Origin: an uncultured Actinomycetes bacterium | Lineage (GTDB): Bacteria > Actinomycetota > Actinomycetes > S36-B12 | Reading direction: 5' to 3' | Assembly: GCA_963777085.1 (NCBI GenBank) | Contig: CAVZPI010000017.1 | Span: 81,615-145,614, forward strand | Length of the DNA stretch: 64,000 bases | In this document: piece after piece, positions 1 to 64,000 of the stretch | Layout of the letters: every line of letters begins with the position of its first letter | Position numbering within the stretch: the first letter of the stretch is position 1 | Translations under genes and position numbers: made by a program | Notes under the pieces: model-generated | The model's database searches: none | What the model saw: only the letters and a program-made list of their open reading frames with translations | Told to the model about the DNA's origin: nothing

Positions 1-23
1 CCCGGAAGGCGCTGGCGGACGGC

Positions 24-377
24 ATGGTGGCCCGCGAGGAGGAGCCCTTGACGTGGTCGGGGCAGGACCCGGAGAGCGAGGTGGGCGGGCACCTCGAGTC
101 GACGCTGTCCTGGGCGGCCGGGCTGGATGCCCACCGGGAGCTCGAGCCGGAGGTGTCGCCGCCGTCCGAGCCCGGTGTCGTGGCCGAGCCTGAGCAGTTC
201 GGTGCTGCGAAGCAGGAGCTCGAGACCGCCGAGTTCGAGGTCGCCGAGCTCATGGTCGCCGAGTTGCGGGAGGTTCTCCACGAGGCCGTCGCAGCGGAGC
301 GCGAGGCCATCCTGTTCGCCGCCGTCACGCGGCAGCGGCTGGCGGAGGCCAGGAAGATCCTCGCCGCGCTCGGGTGA
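24..377 (+). CDS. hypothetical acidic Ala/Glu-rich protein, probably the C-terminal end of a gene starting upstream of the window
   Basis: The frame stays open back to nt 3. No recognisable family. Confidence 0.3.
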   Translation: MVAREEEPLTWSGQDPESEVGGHLESTLSWAAGLDAHRELEPEVSPPSEPGVVAEPEQFGAAKQELETAEFEVAELMVAELREVLHEAVAAEREAILFAAVTRQRLAEARKILAALG

Positions 378-694
378 GTCGGGCCGCACCGATGCCACAC
401 GGCTGTCCCATCCCTCACGGGTGGACGGCCGTTGGCATCGGTCCACGGCAGGAATGCGGCAAGCGAAGTGGAATCAACTGGGCCCTCAGATATCGAGTAG
501 GCAGTCCCACACGTCGGCACCGAAGTTCTGCTCTCCTGACGCATCCGTGGGTGCTTTGAGGGACTCGTGAACGGGCGCACGCCGCCGCTCCTGCCGGGCC
601 GGTCGGCGCGCAACATTCCCACCCTTTGTAGGAGCATGGCCTCGGCGTTGGTGCATCAGGCACGGGATGCCGGGGTGGAGCGGAGGATTGCGTA

Positions 695-1237
695 ATGCGT
701 ATACGTCGCATCGTGGCGAGTGTCGCGGCGGGACTGATGGTGGCTGCCGGCGTTTCCCTGGTTGCGGCCCCTGCAGCAAGCGCTAGTCAAACGTGGGTGC
801 AGTCGTTCCAGCGTTCGGGGCCGGATGCGCCCTGCACCGCGCCTGTGGAGTTGAGCATCGACTGGCAGGACGGCTGGACGGGCTCGCCGGATTGGACTGC
901 CTCGTGGGAGCAGTGGCCCAGCAACGGCCAAGGCGGTTGGACATGTACGCGCTCGATCACCTGGGCCAAGGACTCCCCGGCTCCCTTCCCCTCCGGGGCG
1001 TGTATTCAAGGATCGCCAGCAGAGTGGCTTCAGTTCAATGGCGGCTGGAATCTGCCGGTGGGGTCGCCTGACTACGACGATGTCCTTTGCACTCATCAGA
1101 CGTCAACAATCGTCTTTGACGTCGTGTACGCCCCAAGTGGATTCGATGCCACCGCGTTGTGTATCGAGGCCTTCGGGACTGCCCAGGACTTGGTGGACTT
1201 CGGGTATCCCGTTTACGGGTGCAGGCACTACGTCTGA
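695..1237 (+). CDS. secreted hypothetical protein
   Basis: The N-terminus MRIRRIVASVAAGLMVAAGVSLVAAPAASA looks like a Sec signal peptide with an AxA site. The mature part is Trp/Cys-rich. Confidence 0.6.
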   Translation: MRIRRIVASVAAGLMVAAGVSLVAAPAASASQTWVQSFQRSGPDAPCTAPVELSIDWQDGWTGSPDWTASWEQWPSNGQGGWTCTRSITWAKDSPAPFPSGACIQGSPAEWLQFNGGWNLPVGSPDYDDVLCTHQTSTIVFDVVYAPSGFDATALCIEAFGTAQDLVDFGYPVYGCRHYV

Positions 1238-1467
1238 CACGTAGCTCCGCGTCCCAAGGAGCATCGTGAATCGGTCCCGTCGTTGTTCGATGGGGCCGAT
1301 TCGTTGTTCCACGTCCGGAGCAGGCTGGGCGAAGGAGCGGTACGACGCGTGGCCGATTGGCCGGGGTCGGCGCCTGACTCAGTCCTCCCGCTCGGGGAAC
1401 GGGAAGTCGCAAGTGGTTCAAGAAGTGGGATCAAGTTTCGTTGGCACCCCCTTTCCACGAGGCGAAG

Positions 1468-1540
1468 TGCGCCCGGAGGGACTCGAACCCCCAACCGACC
1501 GGGTAGAAACCGGTTGCTCTATCCGTTGAGCTACGGGCGC
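1468..1540 (-). tRNA. tRNA-Arg (anticodon TCT)
   Basis: The reverse complement GCGCCCGTAGCTCAACGGATAGAGCAACCGGTTTCTACCCGGTCGGTTGGGGGTTCGAGTCCCTCCGGGCGCA folds by hand into a 73-nt cloverleaf. It has a 7-bp acceptor stem, a GCTC/GAGC D stem, an ACCGG/CCGGT anticodon stem with loop TTTCTAC, and a GGTTCGAGTCC T arm. Confidence 0.92.
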
Positions 1541-1647
1541 TGGTCCGACCATTCTTCCCTGTTGCGCGGCGTCGTGGGCGACGGGCTCGCCAACGACTCG
1601 GCTTTCGCGGATTCGCGACTGTCAGAGGGCGATTGTAGCCTCCAGAC

Positions 1648-3235
1648 ATGTTGGATACCAACGACTTCGACGTTGACTGGCTGTCGGCGGACCTGGAGGG
1701 GTTCGCTGCCGAGTGCCCGTTCGAGGATGCCGAGGCGGTCGAAGTGCTCGAGGATGATCCGTGGTTCGCCGACGTGGACGCGTCAGCCGACGCCGGGCGC
1801 CTGGCGCCGCGGGAGGTCCTCGATCGGCTGCTGGTGAGGGCGCCCGATGCCTACGTGGTGGCCCGGCTGGCCGGCATCGACGTGGCGAGCCTCTCGCCGG
1901 CGGAAGCGGTGGTGTTCCTGCAGGTCGCCCAGCGCACGGAGGCCTGGCACGCGGCCCTGCAGATGAGGGCGTACGTGGCGGCCGGATCCGGCCATGCACA
2001 GGTCGAGGAGCTGCTGGTGCTGGACCCGCGCCCGGATCACGAGGCAGAGCGGCTGCTCCGGCTCGAGGATGCGTGCCGGGAGGAGCTCTCGGCGGCGCTG
2101 CGCTCGAGCGGCCAGGCGACCCACGACGCCCTGACCACCGCGCGGCTGCTCGCCGGGCCGTTGGCGACGACGATGGATGCCCTTGAGTCGGGAGCGATCA
2201 CGCGGGGCCATGCGAGGGTCGTGGTGGAGGCGGTGCGGAGGCTGCCTGGCTGCCACGCGTTCGATCGGTCCCGGTGCGACGTCGCAGCGGTCATGCCATG
2301 TCCAGGAGCGTGCCGAGTTCACGCGGATGTGCGCGCAGCTGCAGGACAGGGTCGTGCCCGTGGCCACTCGCGGCACGATGTCGCAGGCCCGCAGTGCGGC
2401 TCGTCGCGCGGTCCTGGCGATCGACTCCCAGGGCGAGGCCCGACGCCGTGCTGCGGCCCGCAGGGTCCGGGATGCCTTCGTCGTCAACGAGGAGGACGGC
2501 CTCGCGCTGTTCGCCGTCCGCCTGGCGGCCGAGCACGCGCACGCCTGCCTCGCGGTGGTTGACGCCCTGGCCCACGACAACCGCTTCGTGGGCCAGGGCG
2601 ACGTCACCGTCGGCGAGCGCCGGGCACGGGCGGCCGTCGCGCTGATCCTCGATGCCGGACGAAGCGCGGTCGGCCTCCCCGAACCGCAGTTGCGGGCGCA
2701 CCTGGACGTCACCATCGACCTCGACACCCTCCTCGACCTCCAGCGTCCCGGCGCGGGGGCGGCGCAGATCGCCGGCGTCGGTCCGGTCGGCGCCGACGTC
2801 GTCCGCGACCTGATCGCGGACCCGGACGTCACGCTCACGATGCGCCGGCTCGTGACCGACCCGCTGACCGGGCATCTGCTCGACCTCGGCCGCACCCGGT
2901 ACGAGGTCACCGGTCGGCTGCGCGAGTTCCTCACCGTCCGCGACCGGACCTGCCGCTTCCCGGGCTGTGGGCGAAGGGCCGCCAGGTGCCAGCTCGACCA
3001 TGCCGAGGCGTGGGCCGACGGTGGTGCGACGAATCCCTCGAATCTGGGCGCCCTGTGCCTGCGGCATCACCAGATGAAGACCCATGGCGGCTGGGCCATT
3101 GCCTCCGCCCGTGCCGACGGCTCCTGCAGCTGGACCTCCCCATACGGCCACGAGTACGAGCGCCGTCCGGAGCCGGTCGGTATCCCCTCCGCCAGGTCGC
3201 CCGATCCGGATCCTGGCGATCCGCCGCCCGGCTAG
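1648..3235 (+). pseudogene. DUF222-type HNH endonuclease (REP13E12-like family), frameshifted
   Basis: The N-terminal DUF222-like part is in frame 1 (ORF 1648-2562). The C-terminal part is in frame 2 (ORF 2177-3235) and ends with the HNH motif CRFPGCGRRAARCQLDHAEAW...LCLRHHQMKTHGGW. The frame switch lies somewhere in about 2240-2310. Confidence 0.8.
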
Positions 3236-3858
3236 TGGCCGCGGGCCTCCCACTCGTCGATGTGGTCGGCCGCCTCGCCGATCGTCGTCGAGTCGCCATG
3301 CCCGGTGTGCACCACCGTCTCGCGCGGCAGGACGAGCAGGCTCGTGCGGATCGACTCCGCCAGGGTCGGGAAGTCGCTGAAGGACCGACCCGTGGCCCCG
3401 GGTCCGCCGGCGAACAGGGTGTCGCCGCTGAAGACGACGCCGAGTGCCGGCACGTAGAGGCAGCAGCACCCCGGCGCATGACCCGGCGTGTGCAGCACGT
3501 GCACGTCGACCCCGCCGACTCGGATGATCTGGCCGTCGGCGAGCTCGCCGTCCGGCTCGACATCCGGATGCGTCAGGGCCCACACCGGCAAGTCGTCGGG
3601 ATGCAGCAGCACGGGTGCGCCGGTGGCCGCGGCGAGCGCCGGGGCCACGCGCACGTGGTCGTCATGGGCGTGCGTGCACACGATCGCGACGACCTGCCTG
3701 CCGTCCACGACCGCGAGGATCGCGTCGACGTCGTGCGGCGCGTCGATCACGATGCACTCGCTGTCATCGCCGACGACCCAGACGTTGTTGTCGACGTCGA
3801 ACGTCTCGCCGTCGAGGGAGAAGGTGCCGGACGTCACCGCGTGGTCGATGCGCGCCAT
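3232..3858 (-). CDS. MBL-fold metallo-hydrolase (glyoxalase II-like; candidate S-formylmycothiol hydrolase)
   Basis: Carries the THAHDDH metal-binding motif. The start MARIDH overlaps the stop of the upstream dehydrogenase (TGATG). The longer 532-aa track ORF is an Arg/Pro-rich extension artefact. Confidence 0.85.
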   Translation of the reverse strand: MARIDHAVTSGTFSLDGETFDVDNNVWVVGDDSECIVIDAPHDVDAILAVVDGRQVVAIVCTHAHDDHVRVAPALAAATGAPVLLHPDDLPVWALTHPDVEPDGELADGQIIRVGGVDVHVLHTPGHAPGCCCLYVPALGVVFSGDTLFAGGPGATGRSFSDFPTLAESIRTSLLVLPRETVVHTGHGDSTTIGEAADHIDEWEARGH

Positions 3859-4943
3859 CACAGGACCACGACCGAGCGCAGCACCTCTCCGTGATGCATC
3901 TTGGTGAAGGCCTCCTCCACGTCGGCGAGCCCGATCTCCTCGGAGACGAACCTCTCCAGCGGCAGGCGACCCTGCAGGTAGAGGTCGATGAGCAGCGGGA
4001 AGTCCCGGCTCGGCAGGCAGTCTCCGTACCAGCTCGACTTCAGGGAGCCGCCGCGGCCGAAGACGTCGAGCAGCGGGAGGTCGATGCGCATGTCGGGCGT
4101 CGGGACGCCGACGAGCACGACCGTGCCGGCGAGGTCGCGGGAGTAGAAGGCCTGCGTCCAGGTCTGGGGGCTGCCGACGGCGTCGATGACCACGTCCGCG
4201 CCGAAGCCGCCCGTGTGCTCGCGAATCGCCTCGACCACGTCCATCTGCCTGGCATTGACCAGGTGCGTTGCGCCGAATTCGGCCGCGGTGGCGAGCTTGC
4301 GCGGGTCGACGTCCACGGCGATGACGCGTGTCGCCCCTGCCAGCACGCTGCCGGCGATCGCCGCCGCACCCACTCCGCCGCAGCCGATGACGGCCACCGA
4401 GTCGCCTCGCGTGACGCCGCCCGTGTTGATGGCCGCCCCGAGCCCGGCCATCACGCCGCAGCCGAGCAGCCCGGCCACGGCGGGGGCGGCGACGGGATCG
4501 ACCTTCGTGCACTGCCCGGCGTGCACGAGCGTCTTCTCGATGAAGGCGCCGATGCCCAGGGCGGGGGACAGCTCGGTGCCGTCCTCGAGGGTCATCCGCT
4601 GTGCGGCGTTGTGCGTCGCGAAGCAGTACTGGGGCCGGCCGCGAAGGCAGGCGCGGCAGTTGCCGCACACCGCTCGCCAGTTCAGGATGACGAAGTCGCC
4701 GGGCGCGACGTCCGTCACGCCCTCTCCGACCTCCTCGACGATGCCCGACGCCTCGTGGCCGAGCAGGAAGGGGAACTCGTCGTTGATCCCGCCCTCGCGG
4801 TAGTGCAGGTCGGTGTGGCAGACACCGCATGCCAGGACCCGGACGATCGCCTCGCCGGGGCCGGGATCGGGCACGATGATCGTGGCGATCTCGACGGGCG
4901 CACCCTTGCTGCGGGCGATGACGCCCCGGACGGTGTACGGCAT
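3858..4943 (-). CDS. S-(hydroxymethyl)mycothiol dehydrogenase (class III Zn-dependent alcohol dehydrogenase)
   Basis: Shows the GVCHTDLHY and [12 protein letters not shown] zinc-ADH motifs and a GCGGVG Rossmann motif. Start chosen at MPYTVRG. Pairing with an MBL hydrolase is a conserved actinobacterial arrangement. Confidence 0.9.
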
Positions 4944-4999
4944 GGTCGGCCTTCCTCGGTGCGGCTGCGTGAAGGTGAATGATGCCGCACCGGGCGCTG

Positions 5000-5695
5000 T
5001 CAGGCGCAGGCCGGTGCCCTCGCCACGCGGTCGGCGAGGATCTCGACGAGATGGGCCGACTCGCACAGCGGCGGGCTCTTCGACCGGCCCGCGGCGTGGA
5101 TGGCCACGCGGTCGTCGAGGGTGCCGGGGAACAGCAGGAGCGTGCCGACGACCGGCTCGCGTGCGCTGCTCGCGTTCACCGCAGTGATGGCGGCGGTGAC
5201 GCCCGGGGATGCCTGTGCCGCGTACGCGGCCACGACCTGCGCGCCGCGACGGCGCTGCCAGGACGCGGCCAGCGCGCGGAGGTCGGCCTGGGCCCGCTTG
5301 TCGCTCGTTCCGGCGGCGGCGAGGACGGCGGGCCCGTCGGCTGGGAGCGCATCCTCGAGCGCGTCGAGCAGCCGCTCGTCGAGGCCGATCGGCGCCGTGA
5401 CGACGATGTCGACCCGGTGCGCGAGTCGCGCGCTCGCCACGGTGCCGGGCACGTCGCTGCGGGCGTGGAAGGCGTTGCTCAGGAGCATCGGGACGACGAC
5501 GACGCTGTCGGCGCCGCCTGCGTCCAGGTGCCGCCCGATCGCGGCCGGCAGGCTCGGCCAGTCATGGTCGAGGAAGGCGGCCCGAACGACGGGTCCGGTC
5601 AGCCGCTGCTCGAGTCGACGCGCCACGTCGTGCGTCGCCGCCGCGGCGCGCCGGTCGGGGCTGCCGTGTGCGAGCAGCACCACCAGGTCGCTCAT
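5000..5695 (-). CDS. sirohydrochlorin chelatase (CbiX/SirB family)
   Basis: The N-terminus [16 protein letters not shown] and the [14 protein letters not shown] motif are typical of CbiX. An ATGA overlap links it to the upstream siroheme synthase gene. Confidence 0.8.
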
Positions 5696-6909
5696 GCGCT
5701 CGCCCCGACCGTGGTGATCTCGGCGGCGAGCAGCGTCGGGACGCTGACCACGTCGCCGATGACGATGACCGCGGGGTTGGTCACGCCGATGCGGCCCGCG
5801 GTGGCGGCGATCGTCTCCAGGGTGCCGACCGTCACGCGCTGCTCCGGGGTCGACGCGCGCTCGATGATCGCGACCGGTGTCGTCGCGTCCTTGCCCTCGG
5901 TCACCAGTCCGGCGACGAGGGCGGGCAGCGACCTGACGCCCATGAGCACGACGAGGGTCAGGTCGAGCTGCGCCAGGGCGCGGACGTCGCGCAGTTCGTG
6001 CCCGGTGATCACCGCGTACCCGTTCGACAGGCCGCGATGGGTGACCGGGATGCCCGCGAAGGCCGGGGCGGCGACCGCTGAGCTGATCCCCGGGATCACG
6101 TCGACCGCGAGACCAGCCGCCACGCATGCCTGCACCTCCTCGCAGCCGCGGCCGAACACGAAGGGGTCGCCCCCCTTGAGACGCACCACGCGCAGGCCGC
6201 GGCGGGCGCGGTCGACCAGCACGGTGTTGATCTCGTCCTGGGTGAGGGTGTGCCTTCCCGGGCCCTTGCCGGCGTCGACGCGCTCGACGTCGGGGTCCAG
6301 CGCCTCGAGCAGCGCGGTCGGGCCGAGCCGGTCGTAGACGACGACATCGGCGCGGGCCAGTTCCCGGCGGCCGCGGACCGTGATGAGGTCCGGATCGCCC
6401 GGACCACCGCCGATCAGCACGACGCGACCGTCGCCCCTGCGGCGGCGGCGCACGGGGAGCAGTCCGCCCGCGAGCTGGTCCTCCACGGCGTCCCTGATGG
6501 CGATCGCGCGTCGCGGGTCGGCGTTCGCGGTGACGGCGACCGTCACGTCGTCGACCCGCGCCACGGCCGGCGTCCACGCCTCCGATAGGGCCGCGTCGTC
6601 GGCCCGGATGCACCAGGTGCGCCGCGCGAACGCCTCCTCGGCGACCGCGTCGTCGACCGCCTTGTCGCCGGTGGCGGCGTGCACGAGCCACGCGTCGTCC
6701 GCATCACCGAACCGGTAGGCCCGCTCGATGAGCGTGATCCTCCCGTCGTCGGCCCACCGGCGCACGTCCGCCCCCGCCGTGGCGGCGACGACGGTGACCC
6801 GCGCACCCGCGTCGACCAGCGCCCGGGCGCGACGAGTGCCCACGCGACCGGCACCGACCACGACGACGTGCTTGCCGGTGACATTGAGCGAGATCGGATA
6901 CGTGGTCAT
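5692..6909 (-). CDS. cysG: bifunctional precorrin-2 dehydrogenase / uroporphyrinogen-III C-methyltransferase (siroheme synthase-like)
   Basis: The N-terminal NAD fold is VVVVGAGRVGTRRARALVDAGARVTVV. The C-terminal SUMT motifs are VVLIGGGPGDPDLITVRG and RLKGGDPFVFGRG. ATGA overlaps at both ends. Confidence 0.85.
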   Translation of the reverse strand: MTTYPISLNVTGKHVVVVGAGRVGTRRARALVDAGARVTVVAATAGADVRRWADDGRITLIERAYRFGDADDAWLVHAATGDKAVDDAVAEEAFARRTWCIRADDAALSEAWTPAVARVDDVTVAVTANADPRRAIAIRDAVEDQLAGGLLPVRRRRRGDGRVVLIGGGPGDPDLITVRGRRELARADVVVYDRLGPTALLEALDPDVERVDAGKGPGRHTLTQDEINTVLVDRARRGLRVVRLKGGDPFVFGRGCEEVQACVAAGLAVDVIPGISSAVAAPAFAGIPVTHRGLSNGYAVITGHELRDVRALAQLDLTLVVLMGVRSLPALVAGLVTEGKDATTPVAIIERASTPEQRVTVGTLETIAATAGRIGVTNPAVIVIGDVVSVPTLLAAEITTVGASA

Positions 6910-7619
6910 GCGTGCAACCCGCACTCGGTCTTGCCCAGGCCGCGCCAGCGGCCGGCGCGCGGGTCGTCGCCCGCGCCGACGGGGTGCGTGCACGGTGCGC
7001 AGCCGATGGAGGGGTAGCCCTCGTACATCAGCGTGTTGACCGTGACGTCGTTCTCGAGCGTGTAGCGCAGCAGCTGGATGTCCGACCAGTGCAGCATGGG
7101 GGCGATCTTGAGCACGCCGCGCCGCTCGTCGAACTGGACCACCGGCGTGACCGCGCGGTGCGGGGCCGCCGCGATGCGCAGTCCGGAGATCCAGGCGTCG
7201 TAGCCCAGGAGCACCTCCTCCATGGGCTCGACCTTGCGGAGCCTGCAGCACAGGTCGGGGTCGGTGCGCCACAGGTCGGCTCCGTGCTCGGCATCCTGCT
7301 CGGCGACCGTCTGGCGCGGGGTGATGCTGAGCAGCGTCAGGCTGCTGCGGGCCAGGAGGTCGTCGCGGGTGCGCAGCGTCTCGTCGAAGTGGTAGCCGGT
7401 GTCGAGGAAGGCGACGGGGATCCCGGGCGCCACCTTGCTCACCAGATGGGCGAGGGCCGTGTTGGCCATCGACTGCGTGACCAGGACGCGAGTCCCGAAT
7501 GTCTCGTCCGCCCACCGGATGATCTCCTGCGCGCGGGCGCCGGCGAGATCGACCGACGCATAGCGCGCGAGGATGCGCAGGTCCTCCGCCTGGTACGGCT
7601 CCGCGGTGCGCGGCCTCAC
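6906..7619 (-). CDS. cysH: phosphoadenosine/adenosine 5'-phosphosulfate reductase
   Basis: Has the C-terminal ECGLH motif and a CC..K..P region typical of CysH. The GTG start overlaps the sulfite reductase stop (GTGA). Confidence 0.9.
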   Translation of the reverse strand: MRPRTAEPYQAEDLRILARYASVDLAGARAQEIIRWADETFGTRVLVTQSMANTALAHLVSKVAPGIPVAFLDTGYHFDETLRTRDDLLARSSLTLLSITPRQTVAEQDAEHGADLWRTDPDLCCRLRKVEPMEEVLLGYDAWISGLRIAAAPHRAVTPVVQFDERRGVLKIAPMLHWSDIQLLRYTLENDVTVNTLMYEGYPSIGCAPCTHPVGAGDDPRAGRWRGLGKTECGLHA

Positions 7620-9292
7620 TGGATCGCCGCCTCGTCCGCCCTCAGGGCCCATTCGCCGAACGTCTCGTCGTCGGCGCGGTCGGCGAGGTAGCCGTGCACG
7701 AGGCGCTCGACGTAGTCCGGCAGCCCGTCGGCCGGCAGCCGCAGTCCCTTGACCGTGCGGCCGAAGCCGGCGTCCTGCCCGAGGCGGCCGCCCAGGTGGA
7801 CCTGGAAGCCCTCGACGTCGTTGCCGTCGGCGTCGAGGGCGCGGATGCCCTTCAGGCCGATGTCGGCGACCTGGATCCGGGTGCACGAGTTGGGGCAGCC
7901 GTTGACATGCACGGCGAGCGGCAGGTCGTACTGCGGAAGCCGGGTCTCCAGCTCGTCGATGAGGTCGGCGGCGCGCGCCTTGGTCTCCACCATCGCCAGC
8001 TTGCAGAACTCCACGCCCGTGCAGGCCATCGTGCTCCGGCGGAACGGTGACGGGTCGTCGACCTGCAGGCCGATCGCGGTCAGGCCGGTGACCAGCCGCT
8101 CGACCTGGTCCGATGTCACGTCGAGGACGACCACCTTCTGCTGGGCCGTCAGCGTGACGCGACCCGAGCCGGCGGCCTCCACGAGATCCGCGAGGGCCGT
8201 CAGGCGGGTGCCGGACAGGCGACCGACAACCGGTGCCGCACCCACGTAGTGACGCCCGTCCCTCTGCGGGTGGACGCCGACGTGGTCACGTCGCCCGTCG
8301 ACGGGGCCGGTGGGCGCCGGTCCGTCGACCAGTGCGCGGCCGAGGTACTCGTCCTGGAGCACCTGTCGGAAGCGCTCGGCGCCCCAGTCCTTGACGAGGA
8401 ACTTCAGACGCGCCTTCGTGCGCAGCCGCCGGTATCCGTAGTCGCGGAAGATGCCGATCACGCCGCCCCAGACGTCGGCCACCTCGTCGAGGGGCACCCA
8501 CGCGCCGAGCCGGACGGCCAGGTGCGGGTTGGTCGAGAGCCCGCCGCCCACCCACAGGTCGAAGCCGGGCCCGTGCTCGGGATGCACGACCCCGACGAAC
8601 GAGATGTCGTTGATCTCGTGGGCGCAGTCCAGACGCGGTGAGCCGCTGATGGAGGACTTGAACTTGCGCGGGAGGTTCGAGTACCGCGGGTCGAGCAGGT
8701 GCCGCCGCAGGATCTCGTCGATCGCGGGCGTGCCGTCGATGATCTCGTCCACGGCCACTCCCGCGACGGGCGAGCCGAGGATGACGCGCGGGACGTCGCC
8801 GCAGGCCTCGGCAGTCGACAGGCCCACCGACTCGAGCCGCCGCCAGATCTCGGGAACGTCCTCTATGCGGATCCAGTGCAGCTGGATGTTCTGCCGGTCG
8901 GAGATGTCCGCGGTGTCGCGCCCGAACTGCGTGGAGATCCTCCCGATCGTGCGCAGCTGCTCGAGGCTGAGCCGCCCGCCGTCGGAGCGCACCCGCAGCA
9001 TGAAGAACTCGTCCTCGAGCTCCTCGGGCTCGAGCGTGGCCGTCCTCCCGCCGTCGATGCCGGGACGGCGCTGCGTGTACAGGCCCCACCAGCGCAGCCG
9101 GCCGGTCAGGTCGGTGCGCGGGATGGAGCCGAAGCCCTCGCGGGCGTAGACGGTCTCGACCCGCTCGCGCACGTTCAGCCCGTCGTCCTCGGCCTTCATG
9201 GCCTCGTTGGCGTTGAGCGGCTCGCGGCCGTCGACGGCCCACTGGCCCTGGCTCTTGACGGTTCGGGTGGGGACGTCCGGGGTCGTGGTCAT
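7616..9292 (-). CDS. sirA: ferredoxin-dependent sulfite reductase (NirA/SirA type)
   Basis: A 558-aa ORF with siroheme/4Fe-4S cysteine motifs (TGVEFCKLA, VNGCPNSCTRIQ). It is first in the sirA-cysH-cysG-cbiX operon. Confidence 0.9.
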   Translation of the reverse strand: MTTTPDVPTRTVKSQGQWAVDGREPLNANEAMKAEDDGLNVRERVETVYAREGFGSIPRTDLTGRLRWWGLYTQRRPGIDGGRTATLEPEELEDEFFMLRVRSDGGRLSLEQLRTIGRISTQFGRDTADISDRQNIQLHWIRIEDVPEIWRRLESVGLSTAEACGDVPRVILGSPVAGVAVDEIIDGTPAIDEILRRHLLDPRYSNLPRKFKSSISGSPRLDCAHEINDISFVGVVHPEHGPGFDLWVGGGLSTNPHLAVRLGAWVPLDEVADVWGGVIGIFRDYGYRRLRTKARLKFLVKDWGAERFRQVLQDEYLGRALVDGPAPTGPVDGRRDHVGVHPQRDGRHYVGAAPVVGRLSGTRLTALADLVEAAGSGRVTLTAQQKVVVLDVTSDQVERLVTGLTAIGLQVDDPSPFRRSTMACTGVEFCKLAMVETKARAADLIDELETRLPQYDLPLAVHVNGCPNSCTRIQVADIGLKGIRALDADGNDVEGFQVHLGGRLGQDAGFGRTVKGLRLPADGLPDYVERLVHGYLADRADDETFGEWALRADEAAIQ

Positions 9293-9712
9293 GACGGGTC
9301 CTGTCGTGGCGTGGGAGTCTGGGAGGCGGTGGCGCTCGGCGATGCGGATGCGCGCGATCGACCCGGCCGCAGTGGCCGGGCGTGGAGGTCGGGCGAGGTG
9401 GAGTCCGGGAGACCGGGGCGATGACTACAGACAGGTCATCGAGGGCATTCGCATGAGATCGAGGTGCACCCGACGGGTGAGCAGCTTCGATGTCGCGAAC
9501 ATGTGAGCGGACATTAGCGACTCGTCGCCGTGGGGTCCAGGCGGGTTGCGGCAAGTGCGAATGCTGTGCAGGAAGCGTGCGCGGTTTCCACAGGCGTGGC
9601 CGTCGGTGGGCTCGCGGTCACAGGGTCCCTCTCGGGCGTTGTCGAGGGGTGCCGCGTTCGGGAGCCTCGGACGTGCCGGGGCAGGCCCGGCCACTGGTAG
9701 GAGGTTTCGAGG

Positions 9713-10213
9713 ATGAATGACATCACCTTCACGGTCGTGGGGAACGTCGTGACCGAGGTCGAGCTGCGCTTCACCCGGGCGGGCGACCCCGTCGCCTCGT
9801 TCCGCATCGCCAACACGGCCCGTCGATTCGATCGCGCCTCGGAGCGCTGGGTCGACGGGGACACCGCCTATTTCACGGTCTCGTGCTGGCGCAGCATGGC
9901 GCACAACGTCGTCCAGTCGCTGCAGAAGGGCATGCCGGTGATCGTCGTCGGCCGGCTGCGCAGCCGCGAGGTCGAGCATCCCTGCAAGGACCACGTGCAC
10001 ATGAGGCGCTACGTCGACATCGAGGCCACGTCGGTCGGCCCCGACCTCGCCCGCGGGACGGCCGCGTTCAAGCGGGTCAAGCGCGAGTCGGTGGTCGAGA
10101 GCGAGGAGCGCTCGGTCGCTGACGCCATGGCCGAGGCCCGGTTGCGGGCTGAGGAGGGCGTCGACCCCGAGACCGGCGAGATCCTGGCCGTCGAGCGGCC
10201 GTCCGCCGCCTGA
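9713..10213 (+). CDS. single-stranded DNA-binding protein paralog (OB fold), lacking the canonical acidic C-terminal tip
   Basis: The N-terminus MNDITFTVVGNVVTEVELRFTRAGDPVASFRIA...YFTVSCWRSMAHNV is SSB-like. An AGGAGG RBS lies 7 nt upstream. The C-terminus ends ...AVERPSAA. Confidence 0.8.
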   Translation: MNDITFTVVGNVVTEVELRFTRAGDPVASFRIANTARRFDRASERWVDGDTAYFTVSCWRSMAHNVVQSLQKGMPVIVVGRLRSREVEHPCKDHVHMRRYVDIEATSVGPDLARGTAAFKRVKRESVVESEERSVADAMAEARLRAEEGVDPETGEILAVERPSAA

Positions 10214-10312
10214 CCGGGCGTCACCCGGGCCGCGGTCGCCCGCCGGCGTCGAAGGCCGCCCGGCTCATGGGCGTGCATGGGCCGATCCTCGGCGCGGCTA
10301 GGCTCGGCCACT

Positions 10313-12010
<1,698 letters not shown>

Positions 12011-12018
12011 GCGCCTGG

Positions 12019-12456
12019 ATGCCCGGGAGCGCGCAGCCAGGCGGAGCCGATCCGGTGTTCCGGCTGCCGGTGTACCGGCGCTTCAGCGACCTCGACCCGC
12101 TGGGGCACGTCAACAACGTCGTCTTCTACGACTACCTGCAGGAAGCCCGCGTGCAGATGCTCACGAGGCTGGGGCACCTCGACGTCAGCACGCTCGCCCA
12201 GGTTGTCGTCAAGCAGGAGATGACCTATCGCAAGCCGCTGCTGCTCAAGCCCGAGCCCATCGTGATCGAGACGTGGGTCGGGCACGTGGGCAACTCGTCG
12301 TACTCGGTCAGGTACCGGATCATCGACGAGGTCGGCGACCTCGCGGCCGAGGCCATGACGCTGCTCGCGAACGTGGACCTGCAGACGGGCCGGCCGATCA
12401 GGCTCGAGGCCGAGCTGCGTGCGCTCCTCTCGGCCCTGACGATCCCTGCCTGCTGA
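12019..12456 (+). CDS. acyl-CoA thioesterase (4HBT/hotdog fold)
   Basis: The motif RFSDLDPLGHVNNVVFYDYLQEAR is typical of the YbgC/4HBT family. Start chosen at MPGSAQ. Confidence 0.75.
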   Translation: MPGSAQPGGADPVFRLPVYRRFSDLDPLGHVNNVVFYDYLQEARVQMLTRLGHLDVSTLAQVVVKQEMTYRKPLLLKPEPIVIETWVGHVGNSSYSVRYRIIDEVGDLAAEAMTLLANVDLQTGRPIRLEAELRALLSALTIPAC

Positions 12457-12483
12457 ACCATCGCAGCCGCGAGGTCGCGGAGG

Positions 12484-13707
12484 CTAGGCGTCGAGGGCGG
12501 CCAGGGCGGCACCCGCGAGCAGGGCCGCGCCCACGGCGATCGCCCGCTCGTCGACGTCGAAGGTGGCCGAGTGCAGGTCGCGTCGCTCGCCCGGGTCGGC
12601 AGGGTCGTGCGTGCCGAGGCGCACGTAGGTGCCCGGCACCCGCTCGAGGTACCAGGCGAACGAGTCGCCGCCCATGGACTGCGGCGTGTCGACGACGCTG
12701 CCCCGGCCCAGCAGCCGTGTCGCCACCCGGCCCACCCGCTCGGTCGCCGCGATGTCGTTGACGACGGGCGGCACGCCGGGGACGTAGTCGAGCCGCCAGG
12801 CCGGCGGCTCGCCGATCGACGGGTCCGAGACGAGCTCGGCGAGGGCCTGCTCGACGAGCCGGCGACCGTCGACCCAGATGGCCCGGCTGGTCGTGCGGAA
12901 GGAGCCCTGCAGGTGGGCGGTCGCCGGGATGACGTTCGCCGCAGCGCCGGCGTGCATCGCACCGAACACCACCGTCAGGTCGCCGCCAGCGAGCCGCTGC
13001 ACGACGTCGGCTAGCCGGTCGGCGATCCGGCCCGTCCAGCGCACGAGGTCGACCGTCAGGTGCGGACGGGCCGTGTGCCCGCCGGGGCCGGTCAGGACCA
13101 CCTCGAACCGGTCGGCGGCCGCCGTGAGCGGGCCGACGCGCAGCCCCACTGCCCCCACGTCGATCTTGGGATCGCAGTGCAGTCCGTAGATGCATCGCAC
13201 GTGCTCGAGCCAGCCGTCGGCGATCACGTCGAGGGCCCCGCCCGGCACGACCTCCTCCGACGGCTCGAAGACCAGTCGCACGACAGCCCGCCGCGGTGCC
13301 GTGCGGCGCACGTCGAGCAGTGCGAGGGCCGCACCGAGCAGGGCGGCGGTGTGCACGTCGTGGCCGCAGGCGTGCGCGATGCCGGCGTGCCGGGACCGGT
13401 AGGGGGTGACCGTCAGGTCGTCCATGGCGAGGGCATCGATGTCGGCGCGCAGCGCGACGGTCGGCATGGACGCAGCGTCGGGCCGCACGTCCGGATCCAG
13501 GCTGATGTCGCAGACCAGGCCGGTGCCCGTCGACAGGACCCTCGGGTCCAGGCCCTCGACCAGGAGCCGCTCGACGAGCGTCTCGGTGGTGACGTACTCG
13601 AGGCCGGACAGCTCCGGCTGGGCGTGCAGGTTGCGCCGGAGGGCGACCAGCTCGTGCTCGTGCGCCGCGACAAGCATGCGGAGATCGCCGATCAGGGGCT
13701 CGATCAC
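12484..13707 (-). CDS. M20D family amidohydrolase (N-acyl-L-amino acid amidohydrolase-like)
   Basis: LRRNLHAQPELSGLEY, HACGHDVH and FEPSEE motifs. GTG start. Confidence 0.85.
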   Translation of the reverse strand: MIEPLIGDLRMLVAAHEHELVALRRNLHAQPELSGLEYVTTETLVERLLVEGLDPRVLSTGTGLVCDISLDPDVRPDAASMPTVALRADIDALAMDDLTVTPYRSRHAGIAHACGHDVHTAALLGAALALLDVRRTAPRRAVVRLVFEPSEEVVPGGALDVIADGWLEHVRCIYGLHCDPKIDVGAVGLRVGPLTAAADRFEVVLTGPGGHTARPHLTVDLVRWTGRIADRLADVVQRLAGGDLTVVFGAMHAGAAANVIPATAHLQGSFRTTSRAIWVDGRRLVEQALAELVSDPSIGEPPAWRLDYVPGVPPVVNDIAATERVGRVATRLLGRGSVVDTPQSMGGDSFAWYLERVPGTYVRLGTHDPADPGERRDLHSATFDVDERAIAVGAALLAGAALAALDA

Positions 13708-13838
13708 GGGGCGGTCGATCCTGGGACGTCGGTGGTCGTCGCCGCACCCACGAGCGCACCCGTGTCGACGTCGACGAGGGCGAACTCGAACTCGACGCCG
13801 AGGCTGCTTCGCTCGGACGCGTGGAAGTCGACCCGCAC
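13704..13838 (-). pseudogene. N-terminal remnant of a carboxylate-amine ligase (GCS2/YbdK family)
   Basis: An unlisted 44-codon frame reads VRVDFHASERSSLGVEFEFALVDVDTGALVG. This matches the conserved N-terminus of YbdK-type ligases. It then stops at a TGA overlapping the M20 GTG start. Confidence 0.4.
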
Positions 13839-13911
13839 GCCGGCAAGACTAGGCGGAGGAGGGCAGTCGTTGCAGGGATACCTCGCAGGCCACCAACGGG
13901 CTGGGACGTGC

Positions 13912-14523
13912 CTACCGGGATTCGAGCGCGAGGCGGCCGGCGAGCAGCACGTATGTGCCAGCGAACGTGCGACGCAGCCGGGCCATCACGGCGGGCCGGC
14001 TGATGACGTTCGCGCGCATCGTTGCGGCGAACACGCCATAGAGCGCGAACACAGCGAAGGTGAGCGCCATGAACACGAGGCTGAGCCAGGCCATGTGCCA
14101 GGTGCCGTTGGTCTCGGCGATGGGAACGAACTGGGGCAGGAACGCGAAGAAGAAGATCGTCAGCTTGGGATTGAGCAGGTTGATCAGGACGGCCGTACGG
14201 ATCACCCGCCAGAACGAGATCGGCTCTGGCCTGGCGCCGATGTCGATCGCCGACTTGTCCCGCAGCGTCTGCCACGCGAGGAGGAGCAGGTAGGCGACGC
14301 CGAGCCACTTGATCGTCTGGAAGGCGACCGCGCTGGCGTTCAGGATCGCGGCAAGGCCGGTGATCGCGGCGACCATGTGGGGGATGACGCCGAGCGTGCA
14401 CCCGAACGCGGCGATAGTGCCGGCCCTCGCGCCGCGGGAGAGTCCAGCCGCGATCGAGTACACGGCGCCGGTGCCCGGGGTGGCGACGACGACCAGGGTC
14501 GTGATCAGAAACGCAATGCTCAT
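13912..14523 (-). CDS. LysE/RhtB family amino-acid exporter
   Basis: A 203-aa polytopic membrane protein with TPGTGAVY and NPK motifs. Visibly lower GC than its neighbours. Confidence 0.85.
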   Translation of the reverse strand: MSIAFLITTLVVVATPGTGAVYSIAAGLSRGARAGTIAAFGCTLGVIPHMVAAITGLAAILNASAVAFQTIKWLGVAYLLLLAWQTLRDKSAIDIGARPEPISFWRVIRTAVLINLLNPKLTIFFFAFLPQFVPIAETNGTWHMAWLSLVFMALTFAVFALYGVFAATMRANVISRPAVMARLRRTFAGTYVLLAGRLALESR

Positions 14524-16278
14524 GGGCTGCTATCCGGTGGTGCCAGCCAGAGCGCGGTTTCGGGGCCGACGGCCAGGTGGACGCCGGACTCGCCGGTCGC
14601 CTCAGTGGCAAGCGCCGCGACGTCGTCGCTCGAGGCCACGAGGAGCTCCGTGCCCCACTCGACCGGCAGGTGCACGACCCCATCGGTCAGGTTGATGACG
14701 GACACGACCGGCGCTGCCGTCGGCGGCCACGCGCCGGATGGCCAGCACGTCGCCGAGGTGGTCGAGCCACTCCAGCGCCCCGTCGCCCAGCGACGGCTCC
14801 GCGCGGCGCACGCGCAGGGCCGTCCGGTACATCTCGAGCGTGGAGCCCTCGACGCCCAGCTGCCTGGCCACGGACAGCTCGGCCCACTCCTCGGGCTGCG
14901 GCAGCCACGATCGGGCGCCGGGGCCGAAGCCGTAGGAGGGGGAGTCGCCGGACCACGCGATGGGCACCCGGCAGCCGTCGCGGGTGCCGTCGGTGCCGCC
15001 GCTGCGATGCCAGGCCGGATCCTGCCGCGCCTCGGGGGGCAGGTCGGTGACCTCGGGCAGGCCGAGCTCCTCGCCCTGGTAGATGTACGTGGACCCGGGC
15101 AGGGAGAGCGTGAACAGCGTCGCCGCCCGTGCCCGGCGCAGGCCGCGCTCGAGGTCCAGCCCGTCGCGAGGAGTGAGCGCAGCGAGCCCCGGAGCAGCGG
15201 GCTCGTCGACGCCGGTGTCATCCGACTCGAGCGGCGCCATGCGCGTGCGATGCCGCACGACGTCGTGGTTCGACAGCACCCACGTGGGCGGGGCGCCGAC
15301 CCTGGCGTGGTTGGCGATGGTCTCGTCGATGGACGTGCGCATCGCGTCGGCGTGCCAGCCGGCCTCGAGGTAGGCGAAGTTGAACGACGTGTGCAGCTCG
15401 TCGGGGCGCTGGTAGCGCGCGAGCCGCTCGGCGTTCGGCACCCACGTCTCGCCGCAGAAGACCCGCGGCGGGTCGTACTCGTCGGCCACGGCGCGCCACT
15501 CGCGGTAGATGTCGTGCACGCCGTCCTGGTCCCAGAAGGGTGCGTGGGCGATGTCCTCCTCGAACATCGCCTGGTGCTTCTCCTCGTCGGGCAGCGGGTA
15601 GTCGAAGTCGGGCAGTCCGGCCTCCTTGACGAGGCCGTGCGCCACGTCGATGCGGAAGCCGTCGATGCCGCGGTCGAACCAGAACCGCAGGATGTCGCGG
15701 AACTGCGCGTGCACCTCGGGGTTGTCCCAGTTCAGGTCCGGCTGCGTGGTGTCGAACAGGTGCAGGTACCAGTAGCCCGTCGGCTGCCCCTGCGGCGTGC
15801 GGATGCGCGACCAGCCGCAGCCGTGGAACACGCTTCGCCAGTTGTTCGGCGGGGCCTCGCGGTCCTCGCCAGTGCCCTCGCGGACGATATAGCGGTCCCA
15901 GGCAGGGGACGTGGCGGGCGCGGCGAGCAGTTCCTGGAACCAGGGGTGCTCGCTGCTGGTGTGGTTCGGCACGATGTCCATGAGGATGCGGATGCCGCGC
16001 GCGTGCGACTGCGCGATCAGCTCGTCCACGTCGGACATGGTGCCCAGGCGCGGGTCGATGGAGCGGTAGTCGGCGACGTCGTAGCCACCGTCGTGGAGCG
16101 GCGACGTGTAGAAGGGCGAGACCCAGATCGCATCGACGCCGAGGTCGGCGAGGTAGCCCAGGCGGGAGATCAGCCCGGGGATGTCGCCCATCCCGTCGCC
16201 GTCGCTGTCCGCGAAGGAGCGCGGGTAGACCTGGTAGACGACCGCGTGCCGCCACCAGTTGCTGTCGTTGCTCGTCAT
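14520..16278 (-). pseudogene. GH13 alpha-glucosidase / oligo-1,6-glucosidase, one frameshift near 14705
   Basis: The N-terminus WWRHAVVYQVYPRSFADSDGDGMGD and the motifs GFRIDVAHG and NHD identify GH13. The native C-terminus (...PVVSVINLTDGVVHLPVEWGTELLVAS...) continues in the frame of ORF 14520-15221. Its stop overlaps the LysE ATG (ATGA). Confidence 0.85.
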
Positions 16279-16688
16279 CGTCCGACCTCCGTCACGTCGA
16301 TCGCGCCTGCCGGCGCGTCGTCAGGGATGTTCTGCATGGCGAATGCGGCGCCCACCAGATACTGCCAGAGCAGCGCCTCGGACTCCGCGGGCATGGCCTG
16401 TTCGACCACCGCCTCGTGCATGAGGAGAAGCCACCTGTCGCGTGCCACTGCGTCGATGGGGAAGCTCGCGTGCCGCATGCGCAGGCGCGGATGCCCTCGC
16501 TCGTCCCCGTACGTGGTCGGCCCGCCCCAGTACTGCTCGAGGAACATGGTCAGCCGGCGCTGCGCCGGCGCGAGGTCGCCCGCGGGGTACATCGGCCGGA
16601 GTACCGGGTCGACGGCCACCCGCGCGTAGAACCCGGCCACGAGCCGGTCGAAGAACTCCGCCCCGCCCAGCAGCTCGTAGGGCGTCAC
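16275..16688 (-). CDS. glbO: group II truncated hemoglobin
   Basis: TPYELLGGAEFFDRLVAGFYARVAVDPVLRPMYP...RLRMRHASFPI is trHbO-like. GTG start in a GTGA overlap; stop in an ATGA overlap. Confidence 0.85.
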   Translation of the reverse strand: MTPYELLGGAEFFDRLVAGFYARVAVDPVLRPMYPAGDLAPAQRRLTMFLEQYWGGPTTYGDERGHPRLRMRHASFPIDAVARDRWLLLMHEAVVEQAMPAESEALLWQYLVGAAFAMQNIPDDAPAGAIDVTEVGR

Positions 16689-17677
16689 GGGTGGTGCGGT
16701 CCGGTCGTCGGGGGAATCTGCGATCCCGGCACGTTGGGCTGCTGCTGGCGCACCAGCACGGGCACGACGATCCCGGCGCGGTCGAAGGCCAGTTTCATGC
16801 GCTCGCGGATGGTCCGGGCCACGTCGATCTGCTTCTCCGGGGCGGCCTTGGCCGTGATGCGGATGAAGACGGCCTCGCCGGACACCGACTCCACGCCGGC
16901 GAACGACGGGCGGCCCAGCAGCAGGTCGTCGTAGTTCGGGTCCTCGTCCATGTCGACGGCTACCGCCTCGACGATCTCGCGCACCTTGTCGATGTTCTCG
17001 TTGTACGCGATGGGGATGTCGACGATCGCCATGGTCCAGCCCTGGGAGCGGTTGGCGACCCGCAGGATCTCGCCGTTGCGCACGTACCAGACGACGCCGG
17101 ACGGGTCGCGCAGCCGCGTGAACCGCAGGGCCACCTCCTCCACGGTGCCCATGACCGGCCCGAGGTCGACCATGTCGCCCACGCCGAACTGGTCCTCGAC
17201 GATGAGGAAGATCCCCGAGAGGTAGTCCTTGACCAGGGTCTGCGCGCCGAAGCCCAGCGCGACGCCGACGACGCCGGCACTTGCGAGCAGCGGGGCCACG
17301 TCGACGCCGAGCATCGGCAGGACCATGAGGATCGCGATGGACCACACGGTGATGGCGATGACGCTGCGCAGCAGCGTGCCGATGGCCGCGGCGCGCTGCT
17401 CGGTCCGCTGGGTCAGCAGCAGGTTGGACAGCTCGGCCGTCCGGGTGATCTGGCGCATCTGTGCCAGGCGCTGGTGCTTGGCCCGCTCCGAGGCCCGAGT
17501 CACGACCCGGCGGATCGCCCGGGTCAGGACGAACTGCACCACGAAGGCCGTGAGGATGATGATGAGGATCTGCAGGGGCACGCCGAGCAGCCAGTCGCGT
17601 GCCTGCTCCCAGAACGGCGCGTCCTTGGCCGCGGCATGGGGGGCGAGCGCCACCGCGGCCAGCACTGCCGCCGTCAT
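16685..17677 (-). CDS. small-conductance mechanosensitive channel (MscS family)
   Basis: Three transmembrane segments followed by the GFGAQTLVKDYLSGIFLIVEDQFGVGD core motif. The ATG lies in an ATGA overlap with the true stop of the upstream peptidase frame. Confidence 0.85.
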   Translation of the reverse strand: MTAAVLAAVALAPHAAAKDAPFWEQARDWLLGVPLQILIIILTAFVVQFVLTRAIRRVVTRASERAKHQRLAQMRQITRTAELSNLLLTQRTEQRAAAIGTLLRSVIAITVWSIAILMVLPMLGVDVAPLLASAGVVGVALGFGAQTLVKDYLSGIFLIVEDQFGVGDMVDLGPVMGTVEEVALRFTRLRDPSGVVWYVRNGEILRVANRSQGWTMAIVDIPIAYNENIDKVREIVEAVAVDMDEDPNYDDLLLGRPSFAGVESVSGEAVFIRITAKAAPEKQIDVARTIRERMKLAFDRAGIVVPVLVRQQQPNVPGSQIPPTTGPHHP

Positions 17678-19762
17678 GACAGGCCGGTCCAGTTCGCGAG
17701 GAAGGCGAGGGTGTCCGCGGACTCGTCGACGGACTTGTCCAGCGAGCGTGCGCCGTGGCCAACGTCGCCCTCCGTGCGCAGCAGGACCGGCCGGGTGCCG
17801 GAGGTGGCGTGCTGGCGCGGCCGCGCACATCTTGCGCCCGTGCATCGGGTCGGTGCGCGTGTCGTTGTCGAACACCGCGAACATCGTGGCCGGGTAGTCG
17901 GTGCCGTCGACCACATGGTGGTACGGGGAGTAGCCGATGAGCCAGCCGAACTGCTCGGCCACCTCCGGGTCGCCGTACTCGACGGTCCATGTCGGGCCGA
18001 GCTCGCTGGTCGTGTACCGGATCATGTCGAGCAGCGGGGCGACGCAGACGACGGCGTTGAACAGGTCGGGGCGCTGCGTCATCGCGGCTCCGACCAGCAG
18101 GCCGCCGTTCGAGCCGCCGTAGATCCCGAGCTGCTGCGGCGTGGTCCACCCGTCGGCGATGAGGGACTCGGCGGCCGCGTGGAAGTCGTCGTAGACGTTC
18201 TGCTTGTTGGCGAGCATGCCGTCGCGGTGCCAATGCTCGCCCTCCTCGCCGCCGCCCCGGATGTTCGCGACGGCCCACACGCCGCCCGCCTCGACCCACG
18301 CGAGGATCGCCGCGGAGTAGCCCGGGTTCATCGGCACGCCGAAGCCGCCATAGCCGTACAGGACGGTCGGCCGAGGCACGTCCGGGTCCTTCGTCGGCGA
18401 GATGACGAACATCCGCACTACCGTGCCGTCCTTGGAGGTGTAGGCGACCTGGCGCGAGTGCACGGTCGGCACGTCGACCGAGCCGGGGGGCGTCGCGTAC
18501 AGCGAGATCTCGTCGGTGCGGGCGTCGTACGCGTAGATGGTCGGGACCGTCGTGTGGTCGGTGTAGACGAGCCAGGTGACGGGCCCGCCGTCGATGTGCT
18601 CGACGGGTCCGCCGACGGTGCCGGCGCCCGGCAGCCCGATCTCCTTGATGAACGTCCCGTCGACGGCGCGGTGCAGGGCCATGTGCGCGACTCCGTGGCT
18701 CGTGCGCACGACGAGGAGCAGGTCCTCGTCGAGCTCGTCGCCGTCCAGCACGGTGACCGACTCCAGCACCGCCTCGGGGTCCTCGGGGATGAGGTCGGTC
18801 CAGTCCTCGGACCACCACGTGCCCGGGCTCGTGACCGCGAGCCGGCCGCGGGGGGCATCGAGGTCGGTGCTGACGAGGACGCGGCCGTCGCGGGCGAACG
18901 TGAGGCCGGTCTGCGCGTCGACGTCTCCCTGGACGAGCGTGAACGCCGGCGCCTCGGGCGCGCTCTGGGTCAGGTCCGCCACCCACAGGTCGTTGCGGGG
19001 CTCGGTGCCCTCGGCGCTGGAGACCTGCAGCCAGCGTCCGTCCCGGCTGACCTCGACCCCGTAGTAGTTGGTCATCGTCTGGCCGGCCCCGAACACCAGG
19101 ATGTCGGTGTCGGGATCGGCGCCGACCCGGTGCAGGTAGACCCGGCGGTGGAAGCCCTGCTCCGGCTCCGGCAGCAGCTCCGGGGCGATGCGGCGCACGT
19201 AGTAGTAGGAGCCGCTGCCGAGCAGCCAGGCGATCGGGGAGTATCGGCAGCGGTCGATCGGGCCCTCGATGGTCTCGCCGGTGGCCACGTCCATGACGTA
19301 CAGCAGCGACTCCTCGTTGCCGCCCACGGACAGCTGGTAGGCGATCCGGTCGCCCTCCTTGGAGGGCTGCCAGCTGTCGAGCGTGGTCACGCCGGTCGGG
19401 TCGATGGCCATCGGGTCGATCAGCACCCGCTCGGCTCCGTCCGCCTCGACGACGTACAGCACCGAGAACTGCTGGCCCGGCTCGCGGCGTGACAGGAAGT
19501 GCCGGCCGCCGCGCCAGTACGGCGGCGAGATCGAGCCGGCTCCGAGCAGCTGGCCGATGCGCTCGACGAAGCGGTCGCGGGTGGTCCACGTCTCGCGCTC
19601 GGCCGACATCAGCTCGGACTGCTGGCCGAGCCACTCCTGGGTCCGCGGGTCGTCCGTCTGCTCGAGCCACCGGTACGGATCCGGAACGGCCGTGCCGTGG
19701 AAGTCGTCGACCAGGTCGAGTCGGGGGGCGGCGGGGTACGAGGGTGAGGTCACGGACCCCAC
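17674..19762 (-). pseudogene. prolyl oligopeptidase (S9A), one frameshift near 17820
   Basis: An N-terminal beta-propeller region is followed by a catalytic GGSNGGLL serine motif. The native C-terminus (QHATSGTRPVLLRTEGDVGHGA...FLANWTGLS) lies in ORF 17674-17916. The 1025-aa read-through fusion with MscS is an artefact of the indel. Confidence 0.85.
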
Positions 19763-19808
19763 CCTACGTAAGGGCCGGGGGGCGTCGTGCTGTCGTTAGG
19801 CTCGGGAG

Positions 19809-21188
19809 GTGGAGCTGCATGATCTCTCGGCCCTCGAGCAGGCGCTCGCCATCCGACACCGCGAGGTGTCGTCGGTGGAGCTCGCTGAGCACTACCTGCG
19901 CCGCTCGCACGAGCTGAACGACACAGTCGGGGCGTTCGTGATCCTGACGGACGACCTGGCGATGGCGCAGGCCCGGGCCGCGGACCGGGCGGTTGCCGAG
20001 GCGGACGATCCTGAGCGCCTGCCCGTCCTGCATGGGGTCGTGGTGCCCGTCAAGGACCTGAACCAGGTCGCCGGCGTGCCCATCCGCTTCGGGTCGTCCG
20101 TCATCGACATGGTCGCGGGCGTCGACGACGACGTCGTGGTGCGACTGCGCGAGGGCGGCACCGTCATGACCGGCAAGACCTCGACTCCCGAGTTCGGGCT
20201 GCCCGCCTACACCGAGCCCGATGTGGGCAGGTGGGCCAGGACGCCCTGGGACCTCGAGCGATCCGCGGGGGGATCGAGTGGGGGAGCGGCGGCCGCGGTG
20301 GCCGCCGGGCTGGCCCCTGTCGCCCAGGGCTCGGACGGCGGCGGGTCGATCCGCATCCCGGCCAGCGTGTGCGGGCTGGTGGGACTGAAGCCGTCGCGCG
20401 GCCTCGTCTCGAACGGCCCGATGCCCGAGTCCATCGGCCGGCTCGGCGTGCAGGGAGCCCTCGCGCGCACGGTCGCCGACGCGGCGGCGCTGCTCGACGT
20501 GATGACGGGCCGCGACGAGTTCCGCGCGAGCACCGACAGGGATCCGCGGACCCTGCTCGTGGGCCGGTACGCGAGCCCCGTCATCGCCGACACGGTCGTC
20601 CATCACGCGTGCATCGCGGCCTTCGAGTCCGCGACCCGGCTCCTGGAGTCGCTCGGCCACCGGGTCATCGACGTCGACGTGCCGATGCCCCTATCCGCTG
20701 TGCCCCACTTCGAGGCGGTTTGGGCGAGCCTCGCGGCCGGGATCCCCGTCGATCCCCGTCGGGAGGCGGACCTGCGACCGCTCACTCGATGGCTGCGCGA
20801 GCGGGGGCGGGCGCTGAGCCTCGAGGAGTCCGGTGCGGCGGCCGAGTTCATGGCCGGTCATGCCGACCGGGCGCTGGCCGAGACGGCCCACGTCGACATC
20901 ATCCTGACGCCGACGCTGGCCGACCTGCCGTCGCCGATCGGTGCGCTGCGAGACGACGCCGACCCGGCGGCGGACTTCGAGGCGCAGAAGCGGTTCACGC
21001 CGTTCACGTCGCCGTACAACATGACTGGGCAGCCAGCCGTTAGTCTGCCACTGCACTGGGCGAACGACGGCTTGCCGATCGGAGTGCAACTCGTGGGCCG
21101 TCCGATGCGTGAAACGACACTGCTGAGCCTGGCCGCCCAACTCGAGAGGGCGCAGCCGTGGGCCCACAGACACCCGGAGGTCTGGTGA
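19809..21188 (+). CDS. amidase (amidase-signature family)
   Basis: GGSSGGAAAAVAAG...GSDGGGSIRIPAS signature. Confidence 0.85.
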   Translation: MELHDLSALEQALAIRHREVSSVELAEHYLRRSHELNDTVGAFVILTDDLAMAQARAADRAVAEADDPERLPVLHGVVVPVKDLNQVAGVPIRFGSSVIDMVAGVDDDVVVRLREGGTVMTGKTSTPEFGLPAYTEPDVGRWARTPWDLERSAGGSSGGAAAAVAAGLAPVAQGSDGGGSIRIPASVCGLVGLKPSRGLVSNGPMPESIGRLGVQGALARTVADAAALLDVMTGRDEFRASTDRDPRTLLVGRYASPVIADTVVHHACIAAFESATRLLESLGHRVIDVDVPMPLSAVPHFEAVWASLAAGIPVDPRREADLRPLTRWLRERGRALSLEESGAAAEFMAGHADRALAETAHVDIILTPTLADLPSPIGALRDDADPAADFEAQKRFTPFTSPYNMTGQPAVSLPLHWANDGLPIGVQLVGRPMRETTLLSLAAQLERAQPWAHRHPEVW

Positions 21189-23338
21189 ACGTGCCCGAAG
21201 CACCCGAATGGATACCCGTCTCCGACGAGCTGGCGCGGCTGGCCGAGGTCAACGGCGTGGCCACGCAGTACTGGGACCAGGCGGGCAACCTCGTGCATGT
21301 CGGCGCGGCCACGGTCGAGGCGGTCCTCCAGGCGCTCGGGCTCGACGTGTCGAGCAGCGAGTCCATCGCCGCCGCCGCCGAGAGCCTGCGGCTGCGGGAC
21401 TGGCGCCGCATGCTGCCTCCCGTGTTCGTCGTGCGGCAGGGCGCCGATACGCGCCTGTGGGTGCACGTGCCGCATGGCCGAGTGGTTCGCGCCTGGGTGA
21501 CAACGGAGGACGGGTACCGCACCGACCTGGACCAGATGGACTGGTGGGTCGAGCCGGTCGAGGTTGACGGCACCCTCATCGGCGAGGCCAGCTTCCGGGT
21601 GCCCGCGGACCTGCCGCTCGGGTGGCACGTCGTCACCGCCGAGACGGACGACGCGGCCCAGAGCACTCCCCTCGTCGTGGCGCCCCAGCGCCTCGACCCC
21701 GCGGCCATCGCAGGCGACCGCCAGTGGGGATTCATGACGCAGGTCTACGCGATGCGCTCGGCGGACTCTTGGGGGCTGGGCGACCTGCACGACCTGGCCT
21801 CGCTCGCCGCGTGGAGCGGTCGTGAGCTCGGCGCCGGCTTCGTGCTCATCAACCCCCTGCACGCCGCCTCGCCGGTGCCGCCCATGTCCCCGTCGCCGTA
21901 CCTGCCCGTCACGCGGCGGTTCGCCAACCCCATGTACCTGCGCATCGAGGACGTCCCGGAGTACGCCGGCCTGACGCCTGCCGTCGCGGAGCGGGTCGAG
22001 CAGCTGGCAAGCCGGCTGCGGCAGCTGAACCGCACCGCGGACCTGCTGGACAGGGACGGCGTCTGGGGTGCCAAGCGGGTCGCGCTCGAGGCCATCCACC
22101 GGGTCGGCCTCACCGACGGGCGTCGCGCCGAGTACACCGCGCTTCTGCGCGGCGGAGGGCATCGGGCTCGTCGACTTCGCGACGTGGTGCGCCCTGTGCG
22201 ACGTCCATGGCAACGCCAGCGATGCCTGGCCGGCCGAGCTCGGCCACCCCGCGTCGCCGGCCGTCGCCGCCTTCCGCGACGCGCATGCCGACCTCGTCGA
22301 CTTCCACATGTGGACGCAGTGGCTGGTCGACCAGCAGATGTCCGTGACGCAGCAGGCTGCGCGCGACGCCGGCATGCCCATCGGGATCATGCACGACCTG
22401 GCCGTCGGGGTTCACCCCGAGGGATCGGACGCCTGGGCGCTCCAGGACGTGCTCGCCCGCGGGGTCAGCGTGGGCGCGCCGCCGGACATGTACAACCAGA
22501 TGGGCCAGGACTGGTCGCAGCCGCCGTGGCGGCCGGACGCGCTGGCCGAGGCGGGCTTCCTGCCCTACCGCGACATGCTGCGCACCGTGCTCGCCCACGC
22601 CGGCGGCCTGCGCATCGATCACGTGCTCGGGCTGTTCCGGCTGTGGTGGGTGCCGCAGGGCTTCCCGGCCTACGCCGGGACCTTCGTGCGGTTCGACTAC
22701 GACGCGATGCTGAGCATTCTCATGCTCGAGGCGCACCGGGCGGGCGCGCTCGTCGTCGGCGAGGATCTCGGCACGGTCGAACCGTGGGTCCAGGTCGCGC
22801 TCGCCGAGCGGGGCATCCTGGGCACGAGCATCCTGTGGTTCGAGACGGTGGAGGGCGGGGCGATCAGGGACCCCTTCGACTGGCGTCGCGACGTGCTCGC
22901 GAGCGTCACCGTGCACGACCTGCCGCCCACCGCGGGCTACCTTCGCGATGAGCATGTGCGCATCCGTGCAGAGCTGGGCTGCTGACGACCCCCGAGAGGA
23001 CCGAGCGGGAGAACGCCGCGCGGGAGCGCCTCGCCTGGGCCGAGGTCCTGCGCCGGCACGGCTGGCTCGCGGACGACGTGGACCTGTCGACCGACGAGGG
23101 GCTCGAGCAGCTCGTCGTGGCGCTGCACCGTGCGGTGGCCGCGTCGCCGGCGCGGCTGGTCGGGGTCTCACTGCCTGACGTCGTCGGGGATCGGCGGGCG
23201 CAGAACCAGCCGGGCACCGACCAGGAGTACCCGAACTGGCGCGTGCCGATGACCGACGCGGCGGGCGACCCGGTCCTCATCGAGGACCTGCTCGTACAGC
23301 CCGCGCTGCTCGCCCGCATCATCGACGCCGTCCGTTAG
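21185..23338 (+). pseudogene. malQ: 4-alpha-glucanotransferase (amylomaltase, long actinobacterial form), two frame disruptions
   Basis: Three collinear frame segments: 21185-about 22139, about 22139-22979, and about 22979-23338. Motifs include PLGWH, INPLHA, GMPIGIMHDLAVG, RIDHVLGLFRLWW and NQPGT..EYPNWR. The GTG start overlaps the amidase stop (GTGA). Confidence 0.85.
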
Positions 23339-23339
23339 T

Positions 23340-23588
23340 GTGGAAGCCGTGAACACGCTCCAATCACTTCTCGTCTTCATCGGGATCCCCGTCGCGTTCG
23401 CGCTCGTCGTGTACGTCCTGGTGTCCGCGTCTTCCTGGACGCGTTCCGGCCGGGCAGGCGCGGACTACGACGGCGACCCCTTCATGGTCACGAGCGATCC
23501 GGCGATGCCGGACCCATCCCGGCTCCCGCGCGAGGTCGCGCTCGAGTCGTCGCCGGTTGCAGGAGGTGGCGTCAGTGCCAAGTGGTGA
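23340..23588 (+). CDS. small membrane protein, hypothetical
   Basis: One hydrophobic helix (LLVFIGIPVAFALVVYVLV). Sits immediately after malQ. Confidence 0.45.
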   Translation: MEAVNTLQSLLVFIGIPVAFALVVYVLVSASSWTRSGRAGADYDGDPFMVTSDPAMPDPSRLPREVALESSPVAGGGVSAKW

Positions 23589-24006
23589 GAGGGCGTCCGC
23601 CTACATCGACGGGCTCGACGCCGGCGTGAGCCCGCTGTCCCCGGGGCAGCGTGCGGAGCTCGTCCGCGTGGTCGAGAAGGCACGATCGATCTGCGGGCTG
23701 TGCTTCGCCGTCTTCGTCGGACCCCTGGAGAACGGGCGTGACTTCGCGGTGGCGCGGCACGCGGAACTGCCGGACGCAGGCGCCGCCGTGCTGGTGGCCG
23801 TCGATCCCGGCGCTCGCGCCATCGAGATCGTCACCGGCATCGACGCCCGGGTGCGGCTCGACAACCGGGCCTGCGAGCTCGCGGCGCTGGCGATGAAGTC
23901 CTGCTTCGTCGCGAACGACCTGGTGGGCGGCGTCCGCGAGGGCGTCATGCTGCTGGCCGAGCACGCACGAACCCCGAGGGTCCTCCACCTCGAGGACAAC
24001 GGCTGA
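23575..24006 (+). CDS. conserved hypothetical protein (DUF5130/TPM-like)
   Basis: ORF 23557-24006. The start is uncertain: ATG at 23557 or GTG at 23575. Assignment rests on my recollection of the family only. Confidence 0.55.
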   Translation: MPSGERASAYIDGLDAGVSPLSPGQRAELVRVVEKARSICGLCFAVFVGPLENGRDFAVARHAELPDAGAAVLVAVDPGARAIEIVTGIDARVRLDNRACELAALAMKSCFVANDLVGGVREGVMLLAEHARTPRVLHLEDNG

Positions 24007-24033
24007 CACCTCACCCCCCTTCCCCGGTGAGCA

Positions 24034-24095
24034 CGCGAGTGGTGACTTGTCGGGCGGTTCTGGGGCTGTTTGTGCCCAACGAGTCACCACTCGCG
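24034..24095. repeat. structured hairpin repeat, copy A (core CGCGAGTGGTGACTTGTCGGGC)
   Basis: The left arm at 24034-24055 pairs with the imperfect right arm at 24074-24095. The 22-nt left arm recurs as an exact reverse complement at 25144-25165. Confidence 0.85.
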
Positions 24096-24198
24096 AGCGG
24101 GGGCACAGGTATCCACAGGGCGGGCACCTGCATGACGTCCGTCCACGGGTAGTCCGCAACTGCTGGGTGGGCCTGGGTCGATAGGCGCTACTGATGGC

Positions 24199-25119
24199 AT
24201 GTCCACTTCCTCGCGGACCTTCGGCCGTTCGCCCGGCCCGAACGAAGCGTTCCTCGTCAACGCCCGGGGGGCTGGCGATCTGAGCCCTGATGATGTGCGC
24301 TCGCGGCGTTTCGTTGCTCCTTCTCGCGGTGTCCGCTATCCCGCGGCAGCGCCGGATCCGGACGTGGCCCGTACGGACGCCGCCTTGCTGGTGGCGCCCC
24401 CCGAGGCGCTGCTGTGCGATGTCTCCGCCGCCGCTCACTGGGGCCTGCCGCTGCCACCCTGGATCGCGCTCAGCCAGGAGAGCAGGCCGGTGGCAGTCGC
24501 GGTACGGGCGGGGTCGGGGCGCCCGCAGCGGGTGGGCGTCAGGGGCCGCCGCCTGCTCCTGCCCGCCGAGCACGTGATGGATTCTCGGGGCCATCGGGTC
24601 ACGACTGCGGCCCGCACGTGGGTCGATTGCGCGGAGCTCATTCCCCTGCAGTACCTGGTTGCCATGGGTGACGTTGTCGTGCGACGGGAGTTGGCCTCGA
24701 CGGACGACTTGGCTGCGGTGGTGCGATGGGCCCGCGGCCGTCGGGGCGTCAGGTCCGCACGGGTTGCCCTGCCGATCCTGGACGGCCGAGCCGAGTCGCC
24801 GGGCGAGTCCTGGTTGCGGTGCCACCTCGTCCTGTGCGGCGTGCCGCGTCCGTCCTGCAACTACGACGTCGTCGTGGACGGTGAGTGGCTGGCTCGGGCG
24901 GACATCGCCTGGCCGGAGCGCCGCGTCATCGTCGAGTACGACGGAATCGTCCATCTCGCGGAACGCCAGCGGCGACATGATGCGGCACGGCGCAATCTCC
25001 TTCAGGAGGCCGGGTGGCTGGTGATCGTCTTCACCGCAGCCGACCTGAGGCACCCGGAGGCCATGGCAGACATGGTGAAGTCGGCCCTGCGGCGCCGTGC
25101 CCCCGCCAGTGGTGAGTAG
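24199..25119 (+). CDS. DUF559 (Vsr/PD-(D/E)xK-like endonuclease domain) protein with AbiEi-like N-terminal region
   Basis: The C-terminus RRVIVEYDGIVHLAERQRRHDAARRNLLQEAGWLVIVFTAADL is the DUF559 signature as I remember it. The N-terminal region LLCDVSAAAHWGLPLP resembles AbiEi_4-type domains. Confidence 0.8.
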   Translation: MSTSSRTFGRSPGPNEAFLVNARGAGDLSPDDVRSRRFVAPSRGVRYPAAAPDPDVARTDAALLVAPPEALLCDVSAAAHWGLPLPPWIALSQESRPVAVAVRAGSGRPQRVGVRGRRLLLPAEHVMDSRGHRVTTAARTWVDCAELIPLQYLVAMGDVVVRRELASTDDLAAVVRWARGRRGVRSARVALPILDGRAESPGESWLRCHLVLCGVPRPSCNYDVVVDGEWLARADIAWPERRVIVEYDGIVHLAERQRRHDAARRNLLQEAGWLVIVFTAADLRHPEAMADMVKSALRRRAPASGE

Positions 25120-25165
25120 TCGGGCGAAAACCACCTGGCTCGTGCCCGACAAGTCACCACTCGCG
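25108..25165. repeat. structured hairpin repeat, copy B (inverted relative to copy A)
   Basis: AGTGGTGAGTAGTCGGGC...GCCCGACAAGTCACCACTCGCG. The right arm is the exact reverse complement of 24034-24055. The left arm overlaps the last codons of the DUF559 gene. Confidence 0.85.
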
Positions 25166-25181
25166 GCGGCGGCGGGGGGGG

Positions 25182-27744
25182 TCAGGCCTGTCCGGTGTCC
25201 TTCGCTCGTGCCTGCTTGGCCCGCAGGAGTCCGTCGCGGCCCTCGCCCACCAGCCGGCGCACCGCCGAGTTGAGGTCGCCGGCGAGGAAGGCATCGGTGG
25301 CCGCGATCGTCTCGTCGTCGACGAGCAGGAAGGGGAACAGGCCGATGGTGATGCCCTGGGCGATCTCCGTCGTGCGCTCCTCCCACACCCGGGGCAGCAC
25401 CTCGAAGTAGCGGTCGCGGTACCCGGCAAGCTCGTCGAGCTGGTCGGGCTGCATGAAGCCGCCGATGGTCGCGTCGAGGATCGCATTCGGCAGGTCCGTC
25501 CGGTCGACGACGTCCGCCCACGCCAGCTCCTTGGCGACGGCGGTCGGACGTGCCGCGCGGGCGACGGCGGCCTGCCGACGGCCGGTCGCAGTGTCGTCCG
25601 TCGCCAGCTCGGCCGCGATCGCGTCCTCCTCGATCCGGCCCTTCGCGACGAGCCGCTGCAGCAGGAACCACCGCAGGTCGGTGTCGATGGCGAGGCCCTC
25701 CCAGGCGATCGAGCCGTCGAGGAGCGCGGCGACGAGGTCGAGCTGCGCGTCGGACGTCGCTGACGATACGAAGGCCCGCGCGTACGCCAGCTGGTGGTCG
25801 CTGCCCGCCGCCGCCGCCTCGGCGTGCCCCTGCAGGGCTCCGGCCAGGCGGACGAGGTACCCGTCGCGGTTCTCGGGAGCCCCGAACTGGTCGATGGCCG
25901 TCCTGAGCTGGCGCAGCACTCCCTGGACGACGCCGATGTCGCTCTCGCAGCCGATACCCGACAGTACGAGGCTCAGGAAGTCGCCGGTGGACACCTCCGC
26001 GTCGCGGGTCATGTCCCAGGCGGCCCCCCAGATCAGCGCACGGGCGAGCGGGTCGTCCAGAACGCCGAGGTGGTCGACGGCCGTCTGCCACGATCGCTCG
26101 TCGAGCCGGACCTTGGCGAACGTGAAGTCGCCGTCATTGAGGAGCAGGAGGTCGGGCTGGATGACGTTGCGCAGTTGCGGGACCACCGTGCGCGCACCGG
26201 TGACGTCGACCTCGACGCGATCGCGCTGCACCAGCCGGCCCTGCCTCAGGTCGTAGAGCCCGACCCCGATCCGGTGCGACCGAAGGATCGGCTCGATGCC
26301 CTCGGGCATCGACGGCGGCGCCTGCTCGATGACCACCTCGGTCATCGTCCGGTAGGCGCCGAGCGTGATGCTCGGCCGCAGCAGGTTGACGCCGCTGGTC
26401 TGCAGCCACTGCGCCGTCCACTCGGTCAGGTCGCGCCCGCTCGTGGCCTCGAGCTCGGACAGCAGGTCGCGCAGCTCGGTGTTCCGCCATGCATGCTTGA
26501 TGAAGTAGTTGCGCACCCCGGCCAGGAACTGCTCCTCGCCGACCCAGGCGACCAGCTGGCGCAGCGCGGAGGCCCCCTTCGCGTAGGTGATCCCGTCGAA
26601 GTTCACGCGCACGGCGTCGAGGTCGACCATGTCGGCGGCGATCGGGTGCGTCGAGGACAGCTGGTCCTGGCGGTAGGCCCACGCCTTGCGCTGGTTCGCG
26701 AACGTGGTCCACGCGTCGGTGTAGCGCGTGGCGTTGACGTTGGCCCAGTGCGCCGCCCACTCGGCGAACGACTCGTTGAGCCAGAGGTCGTCCCACCAGG
26801 TCATCGTCACGAGGTCGCCGAACCACATGTGCGCCAGCTCGTGCAGGATCGTGTTGGACCGCTGCTCGTAGGCGGCGTCGGTGACGCGCGACCGGAAGAC
26901 GTAGTCCTCGCAGGAGCGTCACGCAGCCCGCGTTCTCCATGGCGCCGGCGTTGAACTCCGGCACGAACAGCTGGTCGTACTTGGCGAACGGGTACGGGAT
27001 GCCGAACTGCTCCTCGAAGTAGGCGAAGCCCTGCTTCGTGACCGTGAGGATCTCGTCGGAGTCGAGGTACTTCGCGAGGGACCCGCGGCAGTAGACGCCG
27101 AGCGGGTAGGTGCCGTGCACGCCGGTGTAGGAGTCGCTGACGCGGTGGTACGGCCCGGCGACGAGGGCGGTGATGTACGTCGAGATGCGGGGCGTGGGCT
27201 CGAAGGGCCACGTCGCGGTGCCCTCCTCGTCGGGCTCGGGCTGCGGCGTGGGGGCGTTGCTGACGACCTGCCAGTGCGCTGGCGCGGTCACGGTCAGCTG
27301 GAAGGTGGCCTTGAGGTCGGGCTGCTCGAAGCTGGCGTACATGCGGCGTGAGTCGGCCGACTCGAACTGCGAGTACAGGTAGGTCTCGTTGTCGACCGGG
27401 TCGACGAAGCGGTGCAGTCCCTCGCCGGTGTTCATGTAGGCGCACTCGGCGTTGACGATCAGGATGTTCTCGGCCTGCAGGCCGGCGAGCGTGATCCGGG
27501 GGCCGTGGACGACCTCGGCCACGGCCAGGCTCACGCCGTTCAGGGTGACCGCGTCGACCTTGGTGGCGATGAGGTCGATCCAGGTGGTCGCGCCGGGCTC
27601 CGCGCACGTGAACCTCACGGTCGTGACCGAGACGAAGGTCGCCCCGGTCCCTGTCACGTCGAGGACGACGTCGTAGGAGTCGACCCGGATGAGGGTCGAA
27701 CGGTCCTTGGCCTCGGCGCGCGTGATGTTCTCGGATGCGGTCAT
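25182..27744 (-). pseudogene. pepN: aminopeptidase N (M1 family), one frameshift near 26911
   Basis: The N-terminal part is in ORF 26134-27744 up to GAMENAGCVTLL. The continuation EDYVFRSRVTDAAYEQRSNTILHELAHMWFGDLVTMTWWDDLWLNESFAEW (HExxH...E zinc site) is in the frame of ORF 25182-26828. Removing one C at about 26911 restores the frame. Confidence 0.88.
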
Positions 27745-28268
27745 GGCCCGATCCTTTCATCCCGGCTCCGGCGGTCCGCCGCCGCTTCCGCCGCCGTCCG
27801 CAGACCGGCAGATTCGATCCCCATTCGCGCCAGGGCTCGGGCCAGCGTGCCGTCCCGCACATCACAGGCGGCGATAATCACGTGGGCGCTGGAGAGGGGC
27901 TCGCCCCTGCGCTTCGCGACATCCCTGGTCGCGATGAAGATGTCCTGCGTCGAGCCCTTCGACCGGTAGACGCGGCGGCCGGGGGGCAGCTGGTTGACAG
28001 GTCCTGATGTTGGGGCAGTGGGGGCGCTGACGTTGACCGCGGACAATGCCTCGGCCTCGTTCGCGGCGAGCGCCTCCCGGAGGCTCTCGGGGCTGCCACC
28101 GACGGCGGCGAATGCCTGCCGGGCGGCGGCGTCCGGCATCTCCAGGGCGGCCAGGAAGAGGTGCTCGGACCCAGGGTCGGGCTGGCCGACGGCGAGCGAC
28201 TCCTGCTCTGCGCGAGTCAACAGGGCGGCGATTGTCCTGACGTCGAACCGGCGTGCGAACGGCATCAT
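27741..28268 (-). CDS. Clp N-terminal (Clp_N repeat) domain protein
   Basis: Two Clp_N-like repeats (SEHLFLAALE..., SSAHVIIAACD...). ATGA overlaps with both the upstream HTH gene and downstream pepN. Confidence 0.75.
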   Translation of the reverse strand: MMPFARRFDVRTIAALLTRAEQESLAVGQPDPGSEHLFLAALEMPDAAARQAFAAVGGSPESLREALAANEAEALSAVNVSAPTAPTSGPVNQLPPGRRVYRSKGSTQDIFIATRDVAKRRGEPLSSAHVIIAACDVRDGTLARALARMGIESAGLRTAAEAAADRRSRDERIGP

Positions 28269-28489
28269 GCGCCACCTGCCCGGCCTGCGACGAGATGGGC
28301 GAACTTCTTGTGCGCGCCCTGCTTGGTGATGCCGAGGCACTCGGCCACCCGAGACCATGGCCAGCCCTGGGCGATGGCGCTGGCGACGGCCTCGGCCTCG
28401 AGCCGGTCGGCGAGCGCACGCAGGGCGACGACGCTGGCCAGCGCCTGCTCGGGCTGGTCGGGTGGCGGAACGTTCCAGTCGAGTGGCAT
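28265..28489 (-). CDS. small helix-turn-helix DNA-binding protein
   Basis: A 74-aa protein whose GWPWSRVAECLGITKQGAHKKF segment looks like an HTH. Conserved pairing with Clp_N proteins as far as I recall. Confidence 0.65.
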   Translation of the reverse strand: MPLDWNVPPPDQPEQALASVVALRALADRLEAEAVASAIAQGWPWSRVAECLGITKQGAHKKFAHLVAGRAGGA

Positions 28490-28593
28490 GGGTCAACCGT
28501 AGTTGACGCCACCCCTCCTCGTCAACGGTGGTTGACGAATGGCTCGAGGGATGGTTCGAGGGATGGTGGATGCCGTCTGGCAGGATCGCCGAC

Positions 28594-29418
28594 GTGCCCG
28601 AGGGGAATGTGGTTCACGGCCAGGCCAGGCGCCTGGGCCGCGCGTTCAAGGGCCGTGCCGTCTCGGTCGACAGCCCGCAGGGGCGCTTCGCCGACGGCGC
28701 CGCGCAGGTCAGCGGACGGGTCGTGACGAGGGTCGAGGCGCACGGCAAGCACCTGTTCGTCGGCTTCGACAACCGGTTGTGGGTGCACGTGCACCTCGGG
28801 CTCTTCGGCAAGTGGCAGATCGGCCTGCTGGACGCCGATTCGGGGGAGCCTCCCGAGGTCCGCGGTCTGGTCCGCCTGCGAATGACATCCGACGACTCCT
28901 ACGCCGAGCTGCGGGGACCGACCACCTGCGAGGTCCTCACCGACGACGAGAAGCGAGCGGCAGTGCGACGCGTCGGCCCCGACCCGATCCGCAAGGACGC
29001 CGATCCCGCCGAGGCCTGGCGGCGGGTCGGCGGCAGCTCGGCGCCCATCGGTGCGCTCCTCATGGACCAGCGGGTGTTCGCCGGGGTCGGCAACATCTAC
29101 CGTGCCGAGATCCTGTTCCGGCACGGCATCTCGCCGTTCCGCCCTGGCCTGGACGTGAGCGCCGAGGAGTTCGATCTCGTGTGGGCCGACCTCGTGGTGC
29201 TGATGACCGAGGCGGTCCGGCGTGGCCGGATCGACACCGTGCGGCCCGAGCACCTGCCCGAGGCCATGGGCCGCGCCCCGCGCGAGGACCGCCATGGCGG
29301 GGAGGTCTACGTCTATCGCAGGGACGGACGCGACTGCCACGTCTGCGGCGGAGAGGTCCTCATCGCCGACATGCAGGGGCGCAACCTGTACTGGTGCCCG
29401 ACCTGCCAGCCCGCGTAG
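28594..29418 (+). CDS. nei: Fpg/Nei family DNA glycosylase (endonuclease VIII-like)
   Basis: The GTG at 28594 gives the N-terminus (M)PEGNVVH with the obligatory N-terminal Pro. The C-terminal zinc finger is CHVCGGEV...YWCPTCQ. Confidence 0.85.
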   Translation: MPEGNVVHGQARRLGRAFKGRAVSVDSPQGRFADGAAQVSGRVVTRVEAHGKHLFVGFDNRLWVHVHLGLFGKWQIGLLDADSGEPPEVRGLVRLRMTSDDSYAELRGPTTCEVLTDDEKRAAVRRVGPDPIRKDADPAEAWRRVGGSSAPIGALLMDQRVFAGVGNIYRAEILFRHGISPFRPGLDVSAEEFDLVWADLVVLMTEAVRRGRIDTVRPEHLPEAMGRAPREDRHGGEVYVYRRDGRDCHVCGGEVLIADMQGRNLYWCPTCQPA

Positions 29419-29440
29419 ACCGGCGAAGGGAGGTCGTGGG

Positions 29441-30649
29441 TCAGCCGCGCAGGCGGCGGACGGACGGCTCGAGCAGCGAGAGCAGCACCGGCACGATCAT
29501 CAGGGCGAAGCAGATCCACAGGGCCGGCCCGACGCCGAAGGCCAGCGCCAGTGGCGCCGCCAGGGCGATGCCGATCGGCGAGAACATGAGCGAGCCCAGC
29601 CAGTCGTAGGCAGACACGCGCGACAGCGACTCCTCGGGCACGTTGCGCTGCAGCGCGGTCTCCCAGAGCACGCTGAAGACGTCGACGGAGATGCCGGCGC
29701 AGAAGGCGGACACGACGATGATCCACAGCGGTGCGGGCAGTGCGATGAGCGCGAACGGCACGGCGAACACGGGCGTGACCAGCATGGCGACGAGGATCGG
29801 GCGCTGCGGACGGATCCGGACGGCGACGGCGACGCCGACGACCGTGCCGACCGCCTCGGCCGTGAGGATCGCCGCCCACGGACCGGCGCCCCCGAGCTCG
29901 GCCTGGGCCTGCGCGGGCCCCAGGACGCCCATGCCGGCGGCCGCCGCCATGTTCACCACGGAGAAGACGAGCACCACCACGACGATCCAGCGGCGGGAGA
30001 CGAACTCGTGCCAGCCCTGCCGCAGGTCGCGCAGCGGCGTGAAGTCGCCCGAGCGCTGCTGGGACCGTCCGCTCACGAACGCCATGAGCAGTCCGCCGAC
30101 GAGGAAGCTCACGCCGTCGAGGACGACGGTCCAGCCGGCGCCTATCAGGGTGACGAGGATGCCGGCGGCCGCCGTGCCCCCGATACGGGCGATGTTGGTG
30201 GCCAGCCGGAGCAGGGCGTTGGCGGCCTGCAGGTCCGCCGGCTCGACGACCTCGGGGACGATGCCCGTCAGGGCCGGCGAGAGCAGCGCCACCGCGAGGC
30301 CGTTGATCGCGGCGAGAGCGGCCAGCGAGGGGATCGTGGCGGTGCCGGCGACGAGCATCGCGCCCGCGCCGAGCGCGGCGATGCCGCCGACGGCCTCGGC
30401 GATGACGATGACCCGCGCGCGCGGGAAGCGGTCGGCGATGACGCCGCCCATCAGCATGAACAGCACCTGGGGGATCGCCTGGGCGGTGAGCACGATGCCC
30501 AGGCCGCCGATCCCGGTGTCGGGCAGGCCCAGCACCGCGAAGGCCAGGGCTACCGGGGTGAGGCTGCTGCCGAAGACGGAGACGAGTCGCGCGACGACGA
30601 GCAGTCGCATGTCATGGCGGCGGAGCAGGACCAGGTCGAGGCCGCGCAT
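29441..30649 (-). CDS. MFS transporter
   Basis: A 402-aa protein with about 12 predicted transmembrane segments and a GGVIADRFPR motif. The longer track ORF is an N-terminal artefact. Confidence 0.85.
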   Translation of the reverse strand: MRGLDLVLLRRHDMRLLVVARLVSVFGSSLTPVALAFAVLGLPDTGIGGLGIVLTAQAIPQVLFMLMGGVIADRFPRARVIVIAEAVGGIAALGAGAMLVAGTATIPSLAALAAINGLAVALLSPALTGIVPEVVEPADLQAANALLRLATNIARIGGTAAAGILVTLIGAGWTVVLDGVSFLVGGLLMAFVSGRSQQRSGDFTPLRDLRQGWHEFVSRRWIVVVVLVFSVVNMAAAAGMGVLGPAQAQAELGGAGPWAAILTAEAVGTVVGVAVAVRIRPQRPILVAMLVTPVFAVPFALIALPAPLWIIVVSAFCAGISVDVFSVLWETALQRNVPEESLSRVSAYDWLGSLMFSPIGIALAAPLALAFGVGPALWICFALMIVPVLLSLLEPSVRRLRG

Positions 30650-30651
30650 GG

Positions 30652-31311
30652 TCAGCCGGGGACGTGCGGATGCCGGATCCCGAGGTGATCGGGGGGCAGC
30701 GCCTTCTTGATGATGAGCCAGGACCAGGCGATCGTCGCGACCGTGAGCGCGTAGAAGACGGCGCCGGACGCCGCCAGCGCCCAGAGCGAGCCGCCTTCGA
30801 TGAAGAGCACGAGCAGGACGGTCCTGAGCAGGTTGAGGCCGGCCCACGGCCAGGATGCCAGGGTGTAGGCGCGCAGGAGGTCCGGATCCCTGCGCCAGGC
30901 CATCCGCGTGCCCGACAGCGGCCCGACCACCACCCCGATGAGGGGCCAGCCCACGAGGTTGCCGAGCACGAAGGCCAGGGCCGAGACTGCGTTGAGCAGG
31001 ACGCGGGGCCAGAAGAATGCCTCGGCGCTGCCGGTCCTCGCCGCGATGTAGGCGCTCACCAGGACGACGAGCAGGGATCCGACGGCTCGGGCCGGGTGCT
31101 TGCCCTCGGCCAGCCGCCATGCGGTGAACCCCAGCGCCAGGGCGACCGAGGCCCCGATGGCCCAGGTGAGGTCCGACTCGGCCTCGCCGCCCAGCGACAC
31201 GTACACGGTGATGAACACCAGCGGCGGGAGGACGGTCTCGAGCCCGCCCCGTACGCCACCGAGGAGCATGGCGAACGGATGCCGGCGGGGCATGTCGTCC
31301 GGCTGGGCCAC
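30652..31311 (-). CDS. DUF3159-like integral membrane protein
   Basis: A 219-aa polytopic protein. Family assignment is from memory of the motif LGG.RG..E..LPP..F. Confidence 0.65.
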   Translation of the reverse strand: MAQPDDMPRRHPFAMLLGGVRGGLETVLPPLVFITVYVSLGGEAESDLTWAIGASVALALGFTAWRLAEGKHPARAVGSLLVVLVSAYIAARTGSAEAFFWPRVLLNAVSALAFVLGNLVGWPLIGVVVGPLSGTRMAWRRDPDLLRAYTLASWPWAGLNLLRTVLLVLFIEGGSLWALAASGAVFYALTVATIAWSWLIIKKALPPDHLGIRHPHVPG

Positions 31312-31341
31312 GGACCCACGTTACCGGCTACCGTCGGGGGC

Positions 31342-32160
31342 ATGGCCACCTCCCACGTCCCGTCCGCCGATGCCACTCGCCTTCTCGAGCGCTGGCGGGC
31401 GGACCTCGCCTCGTGGGCGATCCCCGATCGGATCCTCAGCCAGGCATCCGAGCCCCCGTGGTCGCATCCGGTGGCGATGTTCACCGTCGAGGACGACATC
31501 CCCGATTCGATCTCGCACCGCGCTGCGCGCGAGGCGGTGCCGGCGGGCGGCAGCGTCCTGGATATCGGCTGCGGGGGTGGTCGCGCCTCCATGGCGTTGG
31601 TCCCGCCGGTCGGCAGCGTCGTCGGCGTCGACCATCAGCAGGGCATGCTCGACGCCTTCGCGGAGGCCGCGGTCCGTCGCGGCGTGCGGTCCCAGGGCTT
31701 CCTGGGGGAGTGGCCGGACGTGGCCGACGACGTGCCCGAGTGCGACGTCGTCGTGTGCCATCACGTCGCGTACAACGTCCCCGAGATCGGCCCCTTCCTG
31801 GCGGCGCTGGACGCGCATGCCCGGCGCCGCGTCGTCATCGAGCTGCCCATGCACCACCCCATGTCCAACCTGAACGTGCTGTGGAAGAGGTTCTGGGACC
31901 TCGATCGACCGACGCAGCCGACCGCCCATGACCTCGCCGCGATCGCCGCCGCCATGGGCCTCGCCCCGCATCTCGAGGTGTGGCGCGACGAGACGTGGGG
32001 CCGGCGGGTCGCCCTGCCGGATGCGGAGCGCGTGCGCTTCACGAGGATCCGCCTGTGCCTGTCCGAGGATCGCGATGCCCAGATCGCCGCCGCCCTCGTC
32101 GAGCAGTCCGATGCCCAGCCCCGGGAGGTGGCCACGCTCTGGTGGGACGTCCAGCACTGA
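31342..32160 (+). CDS. class I SAM-dependent methyltransferase
   Basis: VLDIGCGGGR SAM motif. Start at ATG 31342. Confidence 0.75.
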   Translation: MATSHVPSADATRLLERWRADLASWAIPDRILSQASEPPWSHPVAMFTVEDDIPDSISHRAAREAVPAGGSVLDIGCGGGRASMALVPPVGSVVGVDHQQGMLDAFAEAAVRRGVRSQGFLGEWPDVADDVPECDVVVCHHVAYNVPEIGPFLAALDAHARRRVVIELPMHHPMSNLNVLWKRFWDLDRPTQPTAHDLAAIAAAMGLAPHLEVWRDETWGRRVALPDAERVRFTRIRLCLSEDRDAQIAAALVEQSDAQPREVATLWWDVQH

Positions 32161-32211
32161 CCGCCGCGACCAGCCGGCCACCCGTCGGTCGCGGCGCGCG
32201 AGGCAGTCGGG

Positions 32212-33435
32212 TTGGATGTGGCCGTGACCTATGACGTCGATCGCCTCCGCGCACGCATTCCCGCCCTCGCCGACGGCACCGCCTACTTCGACGGCCCGGG
32301 CGGCTCGCAGACACCCGACATCGTGGCCGACGCGATAGCCGCCGCGCTGACCGGCGGCCTGTCGAACCGCGGGCGCAACACCGCGGCCGAGCGCAACGCC
32401 GACGACATCACCATCGCGGCCCGCATGGCCGGCGCGGACCTCGTCAACGGCGACCCCGGCGGCATCGTCTTCGGGCGCAGCATGACCGAGATGACCTTCC
32501 AGGTGGCACGCACGCTGGCGAAGGACTGGGGACCCGGCGACGAGGTCGTCGTCACCCGACTCGACCACGACGGCAACATCCGGCCGTGGGTGACCTACGC
32601 CGAGCGGAGCGGCGCCACCGTTCGCTGGGCGCAGTTCGACCCGCGCACCGGCGTGCTGACCGTCGACGACGTCATGCGGCTGGTCAACGACAACACCCGC
32701 GTCGTGGCCGTCACGGGTGCCTCGAACCTGCTCGGCACGCGTCCCGACATCGCGGCGATCGGAGCGGCCGTCGCGCGGACGGACGCGCTCCTCTTCGTCG
32801 ACGGCGTGCACCTGACGGCCCACGCGCCCATCGACATGCAGGCGATCGGCGCGGACTTCTACGTCTGCAGCCCCTACAAGTTCCTCGGCCCGCACCTGGG
32901 CATGCTCGCGGCCTCGCCGGCGCTGCTCGAGACGATGCACCCCGACAAGCTCCGTCCGGCCACCGAGCAGGTGCCCGAGCGGTTCGAGCTGGGCACGCTG
33001 CCCTACGAGCTGCTCGCAGGGGTCGCCGCGGCGATCGACGTGCTCGCCGACCTGGTGCCCGGTGACGAGGCGTCGATGTCGCGGCGCGACCGGCTGGTGC
33101 GGTCGATGTCGGTTCTCGAGGAGTACGAGGACGGACTGCGGGAGCGGATGCGCAGTGGGCTGGCGGCGATCGACGGCGTGACCTTGTATGGGCATGCGCC
33201 GCTGCGCACGCCGACCGAGCTGTTCTCCGTCAACGACGTCGACTCGGCCGACGTGTACCGGCACCTGGCCGGCCTCGGGATCAACGCTCCGGCCGGCTCC
33301 TTCTACGCCCTGGAGGCGTCGGAGTGGATCGGACTCGGCTCCGCGGGCGCCGTCCGCGCCGGTCTCGCGCCGTACACGAACGCCGACGACGTCGAGCGCC
33401 TGCTGACCGGCGTCGCGAGCATCGCGAACCGCTGA
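32212..33435 (+). CDS. cysteine desulfurase-like aminotransferase class V protein
   Basis: PLP-fold motifs, including a SPYKFLGPH lysine region. Confidence 0.8.
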   Translation: MDVAVTYDVDRLRARIPALADGTAYFDGPGGSQTPDIVADAIAAALTGGLSNRGRNTAAERNADDITIAARMAGADLVNGDPGGIVFGRSMTEMTFQVARTLAKDWGPGDEVVVTRLDHDGNIRPWVTYAERSGATVRWAQFDPRTGVLTVDDVMRLVNDNTRVVAVTGASNLLGTRPDIAAIGAAVARTDALLFVDGVHLTAHAPIDMQAIGADFYVCSPYKFLGPHLGMLAASPALLETMHPDKLRPATEQVPERFELGTLPYELLAGVAAAIDVLADLVPGDEASMSRRDRLVRSMSVLEEYEDGLRERMRSGLAAIDGVTLYGHAPLRTPTELFSVNDVDSADVYRHLAGLGINAPAGSFYALEASEWIGLGSAGAVRAGLAPYTNADDVERLLTGVASIANR

Positions 33436-33438
33436 CCG

Positions 33439-33513
33439 CCACCCGATGCCTCGTCATCCGTGGGGGTCCGGCACCCGGTGGGAACCCCCACGGATGACGA
33501 GGCATCGGGGTGG
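33439..33513. terminator. long GC-rich hairpin between convergent genes (bidirectional terminator candidate / repeat family member)
   Basis: GATGCCTCGTCATCCGTGGGGG (33445-33466) pairs perfectly with CCCCCACGGATGACGAGGCATC (33485-33506). The stem extends imperfectly to about 27 bp. Confidence 0.7.
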
Positions 33514-33519
33514 GGCGTG

Positions 33520-34185
33520 CTACTCGGTGGTCTCGTCCGCCCAGGCGGCGTGCTCGCGCCTGGCCCACGTGATCGGCACCGAGCCCGTGCGCATTCCCAG
33601 CCGCGCGGTCGCGTCGTTGAAGGCCAGGTAGGCGTGCCCGGCGACGACGACGGCCACCGCAAGCGCGAGCCAGTCGTGCACGAAGGTGGCGCCGGTGCGC
33701 AGGCTGTCGGGGAACAGACTGCTGAAGAACATCAGCGCGCCCGTCATGAGCATGACGAGGATGGCGCCCAGGGTGAAGGCGGCGTTGAGCTTCTGCCCCG
33801 CGTTGAACTTGCCGACGCGAATCCGTCCGCCGCGTCGATCACGTGAGCGCAGCCACTCCCAGTCCGCCGGCCGGAAGCGGTTGAGTCGCCCGGCGTCGTC
33901 GCGGAAGGCGGCCGACCATGCGACGGCGACCAGGAGGGGAATCGGCAGCGCGAATCCGGCCGCCTCGTGCGCCACGCGGACGACCTGGCGGTTGCCGACG
34001 CGGGCGCTGATGTCGGGAACGTAGAGGGCGGCCGCCGTGAGGAGCAGGACCCCGGTCAGGATGCCGACCGAGCGGTGCGCCCAGCGCTCGCCGCGCGAGA
34101 ACCGGACGAGGACGGACGGGCTGGCGGCCGCCCCGGCGTCGTCGGGCCACCGATCCGCCGACGGGTCGTCAGGCGACGGGCTCAT
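33520..34185 (-). CDS. cytochrome b561/MsrQ-like membrane heme protein
   Basis: Four to five transmembrane segments with conserved His residues. It lies downstream of and overlaps the Mo-oxidoreductase gene. The start is uncertain (34185 or 34218). Confidence 0.7.
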   Translation of the reverse strand: MSPSPDDPSADRWPDDAGAAASPSVLVRFSRGERWAHRSVGILTGVLLLTAAALYVPDISARVGNRQVVRVAHEAAGFALPIPLLVAVAWSAAFRDDAGRLNRFRPADWEWLRSRDRRGGRIRVGKFNAGQKLNAAFTLGAILVMLMTGALMFFSSLFPDSLRTGATFVHDWLALAVAVVVAGHAYLAFNDATARLGMRTGSVPITWARREHAAWADETTE

Positions 34186-34882
34186 CGGCACGTCCGTTCG
34201 ACGATCCGACCCACGCATCGACGTCGTAGCCGAGGTTCTCCCAGTAGCCCGGCTGCACCGTGCGGGTCAGCGAGATGCCGGAGAGCCACTTGATCGACTT
34301 GTACCCGTACATCGGCGCCACCAGCAGTCGCACGGGCGCCCCGTGCTCGACCTCGATCGGCGCGCCGAGCATCGACGTGGCCACGAGCACGTCGTCGCGT
34401 CTGGCCTGGTCGAGGGTCAGCGACTCGGTGTACTCGCCGTCGAAGGAGCTGAAGGCGACGGCCGCGGCGGCCGGTTCGATCTCGACCACCGCGAGCAGGT
34501 CGCGCAGCAGCACCCCCGACCACGGCACGTCGTCGACCCGCCAGCCGGTCACGCACTGGAAGTCCTTCGTCAGGCCCGTCTGCGGCAGCGCGGCGAGGTC
34601 GGCGAGGCTGAGCGACAGGCTCGTGCCGACCATGCCGTCGATGGCGAGCCGGTAGGCGGCGGCATCGACGGACGGGTACCCGTCCGTCACCGTGTAGATG
34701 CGGAAGCCGCCGGCAGCCGGCAGCACCCCCGCCAGGCCGGGCGCCGTGGCGGCGACCACGTCGCTCACGCCCTGCGAGAGCCAGCGGCCGGCGGCGACGC
34801 CGAGCACGCCGAGGCCGACCATGCCGAGCACGACGCGGCGCCCGACGGGCGTGCCGCGCTCGATCTCGTCCTGGCTGGTCAT
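34169..34882 (-). CDS. molybdopterin-dependent oxidoreductase (sulfite oxidase/MsrP-like)
   Basis: Motifs FQCVTGW and KSIKWL are typical of the oxidoreductase molybdopterin-binding domain. The N-terminal segment is RR-containing and hydrophobic. Confidence 0.8.
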   Translation of the reverse strand: MTSQDEIERGTPVGRRVVLGMVGLGVLGVAAGRWLSQGVSDVVAATAPGLAGVLPAAGGFRIYTVTDGYPSVDAAAYRLAIDGMVGTSLSLSLADLAALPQTGLTKDFQCVTGWRVDDVPWSGVLLRDLLAVVEIEPAAAAVAFSSFDGEYTESLTLDQARRDDVLVATSMLGAPIEVEHGAPVRLLVAPMYGYKSIKWLSGISLTRTVQPGYWENLGYDVDAWVGSSNGRADEPVA

Positions 34883-35023
34883 ACGCTCATGGGAACACAG
34901 ATTCGGGCAGCCGGCGACCTCGCACGCCTTGCGGCTTCGTTGGGTCAGGTCGTGATGCCGAACGGTCCTGCAGGCGATCCTCGTCGGGTCGTGGCCGGGT
35001 CAACAGGACGAAGGGCGAGTCGG

Positions 35024-35503
35024 ATGCGCGACTGGACGAGCGGCGGCGCTCGCATGCTGACGCTGCTCCTGCTCGCCCCGGCGCTCGCCTCCTGCGCGGC
35101 AGGTCTGGCGGAGCCCGCCGCGACGGGACTCGGCTCCTCGCGCGCGGCCCTCGACGCGCTGACCTCGCTCGGGATCGACTGCGCCGACTTCAGCGTCGAG
35201 GAGGTCACCGCGGTGCCGTTCACGCAGATCCGCTGTCCGGGGCTCGGGATCGACTGGTTCGCCGATGCCACGGCGTACGAGGCGGCCGTGGCGGCGGACT
35301 GCCTCGCCGTGCCCCCCGACCGACGAGCCGGGCTGGCGGACATCGTGATCGTGGTCGGGCCGGACTTCGTGCTGCGCGGCAACGGCGAAGGCGACGTCAA
35401 CGCTTGGCCGGTCGTGCTCGATCCGAGCGCCGCGGCGGCGCACCTGTCCGGCAGGCGCCAGAGCGCCGCGGACTACTGCACGAGCCTCGGCGCCTGGCAG
35501 TAG
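35024..35503 (+). CDS. putative lipoprotein
   Basis: Signal peptide with lipobox LLLLAPALASC. Alternative start at 35054. Confidence 0.65.
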   Translation: MRDWTSGGARMLTLLLLAPALASCAAGLAEPAATGLGSSRAALDALTSLGIDCADFSVEEVTAVPFTQIRCPGLGIDWFADATAYEAAVAADCLAVPPDRRAGLADIVIVVGPDFVLRGNGEGDVNAWPVVLDPSAAAAHLSGRRQSAADYCTSLGAWQ

Positions 35504-35547
35504 CCGGGGCTACCGGGTGCGGCCGCGGACGCCGGCGAGCCGGCACC

Positions 35548-36108
35548 TCACGCCTCGCACATGGCGAGCAGCGTTGTCACCGTCGCCCAGTTGCGGCCGG
35601 TGCCGGTCACCGGAGCGGTGCGTCCGCGCGTGGTCATGGCCTTGGCGAGCTCGCTGGTGCCGAAGCCCTCCGGCGTGTGCAGGTAGACGGTGCGCCCGTC
35701 GATCGTGACGTCGTCGCGGCTGCCCTTGGCCCGGACGGACGCGACGAGCTCGGCGATGCGCGTGCGGGCGGCGGCATCGGGCTCGGACCGCTGGAAGATC
35801 GCGTGCAGCCGGCGGTGGTCGGCCTCGTCGGGGTACGGGTTGGCGGCGACTACCGCGGCCAGGGCGTCGGAGTCGAGCACCACGGTGTCGATATTCAGGC
35901 CGAAGTGGTCGAGGATGGCCGCCTGGATGCCGTCGGCCAGCGAATCGGAATCCACCGGCTCGGCGTCGAGCAGCACGTTGCCGCTGGCGATGTACGTGCG
36001 CGCTCCGGGCAGCCCGGCGCCGGCGAGAGCCGATCGCAGCTCGGCCATGGGCAGCCTGTTGCTGCCGCCGACGTTGATCCCGCGCAGGAGCGCGACATAG
36101 GTGGTCAC
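35548..36108 (-). CDS. DUF1697 domain protein
   Basis: The N-terminus MTTYVALLRGINVGGSNRLPMAELR is the DUF1697 signature. Confidence 0.8.
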   Translation of the reverse strand: MTTYVALLRGINVGGSNRLPMAELRSALAGAGLPGARTYIASGNVLLDAEPVDSDSLADGIQAAILDHFGLNIDTVVLDSDALAAVVAANPYPDEADHRRLHAIFQRSEPDAAARTRIAELVASVRAKGSRDDVTIDGRTVYLHTPEGFGTSELAKAMTTRGRTAPVTGTGRNWATVTTLLAMCEA

Positions 36109-36182
36109 GGGCCCATCCTGCTACGCGTCCCCGACACCGCACCGCCGTTCGCCCGACCGCTCGCGTCGCTGCGCCCCAGGTA

Positions 36183-36920
36183 CTAGCCGCGGCGGCGGGC
36201 GATCCAGGTCGCGCGCAGCGTGCCGGCACCGGCGGGCGCGGGCGTGTACTCGTCGACGACCCCCGTCAGGTCGAAGCCGGCCGCCTGGAGGGCAGCACGG
36301 ACCTCGTCGTCGCTGTGGAAGTACTGCAGGTGCCGCTCGCTGAACGGCTCGCCGGAGCGGGCCTGGGTGACCTCGATGCGGGCGTCGCACGTGCGGGCCT
36401 CGTGGTCGACGACGCTGTGGATGACGTACTGGTTGCCGTCGTCCTCGCCCGCGATCGCCGGGTTGGCCGCCGCGAGCGCCAGCATGGCGTCGGTGTGCAG
36501 GTCGAAGACCAGCCAGCCATCGGGTCGGATCCGGTCGGCGATCGCCGACAGGGACAGGCACAGGTCGCCGGGCGTGAGGTAGTTGAGGCCGTCGAACGTG
36601 GAGATTGCGGCGTCGAAGATCCCGTCGACCGGCAGGTCGGGGAGGGTGGCCCGCACGAGGCCGGCGTCCGGGCCGAGCAGGCTGCGCGCACGGGCGAGCA
36701 TCGCCCCCGACGCGTCGACGCCGAGCAGGCGATAGCCCCTGCCGATGAGCTCGGCGGCCAGCAGGCCGGTGCCGCAGCAGATGTCGAGCACGCTGCGCAC
36801 GCCCGCCTCGTCGCGGGCCCACAGGCCGTCGAGGAAGCCCGCCCACAACGGAAAGCAGGGGTCCACGACGATCTCGTCGTAGACCCCTGCCAGCCGTGAG
36901 TAGGCCTCGACCTCGCTCAC
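36183..36920 (-). CDS. class I SAM-dependent methyltransferase
   Basis: VLDICCGTGLL SAM motif. Confidence 0.8.
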   Translation of the reverse strand: MSEVEAYSRLAGVYDEIVVDPCFPLWAGFLDGLWARDEAGVRSVLDICCGTGLLAAELIGRGYRLLGVDASGAMLARARSLLGPDAGLVRATLPDLPVDGIFDAAISTFDGLNYLTPGDLCLSLSAIADRIRPDGWLVFDLHTDAMLALAAANPAIAGEDDGNQYVIHSVVDHEARTCDARIEVTQARSGEPFSERHLQYFHSDDEVRAALQAAGFDLTGVVDEYTPAPAGAGTLRATWIARRRG

Positions 36921-36934
36921 GGGATGCCCGTCGC

Positions 36935-37204
36935 TCAGATGCCGAGGACCTTGGCCTTGGCAGCCGCGAACTCCTCGTCGGAGAGCACTCCCTGGGTGTG
37001 AAGGGCGGCCAGGTTCTGCAGCTGCGTCATCTGGTCGTCCTGGACGGGCTCGGCGGCCGGGGCCGCCGCGACCGGTGCCGGAGCTGCCGCCTCCTGCTGC
37101 TTCGCAGCGTGCTTGTCGGCCTGGCGGTAGGCGACGCGGCTGGAGACCGCGGTGGCGGTTCCGGCCACGACCGCGGTACGTGCTGCCATGCGCATGAGTC
37201 CCAT
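36935..37204 (-). CDS. SHOCT domain protein
   Basis: C-terminal motif LAALHTQGVLSDEEFAAAKAKVLG. Confidence 0.7.
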   Translation of the reverse strand: MGLMRMAARTAVVAGTATAVSSRVAYRQADKHAAKQQEAAAPAPVAAAPAAEPVQDDQMTQLQNLAALHTQGVLSDEEFAAAKAKVLGI

Positions 37205-37241
37205 GTGTGCTGCCTCTCAGTCGGTGGAACGCAAGGGTGGA

Positions 37242-37655
37242 TCAGGCGGTGATGACGGCCTCGACGACGTCGGCCGGGATGCGGACGGTGTCGATGACGA
37301 AGGCGTCGGCGCTCTGGAGCGCGGAGACGATCTTCTCCGCCCAGCGGTTCTCGAAGGCGATGAGCATCGCCGCGCTGTTGAGCGGCAGGTCCTCGCTGAC
37401 CTCGTCGGCATCCTCGGGGCCGAGGGCTCCGGGCTGGGCGATGTCGATGGCCATGAAGCCCGCGCCGGTCTCGGCGTCGAGATCGCCGATCTCGAGGGTG
37501 GTGACGACGCCGTCGGCGTCCTTCATGATGAAGGTGATGTCGAGGACGCGAATCGTGCCGTTCTCCACCTGCTCCAGGATCGCCGGGGCGATCTGCCCGG
37601 TGAACCTGTTGCCGGGAAAGCCGATGATGTAGACGTCGACGGGACCGACTGCCAT
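37242..37655 (-). CDS. small conserved protein (DUF1269/DUF6325-like)
   Basis: MAVGPVDVYIIGFPGNRFTGQIAPAIL... Start chosen at the internal ATG preceded by GAGGAA. Confidence 0.55.
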   Translation of the reverse strand: MAVGPVDVYIIGFPGNRFTGQIAPAILEQVENGTIRVLDITFIMKDADGVVTTLEIGDLDAETGAGFMAIDIAQPGALGPEDADEVSEDLPLNSAAMLIAFENRWAEKIVSALQSADAFVIDTVRIPADVVEAVITA

Positions 37656-37794
37656 GGGTTCCTCCTTGTCGAGGCCCCGCATTCCTCCCGGTGAAGCCCC
37701 GGGCGCGCGACCGCCTTGCTCGCAGGCTAGCAGGGAGTTTGCGACGATTCGCTCCGATGTGGTGGCTCGTCACGAGCCTTCGTGGGGCGCAATC

Positions 37795-38700
37795 TCAAGG
37801 TCGGCGGAGTCCGGATGCTCGCCCGGCAGTCTCGACTTTCGTCGGCGCAGACGGGCGGGATCGCAGGAGCCCGAGCGCCTCGCCCACGACGACGGCCTGC
37901 TGCCGATCCCGTACGTCAAGGGCGCGGTAGATGGCCAGTGACTCGGCACGCACCGTCGAGTCGCTGAACCTGATGCGAGCGGCGATCTGGCGGTTCGTCA
38001 GGTTCCGGGCCATCAACCGGAGGATCGCCACCTGGCGGGCAGTGAGGTGGACGGAGTCGGGGATCGGCGGCCGACCGCCCGGGTGGGGGTCGGGATCCAG
38101 CGCCGGACGCGATCGGGCGCCCGCGAGGTAGACGGCGAGGACGTCCGCGGCGCCATCCATCCATCGGCCGACGAGAGCCGGCTCGGCACGCCGCGCCAGG
38201 AAGAGGACCAGCACGCCGACCGGGTCAGCAGGCACGCCGAGCGGCCACGCGGCCATCGGCCGCCCTGCCGGACTCTCCTCGTCGGTCCACAGCACTTCGT
38301 GGTTGCCGATAGCGGCGGCCGAGATGTCGCTGATGACCGACCGAAGTGCCTGGGATCCCTGGGCGCAATCCCAGTCCGCCACCTGATCCACGTACTGCGC
38401 CAGGACCTCGAAGTGGTCATGCCGCGTCCGTGACACGATCACGGCGCCCTCGGCCTTGATCGGCCAGCACAGCGCCACCAGGAAGCGTGTCACGTCGGCC
38501 AGATCCGGCCCCCCGGCCAGGTAGCGGGCCAGGGTCAGCGCCGCCAGCTCGCGTGCTCCGTCATCCCTGCGGCGTCCGCGCGGGGGGTGGCTCGACTCCG
38601 GTCGGCCCGGGACGCTTGCTAGCTCGAACACCGCACCTCCCCCGAGGTCGTGCCCACCTGATCCCGGCCGTTCGACCGTCCCGGCGGAAGGCCGAGCCAA
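37795..38700 (-). CDS. LuxR-family transcriptional regulator with uncharacterised N-terminal sensor region
   Basis: C-terminal HTH LTARQVAILRLMARNLTNRQIAARIRFSDSTVRAESLAIYRAL. Transcribed divergently from the glycosyltransferase cassette. Confidence 0.75.
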   Translation of the reverse strand: MARPSAGTVERPGSGGHDLGGGAVFELASVPGRPESSHPPRGRRRDDGARELAALTLARYLAGGPDLADVTRFLVALCWPIKAEGAVIVSRTRHDHFEVLAQYVDQVADWDCAQGSQALRSVISDISAAAIGNHEVLWTDEESPAGRPMAAWPLGVPADPVGVLVLFLARRAEPALVGRWMDGAADVLAVYLAGARSRPALDPDPHPGGRPPIPDSVHLTARQVAILRLMARNLTNRQIAARIRFSDSTVRAESLAIYRALDVRDRQQAVVVGEALGLLRSRPSAPTKVETAGRASGLRRP

Positions 38701-38806
38701 GATAGCCGCAGTATGGCACCGTCGCCGTGCGCTGGCGCGATGGGCGCAAGCCCGTGAGGAGGTCAGGGTCGCCCCCGGCCCGGCTCACCGTGACGACGGG
38801 GCGCGA

Positions 38807-38841
38807 TGGCCATTGGATGGCCAATGGCCGGCCAATTGGCA
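38807..38841. promoter_or_regulatory. cluster of three GGCCA(A/T)TGG motifs in the LuxR/GT4 divergent intergenic region
   Basis: TGGCCATTGGATGGCCAATGGCCGGCCAATTGGCA. CCATTGG and CCAATGG form an inverted repeat, and GCCAATTGGC is itself palindromic. It is an AT-richer patch in GC-rich DNA. Confidence 0.45.
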
Positions 38842-38972
38842 CCTCCGGGTTGAACGGTCGCCCGGGTGCGTTCTCTACTGATGGAGCCTGCCCGGCCAAG
38901 GCGGCTGATCGGCGTCGGAACGTGGCACCCCTCGCAGACACCGATCCGGTGGAGGCGAAAGGGGAGGGCGCC

Positions 38973-40154
38973 ATGAGGAACGCAGTTGCCCGGTCCGCAT
39001 TCGACCCCGGCACGACCGGCTTGCGGATCTCGATGCTCAGCACCTATCCACCCACCATCTGCGGGCTGGCCACGTTCTCCTCCGCCCTCGAGCGCTCGCT
39101 GGTCGAGGGCGGCCACACCGTCAGCATCGTGCGCGTGGACGACGGCAGCCTGGAGAGCTCGTGCGGCCGCGACGTCGCCGGAGTGCTGGTGAACGGCTCG
39201 GCCTCCTCCGTGCACAAGGCTGCGGCGGTGCTGTCGCGCGCCGACGTTGCGGTGATCCAGCACGAGTACGGGATCTTCGGCGGCGCGGACGGCGAGGAGA
39301 TCCTCGACGTCGTCCGGGAGATCCAGGTCCCGGTGGTCGTGGTCCTGCACACCGTGCCCGACCGGCCGACACCGAACCAGACGCGCATCATGGAGGAGCT
39401 CTGCGCTCTCGCCTCCCGGGTCGTCGTGCTCACCCGCTGCGCACGCGACCGGCTGCTCAGCGGATTCGAGGTCGCGGCCGACAAGGTGGTGACGATCCCG
39501 CACGGAGCGCTGCTGGCGGCCGACCTCGGCGCCAGCCACCTGAACCTGAGCCGACCGCATCCGCAGCTGCTCAGCTGGGGGCTGCTCGGCCCCGGCAAGG
39601 GCATCGAGAACGTGATAGACGCGCTCGCCGCTCTGCACGCCGAAGGGACGTCGGTGCGCTACACGGTATCGGGCATGACGCATCCGAAGGTGGTGTCCAG
39701 ACGCGGGGAGGAGTACCGGAACTCCCTCGTCGAGCGCGCCCGCCGGCATGGGCTGGCGCAGCTGGTCGACTTCGATCAGGCCTACCGCAGCCCGGCCGCG
39801 CTGACGCGCTTCATCGCCCAGAGCTCGGCGGTGGTCCTGCCGTACGACTCGACCGACCAGGTGGTGTCCGGGGTCCTGGTCGACAGCATCGCGGCCGGTC
39901 GCCCCGTCATCGCCACCGCGTTCCCGCATGCCGTCGAACTGCTCAGCGACGGGGCCGGGATCGTCGTTCCGCACGGTGACCCCGACGCGCTCCTCGAGGC
40001 CATCCGCAGAGTCGTCGAGGACGATCGGCTGCACTGGTCGATGGTCGACCGGGCACGGCAGCTGGCGTCGATGCACAGCTGGAGCGCTGTGGGTCGGCGA
40101 TACGCGACCGAGATGATGCAGCTGCGGCGCGAGCGGCATGCGGTATCGGCATGA
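38973..40154 (+). CDS. GT4 family glycosyltransferase (cassette 1)
   Basis: N-terminus ...MLSTYPPTICGLATFSSAL, IQHEYGIFGG, and a C-terminal GT-B region. RBS AAAGGGGAGGG upstream of ATG 38973. Confidence 0.85.
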   Translation: MRNAVARSAFDPGTTGLRISMLSTYPPTICGLATFSSALERSLVEGGHTVSIVRVDDGSLESSCGRDVAGVLVNGSASSVHKAAAVLSRADVAVIQHEYGIFGGADGEEILDVVREIQVPVVVVLHTVPDRPTPNQTRIMEELCALASRVVVLTRCARDRLLSGFEVAADKVVTIPHGALLAADLGASHLNLSRPHPQLLSWGLLGPGKGIENVIDALAALHAEGTSVRYTVSGMTHPKVVSRRGEEYRNSLVERARRHGLAQLVDFDQAYRSPAALTRFIAQSSAVVLPYDSTDQVVSGVLVDSIAAGRPVIATAFPHAVELLSDGAGIVVPHGDPDALLEAIRRVVEDDRLHWSMVDRARQLASMHSWSAVGRRYATEMMQLRRERHAVSA

Positions 40155-41308
40155 CCGCCGTCTGGTCCTATCGGCTGCAGCACCTGGACCGCCTGAGCAC
40201 CGATCGAGGGATCCTGGAGCACGCCAAGGGCACGACGCCGCGGATGGACTGCGGCTACTGCACCGACGACAACGCCCGGATGCTCGTGGTCCTGAGCCGG
40301 GAGCCTGACGAGGGCATCGCCTTCCGGCTGAGCCGGCTGGCACTCGACTTCGTCCTGGCGGCCCAGAACGACGCGGGGCGGGTGCACAACCGGTTCTCCT
40401 TCGACGGCTACTGGCGCTGGACCGACGAGGCCGGCACGGAGGACTGCTGGGGAAGGGCCGTCTGGGGGCTGGGGGTGGCAGCCGCCACGCATCCGCACGG
40501 CGGCGTGCGGACGGTCGCGCGCTGGGCCTTCGACAGGAGTGCGCGCCAGCGGTCGCCCTGGCGGCGGTCGATGGCCTTCGCCGCCCTCGGTGCCGCCGAC
40601 CTGCTCGTTGCCGATCCTGGGTGCGACGTGGCCCGGGGGCTGCTGTCCGACGCGATGTTCGACCTCATCCCCCCGGAAGGGATGTCGGACGTGTGGCCGG
40701 AGGGCAGGCTCGCGTACGCGAACGGCGCCATCGCCGAGGCCGTGATCGCCGGAGGGGCCGCCCTCGGCGCCCCGCTCGTGGTGCAGCGTGGGCTCTCGAT
40801 GCTGGCGTGGCTGATGGACGTGCAGACCCGTGACGGGCACCTGTCCGTCGTCGGCGTCGGCGGGAGGGCTCGTGACGATCGATCCGTCCAGTTCGACCAG
40901 CAGCCGATCGAGGTGGCGGCCCTTGCCGACGCCTGCTGGCGGGCCTGGCTGCTGACCGGCCATCGGCGGTGGCTGGACGGCGTGGCATCGGCTGCGGCCT
41001 GGTTCCACGGTGCGAACGATGCCGGCGTGCCCATGATCGACGAGACGTCCGGCGGGAGTTGCGACGGACTGCAGCCAGGCGGCCGCAATGCGAACCAGGG
41101 TGCCGAGTCCACGCTGGCACTCGTCTCGACCATGCAGCGTGCCACATGCCTGCTACCGTGGCGAGCAGCCGGCATCCGGGCGTCCGGCGGGACGTCAGCG
41201 GTGTCGAGGTCGGGGGCTTCGCTCGCCTTCGCCGCGCGGATCTCGCAGGCACGCACGGCCAGCTGGCGGTCCGTCTCCTACTCGCGAGCCGATCCGGGCA
41301 GCAACTGA
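40151..41308 (+). CDS. conserved hypothetical protein (cassette 1, middle gene)
   Basis: ATGA overlap with the GT4 gene. Paralog of 45185-46203, sharing the motifs GYCTDDNAR/GFCLDDVAR, WGRAVWGLG/WGRAIWGLG, FDQQPIEV and GAESTLA. Confidence 0.7.
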   Translation: MTAVWSYRLQHLDRLSTDRGILEHAKGTTPRMDCGYCTDDNARMLVVLSREPDEGIAFRLSRLALDFVLAAQNDAGRVHNRFSFDGYWRWTDEAGTEDCWGRAVWGLGVAAATHPHGGVRTVARWAFDRSARQRSPWRRSMAFAALGAADLLVADPGCDVARGLLSDAMFDLIPPEGMSDVWPEGRLAYANGAIAEAVIAGGAALGAPLVVQRGLSMLAWLMDVQTRDGHLSVVGVGGRARDDRSVQFDQQPIEVAALADACWRAWLLTGHRRWLDGVASAAAWFHGANDAGVPMIDETSGGSCDGLQPGGRNANQGAESTLALVSTMQRATCLLPWRAAGIRASGGTSAVSRSGASLAFAARISQARTASWRSVSYSRADPGSN

Positions 41309-41321
41309 GGGAGCAAGGCAC

Positions 41322-42791
41322 ATGATCACGTCCGAGATCGCGACGGTGAGCACCATTGACCTGCGCCCTGACCCTTCGCGGGTCATCCTCAGGCCGTTCA
41401 TTCCGGGCCTTGAGAATGTGAGTCCGGCCGGCTCCCGCGCCGGCTCGGTCATCGATCGCGTCCTGAGCATGGACGAGTCGACGGTGACCGTGACCCTGGC
41501 CGAGCTCACGACGAGGTTCGGCGATCGGCACCGCGACCTGGCCACCGTGTTCGAGCGGAACGCGGAGCTGGTGGCGGTCTACCTGCCCCCCGGCGCGAGG
41601 ATCAGTGCCATCAAGATGCGCCTGCTCGGCGCCTACTTCACGCACGAGTTCTCCATCGAGGGCGCGGCGCTTGCGAACCCGTCGATCGTGCCGTACCCGC
41701 TGCCGTCCTCGACCGGGGGAACGCAGTTCGTCATGAGCGTCCGGTGCATCGGCGAGGGCCATCGCTCGTCGATCGGATTCCGGGCCGGCACCGTGGGCGC
41801 CGACGGTTCGGTGACGATAGACCCGCCCTCCCGATACGCGGCCTCTGCTTCGGGCGGCTCAGGAATCCACCACCGGAACGCGTTCCACGCGAAGCTGGCC
41901 CACCTCGGGCACGGCACCGAGGAAGTCTCCGAGATGCTCTCGATGCTGCCGCCCACGTTCGTGGACTCCGACCTCACGTCGGTACTGGCCGAACTGGCGT
42001 CAGACGCCCCGCGCATCACCGACGAGCTGGTGGCCCATGCGACCGACATCTCGAAGTGGTCGTACCAGGTGTCCTTCCCGGAGGAGAGCGACGTCTCCGA
42101 GCGCGTGCTCTGGCCGCATGCTCCGCCCGAGTACCACGGCATGGAGGACGCCCGCTTCGTGCGCTTCGAGCACGAGGACGGCCGCGTCTCCTATCTCGCC
42201 ACCTACACCGCATACGACCGCAGCAACATCTCCTTGCAGTTGCTGGAGACCACGGACTTCCTGAACTTCTCCAGCTCGCCGATCGGAGGCGCCGCGGCAA
42301 CGGGCAAGGGCCTGGCCATCTTCCCGCGCACGGTGGGTGGGCGCTTCGCCGCGCTGACGAGGTCGGACAGGGAGAGCAACGGGGTCGCCTTCTCGGACGA
42401 CCTGCGCCGCTGGTCGACCACGGAGCTGGTGGAGGTGCCGCAGGAGCCCTGGGAGCTGATCCAGCTGGGCAACTGCGGATCGCCGATCGAGACGGAATAC
42501 GGGTGGCTCGTGCTCACGCATGGCGTGGGTCCCATGCGCACCTACTCCATCGGCGCGCTGCTGCTGGATCTAGAGCGCCCGTCGAGGCCGTTGGCGCGCA
42601 TGACGACACCGCTTCTCGTTCCGGACCGCGAGCGCATGGACGGCTACGTGCCGAATGTGCTCTACACCTGCGGGGCGATGGCCGTCGGCGACACCCTCGT
42701 CATGCCCTTCGGCATCGGCGATCAGAGGATCGGCCTGGCCACCGTCTCCATCGAGGAGCTCGTGCACTCGATGAAGGCGTTCCCGGCCTGA
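41322..42791 (+). CDS. GH130-like glycosidase/glycoside phosphorylase with about 250-aa N-terminal extension (cassette 1)
   Basis: C-terminal half: MEDARFVRF...YLATYTAYD...GLAIFPR...GNCGSPIETEYGWLVLTHGVGPMRTYSIGALLLDL...GYVPNVLYTCG. This is the 5-bladed propeller family (GH130/DUF377) as I recognise it. RBS GAGGGAG. Confidence 0.8.
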   Translation: MITSEIATVSTIDLRPDPSRVILRPFIPGLENVSPAGSRAGSVIDRVLSMDESTVTVTLAELTTRFGDRHRDLATVFERNAELVAVYLPPGARISAIKMRLLGAYFTHEFSIEGAALANPSIVPYPLPSSTGGTQFVMSVRCIGEGHRSSIGFRAGTVGADGSVTIDPPSRYAASASGGSGIHHRNAFHAKLAHLGHGTEEVSEMLSMLPPTFVDSDLTSVLAELASDAPRITDELVAHATDISKWSYQVSFPEESDVSERVLWPHAPPEYHGMEDARFVRFEHEDGRVSYLATYTAYDRSNISLQLLETTDFLNFSSSPIGGAAATGKGLAIFPRTVGGRFAALTRSDRESNGVAFSDDLRRWSTTELVEVPQEPWELIQLGNCGSPIETEYGWLVLTHGVGPMRTYSIGALLLDLERPSRPLARMTTPLLVPDRERMDGYVPNVLYTCGAMAVGDTLVMPFGIGDQRIGLATVSIEELVHSMKAFPA

Positions 42792-42812
42792 GCCGACTCC
42801 CGGTGCAGGGCG

Positions 42813-43853
42813 CTATGGGCAGGCGATGCGCTCGAAGAGTCGCTCGTAGTCCGTGACCATGCGCTCGGCGGTGAACCTGGTCTCGGCTTCTGCTCGGCAT
42901 TCGGCGCGGTCGAGCAGCGGCAGTCGTGCGACGGCGGCGACCGCCGCGTCGGCGTCCGGCACCAGGAAGCCCGTCCGCCCGTCGCGGACGAGCTCGGGCA
43001 ACGACCCTCGCGGCGTCGCGATCACCGGTGTGCCGGCGGCCAGCGACTCGACGACGGACAGGCCGAACGGCTCCTCGAAGTCGATCAGGTGCAGCAGGGC
43101 CAGGGCCCCGCCGAGCAGGCGATCGCGGTCCGTCGGACCGACCGGGCCGACATAGGAGATGCCATCGCGCCCGAGCAGCGGCTCGACCTCGGTGCGGAAG
43201 TAGTCCTCGTCCTGGACGATGCCGGCGATGACCAGCGGGAGGCCCGAGGCACGCGCCACGTCGATCGCCATCCGCGTTCCCTTGTCGGGATGGATGCGGC
43301 CCAGGAACAGCAGGTAGCCGCCGTCGCCGGCGCCGACGGTGAAGGCGCCGACGTCGATGCCGTGGTGGATGGTCGCCGCGTACGTCAGTGCGGGATGCCG
43401 GTTCGCGTCGCTGATCGCCACGTAGTGCGCGATGTCGTCGTAGGCGGCATACACCGGGACGATGCGCTCGGACGAGAACCCGTGGACGGTCGTCACGACG
43501 GGCGTGCGCACGAGTCGGCTGTAGGTGAGCGGCAGGAAGTCGAACTGGTTGGAGATGACGTCGAACTCGTCAGCGCGCTCGAAGACGGAGGCGATGTGCA
43601 GCGCCTCGAAGACCTTCGCGTCCATGCCGTCGGTCTCCTCGTAGCCCGCTGGGGCAACTGCACTCAGCGCCCCGGCGGTCATGGAGTCGGCCGTGGCGAA
43701 CAGTGTCACGTGGTGCCCGCGGGCGTGCAGGCCCTCGGCGAGGGTCGAGGCCACCTGCTCCCACGGCCCGTACGAGCGGGGTGGGGTGCGGTGCGCGATC
43801 GAGGCGAGAATTGCGATCCTGACGGGGGCCTCCGGCCAGCGGCGGGGGATCAC
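42813..43853 (-). CDS. GT4 family glycosyltransferase (opposite strand, between the two cassettes)
   Basis: GT-B motifs: LFLGRIHPDKG and EEPFGLSVVESLAAGTPVIA. Confidence 0.85.
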   Translation of the reverse strand: MIPRRWPEAPVRIAILASIAHRTPPRSYGPWEQVASTLAEGLHARGHHVTLFATADSMTAGALSAVAPAGYEETDGMDAKVFEALHIASVFERADEFDVISNQFDFLPLTYSRLVRTPVVTTVHGFSSERIVPVYAAYDDIAHYVAISDANRHPALTYAATIHHGIDVGAFTVGAGDGGYLLFLGRIHPDKGTRMAIDVARASGLPLVIAGIVQDEDYFRTEVEPLLGRDGISYVGPVGPTDRDRLLGGALALLHLIDFEEPFGLSVVESLAAGTPVIATPRGSLPELVRDGRTGFLVPDADAAVAAVARLPLLDRAECRAEAETRFTAERMVTDYERLFERIACP

Positions 43854-44045
43854 GGCGGCGGGGAGGACCGTCCGTGACTGTTACAGTGGCAGCATACGAC
43901 GACCATCAGGGTCGCGGTTACGGCGTCGCATCAGGCTGGCGCCCAGCAGGTCGTCATCGCGGGTCCGCGATGCAGTCAGGGACGTGGTTCCCCTCGAGTT
44001 CGGCAGCACTCGGCTGCGCCGTTCCACCATGCAGAAGGGCCTGTC

Positions 44046-45188
44046 TTGGCCACCAGCTTCGGAATGCTCAGCACGTACCCTCCCACCCAGTGCGGCCTGG
44101 CCACCTTCGCTCGTTCGCTGGTCGTCCAGTTCGCCGCCACGGGCGCGCCGATCGGCGTCGTGCGCATCGTCGACGAGATCGAGCCCGATGTCCGCTTCGT
44201 GACGCACCAGCTGGTCATCTCCGATCCGGCTGCGAGCCGGGCGGCAGCCCGCGCCCTCAACGAGTTCGACGTGGCGATCGTGCAGCACGAGTACGGCATC
44301 TTCGGCGGTCGCGACGGAGCGGACGTCATCGACGTGCTCGCCCGTGTGCGCGTTCCCGTCATCGTCGTGCTCCACACGGTGCTGTCCGATCCCAGCCCGC
44401 ACCAGCGTCTCCTGCTCGCCCGCGTCGTCGAGGCCGCGACCGTCGTCGTCACCATGACGCAGACCGCCCGCGCCCGCCTCATCGCCGGCTGGGACGTCGC
44501 CGAGGACAAGGTGACCGTGATCGCGCACGGGGCCGACGACAACCGCTCCGGCATCGCCGGGATCGCGGCGACCAAGCGCCCCACGATCCTCACCTGGGGC
44601 CTGCTCGGCGAGGGCAAGGGCATCGAGTGGGCGCTGGAGGCGATGGCCGGGCTTGCCGACCTGACGCCGCTGCCGCTGTACCGCGTGGTCGGCGAGACCC
44701 ACCCGCGAGTCTTCGAGCGGGAGGGCGAGGCGTACCGGAGCCGGCTGGAGGCGCAGGTCGAGGAGCTCGGGATCTCGTCGATGGTCGAGTTCGACGGCCG
44801 CTACCTCGACGCGCGGTCGCTGCAGCGCATCGTCGGCGAGGCCGACGTGGTGCTGCTGCCCTACGACTCCCGTGACCAGGTCACCTCCGGCGTGCTGACC
44901 GAGGCCGTCGTGGCGGGCAAGCCGGTCGTCTCCACACGCTTCCCGCACGCGATCGAGCTGCTCTCGACGGGCGCCGGAATCCTGGTGCCGCAACGGGATC
45001 CGATGGCCATCGGCTCGGCCCTGCGCTCGGTCCTGACCGAACCGGGACTGGCCGGGCACATGGCTGCGACGGCGCGCGCCCTCGCCCCGGGGCTGCTCTG
45101 GTCGGCCGTGGCGGAGCAGTACATGGACCTCGGCCGTTCACTGCACTCCGTACCGAGGCGCACTCCGTCGAAGCTGTCCGTGGCGTGA
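44046..45188 (+). CDS. GT4 family glycosyltransferase (cassette 2)
   Basis: MLSTYPPTQCGLATFARSL, VQHEYGIFGG. About half of the residues are identical to 38973-40154 by eye. Confidence 0.85.
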   Translation: MATSFGMLSTYPPTQCGLATFARSLVVQFAATGAPIGVVRIVDEIEPDVRFVTHQLVISDPAASRAAARALNEFDVAIVQHEYGIFGGRDGADVIDVLARVRVPVIVVLHTVLSDPSPHQRLLLARVVEAATVVVTMTQTARARLIAGWDVAEDKVTVIAHGADDNRSGIAGIAATKRPTILTWGLLGEGKGIEWALEAMAGLADLTPLPLYRVVGETHPRVFEREGEAYRSRLEAQVEELGISSMVEFDGRYLDARSLQRIVGEADVVLLPYDSRDQVTSGVLTEAVVAGKPVVSTRFPHAIELLSTGAGILVPQRDPMAIGSALRSVLTEPGLAGHMAATARALAPGLLWSAVAEQYMDLGRSLHSVPRRTPSKLSVA

Positions 45189-46203
45189 GACCGCCCGCGC
45201 CGCGCTTCGAGCACCTCTCGGCGATGAGCACCGACGTAGGGCTCTACGAGCACGCCCGGCTCCGCGTCCCGCGAACGGAGCACGGATTCTGCCTGGACGA
45301 CGTGGCACGGGGCCTGGTCGTGACGAGTCGGCAGCCGGATCCGTCGGACGAGGTGCAGCGCCTCACGCGCGTCTACCTCAGCTTCACCATCGCGGCGCAG
45401 GACAGCCACGGTCAGTCGCACAACCGCCGCGGCGGCGACGGTCGCTGGACCGACGAGGCTGGCGTCGGCGACCATTGGGGTCGCGCGATCTGGGGCCTGG
45501 GCACGGCTGCGGCGTCGAGTGCGGACGAGAGCGTGCGCGAGCGCGCCCTGCTCGGTGCGGCCACCTGCCTCCTGGCCCGTTCGCCCTACCCTCGCGCGAT
45601 GTCATACGCCGCGATCGGCTGCTACGAGGTCCTGCGCATCCGGCCCGGCGACGTGGGCGCGCTGTCGCTGCTCGCCGACGCCCGCGAGCTGCTCGTCCGC
45701 CCGGAGGAGGATCCCGCGTGGCCGTGGCCGGAGCCGCGGCTGACGTACGCCAACGCCGTGCTGGCGGAGGCCCTGCTCGTCATCGGCGATGCGCTCGACG
45801 ATGCGGCGGTTGTCCAGACGGGACTGCGCATGCTGACCTGGCTGCTCGCCCTCCAGACGCGCGGGCGCCACCTCTCGGTGACCCCGGCCGGCGGCTGGCA
45901 GCGGGGGAGCAGCTGCCCGCCTTCGACCAGCAGCCCATCGAGGTGACTGCTCTGGCCGAGGCCTGCCGACGGGCCTTCGAGCTGACCGGCGAGGCGGCGT
46001 GGCGCGATGCGCTCGATCGCTGCGCCACTTGGTTCCTGGGGTCCAACGACCTCGGCAAGCCGCTCTACGACGCCGCCACCGGTGGCGGCTACGACGGCCT
46101 GCATCGGGATCGGGTGAACATGAACATGGGCGCCGAGTCGACCCTGGCGGCACTTGCGACGCTCCAGCTGTGGCTGCTGGTCAGCCACGAGACCGCCGGA
46201 TGA
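45185..46203 (+). pseudogene. conserved hypothetical protein (cassette 2, middle gene), frameshift in a G-run at about 45903-45907
   Basis: ORF 45185-45946 continues in the frame of ORF 45475-46203 (…GEQLPAFDQQPIEVTALAEA…GAESTLAALATLQ). The switch is at GCGGGGGAG. Confidence 0.7.
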
Positions 46204-47672
46204 CCAACTCGGGACTCGTGCGCCGCACGGACATCGTCCTGCGGCCCGACCCCTCGCGCGTCATTGCCAGGACATTCCTGCCGGGGCAGGAGATGCGCAT
46301 CCCGGGGCAGTCCCGGGCTTCGGACGTGCTCGACCGCGTCCTGGAGATGGACGAGCAGGACGTCCGCCGTGTCCTCGCGGCGACGCTGGACTCGTTCGGC
46401 GCGCGCCATCGGAACCTGGCGGCCACCCTGGAGTCCCGTTTCGGTCTCGTCGAGCACCGCCTCGACTCGCCGGCGGAGGTGTCCAGGGAGCGGCGGCTGC
46501 TCATCGGCGCCTACTTCACGCGTGAGTACGCGGTGGAGGCGGCTGCCCTGTTCAACCCGTCGATGGTCTCGCACGTGAGCCAGGCCGGCCTGCCTGTCGG
46601 GTCGACCCGGTTCGTCATGAGCGTGCGCGGCGTCGGCGAGGGGCACATCTCCAGTATCGGCTTCCGCAGTGGCACGATCGACGCGTCCGACATGGTCGTG
46701 TTCGATGACATGAGCCCGACCACGGTGCTCGCGAATCGGGTCCCCACGACGTACTCCAGGACTGTCTTCGAGCAGCAGCTCGTCGAGCTCGGCGGCGACC
46801 AGAGCAGTGCGGACTACGTCATGGCCGTGCTGCCGCCGACGTTCAGTCGCGGGCACCTGGACTCGGCCCTGTGCCGCCTGGACGACCAGGGCCTGACCCG
46901 TGGTTCCGCGGCCAGGACGGTCGACCAGCTCGAGTGGATCGCGGCGTGCAACTACTCGACGATGTTCCCGGTCGACTCGAGCCTTCAGGAGCGTGTGATC
47001 TACCCCGGGTCGCCGGCCGAGAGCCATGGGCTGGAGGACGTCCGGCTGGTGCGCTTCACCGAGCCCGACGGGACCATCGACTACCGCGGCACCTACACCG
47101 CGTTCGACGGTGCGCGCGTCGTCCCGCAGTCGTTGCGCACCACGGACTTCCGGACCTTCCACGTGTCGCAGTTCAGCGGCCCGGCAGCGAAGGACAAGGG
47201 CATGGCGCTCTTCCCGAGGCGCGTCGACGGCCAGTACCTGGCGCTGTCCCGATGGGATCGCGAGAACAACGCGCTGGCGATGTCGGCTGACATGCTTCAC
47301 TGGGTGGAGATCGGCACGCTGCAGTCGCCGCGTCAGCCGTGGGAGCACGTGCAGCTCGGCAACTGCGGCCCGCCCATCGAGACAAAGGCCGGCTGGCTCG
47401 TGCTCACGCACGGAGTCGGACCGATGCGGGAGTACTGCATCGGGGCGATGCTGCTCGACCTGCAGGACCCCCGCATCGTGCTGGGGCAGCTGCGCGAACC
47501 GCTCATCAAGCCGACTTCGCATGATCGCAACGGCTACGTGCCGAACATCGTCTACTCGTGCGGCGGCATGCTGCACGGGGACACGCTCGTGCTTCCGTAC
47601 GGCTGCGACGACGCCCTGATCCGGTTGGCTCTCGTCGACATCCCGCCACTGCTGGCCCGTCTAGCCCCCTAG
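46200..47672 (+). CDS. GH130-like glycosidase/glycoside phosphorylase with N-terminal extension (cassette 2)
   Basis: LEDVRLVRF...YRGTYTAFD...GMALFPR...GNCGPPIETKAGWLVLTHGVGPMREYCIGAMLLDL...GYVPNIVYSCG. ATGA overlap with the preceding gene. Confidence 0.8.
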   Translation: MTNSGLVRRTDIVLRPDPSRVIARTFLPGQEMRIPGQSRASDVLDRVLEMDEQDVRRVLAATLDSFGARHRNLAATLESRFGLVEHRLDSPAEVSRERRLLIGAYFTREYAVEAAALFNPSMVSHVSQAGLPVGSTRFVMSVRGVGEGHISSIGFRSGTIDASDMVVFDDMSPTTVLANRVPTTYSRTVFEQQLVELGGDQSSADYVMAVLPPTFSRGHLDSALCRLDDQGLTRGSAARTVDQLEWIAACNYSTMFPVDSSLQERVIYPGSPAESHGLEDVRLVRFTEPDGTIDYRGTYTAFDGARVVPQSLRTTDFRTFHVSQFSGPAAKDKGMALFPRRVDGQYLALSRWDRENNALAMSADMLHWVEIGTLQSPRQPWEHVQLGNCGPPIETKAGWLVLTHGVGPMREYCIGAMLLDLQDPRIVLGQLREPLIKPTSHDRNGYVPNIVYSCGGMLHGDTLVLPYGCDDALIRLALVDIPPLLARLAP

Positions 47673-47706
47673 CCGCGAGAGCCCAGCCCCCGCGCCCCGC
47701 CCCCCT

Positions 47707-47777
47707 CCGTTTGTCCCGCTATCCGGGACAACTGGCCGAATGCGGGCCGGAATCGCGGGGATTTCGTCATCTGTCCC
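47707..47777. repeat. structured repeat, left copy (CCGTTTGTCCCGCTATCCGGGACA ... GATTTCGTCATCTGTCCC)
   Basis: Both terminal blocks recur as reverse complements at 49070-49140. It contains the mini-hairpin TGTCCCG-CTATC-CGGGACA. Confidence 0.85.
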
Positions 47778-48005
47778 GGCCCTCCCGCGGACTGCCGGTG
47801 CCTCCGGGCCTTCGTTCGGGCTTCCGCCTCGGCTGCTGCTGTGCGATAGTTGCCGTGAAATCGACACGAGAAGGGAGAAGCAGCGATGACCGTTGCCCTC
47901 TTCAGTGTTCGCGCGCGCCGACCCTGACTTGTCCGGGCAGCCGCGGACGCCAGCGTCCACAGCCACGACCGCACCTCAGCGGCGGTCTGCCTCCAGGAGC
48001 TCGCA

Positions 48006-49052
48006 TTGTCCTCGATCCACTCCCTGTACGACCTCGGCTGGCGTCCCTCGGACGCCGAATCTGTTGCCAGAGCAAGTGATCCATCCGTCCGCCCCGCACG
48101 CGTCATCCAGCAGGGCCGTGGCGCGTGGCACGTTCACGACGGCACGGACGAGCTGCTCGCCCGTGCTCGCACCCGCACCCTCGAGCCCACTCCGGTCACG
48201 GGCGACTGGGTACTCGTCAGCGGCACCGACCCGCGGGGCTGCCTCATCGAGTCGGTCCTGCCGCGCCGAACGACCCTGGCCCGGGCGGAGGCCGGCGGCC
48301 GCAGCGAGGCGCAGGTCATCGCGGCCAACGTCGATCTCGTCGCGATCTGCACGGCAGCGGACGCGGTCAACGTGCGACGGCTCGAGCGCGAGCTCACGGC
48401 CGTGTGGGCGTCCGGTGCCACGCCAGTCGTCGTCGTCACGAAGTCCGATCTCGTGGATGATCCCCGCGCGATCGTCGCTGACGCCAGCGGCGCGTGCGTC
48501 GGCGTCGACGTGGTCGCCGTCTCGGCAGTCCTGGGGGAGGGGCTCGAGTGCATCGAGTCGCACCTCGAGCGCGGGACGACCCTTGCCCTCATCGGCCCGT
48601 CCGGAGTGGGCAAGAGCAGCTTGGTGAACGCGCTCGCCGGTTCGCAGGTGTTGGCGACGACTGCCATCCGGGCGGACGGCAAGGGCCGGCACACCACGGC
48701 CTCGCGACATCTGGTGCCCCTGCCCGGGGGCGGACTGCTGCTCGACACCCCCGGCATGCGCGAGTTCGCACCGTGGGCCGGGGAGGAGGCGCTGGCCGGC
48801 ACGTTCGCGGATGTCGAGGAGCTCGCCGCTGGTTGCCGGTTCTCCGACTGCCGGCACGAGAGCGAGCCCGGGTGCGCCGTGCTGATCGCGGCATCGGGAG
48901 ACGAGGCCCTTTGGGAGCGGCTCGTCAGCTGGCGGGCGCTGCAGCGGGAGCTCGCGTGGCTGGCGAGGCGGCATGACTCGCGACTGATGGCGCTGGAGCG
49001 CAAGCGGTGGGCATCGATCTCGAAGAGCGCTCGTCACCTGAGCCGCCCGTGA
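48006..49052 (+). CDS. rsgA: ribosome small-subunit-dependent GTPase A
   Basis: Circularly permuted GTPase motifs (TKSDL, GPSGVGKSSLVN, DTPG) and the C-terminal zinc knuckle CRFSDCRHESEPGCAV. TTG start. Confidence 0.85.
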   Translation: MSSIHSLYDLGWRPSDAESVARASDPSVRPARVIQQGRGAWHVHDGTDELLARARTRTLEPTPVTGDWVLVSGTDPRGCLIESVLPRRTTLARAEAGGRSEAQVIAANVDLVAICTAADAVNVRRLERELTAVWASGATPVVVVTKSDLVDDPRAIVADASGACVGVDVVAVSAVLGEGLECIESHLERGTTLALIGPSGVGKSSLVNALAGSQVLATTAIRADGKGRHTTASRHLVPLPGGGLLLDTPGMREFAPWAGEEALAGTFADVEELAAGCRFSDCRHESEPGCAVLIAASGDEALWERLVSWRALQRELAWLARRHDSRLMALERKRWASISKSARHLSRP

Positions 49053-49069
49053 GGAAGACCGTCAGGACT

Positions 49070-49140
49070 GGGACAGATGACGAAATCGGCCCGCGAAGCG
49101 CCGTGATTTCGTCATGTGTCCCGGATAGCGGGACAAACGG
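49070..49140. repeat. structured repeat, right copy (inverted relative to 47707-47777)
   Basis: GGGACAGATGACGAAATC-17 nt-GATTTCGTCATGTGTCCC hairpin, followed by GGATAGCGGGACAAACGG. It lies between the convergent rsgA and ATP-grasp genes. Confidence 0.85.
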
Positions 49141-49148
49141 CTGGGGGG

Positions 49149-50150
49149 CTAGCGGTAGTGGGGGCGGACCTGCCAGTACGACGACAGGATCGCGTCCGCC
49201 TGCGCGGGCGAGAGCGTGGCGTGCCCGTCGACGGTGCGCTTGGCGCCCCCGGGGTAGGGCGTCAGCTCGTTGAACACGGGGTTGCCCTCGGCGGTCACGA
49301 ACCAGTCGACGCGGAGCATGTCCGACTCCTGCGAGAGCGCGGCGGACATCTCCACGAGCCGGGCCCACTGCTGCTCGCTCATGCTGGCGCGAGCCGCGAT
49401 CTGCTCCTGCTCGTCGTCGAAGTAGCGGCCCTGCTGCACCTCGTGGAAGCCGTCGTCCCGCCCGACGAAGGCGAACGACCGGGGGTTGCCGTCGAAGCAG
49501 TAGGCCTTGACCTCGACGGGAAGCCCGTGGCCGACGTCGAGGAACTGCTCCACGACGACGCGCCGCGGCACGTCGCGGTAGCCCCACTCGAGGAACCGGC
49601 GTGGCCCCCAGCCGTAGCCGCGGGCCAGCCAGTGGTCGCACAGTGCGACGATCCGGGCGGGATCGGCTCGGTCAGGATGCACGAGGAAGCGCACCCACCC
49701 GATGTCGTCCGCGGCGGCCGGCAGCTCGGTGGAGGGGTCCGCCCTCTCGCTGACCACGATGATGCCGCCGGAGGCGTGGTTGACCTTGACGACGTACTGG
49801 CGCGGCAGCGTCGTCCACGGGATCCCGCCGCCACGTGCGACGACGGCCAGCTGCGGGATCAGGCACTCGGCCGGGATGCGCGCCGCCGCGAACTCCCGTG
49901 CGCGGACCTTGTCGCAGTACGTATTGAGGATCGGCCGCCGGTCGCGCGCCATGCGGTAGAGCTTCTTCTCGCCGTACGTGACGGGGCCGCGCGTGCGCCA
50001 CCTGTCGACGGCCCCGGCGAGCGGCTCGGGCCACTGGCCGTGCACGAGCAGCCACGAGTACGCCAGGGGCGTCCGGAGCGGTGCCGGCAGCCCCTCGACT
50101 CGCTGCTTCAGGCCGTCGTGGCTTTCGGCGGTCGGCACGAGGCTCTTCAC
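49149..50150 (-). CDS. ATP-grasp fold amidoligase family protein (TupA-like)
   Basis: YVVKVNHASGG, EVKAYCFDG and LRVDWF....FNELTPYPG motifs, as I recall for the TupA-like ATP-grasp family. Confidence 0.7.
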   Translation of the reverse strand: MKSLVPTAESHDGLKQRVEGLPAPLRTPLAYSWLLVHGQWPEPLAGAVDRWRTRGPVTYGEKKLYRMARDRRPILNTYCDKVRAREFAAARIPAECLIPQLAVVARGGGIPWTTLPRQYVVKVNHASGGIIVVSERADPSTELPAAADDIGWVRFLVHPDRADPARIVALCDHWLARGYGWGPRRFLEWGYRDVPRRVVVEQFLDVGHGLPVEVKAYCFDGNPRSFAFVGRDDGFHEVQQGRYFDDEQEQIAARASMSEQQWARLVEMSAALSQESDMLRVDWFVTAEGNPVFNELTPYPGGAKRTVDGHATLSPAQADAILSSYWQVRPHYR

Positions 50151-50163
50151 TGGTCGGGTCGGC

Positions 50164-51963
50164 TCAGTCCTGGTCGGAGGCGCGCCGGCGCTGCTTGTCG
50201 TCGTACATCGCCCGGTCGGCCCGTGCGACGGCCGTCGCGGTGTCGTCGTCGCCCTCGTCGTCGCCGAGGATCGAGGCGCCCAGCGAGACGGACAGCTCGG
50301 CCGGCGTCCGTCCGATCATGACCGTCCCCCCGAGCTCGCGTCGCAGCCGTGCGACGACGGCCTCGGCCGGATCCGGGCCGGCCGCGGGAACGCGGGTGAC
50401 GACGACGAACTCGTCGCCGCCGACCCGGGCCACGATGTCCTCCTCGCGCGTGGACGCGACCAGCCGGCGCGCGACCTCGCGCAGCAGCTCGTCGCCGGCG
50501 GAATGCCCGACGCTGTCGTTGAGCGGCTTGAGCCGGTCGACATCGGCGTAGACGATCGCCGTCACCTGCCCGGGCGTGCGGCTCGTGCGAAGCTCCCGGA
50601 GCCGCTGCGACAGGCCCTCGCGGTTGAGCAGTCCGGTGAGCGGGTCGCGGGTGGCCAGATCGGCGAGCACGGTCTCGAGCCGCTTGCGGTCGGTCAGGTC
50701 GTTGCACTGGAGGATGACGTAGGTGGCCAGGCCGCTGACGTCGCGGACGGGGGCCGCTCCGAAGTCGACCCACACCGTGCTCGTACGCCCGCGCACCAGC
50801 TGCACGTCCAGGCGCAGGTCGTCGCCGCCCGCGACGACGTCGGCGAGCCCCGCGGTCACGTCGGCGCGGTCCTGCTCCGCCACGAGGTCGACCACCCGCA
50901 TCCCGACCAGCCCGGTCTCCGTGCGATCCAGCAGGCGTGCCAGCGCGGCATTGGCCATCTGCACCTCGGCCTCGAGGCTGACCACCGCTGTGGGCGCCGG
51001 GGTGTGCGCGAAGGCCTCCCACAGCCGCTGCCGCTCGGTGTCGAGCTCGTGCCGCGCCCGGCTCTGGCCGCCGCCGGCCACCGCCACGATGACGAGCAGC
51101 AGCACGACCGTGACGACCTGGGCGACGGCCGTGGCCGAGGCGTCGTCCGGCTCCACCTTCGACATGCCCCACGAGATCAGCGCGGGCGCGAACGGCACGA
51201 CCACCAGGGGTGGCAGCACGCGCCGCACGAGGGCCCGGTCGTACCTCTCGTCGAGCCCGGCCAGGGGCGGCTGGTCGGGACGGGCCGCCATCAGGGAGCC
51301 GGCGAGCAGGATCCCGATCAGGCCGGCACCGATCGACGTGCCGCCCAGGCCGAGGCTGCCGAAGAGGGAGGCCGAGCCGTAGACGTACGACATCAGGCTG
51401 AGCAGGCTGACGAGGCCGGCGAACACGGCGAGCCAGAACCGGATGCGAGCGGTCCGGTCGCGTCCGATGCCGAGCAGGAGCACCGAGGCGGCCAGCGACA
51501 TGGAGGCGAGCGAGGGCAGGGCCGTCACCAGGGTGGCGCCGGTCGCGCTTACCGGGTCCGAGCTCGGCAGCAGCCCGGCGCCGACGGCAAGGTCGACCGT
51601 GCCGGCAGCGACGATCGTGATGCCGGCCAGTACCCGGCCGAGGACGGCGCCGGTGCGGCCACCGCGATCCAGGAGGGTCGTCGCGATGACGAGGGCGCCG
51701 GCACCGGCGAGCGTGTATGGGTAGATCTCCGGCCACGTCGGCCGGATGCGCGTGATCCCGCTGGCCCCGAACGCGAGCCCGACGGTCATGACCACGATGA
51801 CGAGGGCGCCGCCGACGAGCAGGTAGCGGTGGAGGACGCCGAGGTCGGAGGCCAGGGTCCCGCCGCGATGGGACGTCGAAGGCTCGGTCACGCAGCAGCC
51901 GCCTTCCTCGTCCAGCTCGGGTACTCCAAGGTACCCGGCTTCGGCTCCGGGGCGGCCCGTCAT
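50164..51963 (-). CDS. membrane-anchored PAS-GGDEF diguanylate cyclase
   Basis: Multiple N-terminal transmembrane segments, a PAS-like segment, and a C-terminal domain with DPLTGLLNR and ARVGGDEFVVV. Start placed at ATG 51963; the longer ORF includes a foreign remnant. Confidence 0.85.
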   Translation of the reverse strand: MTGRPGAEAGYLGVPELDEEGGCCVTEPSTSHRGGTLASDLGVLHRYLLVGGALVIVVMTVGLAFGASGITRIRPTWPEIYPYTLAGAGALVIATTLLDRGGRTGAVLGRVLAGITIVAAGTVDLAVGAGLLPSSDPVSATGATLVTALPSLASMSLAASVLLLGIGRDRTARIRFWLAVFAGLVSLLSLMSYVYGSASLFGSLGLGGTSIGAGLIGILLAGSLMAARPDQPPLAGLDERYDRALVRRVLPPLVVVPFAPALISWGMSKVEPDDASATAVAQVVTVVLLLVIVAVAGGGQSRARHELDTERQRLWEAFAHTPAPTAVVSLEAEVQMANAALARLLDRTETGLVGMRVVDLVAEQDRADVTAGLADVVAGGDDLRLDVQLVRGRTSTVWVDFGAAPVRDVSGLATYVILQCNDLTDRKRLETVLADLATRDPLTGLLNREGLSQRLRELRTSRTPGQVTAIVYADVDRLKPLNDSVGHSAGDELLREVARRLVASTREEDIVARVGGDEFVVVTRVPAAGPDPAEAVVARLRRELGGTVMIGRTPAELSVSLGASILGDDEGDDDTATAVARADRAMYDDKQRRRASDQD

Positions 51964-52113
51964 GGTACCGACGGGCCGTCTTGGCAGCGTCCAGTGCGCG
52001 GACAGGAGGGCATCGAACTGCGTGGCCGAGAGCCGCGCGTGCCCGTCGATCCGCACCATGTCGATTCCCTCGGACAGGGAGCGGTTGGCCTCGTCGACCC
52101 ATGCTGGGCGCAC
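51964..52113 (-). pseudogene. C-terminal remnant of a second ATP-grasp amidoligase gene, fused in frame to the cyclase ORF
   Basis: WVDEANRSLSEGIDMVRIDGHARLSATQFDALLSAHWTL aligns with the C-terminus of 49149-50150 (WFVTAEGNPVFNELTPYPGGAKRTVDGHATLSPAQADAILSSYWQV). No stop codon separates it from the cyclase. Confidence 0.45.
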
Positions 52114-52182
52114 GGTTGCTGCCGTTGGCCGTTCTTCGGGCCGGAGAAGCGCCTACCGTGGGTTTCGAAGCGAGGAGCGTCG

Positions 52183-54219
52183 ATGCAGAGGCCTGGCGAG
52201 ATGGAGGCACGGCCATGGTGGCAGGACGGCCGTGGCTGGGCCATCGTCGCCGTGATGCTTGCCATCTTCGCCCTGGAGTTCGTGCTGCCCGACGCCTTCC
52301 TGCTCCCCTTCATCTGTGTGCCCCTGGTCGTCGCCGCGATGCTGGTGGGTCCCCGGGAGATGGGCGCGATCGCGGCCCTCGGCACGATCCTGGCGGTCGT
52401 GTCCGTGCTGAGGCACCCGACCTCCGGGGATGCGAACGACTGGCTGTGGCCGCTCGTGACGTTGGCGGTGGGCGGCCTGGCCGTGGCGGTGTCGTCCCAT
52501 GGCGATCGGGAGATGCATGGCAGGCTCGCCGACGAGCAGCGGCTCCGGGCCGCCTTGGACACCGAGATGGACCCGCATGTGCTGATCGGGCCGGTGCGCG
52601 ACGGCGCCGGGCGAATCGCCGACTTCGTCTTCGAGTATGCGAACCAGGCCGCCTGCACCTATATGGGCACTGCCCGGGAGGAGTTCGTCGGCTCCCGGAT
52701 GCTTGAGGTCTCGCCGGCGGCGATCCGCACCGGCATGCTCGATCGGTGCGCCGGGGCGTTCGAGTCGCGGGTGCCGCTCGTGCTCGACGACTTCGGCTAC
52801 CCGCTCGAGGATGCCGAAGCCCGGTGGTTCGACATCCGTGGCGTGTGCGTGGACCACGCCCTGAGCGTGGTGTGGCGCGACGTCACCGACCGGCACCACG
52901 CCGAGCGTCGGCTGGCCGAGTCGCAGGCGCGCTTTCGCCTGCTGGCCGAGAACGCCTCGGACGTGGTGTACCAACTCGGACCGGATCGGGCGATCGCGTG
53001 GATCTCCAGCAGCGTGACCGCGGCCCTGGGCTGGGCTCCCGAGGATCTCGTCGGCGCGCAGACCATCGACCTGATCCACCCGGACGACTGGGCAGGGAGC
53101 AACGAGGCCCGCGAGGCGGCCTTCGCCGGTGACGACGTGGCGAATCCGAAGGGCGGGTACGTCTCGCGGTGGCACACGGCGGACGGGCAGTACCGATGGA
53201 TGTCGGCGCGGATCACCCCCACCAAGGACGCCTCGGGCGCCGTCACCGGCTACGTGCACGGGCTGCGCAATGTGGAGGCGCTCGTGCGCGCGCGCGAGCG
53301 GGCAGAGGCCGGAGAACGGGAGCTCAAGGAGTCCGAGGCCCGCTTCCGCCTGCTGGCGGAGAACTCGTCCGACGTCGTGATGCGCACGCGCGACGACTCC
53401 GTGGTGTGGGTGTCCCCGTCGCTGAGCCGCATGCTCGGCTGGGCCACGGACGAGTGGATCGGCCATTCGATGGCCGAGTTCTGGCTGCCCGAGGACGCAG
53501 CGATCGCCGCGGCCGCCCAGCAGCGGATTGCCGACGGGTCCTCGGCGGTGCTGCGCATGCGGCTGAGGGCGAAGGACGGCACGTACCACTGGCTGGAGGT
53601 GCACGCCCAGCGGTACGTCGACGACGACGGTGTCGTCGACGGGGTCCTGTCGTCCTTCCGCACCGTCGACAGGGAGGTCCAGGCCGAGGCCGAGCTCGAT
53701 CACCGCGCCCGGTTCGACGATCTCACCGGCCTGATCAACCGCCAGGAGAGCATGGTGATCCTCGCCGCCGTCACCGGTCAGGCGCGGCGCAGCGGTGAGC
53801 GGTCGGCCATCCTGTTCTGCGATATCGACGGCTTCAAGGGCCTGAACGACACGTACGGCCACGCTGCCGGTGACGAGGTGCTGCGCGTGATCGCCAGCCG
53901 GGTCCAGTCGTGCGTGCGTGCCGGCGACCAGGCCGGCCGCATCGGCGGCGACGAACTGCTCGTCATCCTGGAGCGGGTGCACAGCCTGGACGACGCGGTA
54001 CGGATCGCCGGCAAGATCCGGGAGGCGGTCGCCGTGCCCGTGCCGACCCGGGCCGGTGATCTCGACGTGACCGTCAGCGTGGGCGTGACGCTGGCCGCCG
54101 GCGGTGAGAGCGTCGACGCGATGATCGCCCGGGCCGACGTCGCGATGTACGAGGCCAAGCGGGCGGGCCGCAACCGCGTCATCGCCGTACCGCTGCCCGA
54201 CGAGCAGTCGGACGGCTGA
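52183..54219 (+). CDS. membrane-anchored triple-PAS GGDEF-family protein (GGDEL variant)
   Basis: AGGAG RBS 6 nt before ATG 52183. Transmembrane N-terminus, PAS-domain repeats introduced by coiled-coil linkers such as SQARFRLLAENASDVV and SEARFRLLAENSSDVV, and a C-terminal domain with DDLTGLINR and GRIGGDELLVIL. Confidence 0.88.
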   Translation: MQRPGEMEARPWWQDGRGWAIVAVMLAIFALEFVLPDAFLLPFICVPLVVAAMLVGPREMGAIAALGTILAVVSVLRHPTSGDANDWLWPLVTLAVGGLAVAVSSHGDREMHGRLADEQRLRAALDTEMDPHVLIGPVRDGAGRIADFVFEYANQAACTYMGTAREEFVGSRMLEVSPAAIRTGMLDRCAGAFESRVPLVLDDFGYPLEDAEARWFDIRGVCVDHALSVVWRDVTDRHHAERRLAESQARFRLLAENASDVVYQLGPDRAIAWISSSVTAALGWAPEDLVGAQTIDLIHPDDWAGSNEAREAAFAGDDVANPKGGYVSRWHTADGQYRWMSARITPTKDASGAVTGYVHGLRNVEALVRARERAEAGERELKESEARFRLLAENSSDVVMRTRDDSVVWVSPSLSRMLGWATDEWIGHSMAEFWLPEDAAIAAAAQQRIADGSSAVLRMRLRAKDGTYHWLEVHAQRYVDDDGVVDGVLSSFRTVDREVQAEAELDHRARFDDLTGLINRQESMVILAAVTGQARRSGERSAILFCDIDGFKGLNDTYGHAAGDEVLRVIASRVQSCVRAGDQAGRIGGDELLVILERVHSLDDAVRIAGKIREAVAVPVPTRAGDLDVTVSVGVTLAAGGESVDAMIARADVAMYEAKRAGRNRVIAVPLPDEQSDG

Positions 54220-54225
54220 CGGAGC

Positions 54226-54253
54226 GGACACCCCCCGGAAGAGCGGGGGGTCC
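54226..54253. terminator. GC hairpin (CCCCCC/GGGGGG stem) after the cyclase gene and downstream of the tRNA-Gly fragment
   Basis: GGACACCCCCCGGAAGAGCGGGGGGTCC. A related hairpin, GTGAACCCCCCGGAACAACGGGGGGTTCAC, sits at 56654-56683. Confidence 0.5.
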
Positions 54254-54264
54254 ACGCCTTTCGG

Positions 54265-54310
54265 AGCGGGTGACCGGGTCCGAACCGGCATGGCCGGCTT
54301 GGAAGGCTGG
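54265..54310 (-). other. 3'-fragment of tRNA-Gly(TCC), degenerate (att-type remnant)
   Basis: The reverse complement reads ...CCAGCCTTCCAAGCCGGCCATGCCGGTTCGGACCCGGTCACCCGCT: anticodon loop, T arm and 3' acceptor strand only. No 5' half, and both stems are mutated. Confidence 0.7.
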
Positions 54311-54401
54311 ACATGAGGTCCAAAAAGTTGTTGCAAGTAGAGAACTATTGGCCGCCAAGTCATGCTGAGCCACTCGCGATCCACTTTGATTTGGCGGGTA
54401 G

Positions 54402-55232
54402 GTGGCCGTTCTGAAGGGTGTCGTGGCAACAGGGAAGACGTCTCGGCGGACCTTCGGGTCAGTGCGCCGGTTCCCCTCCGGTCGTTGGCAGGCCCGCTAC
54501 AGAGTCGACGGGATGACCTACTTCGGCCCGATGACCTACGAGACGAAGGCGGACGCCCAGGCCTATCTGGCCACCGTTCAGGCCGACCTGGTGCGGCAGA
54601 CGTGGCCGGCTCCACGGCGAGTGACCGAGCCGGTGGGCGACTATGTCGCTCGCTGGATCGAGGAGCACCCGGGCCTGAAGGCAGCAGAGAAGACCGAGCG
54701 ACTTGAGGCGAAGGAACGCGTAAGGAGCCAGGCGACGACTGCCGACGGCCTCATCCAGCGCAACCCCTGCCAGCTCAAGGGGCGCATGGGCTTCGACGTT
54801 CCCAAGGCGCGAGCAAGTGTTCGCGTGGTCACCCTTCCGCCGCATCTCGTGCCGATCCTGGAGGCACACCTGGCCGAGTTCACCGGGCCAGAAGCCGATG
54901 CACTCGTGTGCTGCGCCTCCGGTGGGCGCCCGCTCAGTAGGTCCCAGATGCATCCCATGTGGGCTCGGGCCCGTGCGAAGGTCGGGCGGGACGATCTGCG
55001 CTTCCACGACCTGCGGCATATCGGTCAGACACTCGCCGCCCTCGCCGGCGCCACGGAGGCTGAACTCATGCAGCGCATGGGCCACAGCACCACGTCGGCC
55101 AGCCGCGTCTACATGCACTCGACCACCGATCACTCCCGTGCCGTCGCGGCAGCCTTCAGCGAGTTGGCTCAGACCGACAACGTGGTCCCGCTGCGGCCGG
55201 TACGTCGGCGGACAGGTGCCAGCGGCCAATAG
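54402..55232 (+). pseudogene. tyrosine recombinase/integrase with internal deletions
   Basis: The N-terminal GSVRRFPSGRWQARYRVDG arm-binding motif and the C-terminal HDLRH...GHSTTSASRVYMH are present. The segment between NPCQLKG and VRVVTLPPHL, which normally carries the first catalytic Arg, is missing. Length is 276 aa versus about 400 expected. Confidence 0.75.
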
Positions 55233-55299
55233 CGGTCGCCTTGATCGACACTGCACCAGTACCCGGCCGCGCAGGGATCGAGTGCCGCGCGAGATGGTA

Positions 55300-55315
55300 G
55301 TATCTGATCAGATAC
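55300..55315. promoter_or_regulatory. perfect 16-bp palindrome GTATCTGATCAGATAC upstream of the HTH gene (operator candidate)
   Basis: Lies 14 nt upstream of the GTG start and immediately before the AAGGAGG RBS. Confidence 0.5.
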
Positions 55316-55329
55316 CTAAGGAGGATGCG

Positions 55330-55845
55330 GTGCCCGAGCTTCTGGCCGAAGCCCGGCGGGCCTCCGGCCTGTCGCAGGCGGAAGTCGCGCGCCGGGCCGG
55401 CACGTCCCGTCCGACCGTCTCGGCGTATGAGCACGGCCACCGCAACCCGACCCTCGACACTGTCGAGCGACTGCTTGCTGTCAACGGGCAACAGCTGACG
55501 TTGACCCCTGTCCCGCAGTTCGAGCAACGGTCGGATCGGCGCGGCAAGCCGTTCTTCGTCCCCGATCAACTGCCGCGACTGTCTGCCTCGACCGCCATGG
55601 GCATCATCGTGCTGCCGGCCCACGTTGACTGGTCGACTCCCGGCACCCCGCGTGCGATGTCCGACCGCAGGCAGCGGATCCTCGCCTACCAGGCGCTACT
55701 CGCCGAAGGCGAGCCTGAGGACATCAGCCGCTTCGTCGACGGGGCGCTCCTCGTCGATGCGTGGCCCGACATGCATCTGCCCGGGGCCATTCGCGATGCG
55801 TGGCAGCCGCTGATCGACCGCGCCATCGCTGGCGTCGCATCATGA
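55330..55845 (+). CDS. XRE-family HTH protein with extra C-terminal domain (putative antitoxin)
   Basis: SGLSQAEVARRAGTSRPTVSAYEHGHRNPTLDTVERLL is an HTH_3-type motif. GTG start after AAGGAGG. The stop overlaps the next gene (ATGA). Confidence 0.7.
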   Translation: MPELLAEARRASGLSQAEVARRAGTSRPTVSAYEHGHRNPTLDTVERLLAVNGQQLTLTPVPQFEQRSDRRGKPFFVPDQLPRLSASTAMGIIVLPAHVDWSTPGTPRAMSDRRQRILAYQALLAEGEPEDISRFVDGALLVDAWPDMHLPGAIRDAWQPLIDRAIAGVAS

Positions 55846-56480
55846 GCGACCTTCCATCGGTCACGGCATTCCAAGCCGAGGTTGCGCAAGCGTTCTTCGC
55901 CCTGCCGGAGGCAGGGTCGTTCCTCTTGGCTGGCGGCCTGGCCCTGCTCGCGCAGGGGATGAGCGAACGCCCAACTCAGGACATGGACGCCTTCACGTCC
56001 CGGCCTGGTGACGTTCAACGGGCGCGAGTCGCATTCGAGGAGGCGGCGCGGGCGCGAGGCTGGGTCGTCGAGGTGCGCCAGTCCACCGAGACGTTCGTGA
56101 GGATGCACGTGCACGGCCACGACTCGGTACTCGTCGACCTCGCTCTGGACTCCCCGCCCGGGCTGCCTGCCTCGATCTCGGTGTTAGGTCCGACCTTCGA
56201 CCCGGCCGAACTCGCCGCTCGTAAGCTCCTCGCGCTGTTCGACCGCGCGATGCCACGCGACTTCGTCGACGTCTTCATCGTGACTCGCTCGCGTTCTGCG
56301 CAGGATCTGTTCGACCTTGCTCGGGAGCTGGATCCGGGACTCGACACAGCCGTCCTCGCGGTGGCCATGCGACGGCTGAACGCCTACCGCGACGAGGACA
56401 TCCCCCTCGAACATGCTCGCCTGTCCGAGGTAAGAGAGTTCTTCGACGCGTGGGCCGACGCGCTCGAGCGGCCGTCATAG
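55842..56480 (+). CDS. AbiEii/AbiGii-type nucleotidyltransferase (putative toxin)
   Basis: The N-terminal motif FLLAGGLALLAQGMSERPTQDMDAF matches the GG.AL...R.T.D.D NTase signature of DUF1814/AbiEii proteins. Confidence 0.8.
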   Translation: MSDLPSVTAFQAEVAQAFFALPEAGSFLLAGGLALLAQGMSERPTQDMDAFTSRPGDVQRARVAFEEAARARGWVVEVRQSTETFVRMHVHGHDSVLVDLALDSPPGLPASISVLGPTFDPAELAARKLLALFDRAMPRDFVDVFIVTRSRSAQDLFDLARELDPGLDTAVLAVAMRRLNAYRDEDIPLEHARLSEVREFFDAWADALERPS

Positions 56481-56691
56481 TCTGGAGGCGTTCGACGCCA
56501 CGGGCTGCACGCATCCCGCGGCGGCGGGGAACCCGAGTGCCACGCCTGCAGCACCGATGACAAACGGGTCTTCGCTTGAGCGGGTGACCGGGTCCGTCGG
56601 TCCGCTTCGCGGACCTCCTCCCGATCCCGGACGTTCAAACATCCCGAAACGCGTGAACCCCCCGGAACAACGGGGGGTTCACGCATTTCGG

Positions 56692-56739
56692 AGCGGGTGA
56701 CCGGGATCGAACCGGCATGGCCAGCTTGGAAGGCTGGTC
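56692..56739 (-). other. 3'-fragment of tRNA-Gly(TCC), well preserved (att site of element 2)
   Basis: The reverse complement reads GACCAGCCTTCCAAGCTGGCCATGCCGGTTCGATCCCGGTCACCCGCT, with an intact anticodon stem-loop (CTTCCAA), T arm and 3' acceptor strand. The upstream sequence is not a tRNA 5' half. Confidence 0.75.
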
Positions 56740-56817
56740 ATGCTAGCCTCGGTATGCGGGAACAACGTCAGCAATACCAACGGTTTATGATGTGTGGTAG
56801 TGGATAGACGTTGATCT

Positions 56818-56841
56818 CAATGGGTGTGACAATGGGTGTGA
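56818..56841. repeat. tandem direct repeat 2 x CAATGGGTGTGA just upstream of the integrase start
   Basis: Exact 12-nt duplication at 56818-56829 and 56830-56841, 16 nt before ATG 56857. Confidence 0.8.
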
Positions 56842-56856
56842 TTCTGGGAGGACGGC

Positions 56857-58091
56857 ATGGCACGAGGCAGGTACGGCGACGGAGCGGTATTCGAGATCAA
56901 GTCCGGGAAGCACGAGGGCCGCCATGTCGCCCGCCTCGACCTCGGCGCTGACCCCCGCACCGGTCGACGTCGGCGCTGGGAGGGATCTGCTTCGAACCGC
57001 CGAAGCGGCCCTGGCCAAACTCCAGGAGAAGAGACGCGAACTCGACGACACCGGCACCATCGCCACGCGCACCAAGATGACTGACTGGCTCGACTACTGG
57101 CTCGCCCACGTCGTCGATCCCGCGCGCAAGCCCCGCGTCGCGCAGCTGTACCGCGACACCGCCAACAAGTGGCTACGCCCGGCGCTCGGCCGCGTCGAGG
57201 TCGCCAAGATCCAGCCCAGTCACGTGCGTAGGCTCCTTGACGAGGTTCGTACCGCGACTTCGGTCGGCAACGCTGCGCGCGTGCACCGTGTCCTACGGTC
57301 CTGCCTTTCCGAAGCGCAGCGCGAGGGCATCGTGCCCCGCAACGTCGCCAAGCTCGTCCGCGTACCGCAGTCCACCGTCAAGCGCACAGCCCTGAGCAAC
57401 TCCGAAGCCCGCACCGTCCTGGCGCACCTTCGCTGGCGACCCATCGCGCGCCCGGTGGGCCATGTCGCTGCTGACCGGCGCACGTCAGAGCGAGTGCCTC
57501 GGCCTGACATGGGACCGTGTCGACCTCAAGGAAGGGACGCTCGACATTGCTTGGCAGCTCTACCAACTGCCCGCCGCACACGGCTGCCTCAGCGAGGATG
57601 GCGAGCCGACGTGCGGCAGGGTCCGAGTCTCCTACTGCCCGAAGGCCCGACTGCTACTGCCCGAAGGCGTGTTCGACGTGGTCATGTTGGAGGGCGTGTA
57701 CGCACTGCTTAGCCCGAAGTCGATCGCCTCGACTCGGATGATCCCTGCCCCGCCCCCGCTTGTCGACGCCCTCCGCGTACACCGCAAGGCGACCCTCGCC
57801 CGTCCGAACCCACACGGCCTCGTGTGGACCACTCCGACAGGGCGCCCGATCGCTCGCCGCCTCGACTCGGAAGCATTCGACGCCATGCTCCGTGCCGCCG
57901 GTGTCACTGACGTCCCGCTGCACGCCGCTCGAGACACCACAGCGACGCTGCTGCTCGAGCTCGGCGTGGACGCCAAGGTAATCCAGAGTGTGCTGGGCCA
58001 CGCCAGTGCTGCCACTACTCGCGGGTACCAGCATGTCCGGCTCGATCTCGCCCGGCAGGCACTCGACGGGCTGGGGGAGGCGCTGGCCTAG
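56857..58091 (+). pseudogene. tyrosine integrase, two frame disruptions (about 56990 and about 57434)
   Basis: Three collinear segments in frames 1, 2 and 3: GAVFEIKSGKHEGRHVARLDLGADPRTG...; ...AALAKLQE...WLDYWLAHV...; ...RWAMSLLTGARQSECLGLTWDRVDL...LHAARDT...LGHASAATTRGYQH. Confidence 0.8.
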
Positions 58092-58499
58092 CAGGTCACG
58101 CCACGCACGAACGCGGCCTGGTGCATCGCGATCCATACGTCGATCACTTCGGGCGTGACGTTCAGATCGAAAGCCACGGATGGTCGGTGCCCTTCTCGGA
58201 TCAGTGATGCCTGCGTGTACTCCGCCGCCCGGACGAGCATCCTCGCTGCCCCGCGGTCGGCTCGGCAATTCCTGCCGCTTGGTGATGAGCCCGAAGGGGC
58301 TTGGCACGTCGCCGGCGATCGCGTGCTGGACCTCATGCGCGAGCGTGCACCGAGCCTCCCGGCGGTCCAGCCCACGGGCGAGGACGATGAGGTCCCGACC
58401 GTGGTGGTACTCACCCCACCGGCCTTCGCGCAGGCGCTTCTCGACGACCTGAAGCCCCAGTTTCTCTGCATGCGCCCACGGATCGTATGTCGATCCCAT
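58088..58499 (-). pseudogene. ImmA/IrrE-family metallopeptidase, one frame disruption near 58265
   Basis: HEXXH motif LAHEVQHAI in ORF 57654-58499. The plausible C-terminus (...RADRGAARMLVRAAEYTQASLI...) is in the frame of ORF 58088-58471. Confidence 0.65.
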
Positions 58500-58522
58500 C
58501 TTCCCCCCGTCGCGCCCCTCGG

Positions 58523-58990
58523 CTATGCCCCGCCGTCGTACCCATCGTCGGGGTCGCTTCCTATTGCCCTGCCCGCGGTCTTCGCCGCCACGTCGTAGTC
58601 ATCTTGCTCGATCCAGCCGACATCGTCGCGGCTCAAGGGACTCCGTGTAGGCGAACGTTGCTCAAGCAGCACACGGATCACTCCCTTCACGGCTTCGCGG
58701 CTTGCCCGGTCGAGATAGTCGACGTCGTCCGGCAGCTCGTCGGCGAAGGGCTTGCCTGGGAGGGGGAGGCCGGCAGCTCGGTAGACGACGTCACGGCCGA
58801 TTCCACCGACGCCCGCGATCGCGTCCAGGGTCCGGGTCTGGTACTGGCCGCTATGCGTCCCGTTCCTGATCGCCGAGATGGTCGTGTAGGCCAGCGAGTA
58901 GCCCTGTTTGCTCGCTGCGCGGTCCAGCCCGCGGGCGGACGTGTTCAGGCGGCCGAGGATCTCCTCGATGACCGACTGCATCGTTTCCAT
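58523..58990 (-). CDS. phage repressor-like HTH protein (ImmR/CI-like)
   Basis: The N-terminal region (…SARGLDRAASKQGYSLAYTTISAIRNG…) resembles an XRE-type HTH. It lies immediately upstream of the ImmA-like gene and divergent from the Cro-like gene. Start placed at METMQSV. Confidence 0.65.
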   Translation of the reverse strand: METMQSVIEEILGRLNTSARGLDRAASKQGYSLAYTTISAIRNGTHSGQYQTRTLDAIAGVGGIGRDVVYRAAGLPLPGKPFADELPDDVDYLDRASREAVKGVIRVLLEQRSPTRSPLSRDDVGWIEQDDYDVAAKTAGRAIGSDPDDGYDGGA

Positions 58991-59044
58991 GGCTCCACAA
59001 TCCAGATGGGGTGTCTGCTTGTTCAAGCACGACACGCCGCGCCG

Positions 59045-59128
59045 TGACAAGTAACAACATGGTTTCTTGACCGATTACCACTTGTCAAGGTGACAAGTGG
59101 CGGCCTATGGTAGGCATAACACTTGTCA
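59045..59128. promoter_or_regulatory. four ACTTGTCA/TGACAAGT half-sites in the divergent repressor/cro intergenic region (operators)
   Basis: TGACAAGT at 59045-59052; palindrome CCACTTGTCA-AGG-TGACAAGTGG at 59078-59100; CACTTGTCA at 59120-59128. Confidence 0.6.
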
Positions 59129-59146
59129 GGAAGAGCGATTGGAGGC

Positions 59147-59461
59147 ATGATGCGTACGACCAAGTTCCGGAGCCGTAAGCGAGGTGTGTGGATGCGAGTC
59201 AGAGAGCCCCAGGCGTTGAGGCGGTGGCGGGAGCGACGATCACTTACCCAACGAGACCTCGCCTACCTCTGCAAGTGTTCTCAGAACGCCATCTACCTTC
59301 TGGAAAGCGGCCGGATGGCAACCCTTTCCGAGGACCTCGCACTGACGATCGCGAAGAGGCTCGATGTGCCGTGGGAGGACCTCTTCGAGGCTCGCTCCGA
59401 TGCGGGTTTGCGTCGAGTGTCAACTGGTATCCGCACCAACGTCCGAGAGGTGGCCGCGTGA
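59147..59461 (+). CDS. Cro/XRE-type HTH regulator
   Basis: RSLTQRDLAYLCKCSQNAIYLLESGRMATLSEDLALTIAKRL. A GGAGG RBS precedes ATG 59147. Confidence 0.75.
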   Translation: MMRTTKFRSRKRGVWMRVREPQALRRWRERRSLTQRDLAYLCKCSQNAIYLLESGRMATLSEDLALTIAKRLDVPWEDLFEARSDAGLRRVSTGIRTNVREVAA

Positions 59462-59679
59462 CAGCCGCCGTTCCAGTCGCGTACAACATCGCCAGCGCCG
59501 CAGCAGCCGTAGGCGTCAGCAAGTGGACCTTGTGGGCTGAGATCAAGGCCGGCCGCCTCATCGCCCACTACCCGACGTCACGGCCACTGATAGCGCACGC
59601 CGAACTTGAGCGGTGGGTATCGGCGGGGAAGACCACGGGCACGCGCCGCAAGCGCAAGGCCCCCGCGGGGTCCTCGTGA
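59458..59679 (+). CDS. excisionase-type (MerR-like) HTH DNA-binding protein
   Basis: YNIASAAAAVGVSKWTLWAEIKAGRLIAHY....IAHAELERWV. GTGA overlap with the upstream gene. Confidence 0.65.
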   Translation: MTAAVPVAYNIASAAAAVGVSKWTLWAEIKAGRLIAHYPTSRPLIAHAELERWVSAGKTTGTRRKRKAPAGSS

Positions 59680-60011
59680 GTGCATCCACGGTCACCTGCA
59701 GCCGGCGAAACATGAGCGCCGAGACGGTGGATCAGCCGCGCCCTGAGACGCTCGCGGCTGACGCTGGCCGGCTGCTCGACGCGTGCGGGGTGGCACGGTC
59801 GAGGTCGTGGGTGTCGCGCACGGTCCGGGCCTACGTCGACCGGGTCGCGCACACCGGGTACCCGTTCGGGGCGTGGCTGCTGGCGCAGGTCGAGTTGAAC
59901 GCGGAGCAGCGCCGGCGCGCCCTGGCGGATCCGGAGACCGCGTCGATGCTGTGCTACGCGGATCCGACTGGTGAGGCCGCGGTCCGCAACGTGATGCGGG
60001 GCCGGTCGTGA
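59676..60011 (+). CDS. hypothetical phage protein
   Basis: GTGA overlap start. No recognised family. Confidence 0.45.
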   Translation: MSASTVTCSRRNMSAETVDQPRPETLAADAGRLLDACGVARSRSWVSRTVRAYVDRVAHTGYPFGAWLLAQVELNAEQRRRALADPETASMLCYADPTGEAAVRNVMRGRS

Positions 60012-60430
60012 GTGGCCAGTTCCGGCAGATCCGTGTCGAGCTGGAGCGCCTGGGCTACGTGTACAAGTCGCGGAATACGCGTGGTGGTGAGTCGTGGGCG
60101 CATCCGTGCGGGCACACCGTGACCTTGTCGCCGGGTGTGTCCGAGGATCAGCGGCGGTGGATCCTGCGGACCTGCCAGAAGGCCCTCGGGATCAAGGGCG
60201 CCGTGAACAAGCGGAACACGTCCCGCATCAAGGACCGGCAGGCCGCCGCCCGCCAAGCAGACCGCGCAGTGAACGAAGCCCGGGCCGCGTGGCTCGAAGC
60301 CCGCATCCGCGACCTCGAAACGGCCGCCACCCTGCGCGCCCTCACCACCAGGCAGCAGCACGACCTCCGCGAACGGCTCGCCGAACTGGCGGACCTGCGC
60401 CAGTTGATGGCCGAAGTCCCGCACGGCTGA
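60008..60430 (+). CDS. hypothetical phage protein with C-terminal coiled coil
   Basis: GTGA overlap start. The C-terminal half is Ala/Arg-rich and helical. Confidence 0.5.
   Translation: MSGQFRQIRVELERLGYVYKSRNTRGGESWAHPCGHTVTLSPGVSEDQRRWILRTCQKALGIKGAVNKRNTSRIKDRQAAARQADRAVNEARAAWLEARIRDLETAATLRALTTRQQHDLRERLAELADLRQLMAEVPHG

Positions 60431-64000: not shown

What the first reader, a model, noticed from the sequence alone, without database searches (positions are those of the whole stretch)
24034..25165. DUF559 nuclease-domain gene bracketed by inverted copies of a structured 55-60 nt repeat (exact 22-nt termini)
CGCGAGTGGTGACTTGTCGGGC at 24034-24055 recurs as an exact reverse complement at 25144-25165. 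Each end is itself a hairpin: the arms AGTGGTGA.T.GTCGGGC and GCCC.A...GTCACCACT flank an 18-nt loop. The two hairpins are homologous copies in opposite orientation, enclosing a 1.13-kb unit whose only gene is a DUF559 (Vsr-like endonuclease fold) protein. The inner arm of the right hairpin overlaps the last five codons and the stop of that gene. The layout resembles a small TIR-bounded cassette. It could equally be two members of a REP-like terminator family that happen to flank the gene.
Basis: seen in the sequence. Interest (0 to 1): 0.6.

Follow-up and report, generated by a model that had tools for sequence, protein, structure and literature searches.

The report
Nuclease gene bracketed by cognate palindromes
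A 1.14-kb unit, made of a Vsr-fold (DUF559) nuclease gene between two near-identical 60-70 nt palindromes, recurs across Actinomycetota; the palindromes co-vary base-for-residue with the protein, and the unit is found inverted, deleted to a single palindrome or absent in relatives, so it looks like an undescribed recombining gene cassette rather than a gene sitting between two terminators.

Summary
Two hairpin-forming palindromes (24031-24098 and 25099-25170) share an exact 22-nt inverted match. They bracket one 306-aa DUF559 gene and occur nowhere else in the 64 kb.

The layout is a family trait, not a local accident. Nearly all of about 70 homologous loci, including cultured Arthrobacter, Blastococcus and Geodermatophilus, carry a palindrome about 110 nt upstream and one just after the stop.
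- Arms are about 90% identical within a locus and 64% between loci.
- The close family shares the consensus CGTTGAGTGGNSAGTTGTSG.
- Pairing is kept by compensatory change.

Two protein positions track two arm positions. Arg30 goes with G14 in 15 of 15 loci. Residue 110 reads Q with TG, R/K with NC, and D/E/N with CG. This mostly held in 8 new loci, so the protein very probably reads its own flanks.

At the same pepN/DUF5130 site, relatives carry the unit in either orientation, a solo palindrome, or nothing. Two contigs 98% identical differ by gene versus solo palindrome, with the break at the palindrome edge.

Best reading: a self-contained, recombination-prone nuclease cassette. Catalysis and transposition are inferred. 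I found no prior description.

The parts
24031..24098 (.). Left palindrome (hairpin L). Arms 24031-24055 and 24074-24098, loop 24056-24073. Arm core CGCGAGTGGTGACTTGTCGGGC.
   Evidence: It is a member of the family consensus CGTTGAGTGGNSAGTTGTSG.
24112..24117 (+). Leader box 1, TCCACA. It is conserved about 15-20 nt after the upstream palindrome in most loci.
   Evidence: Alignment of 34 leaders; sequence read.
24142..24147 (+). Leader box 2, TCCACG (family consensus cgTCCACA).
24187..24194 (+). Conserved A/T-containing motif (GCTACTGA; family pattern yTnAMTk) ending 4-8 nt before the ATG. No Shine-Dalgarno sequence is present. It may be the -10 element of a leaderless transcript; this is inference.
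   Evidence: No sigma-70 consensus promoter was found.
24199..25119 (+). 306-aa gene with three parts: an N-terminal region assigned as a wHTH-like module from motif recall only (about residues 17-80; no wHTH model or structure match was obtained), an AbiEi C-terminal-like domain (about 85-200), and a DUF559/Vsr-fold nuclease (about 215-300). Arg-versus-other at residue 30 and residue 110 (RPxR loop) co-vary with the arm bases.
25099..25170 (.). Right palindrome (hairpin R). Arms 25099-25125 and 25144-25170, loop 25126-25143. The inner arm overlaps the last codons and the stop.
23557..24006 (+). Left neighbour, a DUF5130 gene. It marks the conserved insertion site ('site A').
25182..27744 (-). 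Right neighbour, aminopeptidase N (M1 family), convergent with the unit. It is frameshifted near 26910 in this window.

Best explanation
The 1.14-kb unit is a self-contained nuclease cassette. Its order is palindrome, a roughly 100-nt leader with two TCCACA boxes, the gene, then a second palindrome.

The encoded protein has an N-terminal DNA-binding part, an AbiEi-like middle domain and a Vsr-fold nuclease. It recognises the roughly 20-bp arms of its own flanking palindromes in a sequence-specific way. Each palindrome is both a direct and an inverted repeat of its partner. Recombination at the palindromes can therefore:
- invert the unit in place;
- excise it, leaving one solo palindrome;
- let a gene-plus-palindrome segment re-enter at a palindrome in either orientation.

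**Shown here:**
- the family-wide architecture;
- maintenance of pairing by compensatory change;
- concerted evolution of the two palindromes of a unit;
- residue-to-base covariation between protein and arms;
- both orientations, solo palindromes and empty sites at one chromosomal locus;
- a population-level gene-versus-solo polymorphism that breaks at the palindrome edge;
- paralogues at several sites per genome;
- decayed copies.

**Inferred:**
- that the protein physically binds, and nicks or cuts, at the palindromes, probably in fold-back or cruciform state because loop length varies from 3 to 38 nt;
- that its nuclease activity, rather than host RecA alone, drives the rearrangements;
- how the unit reaches new sites.
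For: **Architecture.**
- 39 of 57 loci have both hairpins by strict criteria.
- All 7 close-family loci (>=50% identity) that failed the strict criteria turned out on inspection to have degenerate, displaced or partial (single-arm) copies on both sides.
- Units measure 1054-1190 nt, median 1118.
- The same layout occurs in Geodermatophilaceae and in L058 with other palindromes, and in cultured Arthrobacter.

**Enrichment.** 67 of 92 strong hairpins in 1.14 Mb are adjacent to DUF559 genes.

**Concerted evolution.** Arm identity is 0.93 within a hairpin, 0.90 between the two hairpins of a locus, and 0.64 between loci. Hairpin similarity tracks protein similarity (Mantel r 0.32, 0 of 2000 permutations).

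**Pairing.** 92.2% of cells are paired against 68.2% in shuffles and 35-45% in slid controls. 21 of 24 pairs show changes on both sides.

**Recognition code.**
- Arg30 goes with G14 in 15 of 15 loci, and non-Arg with C/T/A in 15 of 15 (z 6.8, 0 of 1000 permutations).
- Residue 110 reads Q with TG, R/K with NC, and D/E with CG (AMI 0.52 against a null maximum of 0.27; z 8.1, 0 of 1000).
- The code switches within a close protein pair: L005 and L024 are 72% identical but carry Ala/C and Arg/G.
- In 8 new loci, K gave CC (2 of 2), D gave CG (2 of 2), E gave CG (1 of 1), N gave CG (2 loci, a new class), and Arg30 went with G14 in 8 of 8. The prediction for V failed.

**Nuclease.** Invariant D235, E246, D248 and H252. 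The AF2 model has pLDDT 91, and its C-terminal domain matches the I-Bth0305I catalytic domain 3r3p with probability 1.0.

**Dynamics at site A.**
- The unit is in the '+' orientation in the window, L014, L020, L026, L071 and L149.
- It is in the '-' orientation in L002, L013, L022, L031, L062, L079 and L128.
- Solo palindromes occur in L076, L077, L065 and L072; the site is empty in L069, L074 and most distant relatives.
- L077 (solo) and L079 (occupied) are 97.9% identical over 1349 nt and diverge immediately after the palindrome.

**Movement between sites.**
- L010 and L032 sit in the same genome at different sites and are 76% identical; L005 and L024 are 72% identical.
- L026, L038 and L045 are pseudogenes.
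Against: - No biochemical evidence of binding or cleavage exists.
- No near-identical copies occur within any genome (best 76% amino-acid identity), so recent transposition is not demonstrated.
- No recombinase or transposase is present, and a PD-(D/E)XK nuclease cannot carry out strand transfer itself.
- Site-A genes are about as diverged as the neighbouring DUF5130 gene (53-74%), which fits long vertical residence.
- Inversion, and deletion to a solo repeat, could be passive RecA events between 60-bp repeats.
- The covariation tests do not fully remove phylogenetic non-independence.
- Hairpins were selected by hairpin score before pairing was counted.
- In Geodermatophilaceae each arm is itself an 18-bp palindrome (GCTTTTCCGCGGAAAAGC). 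In Arthrobacter L142 the site occurs as three direct copies upstream. Both look more like duplex operator or iteron sites than obligate fold-back structures.
Confidence: 0.5

Rival explanations
1. This is a resident, non-mobile nuclease gene, for example a defence or repair factor. Its palindromes are duplex operator or insulator sites bound by the AbiEi-like DNA-binding part for autoregulation. Inversions, solo palindromes and losses are passive by-products of host homologous recombination between two 60-bp repeats.
For: - AbiEi-family proteins autoregulate by binding inverted repeats in their own promoters, and Rv2827c binds two sets of them (PMC7319586).
- The middle domain is AbiEi-like.
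- The protein-arm covariation is equally expected for an operator.
- Conserved leader boxes are present.
- Occupancy of the same sites is long-lived.
- No recent intragenomic copies are seen.
- Iteron-like direct copies occur in L142, and the arms are self-palindromic in Geodermatophilaceae.
Against: - A second, equally conserved palindrome sits downstream of the stop in nearly every locus, and an operator model does not need it.
- The two half-sites are 3-38 nt apart, which argues against a fixed duplex dimer site.
- Paralogues with their own palindromes occur at more than 10 different sites, and close paralogues sit at different sites, so the whole unit has been copied to new places.
- Extra solo copies bracket unrelated neighbouring genes.
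- The nuclease active site is invariant.
Confidence: 0.28
2. It is a free-standing homing-type endonuclease gene. The solo palindrome is the target in gene-less alleles. Cleavage followed by repair from an occupied allele copies the gene in.
For: - The catalytic domain is the fold of the EDxHD homing endonuclease I-Bth0305I (PMC3239194).
- Gene-less alleles with a solo palindrome exist in the same population as occupied alleles.
- The protein is predicted to read the palindrome arms.
- Copies decay to pseudogenes, as in the homing cycle.
Against: - Occupied alleles keep two intact copies of the presumed target, so they would be cut as well.
- Insertion into the centre of a palindrome would leave half-sites, not two full palindromes.
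- No intron or intein context is present.
Confidence: 0.1
3. It is a REP/RAYT-like system. The palindromes are the mobile, dispersed units, and the DUF559 gene is their domesticated mobilising nuclease, flanked by two of them as in a REPtron.
For: - The layout matches a REPtron: a nuclease gene between palindromes that co-vary with it.
- Occasional extra copies lie 1-6 kb away, next to unrelated genes (L005, L011, L017, L042, L048, L052).
Against: - Copy number is very low. There are only the two copies in the 64-kb window, and only about 7 non-adjacent family copies in 1.14 Mb, most of them 1-7 kb from a unit.
- In a 754-kb Arthrobacter replicon the blastn search gave 7 'places', whose positions I did not list; I assume they all belong to the unit itself.
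- The protein is not a HUH/Y1 transposase.
Confidence: 0.06
4. These are two ordinary bidirectional transcription terminators that happen to flank the gene.
For: - The positions lie at gene ends between convergent genes.
- Other long hairpins sit at convergent gene ends in the window, for example 33442-33509.
- From my own knowledge, U-tract-less hairpin terminators are described in Actinobacteria.
Against: - There is no T-tract.
- The sequence motif, not just the structure, is conserved across proteins only 30-60% identical.
- Stem mismatches show no sense-strand G-U bias: 24 G.T, 39 A.C and 62 other.
- The arms co-vary with specific protein residues.
- Rfam gives no match.
Confidence: 0.03

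Closest known systems
REPtrons (RAYT / TnpA-REP genes flanked by REP palindromes) and IS200/IS605 ends
   Same: A nuclease gene is bracketed by short hairpin-forming palindromes that are its presumed cognate sites and co-evolve with it. A fold-back structure is likely to matter.
   Different: The enzyme is a Vsr-fold PD-(D/E)XK nuclease with an AbiEi-like module, not a HUH/Y1 transposase. Stems are 20-30 bp rather than 5-13 bp. The palindromes are not dispersed in high copy number. The lineage is Actinomycetota.
EDxHD homing endonucleases (I-Bth0305I, PDB 3r3p)
   Same: The catalytic domain has the same fold (Foldseek probability 1.0, TM 0.73 on the target), and a separate N-terminal DNA-binding part is present.
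   Different: The gene is free-standing and intergenic, not intron- or intein-borne. The DNA-binding module differs (AbiEi-like rather than NUMOD). The gene is flanked by two complete palindromes.
AbiEi antitoxins of type IV toxin-antitoxin systems (S. agalactiae AbiEi, M. tuberculosis Rv2827c)
   Same: An AbiEi C-terminal-like domain is present. Inverted repeats upstream of the protein's own gene are probably bound by its own product.
   Different: There is no AbiEii/DUF1814 toxin partner. A nuclease domain is fused. The repeats are much longer and also lie downstream of the gene.
Integron gene cassettes (attC) and pdif modules
   Same: The unit is a gene plus an imperfect palindrome. Solo sites, arrays of the form palindrome-gene-palindrome-gene-palindrome (L017, L011, L005) and either orientation are all seen.
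   Different: No IntI or Xer site features are present. The cassette encodes its own site-reading nuclease. The GTTRRRY-like base of some arms has the opposite polarity to attC and is absent from the window (CGCGAG).
Predicted programmed inversions targeting DUF559 genes (Milman et al. 2023, PMC9881135)
   Same: That survey found 'DUF559 domain-containing protein' 14-fold enriched among predicted inversion targets. Here the unit is found in both orientations at the same site.
   Different: The survey only lists the annotation and gives no description of palindromes, cassette structure or protein-site covariation. No dedicated invertase lies nearby here.

Membership tests
Pfam DUF559 (PF04480) | HMM match above the gathering score | tested here: met
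   E 2e-6, 28 bits against a cut-off of 20.6, residues 236-294. All 26 aligned relatives also match.
Vsr-like / EDxHD PD-(D/E)XK nuclease fold | Catalytic-domain fold with conserved acidic and His residues | tested here: met
   AF2 pLDDT 91. Foldseek hits 3r3p with probability 1.0 and 3hrl with 0.80. D235, E246, D248 and H252 are invariant. One-to-one equivalence with the EDxHD residues was not checked.
AbiEi antitoxin family | N-terminal wHTH plus AbiEi C-terminal domain, paired with an AbiEii (DUF1814) toxin gene | tested here: not met
   Only the C-terminal-like domain matches: PADLOC AbiEi E 2e-3 in the window and 5e-8 in relatives, and Pfam AbiEi_1 in 3 of 26. No DUF1814 neighbour is present; the flanks are DUF5130 and pepN.
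REP / RAYT (REPtron) | HUH-Y1 transposase gene | tested here: not met
   No Y1/HUH Pfam match.
REP / RAYT (REPtron) | Palindromes dispersed in tens to hundreds of copies | tested here: not met
   Only the 2 hairpins in 64 kb. 67 of 92 strong hairpins in 1.14 Mb are adjacent to units. One locus only in a 754-kb replicon. Whole chromosomes could not be scanned.
REP / RAYT (REPtron) | Gene flanked by cognate palindromes | tested here: met
TIR-bounded insertion sequence or transposon | Transposase, target-site duplication, and multiple near-identical copies | tested here: not met
   No transposase domain. No duplication next to the palindromes in the window or L001. The best intragenomic pair is 76% identical at the amino-acid level. 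The outermost 22 nt are a perfect inverted repeat.
Intrinsic (Rho-independent) terminator | GC-rich stem followed by a T/U tract | tested here: not met
   0 terminator-like sites in 23300-25700. There is no sense-strand wobble bias.
Integron cassette / attC | R''/L''-L'/R' boxes (RYYYAAC ... GTTRRRY) and an intI-associated array | tested here: not met
   By eye, the window arms start CGCGAG. Where GTTGAGT occurs it lies at the outer 5' end, which is the opposite polarity. No integrase appears among the neighbours inspected. I did not run a systematic intI search.
Homing endonuclease gene | Cleaves the gene-less allele at the insertion site, with biased inheritance | not testable with these tools
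   Gene-less alleles with a solo palindrome exist. Cleavage is untested.
Rfam RNA families | Covariance-model match | tested here: not met
   No match at E<=1 in 23000-26000.

The most novel reading that the evidence does not exclude
These units are a new class of autonomous DNA element. In this reading, a Vsr-fold nuclease with an AbiEi-like reader recognises hairpin or cruciform ends through a simple residue-to-base code and drives its own inversion, excision to a solo palindrome and re-insertion. That would make it a PD-(D/E)XK counterpart of REP-RAYT and IS200-type hairpin-end elements, spread over thousands of actinobacterial genes.
Probability: 0.3. Interest if true: 0.85.

Novelty: new variant of a known kind. 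Interest (0 to 1): 0.72.

Why it matters
- **A testable function for a large orphan family.** The family has 13,331 clusters at 50% identity with E<=1e-10 and is annotated only as 'DUF559' or 'endonuclease domain-containing'. This work gives it a concrete hypothesis: each protein reads the palindromes that flank its own gene.
- **A candidate recognition code.** Arg30 with G14, and residue 110 Q, R/K and D/E/N with TG, NC and CG, can be checked with a few point mutants. It could be useful for engineering site specificity.
- **A possible unnoticed source of rearrangement.** If the unit is driven by its own nuclease, it adds a hairpin-end mobile or invertible element built on a PD-(D/E)XK fold, and a source of small inversions and deletions in Actinomycetota genomes.
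- **Links to earlier and practical observations.** It may explain why DUF559 genes were flagged statistically as inversion targets. It may also explain why metagenome assemblies often break at these loci.

Tried and rejected
- **Rfam.** A scan of 23000-26000 found nothing.
- **Promoter and terminator scan.** Nothing found.
- **RNA-level structure.** Stem mismatches show no sense-strand G-U excess, so I favour a DNA-level element.
- **Loop orientation.** I hoped it would settle direct versus inverted copies. It is mixed across loci and ambiguous in the window.
- **TIR-like asymmetry.** Outer arms are not clearly better conserved than inner arms; all arm pairs are 0.85-0.91 identical.
- **CGTC-tagged REPs (PMC3733652).** These have 8-9 bp stems, 4-5 nt loops and an unpaired tag, are reported from other phyla, and lack an associated gene. 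They are not the same thing.
- **attC resemblance.** The GTTRRRY/RYYYAAC-like motifs have the wrong polarity and are absent from the window.
- **RecA-NDp/PafBC-like promoter inside the arms.** The spacing to a TAnnnT element is absent (judged by eye).
- **Plasmid or phage carriage.** There were only 4 weak tblastn hits in PLSDB, all on very large non-mobilisable replicons. I did not search phages.
- **Source organism.** The exact protein (P0001) is in the collection, but no contig could be fetched and no name is attached.
- **Literature.** I searched DUF559, Vsr-like with palindrome, AbiEi with endonuclease, REPtron and I-Bth0305I. The only prior mention found is a table line in Milman et al. 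2023.
- **Additional DUF559-like genes next to the stray solo hairpins.** None were found.
Full report
**1. The observation**

The 22-mer CGCGAGTGGTGACTTGTCGGGC at 24034-24055 recurs as an exact reverse complement at 25144-25165. Each end is itself a long imperfect palindrome.
- Left: arms 24031-24055 and 24074-24098 (25 nt, 88% complementary).
- Right: arms 25099-25125 and 25144-25170 (27 nt, 85% complementary).
- Both have 18-nt loops.

An 18-nt arm core with up to 3 mismatches finds only these four arms in the 64-kb window, against 0.06 expected. Both strands fold much better than shuffles, with z from -4.5 to -7.6.

Between the palindromes lies one credible ORF, 24199-25119, of 306 aa. It matches Pfam DUF559 at its C-terminus. 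Its last codons and TAG stop (25117-25119) lie inside the inner arm of the right palindrome.

The neighbours are a DUF5130 gene (23557-24006, + strand) and a convergent M1 aminopeptidase N gene. The region is about 70% G+C with no compositional break.

One detail of the finding cannot be upheld. Because the stems are palindromic, the two hairpins are direct and inverted repeats of one another at once. The loops are unrelated in either orientation.

**2. The layout is a property of the gene family**

A protein search gave 227 relatives, the best non-self hit at 70% identity. The first two loci I fetched already showed the pattern.
- L001 (58% identity) lies in an unrelated context, next to LytR and a glycosyltransferase.
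- L002 (64% identity) lies between pepN and DUF5130 but points the other way.
- Both had a hairpin on each side of the gene, with sequences that differ from the window's but share GAGTGG..A...GT.G.

A scan of GTDB species genomes returned 59 loci. Most are uncultured Actinomycetes MAGs, including three complete chromosomes with 2-4 copies each. The rest include Blastococcus and Geodermatophilus isolates.

With a simple hairpin finder, 39 of 57 loci with both flanks available had a strong hairpin on both sides, 10 had one, and 8 had none; 6 of those 8 are truncated or very distant hits. Seven close-family loci (>=50% identity) had failed the strict criteria. On inspection, all seven had degenerate, displaced or partial copies on both sides; in L008 only single arms remain.

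Typical dimensions:

| Feature | Median | Range |
|---|---|---|
| Arm length (nt) | 23 | 13-36 |
| Loop length (nt) | 17 | 3-38 |
| Upstream hairpin to start of the protein match (nt) | about 114 | 85-196 |
| End of the protein match to downstream hairpin (nt) | 9 | -105 to 67 |
| Whole unit (nt) | 1118 | 1054-1190 |

Across 1.14 Mb of fetched sequence, 67 of 92 strong hairpins lie next to a DUF559 gene, although those zones are only about 3% of the sequence.

More distant subfamilies carry other palindromes in the same layout:
- GCTTTTCCGCGGAAAAGC in Geodermatophilaceae;
- TTCGAGGAAACCTAC in L058;
- CCGTTGAGGGCCCAGATAATCC and CGAGATGGCATTTGATGACAAT in two cultured Arthrobacter strains whose proteins are only 34% identical.

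A profile search finds 13,331 clusters at 50% identity with E<=1e-10, so the family is large.

**3. What is conserved**

I anchored the arms on the GAG motif. The close-family consensus is CGTTGAGTGGNSAGTTGTSG. The basal 16 bp are well conserved, while the distal stem and loop are free.

Arm identity is 0.93 within a hairpin, 0.90 between the two hairpins of a locus and 0.64 between loci. Hairpin similarity correlates with protein similarity (Mantel r 0.32, 0 of 2000 permutations). The proteins are only about 52-54% identical to each other. The two palindromes of a unit must therefore evolve in concert.

I aligned 57 hairpins with each arm anchored independently.
- 92.2% of cells pair, against 68.2% in shuffles and 35-45% when the partner is slid.
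- 21 of 24 pairs show changes on both sides.
- Caveat: the hairpins had been picked by hairpin score beforehand.

Stem mismatches show no sense-strand G-U bias: 24 G.T, 39 A.C and 62 other. There is no T-tract and no Rfam match. I therefore read the element as acting at the DNA level.

The roughly 100-nt leader is also conserved. It holds two TCCACA boxes (24112-24117 and 24142-24147 in the window). An A/T-containing motif ends a few nt before the ATG, and there is no Shine-Dalgarno sequence. This suggests, by inference only, a leaderless transcript.

**4. The protein and its link to the palindromes**

AlphaFold2 on 26 sequences gives pLDDT 91. The C-terminal domain matches the catalytic domain of the EDxHD homing endonuclease I-Bth0305I (3r3p, probability 1.0) and a DUF559 structure (3hrl). 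D235, E246, D248 and H252 are invariant.

The middle of the protein (about residues 85-200) matches AbiEi C-terminal models. The N-terminal motif G.T..Q.R..RF..PSRGVR resembles the AbiEi-type winged helix; this rests on my own knowledge and was not tested.

I scanned every alignment column against the variable arm positions. Two columns stood far above permutation nulls.

| Protein position | Arm position (0 = G of GAG) | Pattern | Statistics |
|---|---|---|---|
| Residue 110 (x of an RPxR loop) | 6-7 | Q with TG; R/K with CC, GC or TC; D/E with CG | AMI 0.52 vs null maximum 0.27; z 8.1; 0 of 1000 |
| Residue 30 | 14 | Arg with G in 15 of 15; non-Arg with C, T or A in 15 of 15 | z 6.8; 0 of 1000 |

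The pairings make chemical sense (Arg with G, acidic or amide side chains with C). They also switch within close protein pairs: L005 and L024 are 72% identical but carry Ala/C and Arg/G.

As a prospective check I fetched 8 further loci chosen by residue 110 alone.
- K gave CC in 2 of 2 loci, one of which is probably the same lineage as a training locus.
- D gave CG in 2 of 2 loci, and E gave CG in 1 of 1.
- The untrained class N gave CG in both loci.
- V gave CG rather than the predicted AG, so that prediction failed.
- Arg30 went with G14 in 8 of 8 loci.

In the window the protein has Q110 and P30, and the arms read TG and C, as the code expects. I take this as strong indirect evidence that the protein reads the arms flanking its own gene.

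**5. Behaviour of the unit in genomes**

Flank comparisons sort the loci into syntenic sites. The window's site A, between DUF5130 and pepN, is occupied in many genomes.

| State at site A | Loci |
|---|---|
| Unit in same direction as DUF5130 ('+') | window, L014/L080, L020, L026, L071, L149 |
| Unit in opposite direction ('-') | L002, L013, L022, L031, L062/L090, L079, L128 |
| Solo family palindrome, no gene | L076, L077/L078, L065 (decayed), L063 (remnant), L072 (beside another gene) |
| Distant 335-aa DUF559-like gene with different palindromes | L091, L098, L102 |
| No palindrome at all | L069, L074, most distant relatives |

Orientation flips also occur at sites D, E, H and I.

The most direct case comes from three contigs from related samples.
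- L077 and L078 carry a solo palindrome followed by pepN.
- L079 carries the same palindrome, with the same loop, followed by the DUF559 gene.
- L077 and L079 are 97.9% identical over 1349 nt and diverge immediately after ...CTCAACG.

So gene-bearing and gene-less alleles coexist at roughly species level, with the breakpoint at the palindrome.

Further observations point the same way.
- The closest relatives of some copies sit at other sites: L010 and L032 in one genome are 76% identical, and L005 and L024 are 72% identical.
- L026, L038 and L045 are pseudogenes.
- Occasional third copies of a unit's palindrome lie 1-6 kb away and bracket ordinary genes: a GDSL lipase, GlgB-GlgE, and pilin-like genes.
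- Five of the 8 short test contigs start at or just after the upstream palindrome. This hints at assembly breaks there.

Against frequent mobility:
- no genome has near-identical copies;
- site-A genes are about as diverged (55-64%) as the neighbouring DUF5130 gene (53-74%);
- palindrome copy number is low.

**6. Interpretation**

The unit is best explained as a self-contained cassette whose product recognises its own palindromic boundaries. The geometry explains what is seen. Each boundary contains both an arm and its complement, so the two boundaries are direct and inverted repeats of each other. Exchange between them can therefore:
- invert the unit;
- delete it to one solo palindrome;
- flip single loops.

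A gene-plus-palindrome segment could also re-enter at any cognate palindrome in either orientation.

The spacing between half-sites varies from 3 to 38 nt while pairing is strictly kept. This suggests that a fold-back or cruciform state matters, as it does for attC, REP and IS200-type ends. The Geodermatophilaceae arms (each self-palindromic) and the three direct copies in Arthrobacter L142 caution that plain duplex binding may suffice.

Whether the invariant nuclease site drives these events, and how new sites are colonised, is inferred and not shown.

The main rival explanation is an autoregulated resident nuclease gene. Its operator-like palindromes would recombine passively. AbiEi proteins do bind multiple inverted repeats in their own promoters (PMC7319586). 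This rival does not explain the equally conserved downstream palindrome or the spread of whole units to many sites.

Homing-type, REP/RAYT-like and plain-terminator readings fit less well; they are scored separately in the rival explanations.

**7. Comparison with known systems and novelty**

By function the closest analogues are REPtrons and IS200-type ends, integron cassettes or pdif modules, EDxHD homing endonucleases and AbiEi autoregulators. The unit fails a defining feature of each:
- it has no Y1 transposase and no dispersed repeats;
- it has no IntI or Xer features;
- it has no intron or intein context;
- it has no AbiEii partner.

Literature searches found only one prior hint. 'DUF559 domain-containing protein' is 14-fold enriched among predicted programmed-inversion targets in Milman et al. 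2023 (PMC9881135), without further description. The library does not cover subscription journals, so an earlier description cannot be excluded.

I rate this a new variant of a known kind: a nuclease gene with cognate palindromic ends. There is a substantial chance that it is a distinct class of element.

Noticed in passing
window 25182-27744 (- strand), junction near 26909-26911: The aminopeptidase N gene next to the unit is split into two frames (-2 then -3), while L002 has an intact 852-aa orthologue. This is either a real pseudogene or a single-base assembly error.
   Followed up: partly
window 33442-33509; also L026 near 19689 and L029 17346-17411: A second conserved palindrome family (CCCGATGCCTCGTCA...) with a perfect 26-bp stem and 16-nt loop in the window. 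It lies between convergent genes about 8.3 kb from the unit. In L026 it sits at a similar distance from the unit (about 8.8 kb), but synteny was not checked; it also occurs in an unrelated locus. No DUF559-like gene is adjacent.
   Followed up: partly
window 56644-56691 and 49070-49122: Further long intergenic-type hairpins (21-bp stem with 6-nt loop; 18-bp stem with 17-nt loop) that are unrelated in sequence to the DUF559 palindromes.
   Followed up: no
L017 9833-12097; L011 7912-13705; L005 9837-16978: A third copy of the unit's own palindrome lies 1-6 kb downstream. This makes ordinary genes (a GDSL lipase, GlgB-GlgE, pilin-like genes) palindrome-bracketed too, giving an array-like layout of palindrome-gene-palindrome-genes-palindrome.
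   Followed up: partly
L030 9808-9863 and 10865-10920: Both boundaries have two different arms (GGGCGCTCCCGG versus GGTCGGYGGCGG) that share only the basal CGTTGAGTGG. They are direct copies of a heterologous pair rather than true palindromes.
   Followed up: no
L142 (Arthrobacter sp. ERGS1:01, NZ_CP012477.1) 2223-2337: Upstream of the homologue, the 22-nt site occurs three times in direct orientation at 32-nt spacing, plus once inverted. This is an iteron-like arrangement.
   Followed up: no
L008 9857 and 10881: This unit keeps only the two inner arms. The outer arms are missing or decayed.
   Followed up: no
L072 5462-7211: At site A, a solo family palindrome is followed by an unrelated 553-aa ORF instead of a DUF559 gene. 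I did not identify that ORF.
   Followed up: no
L088 4848-5001: Downstream of DUF5130 there is a tandem array of about 20-nt units (ccatccgacccaccctcccg, at least 5 copies) running to the contig end.
   Followed up: no
L145 1215-1678: An rve-family integrase (IS element) gene lies directly downstream of one unit.
   Followed up: no
model mfad62beb2c2a: The top Foldseek PDB hits by E-value are Toxoplasma and Tetrahymena mitoribosomal proteins. I suspect these are RAP/FASTK-type Vsr-fold RNA-binding proteins; that is my own recollection and was not checked.
   Followed up: no
L022 10979-11405: The DUF5130 neighbour in this genome matches in two pieces, suggesting a frameshift.
   Followed up: no
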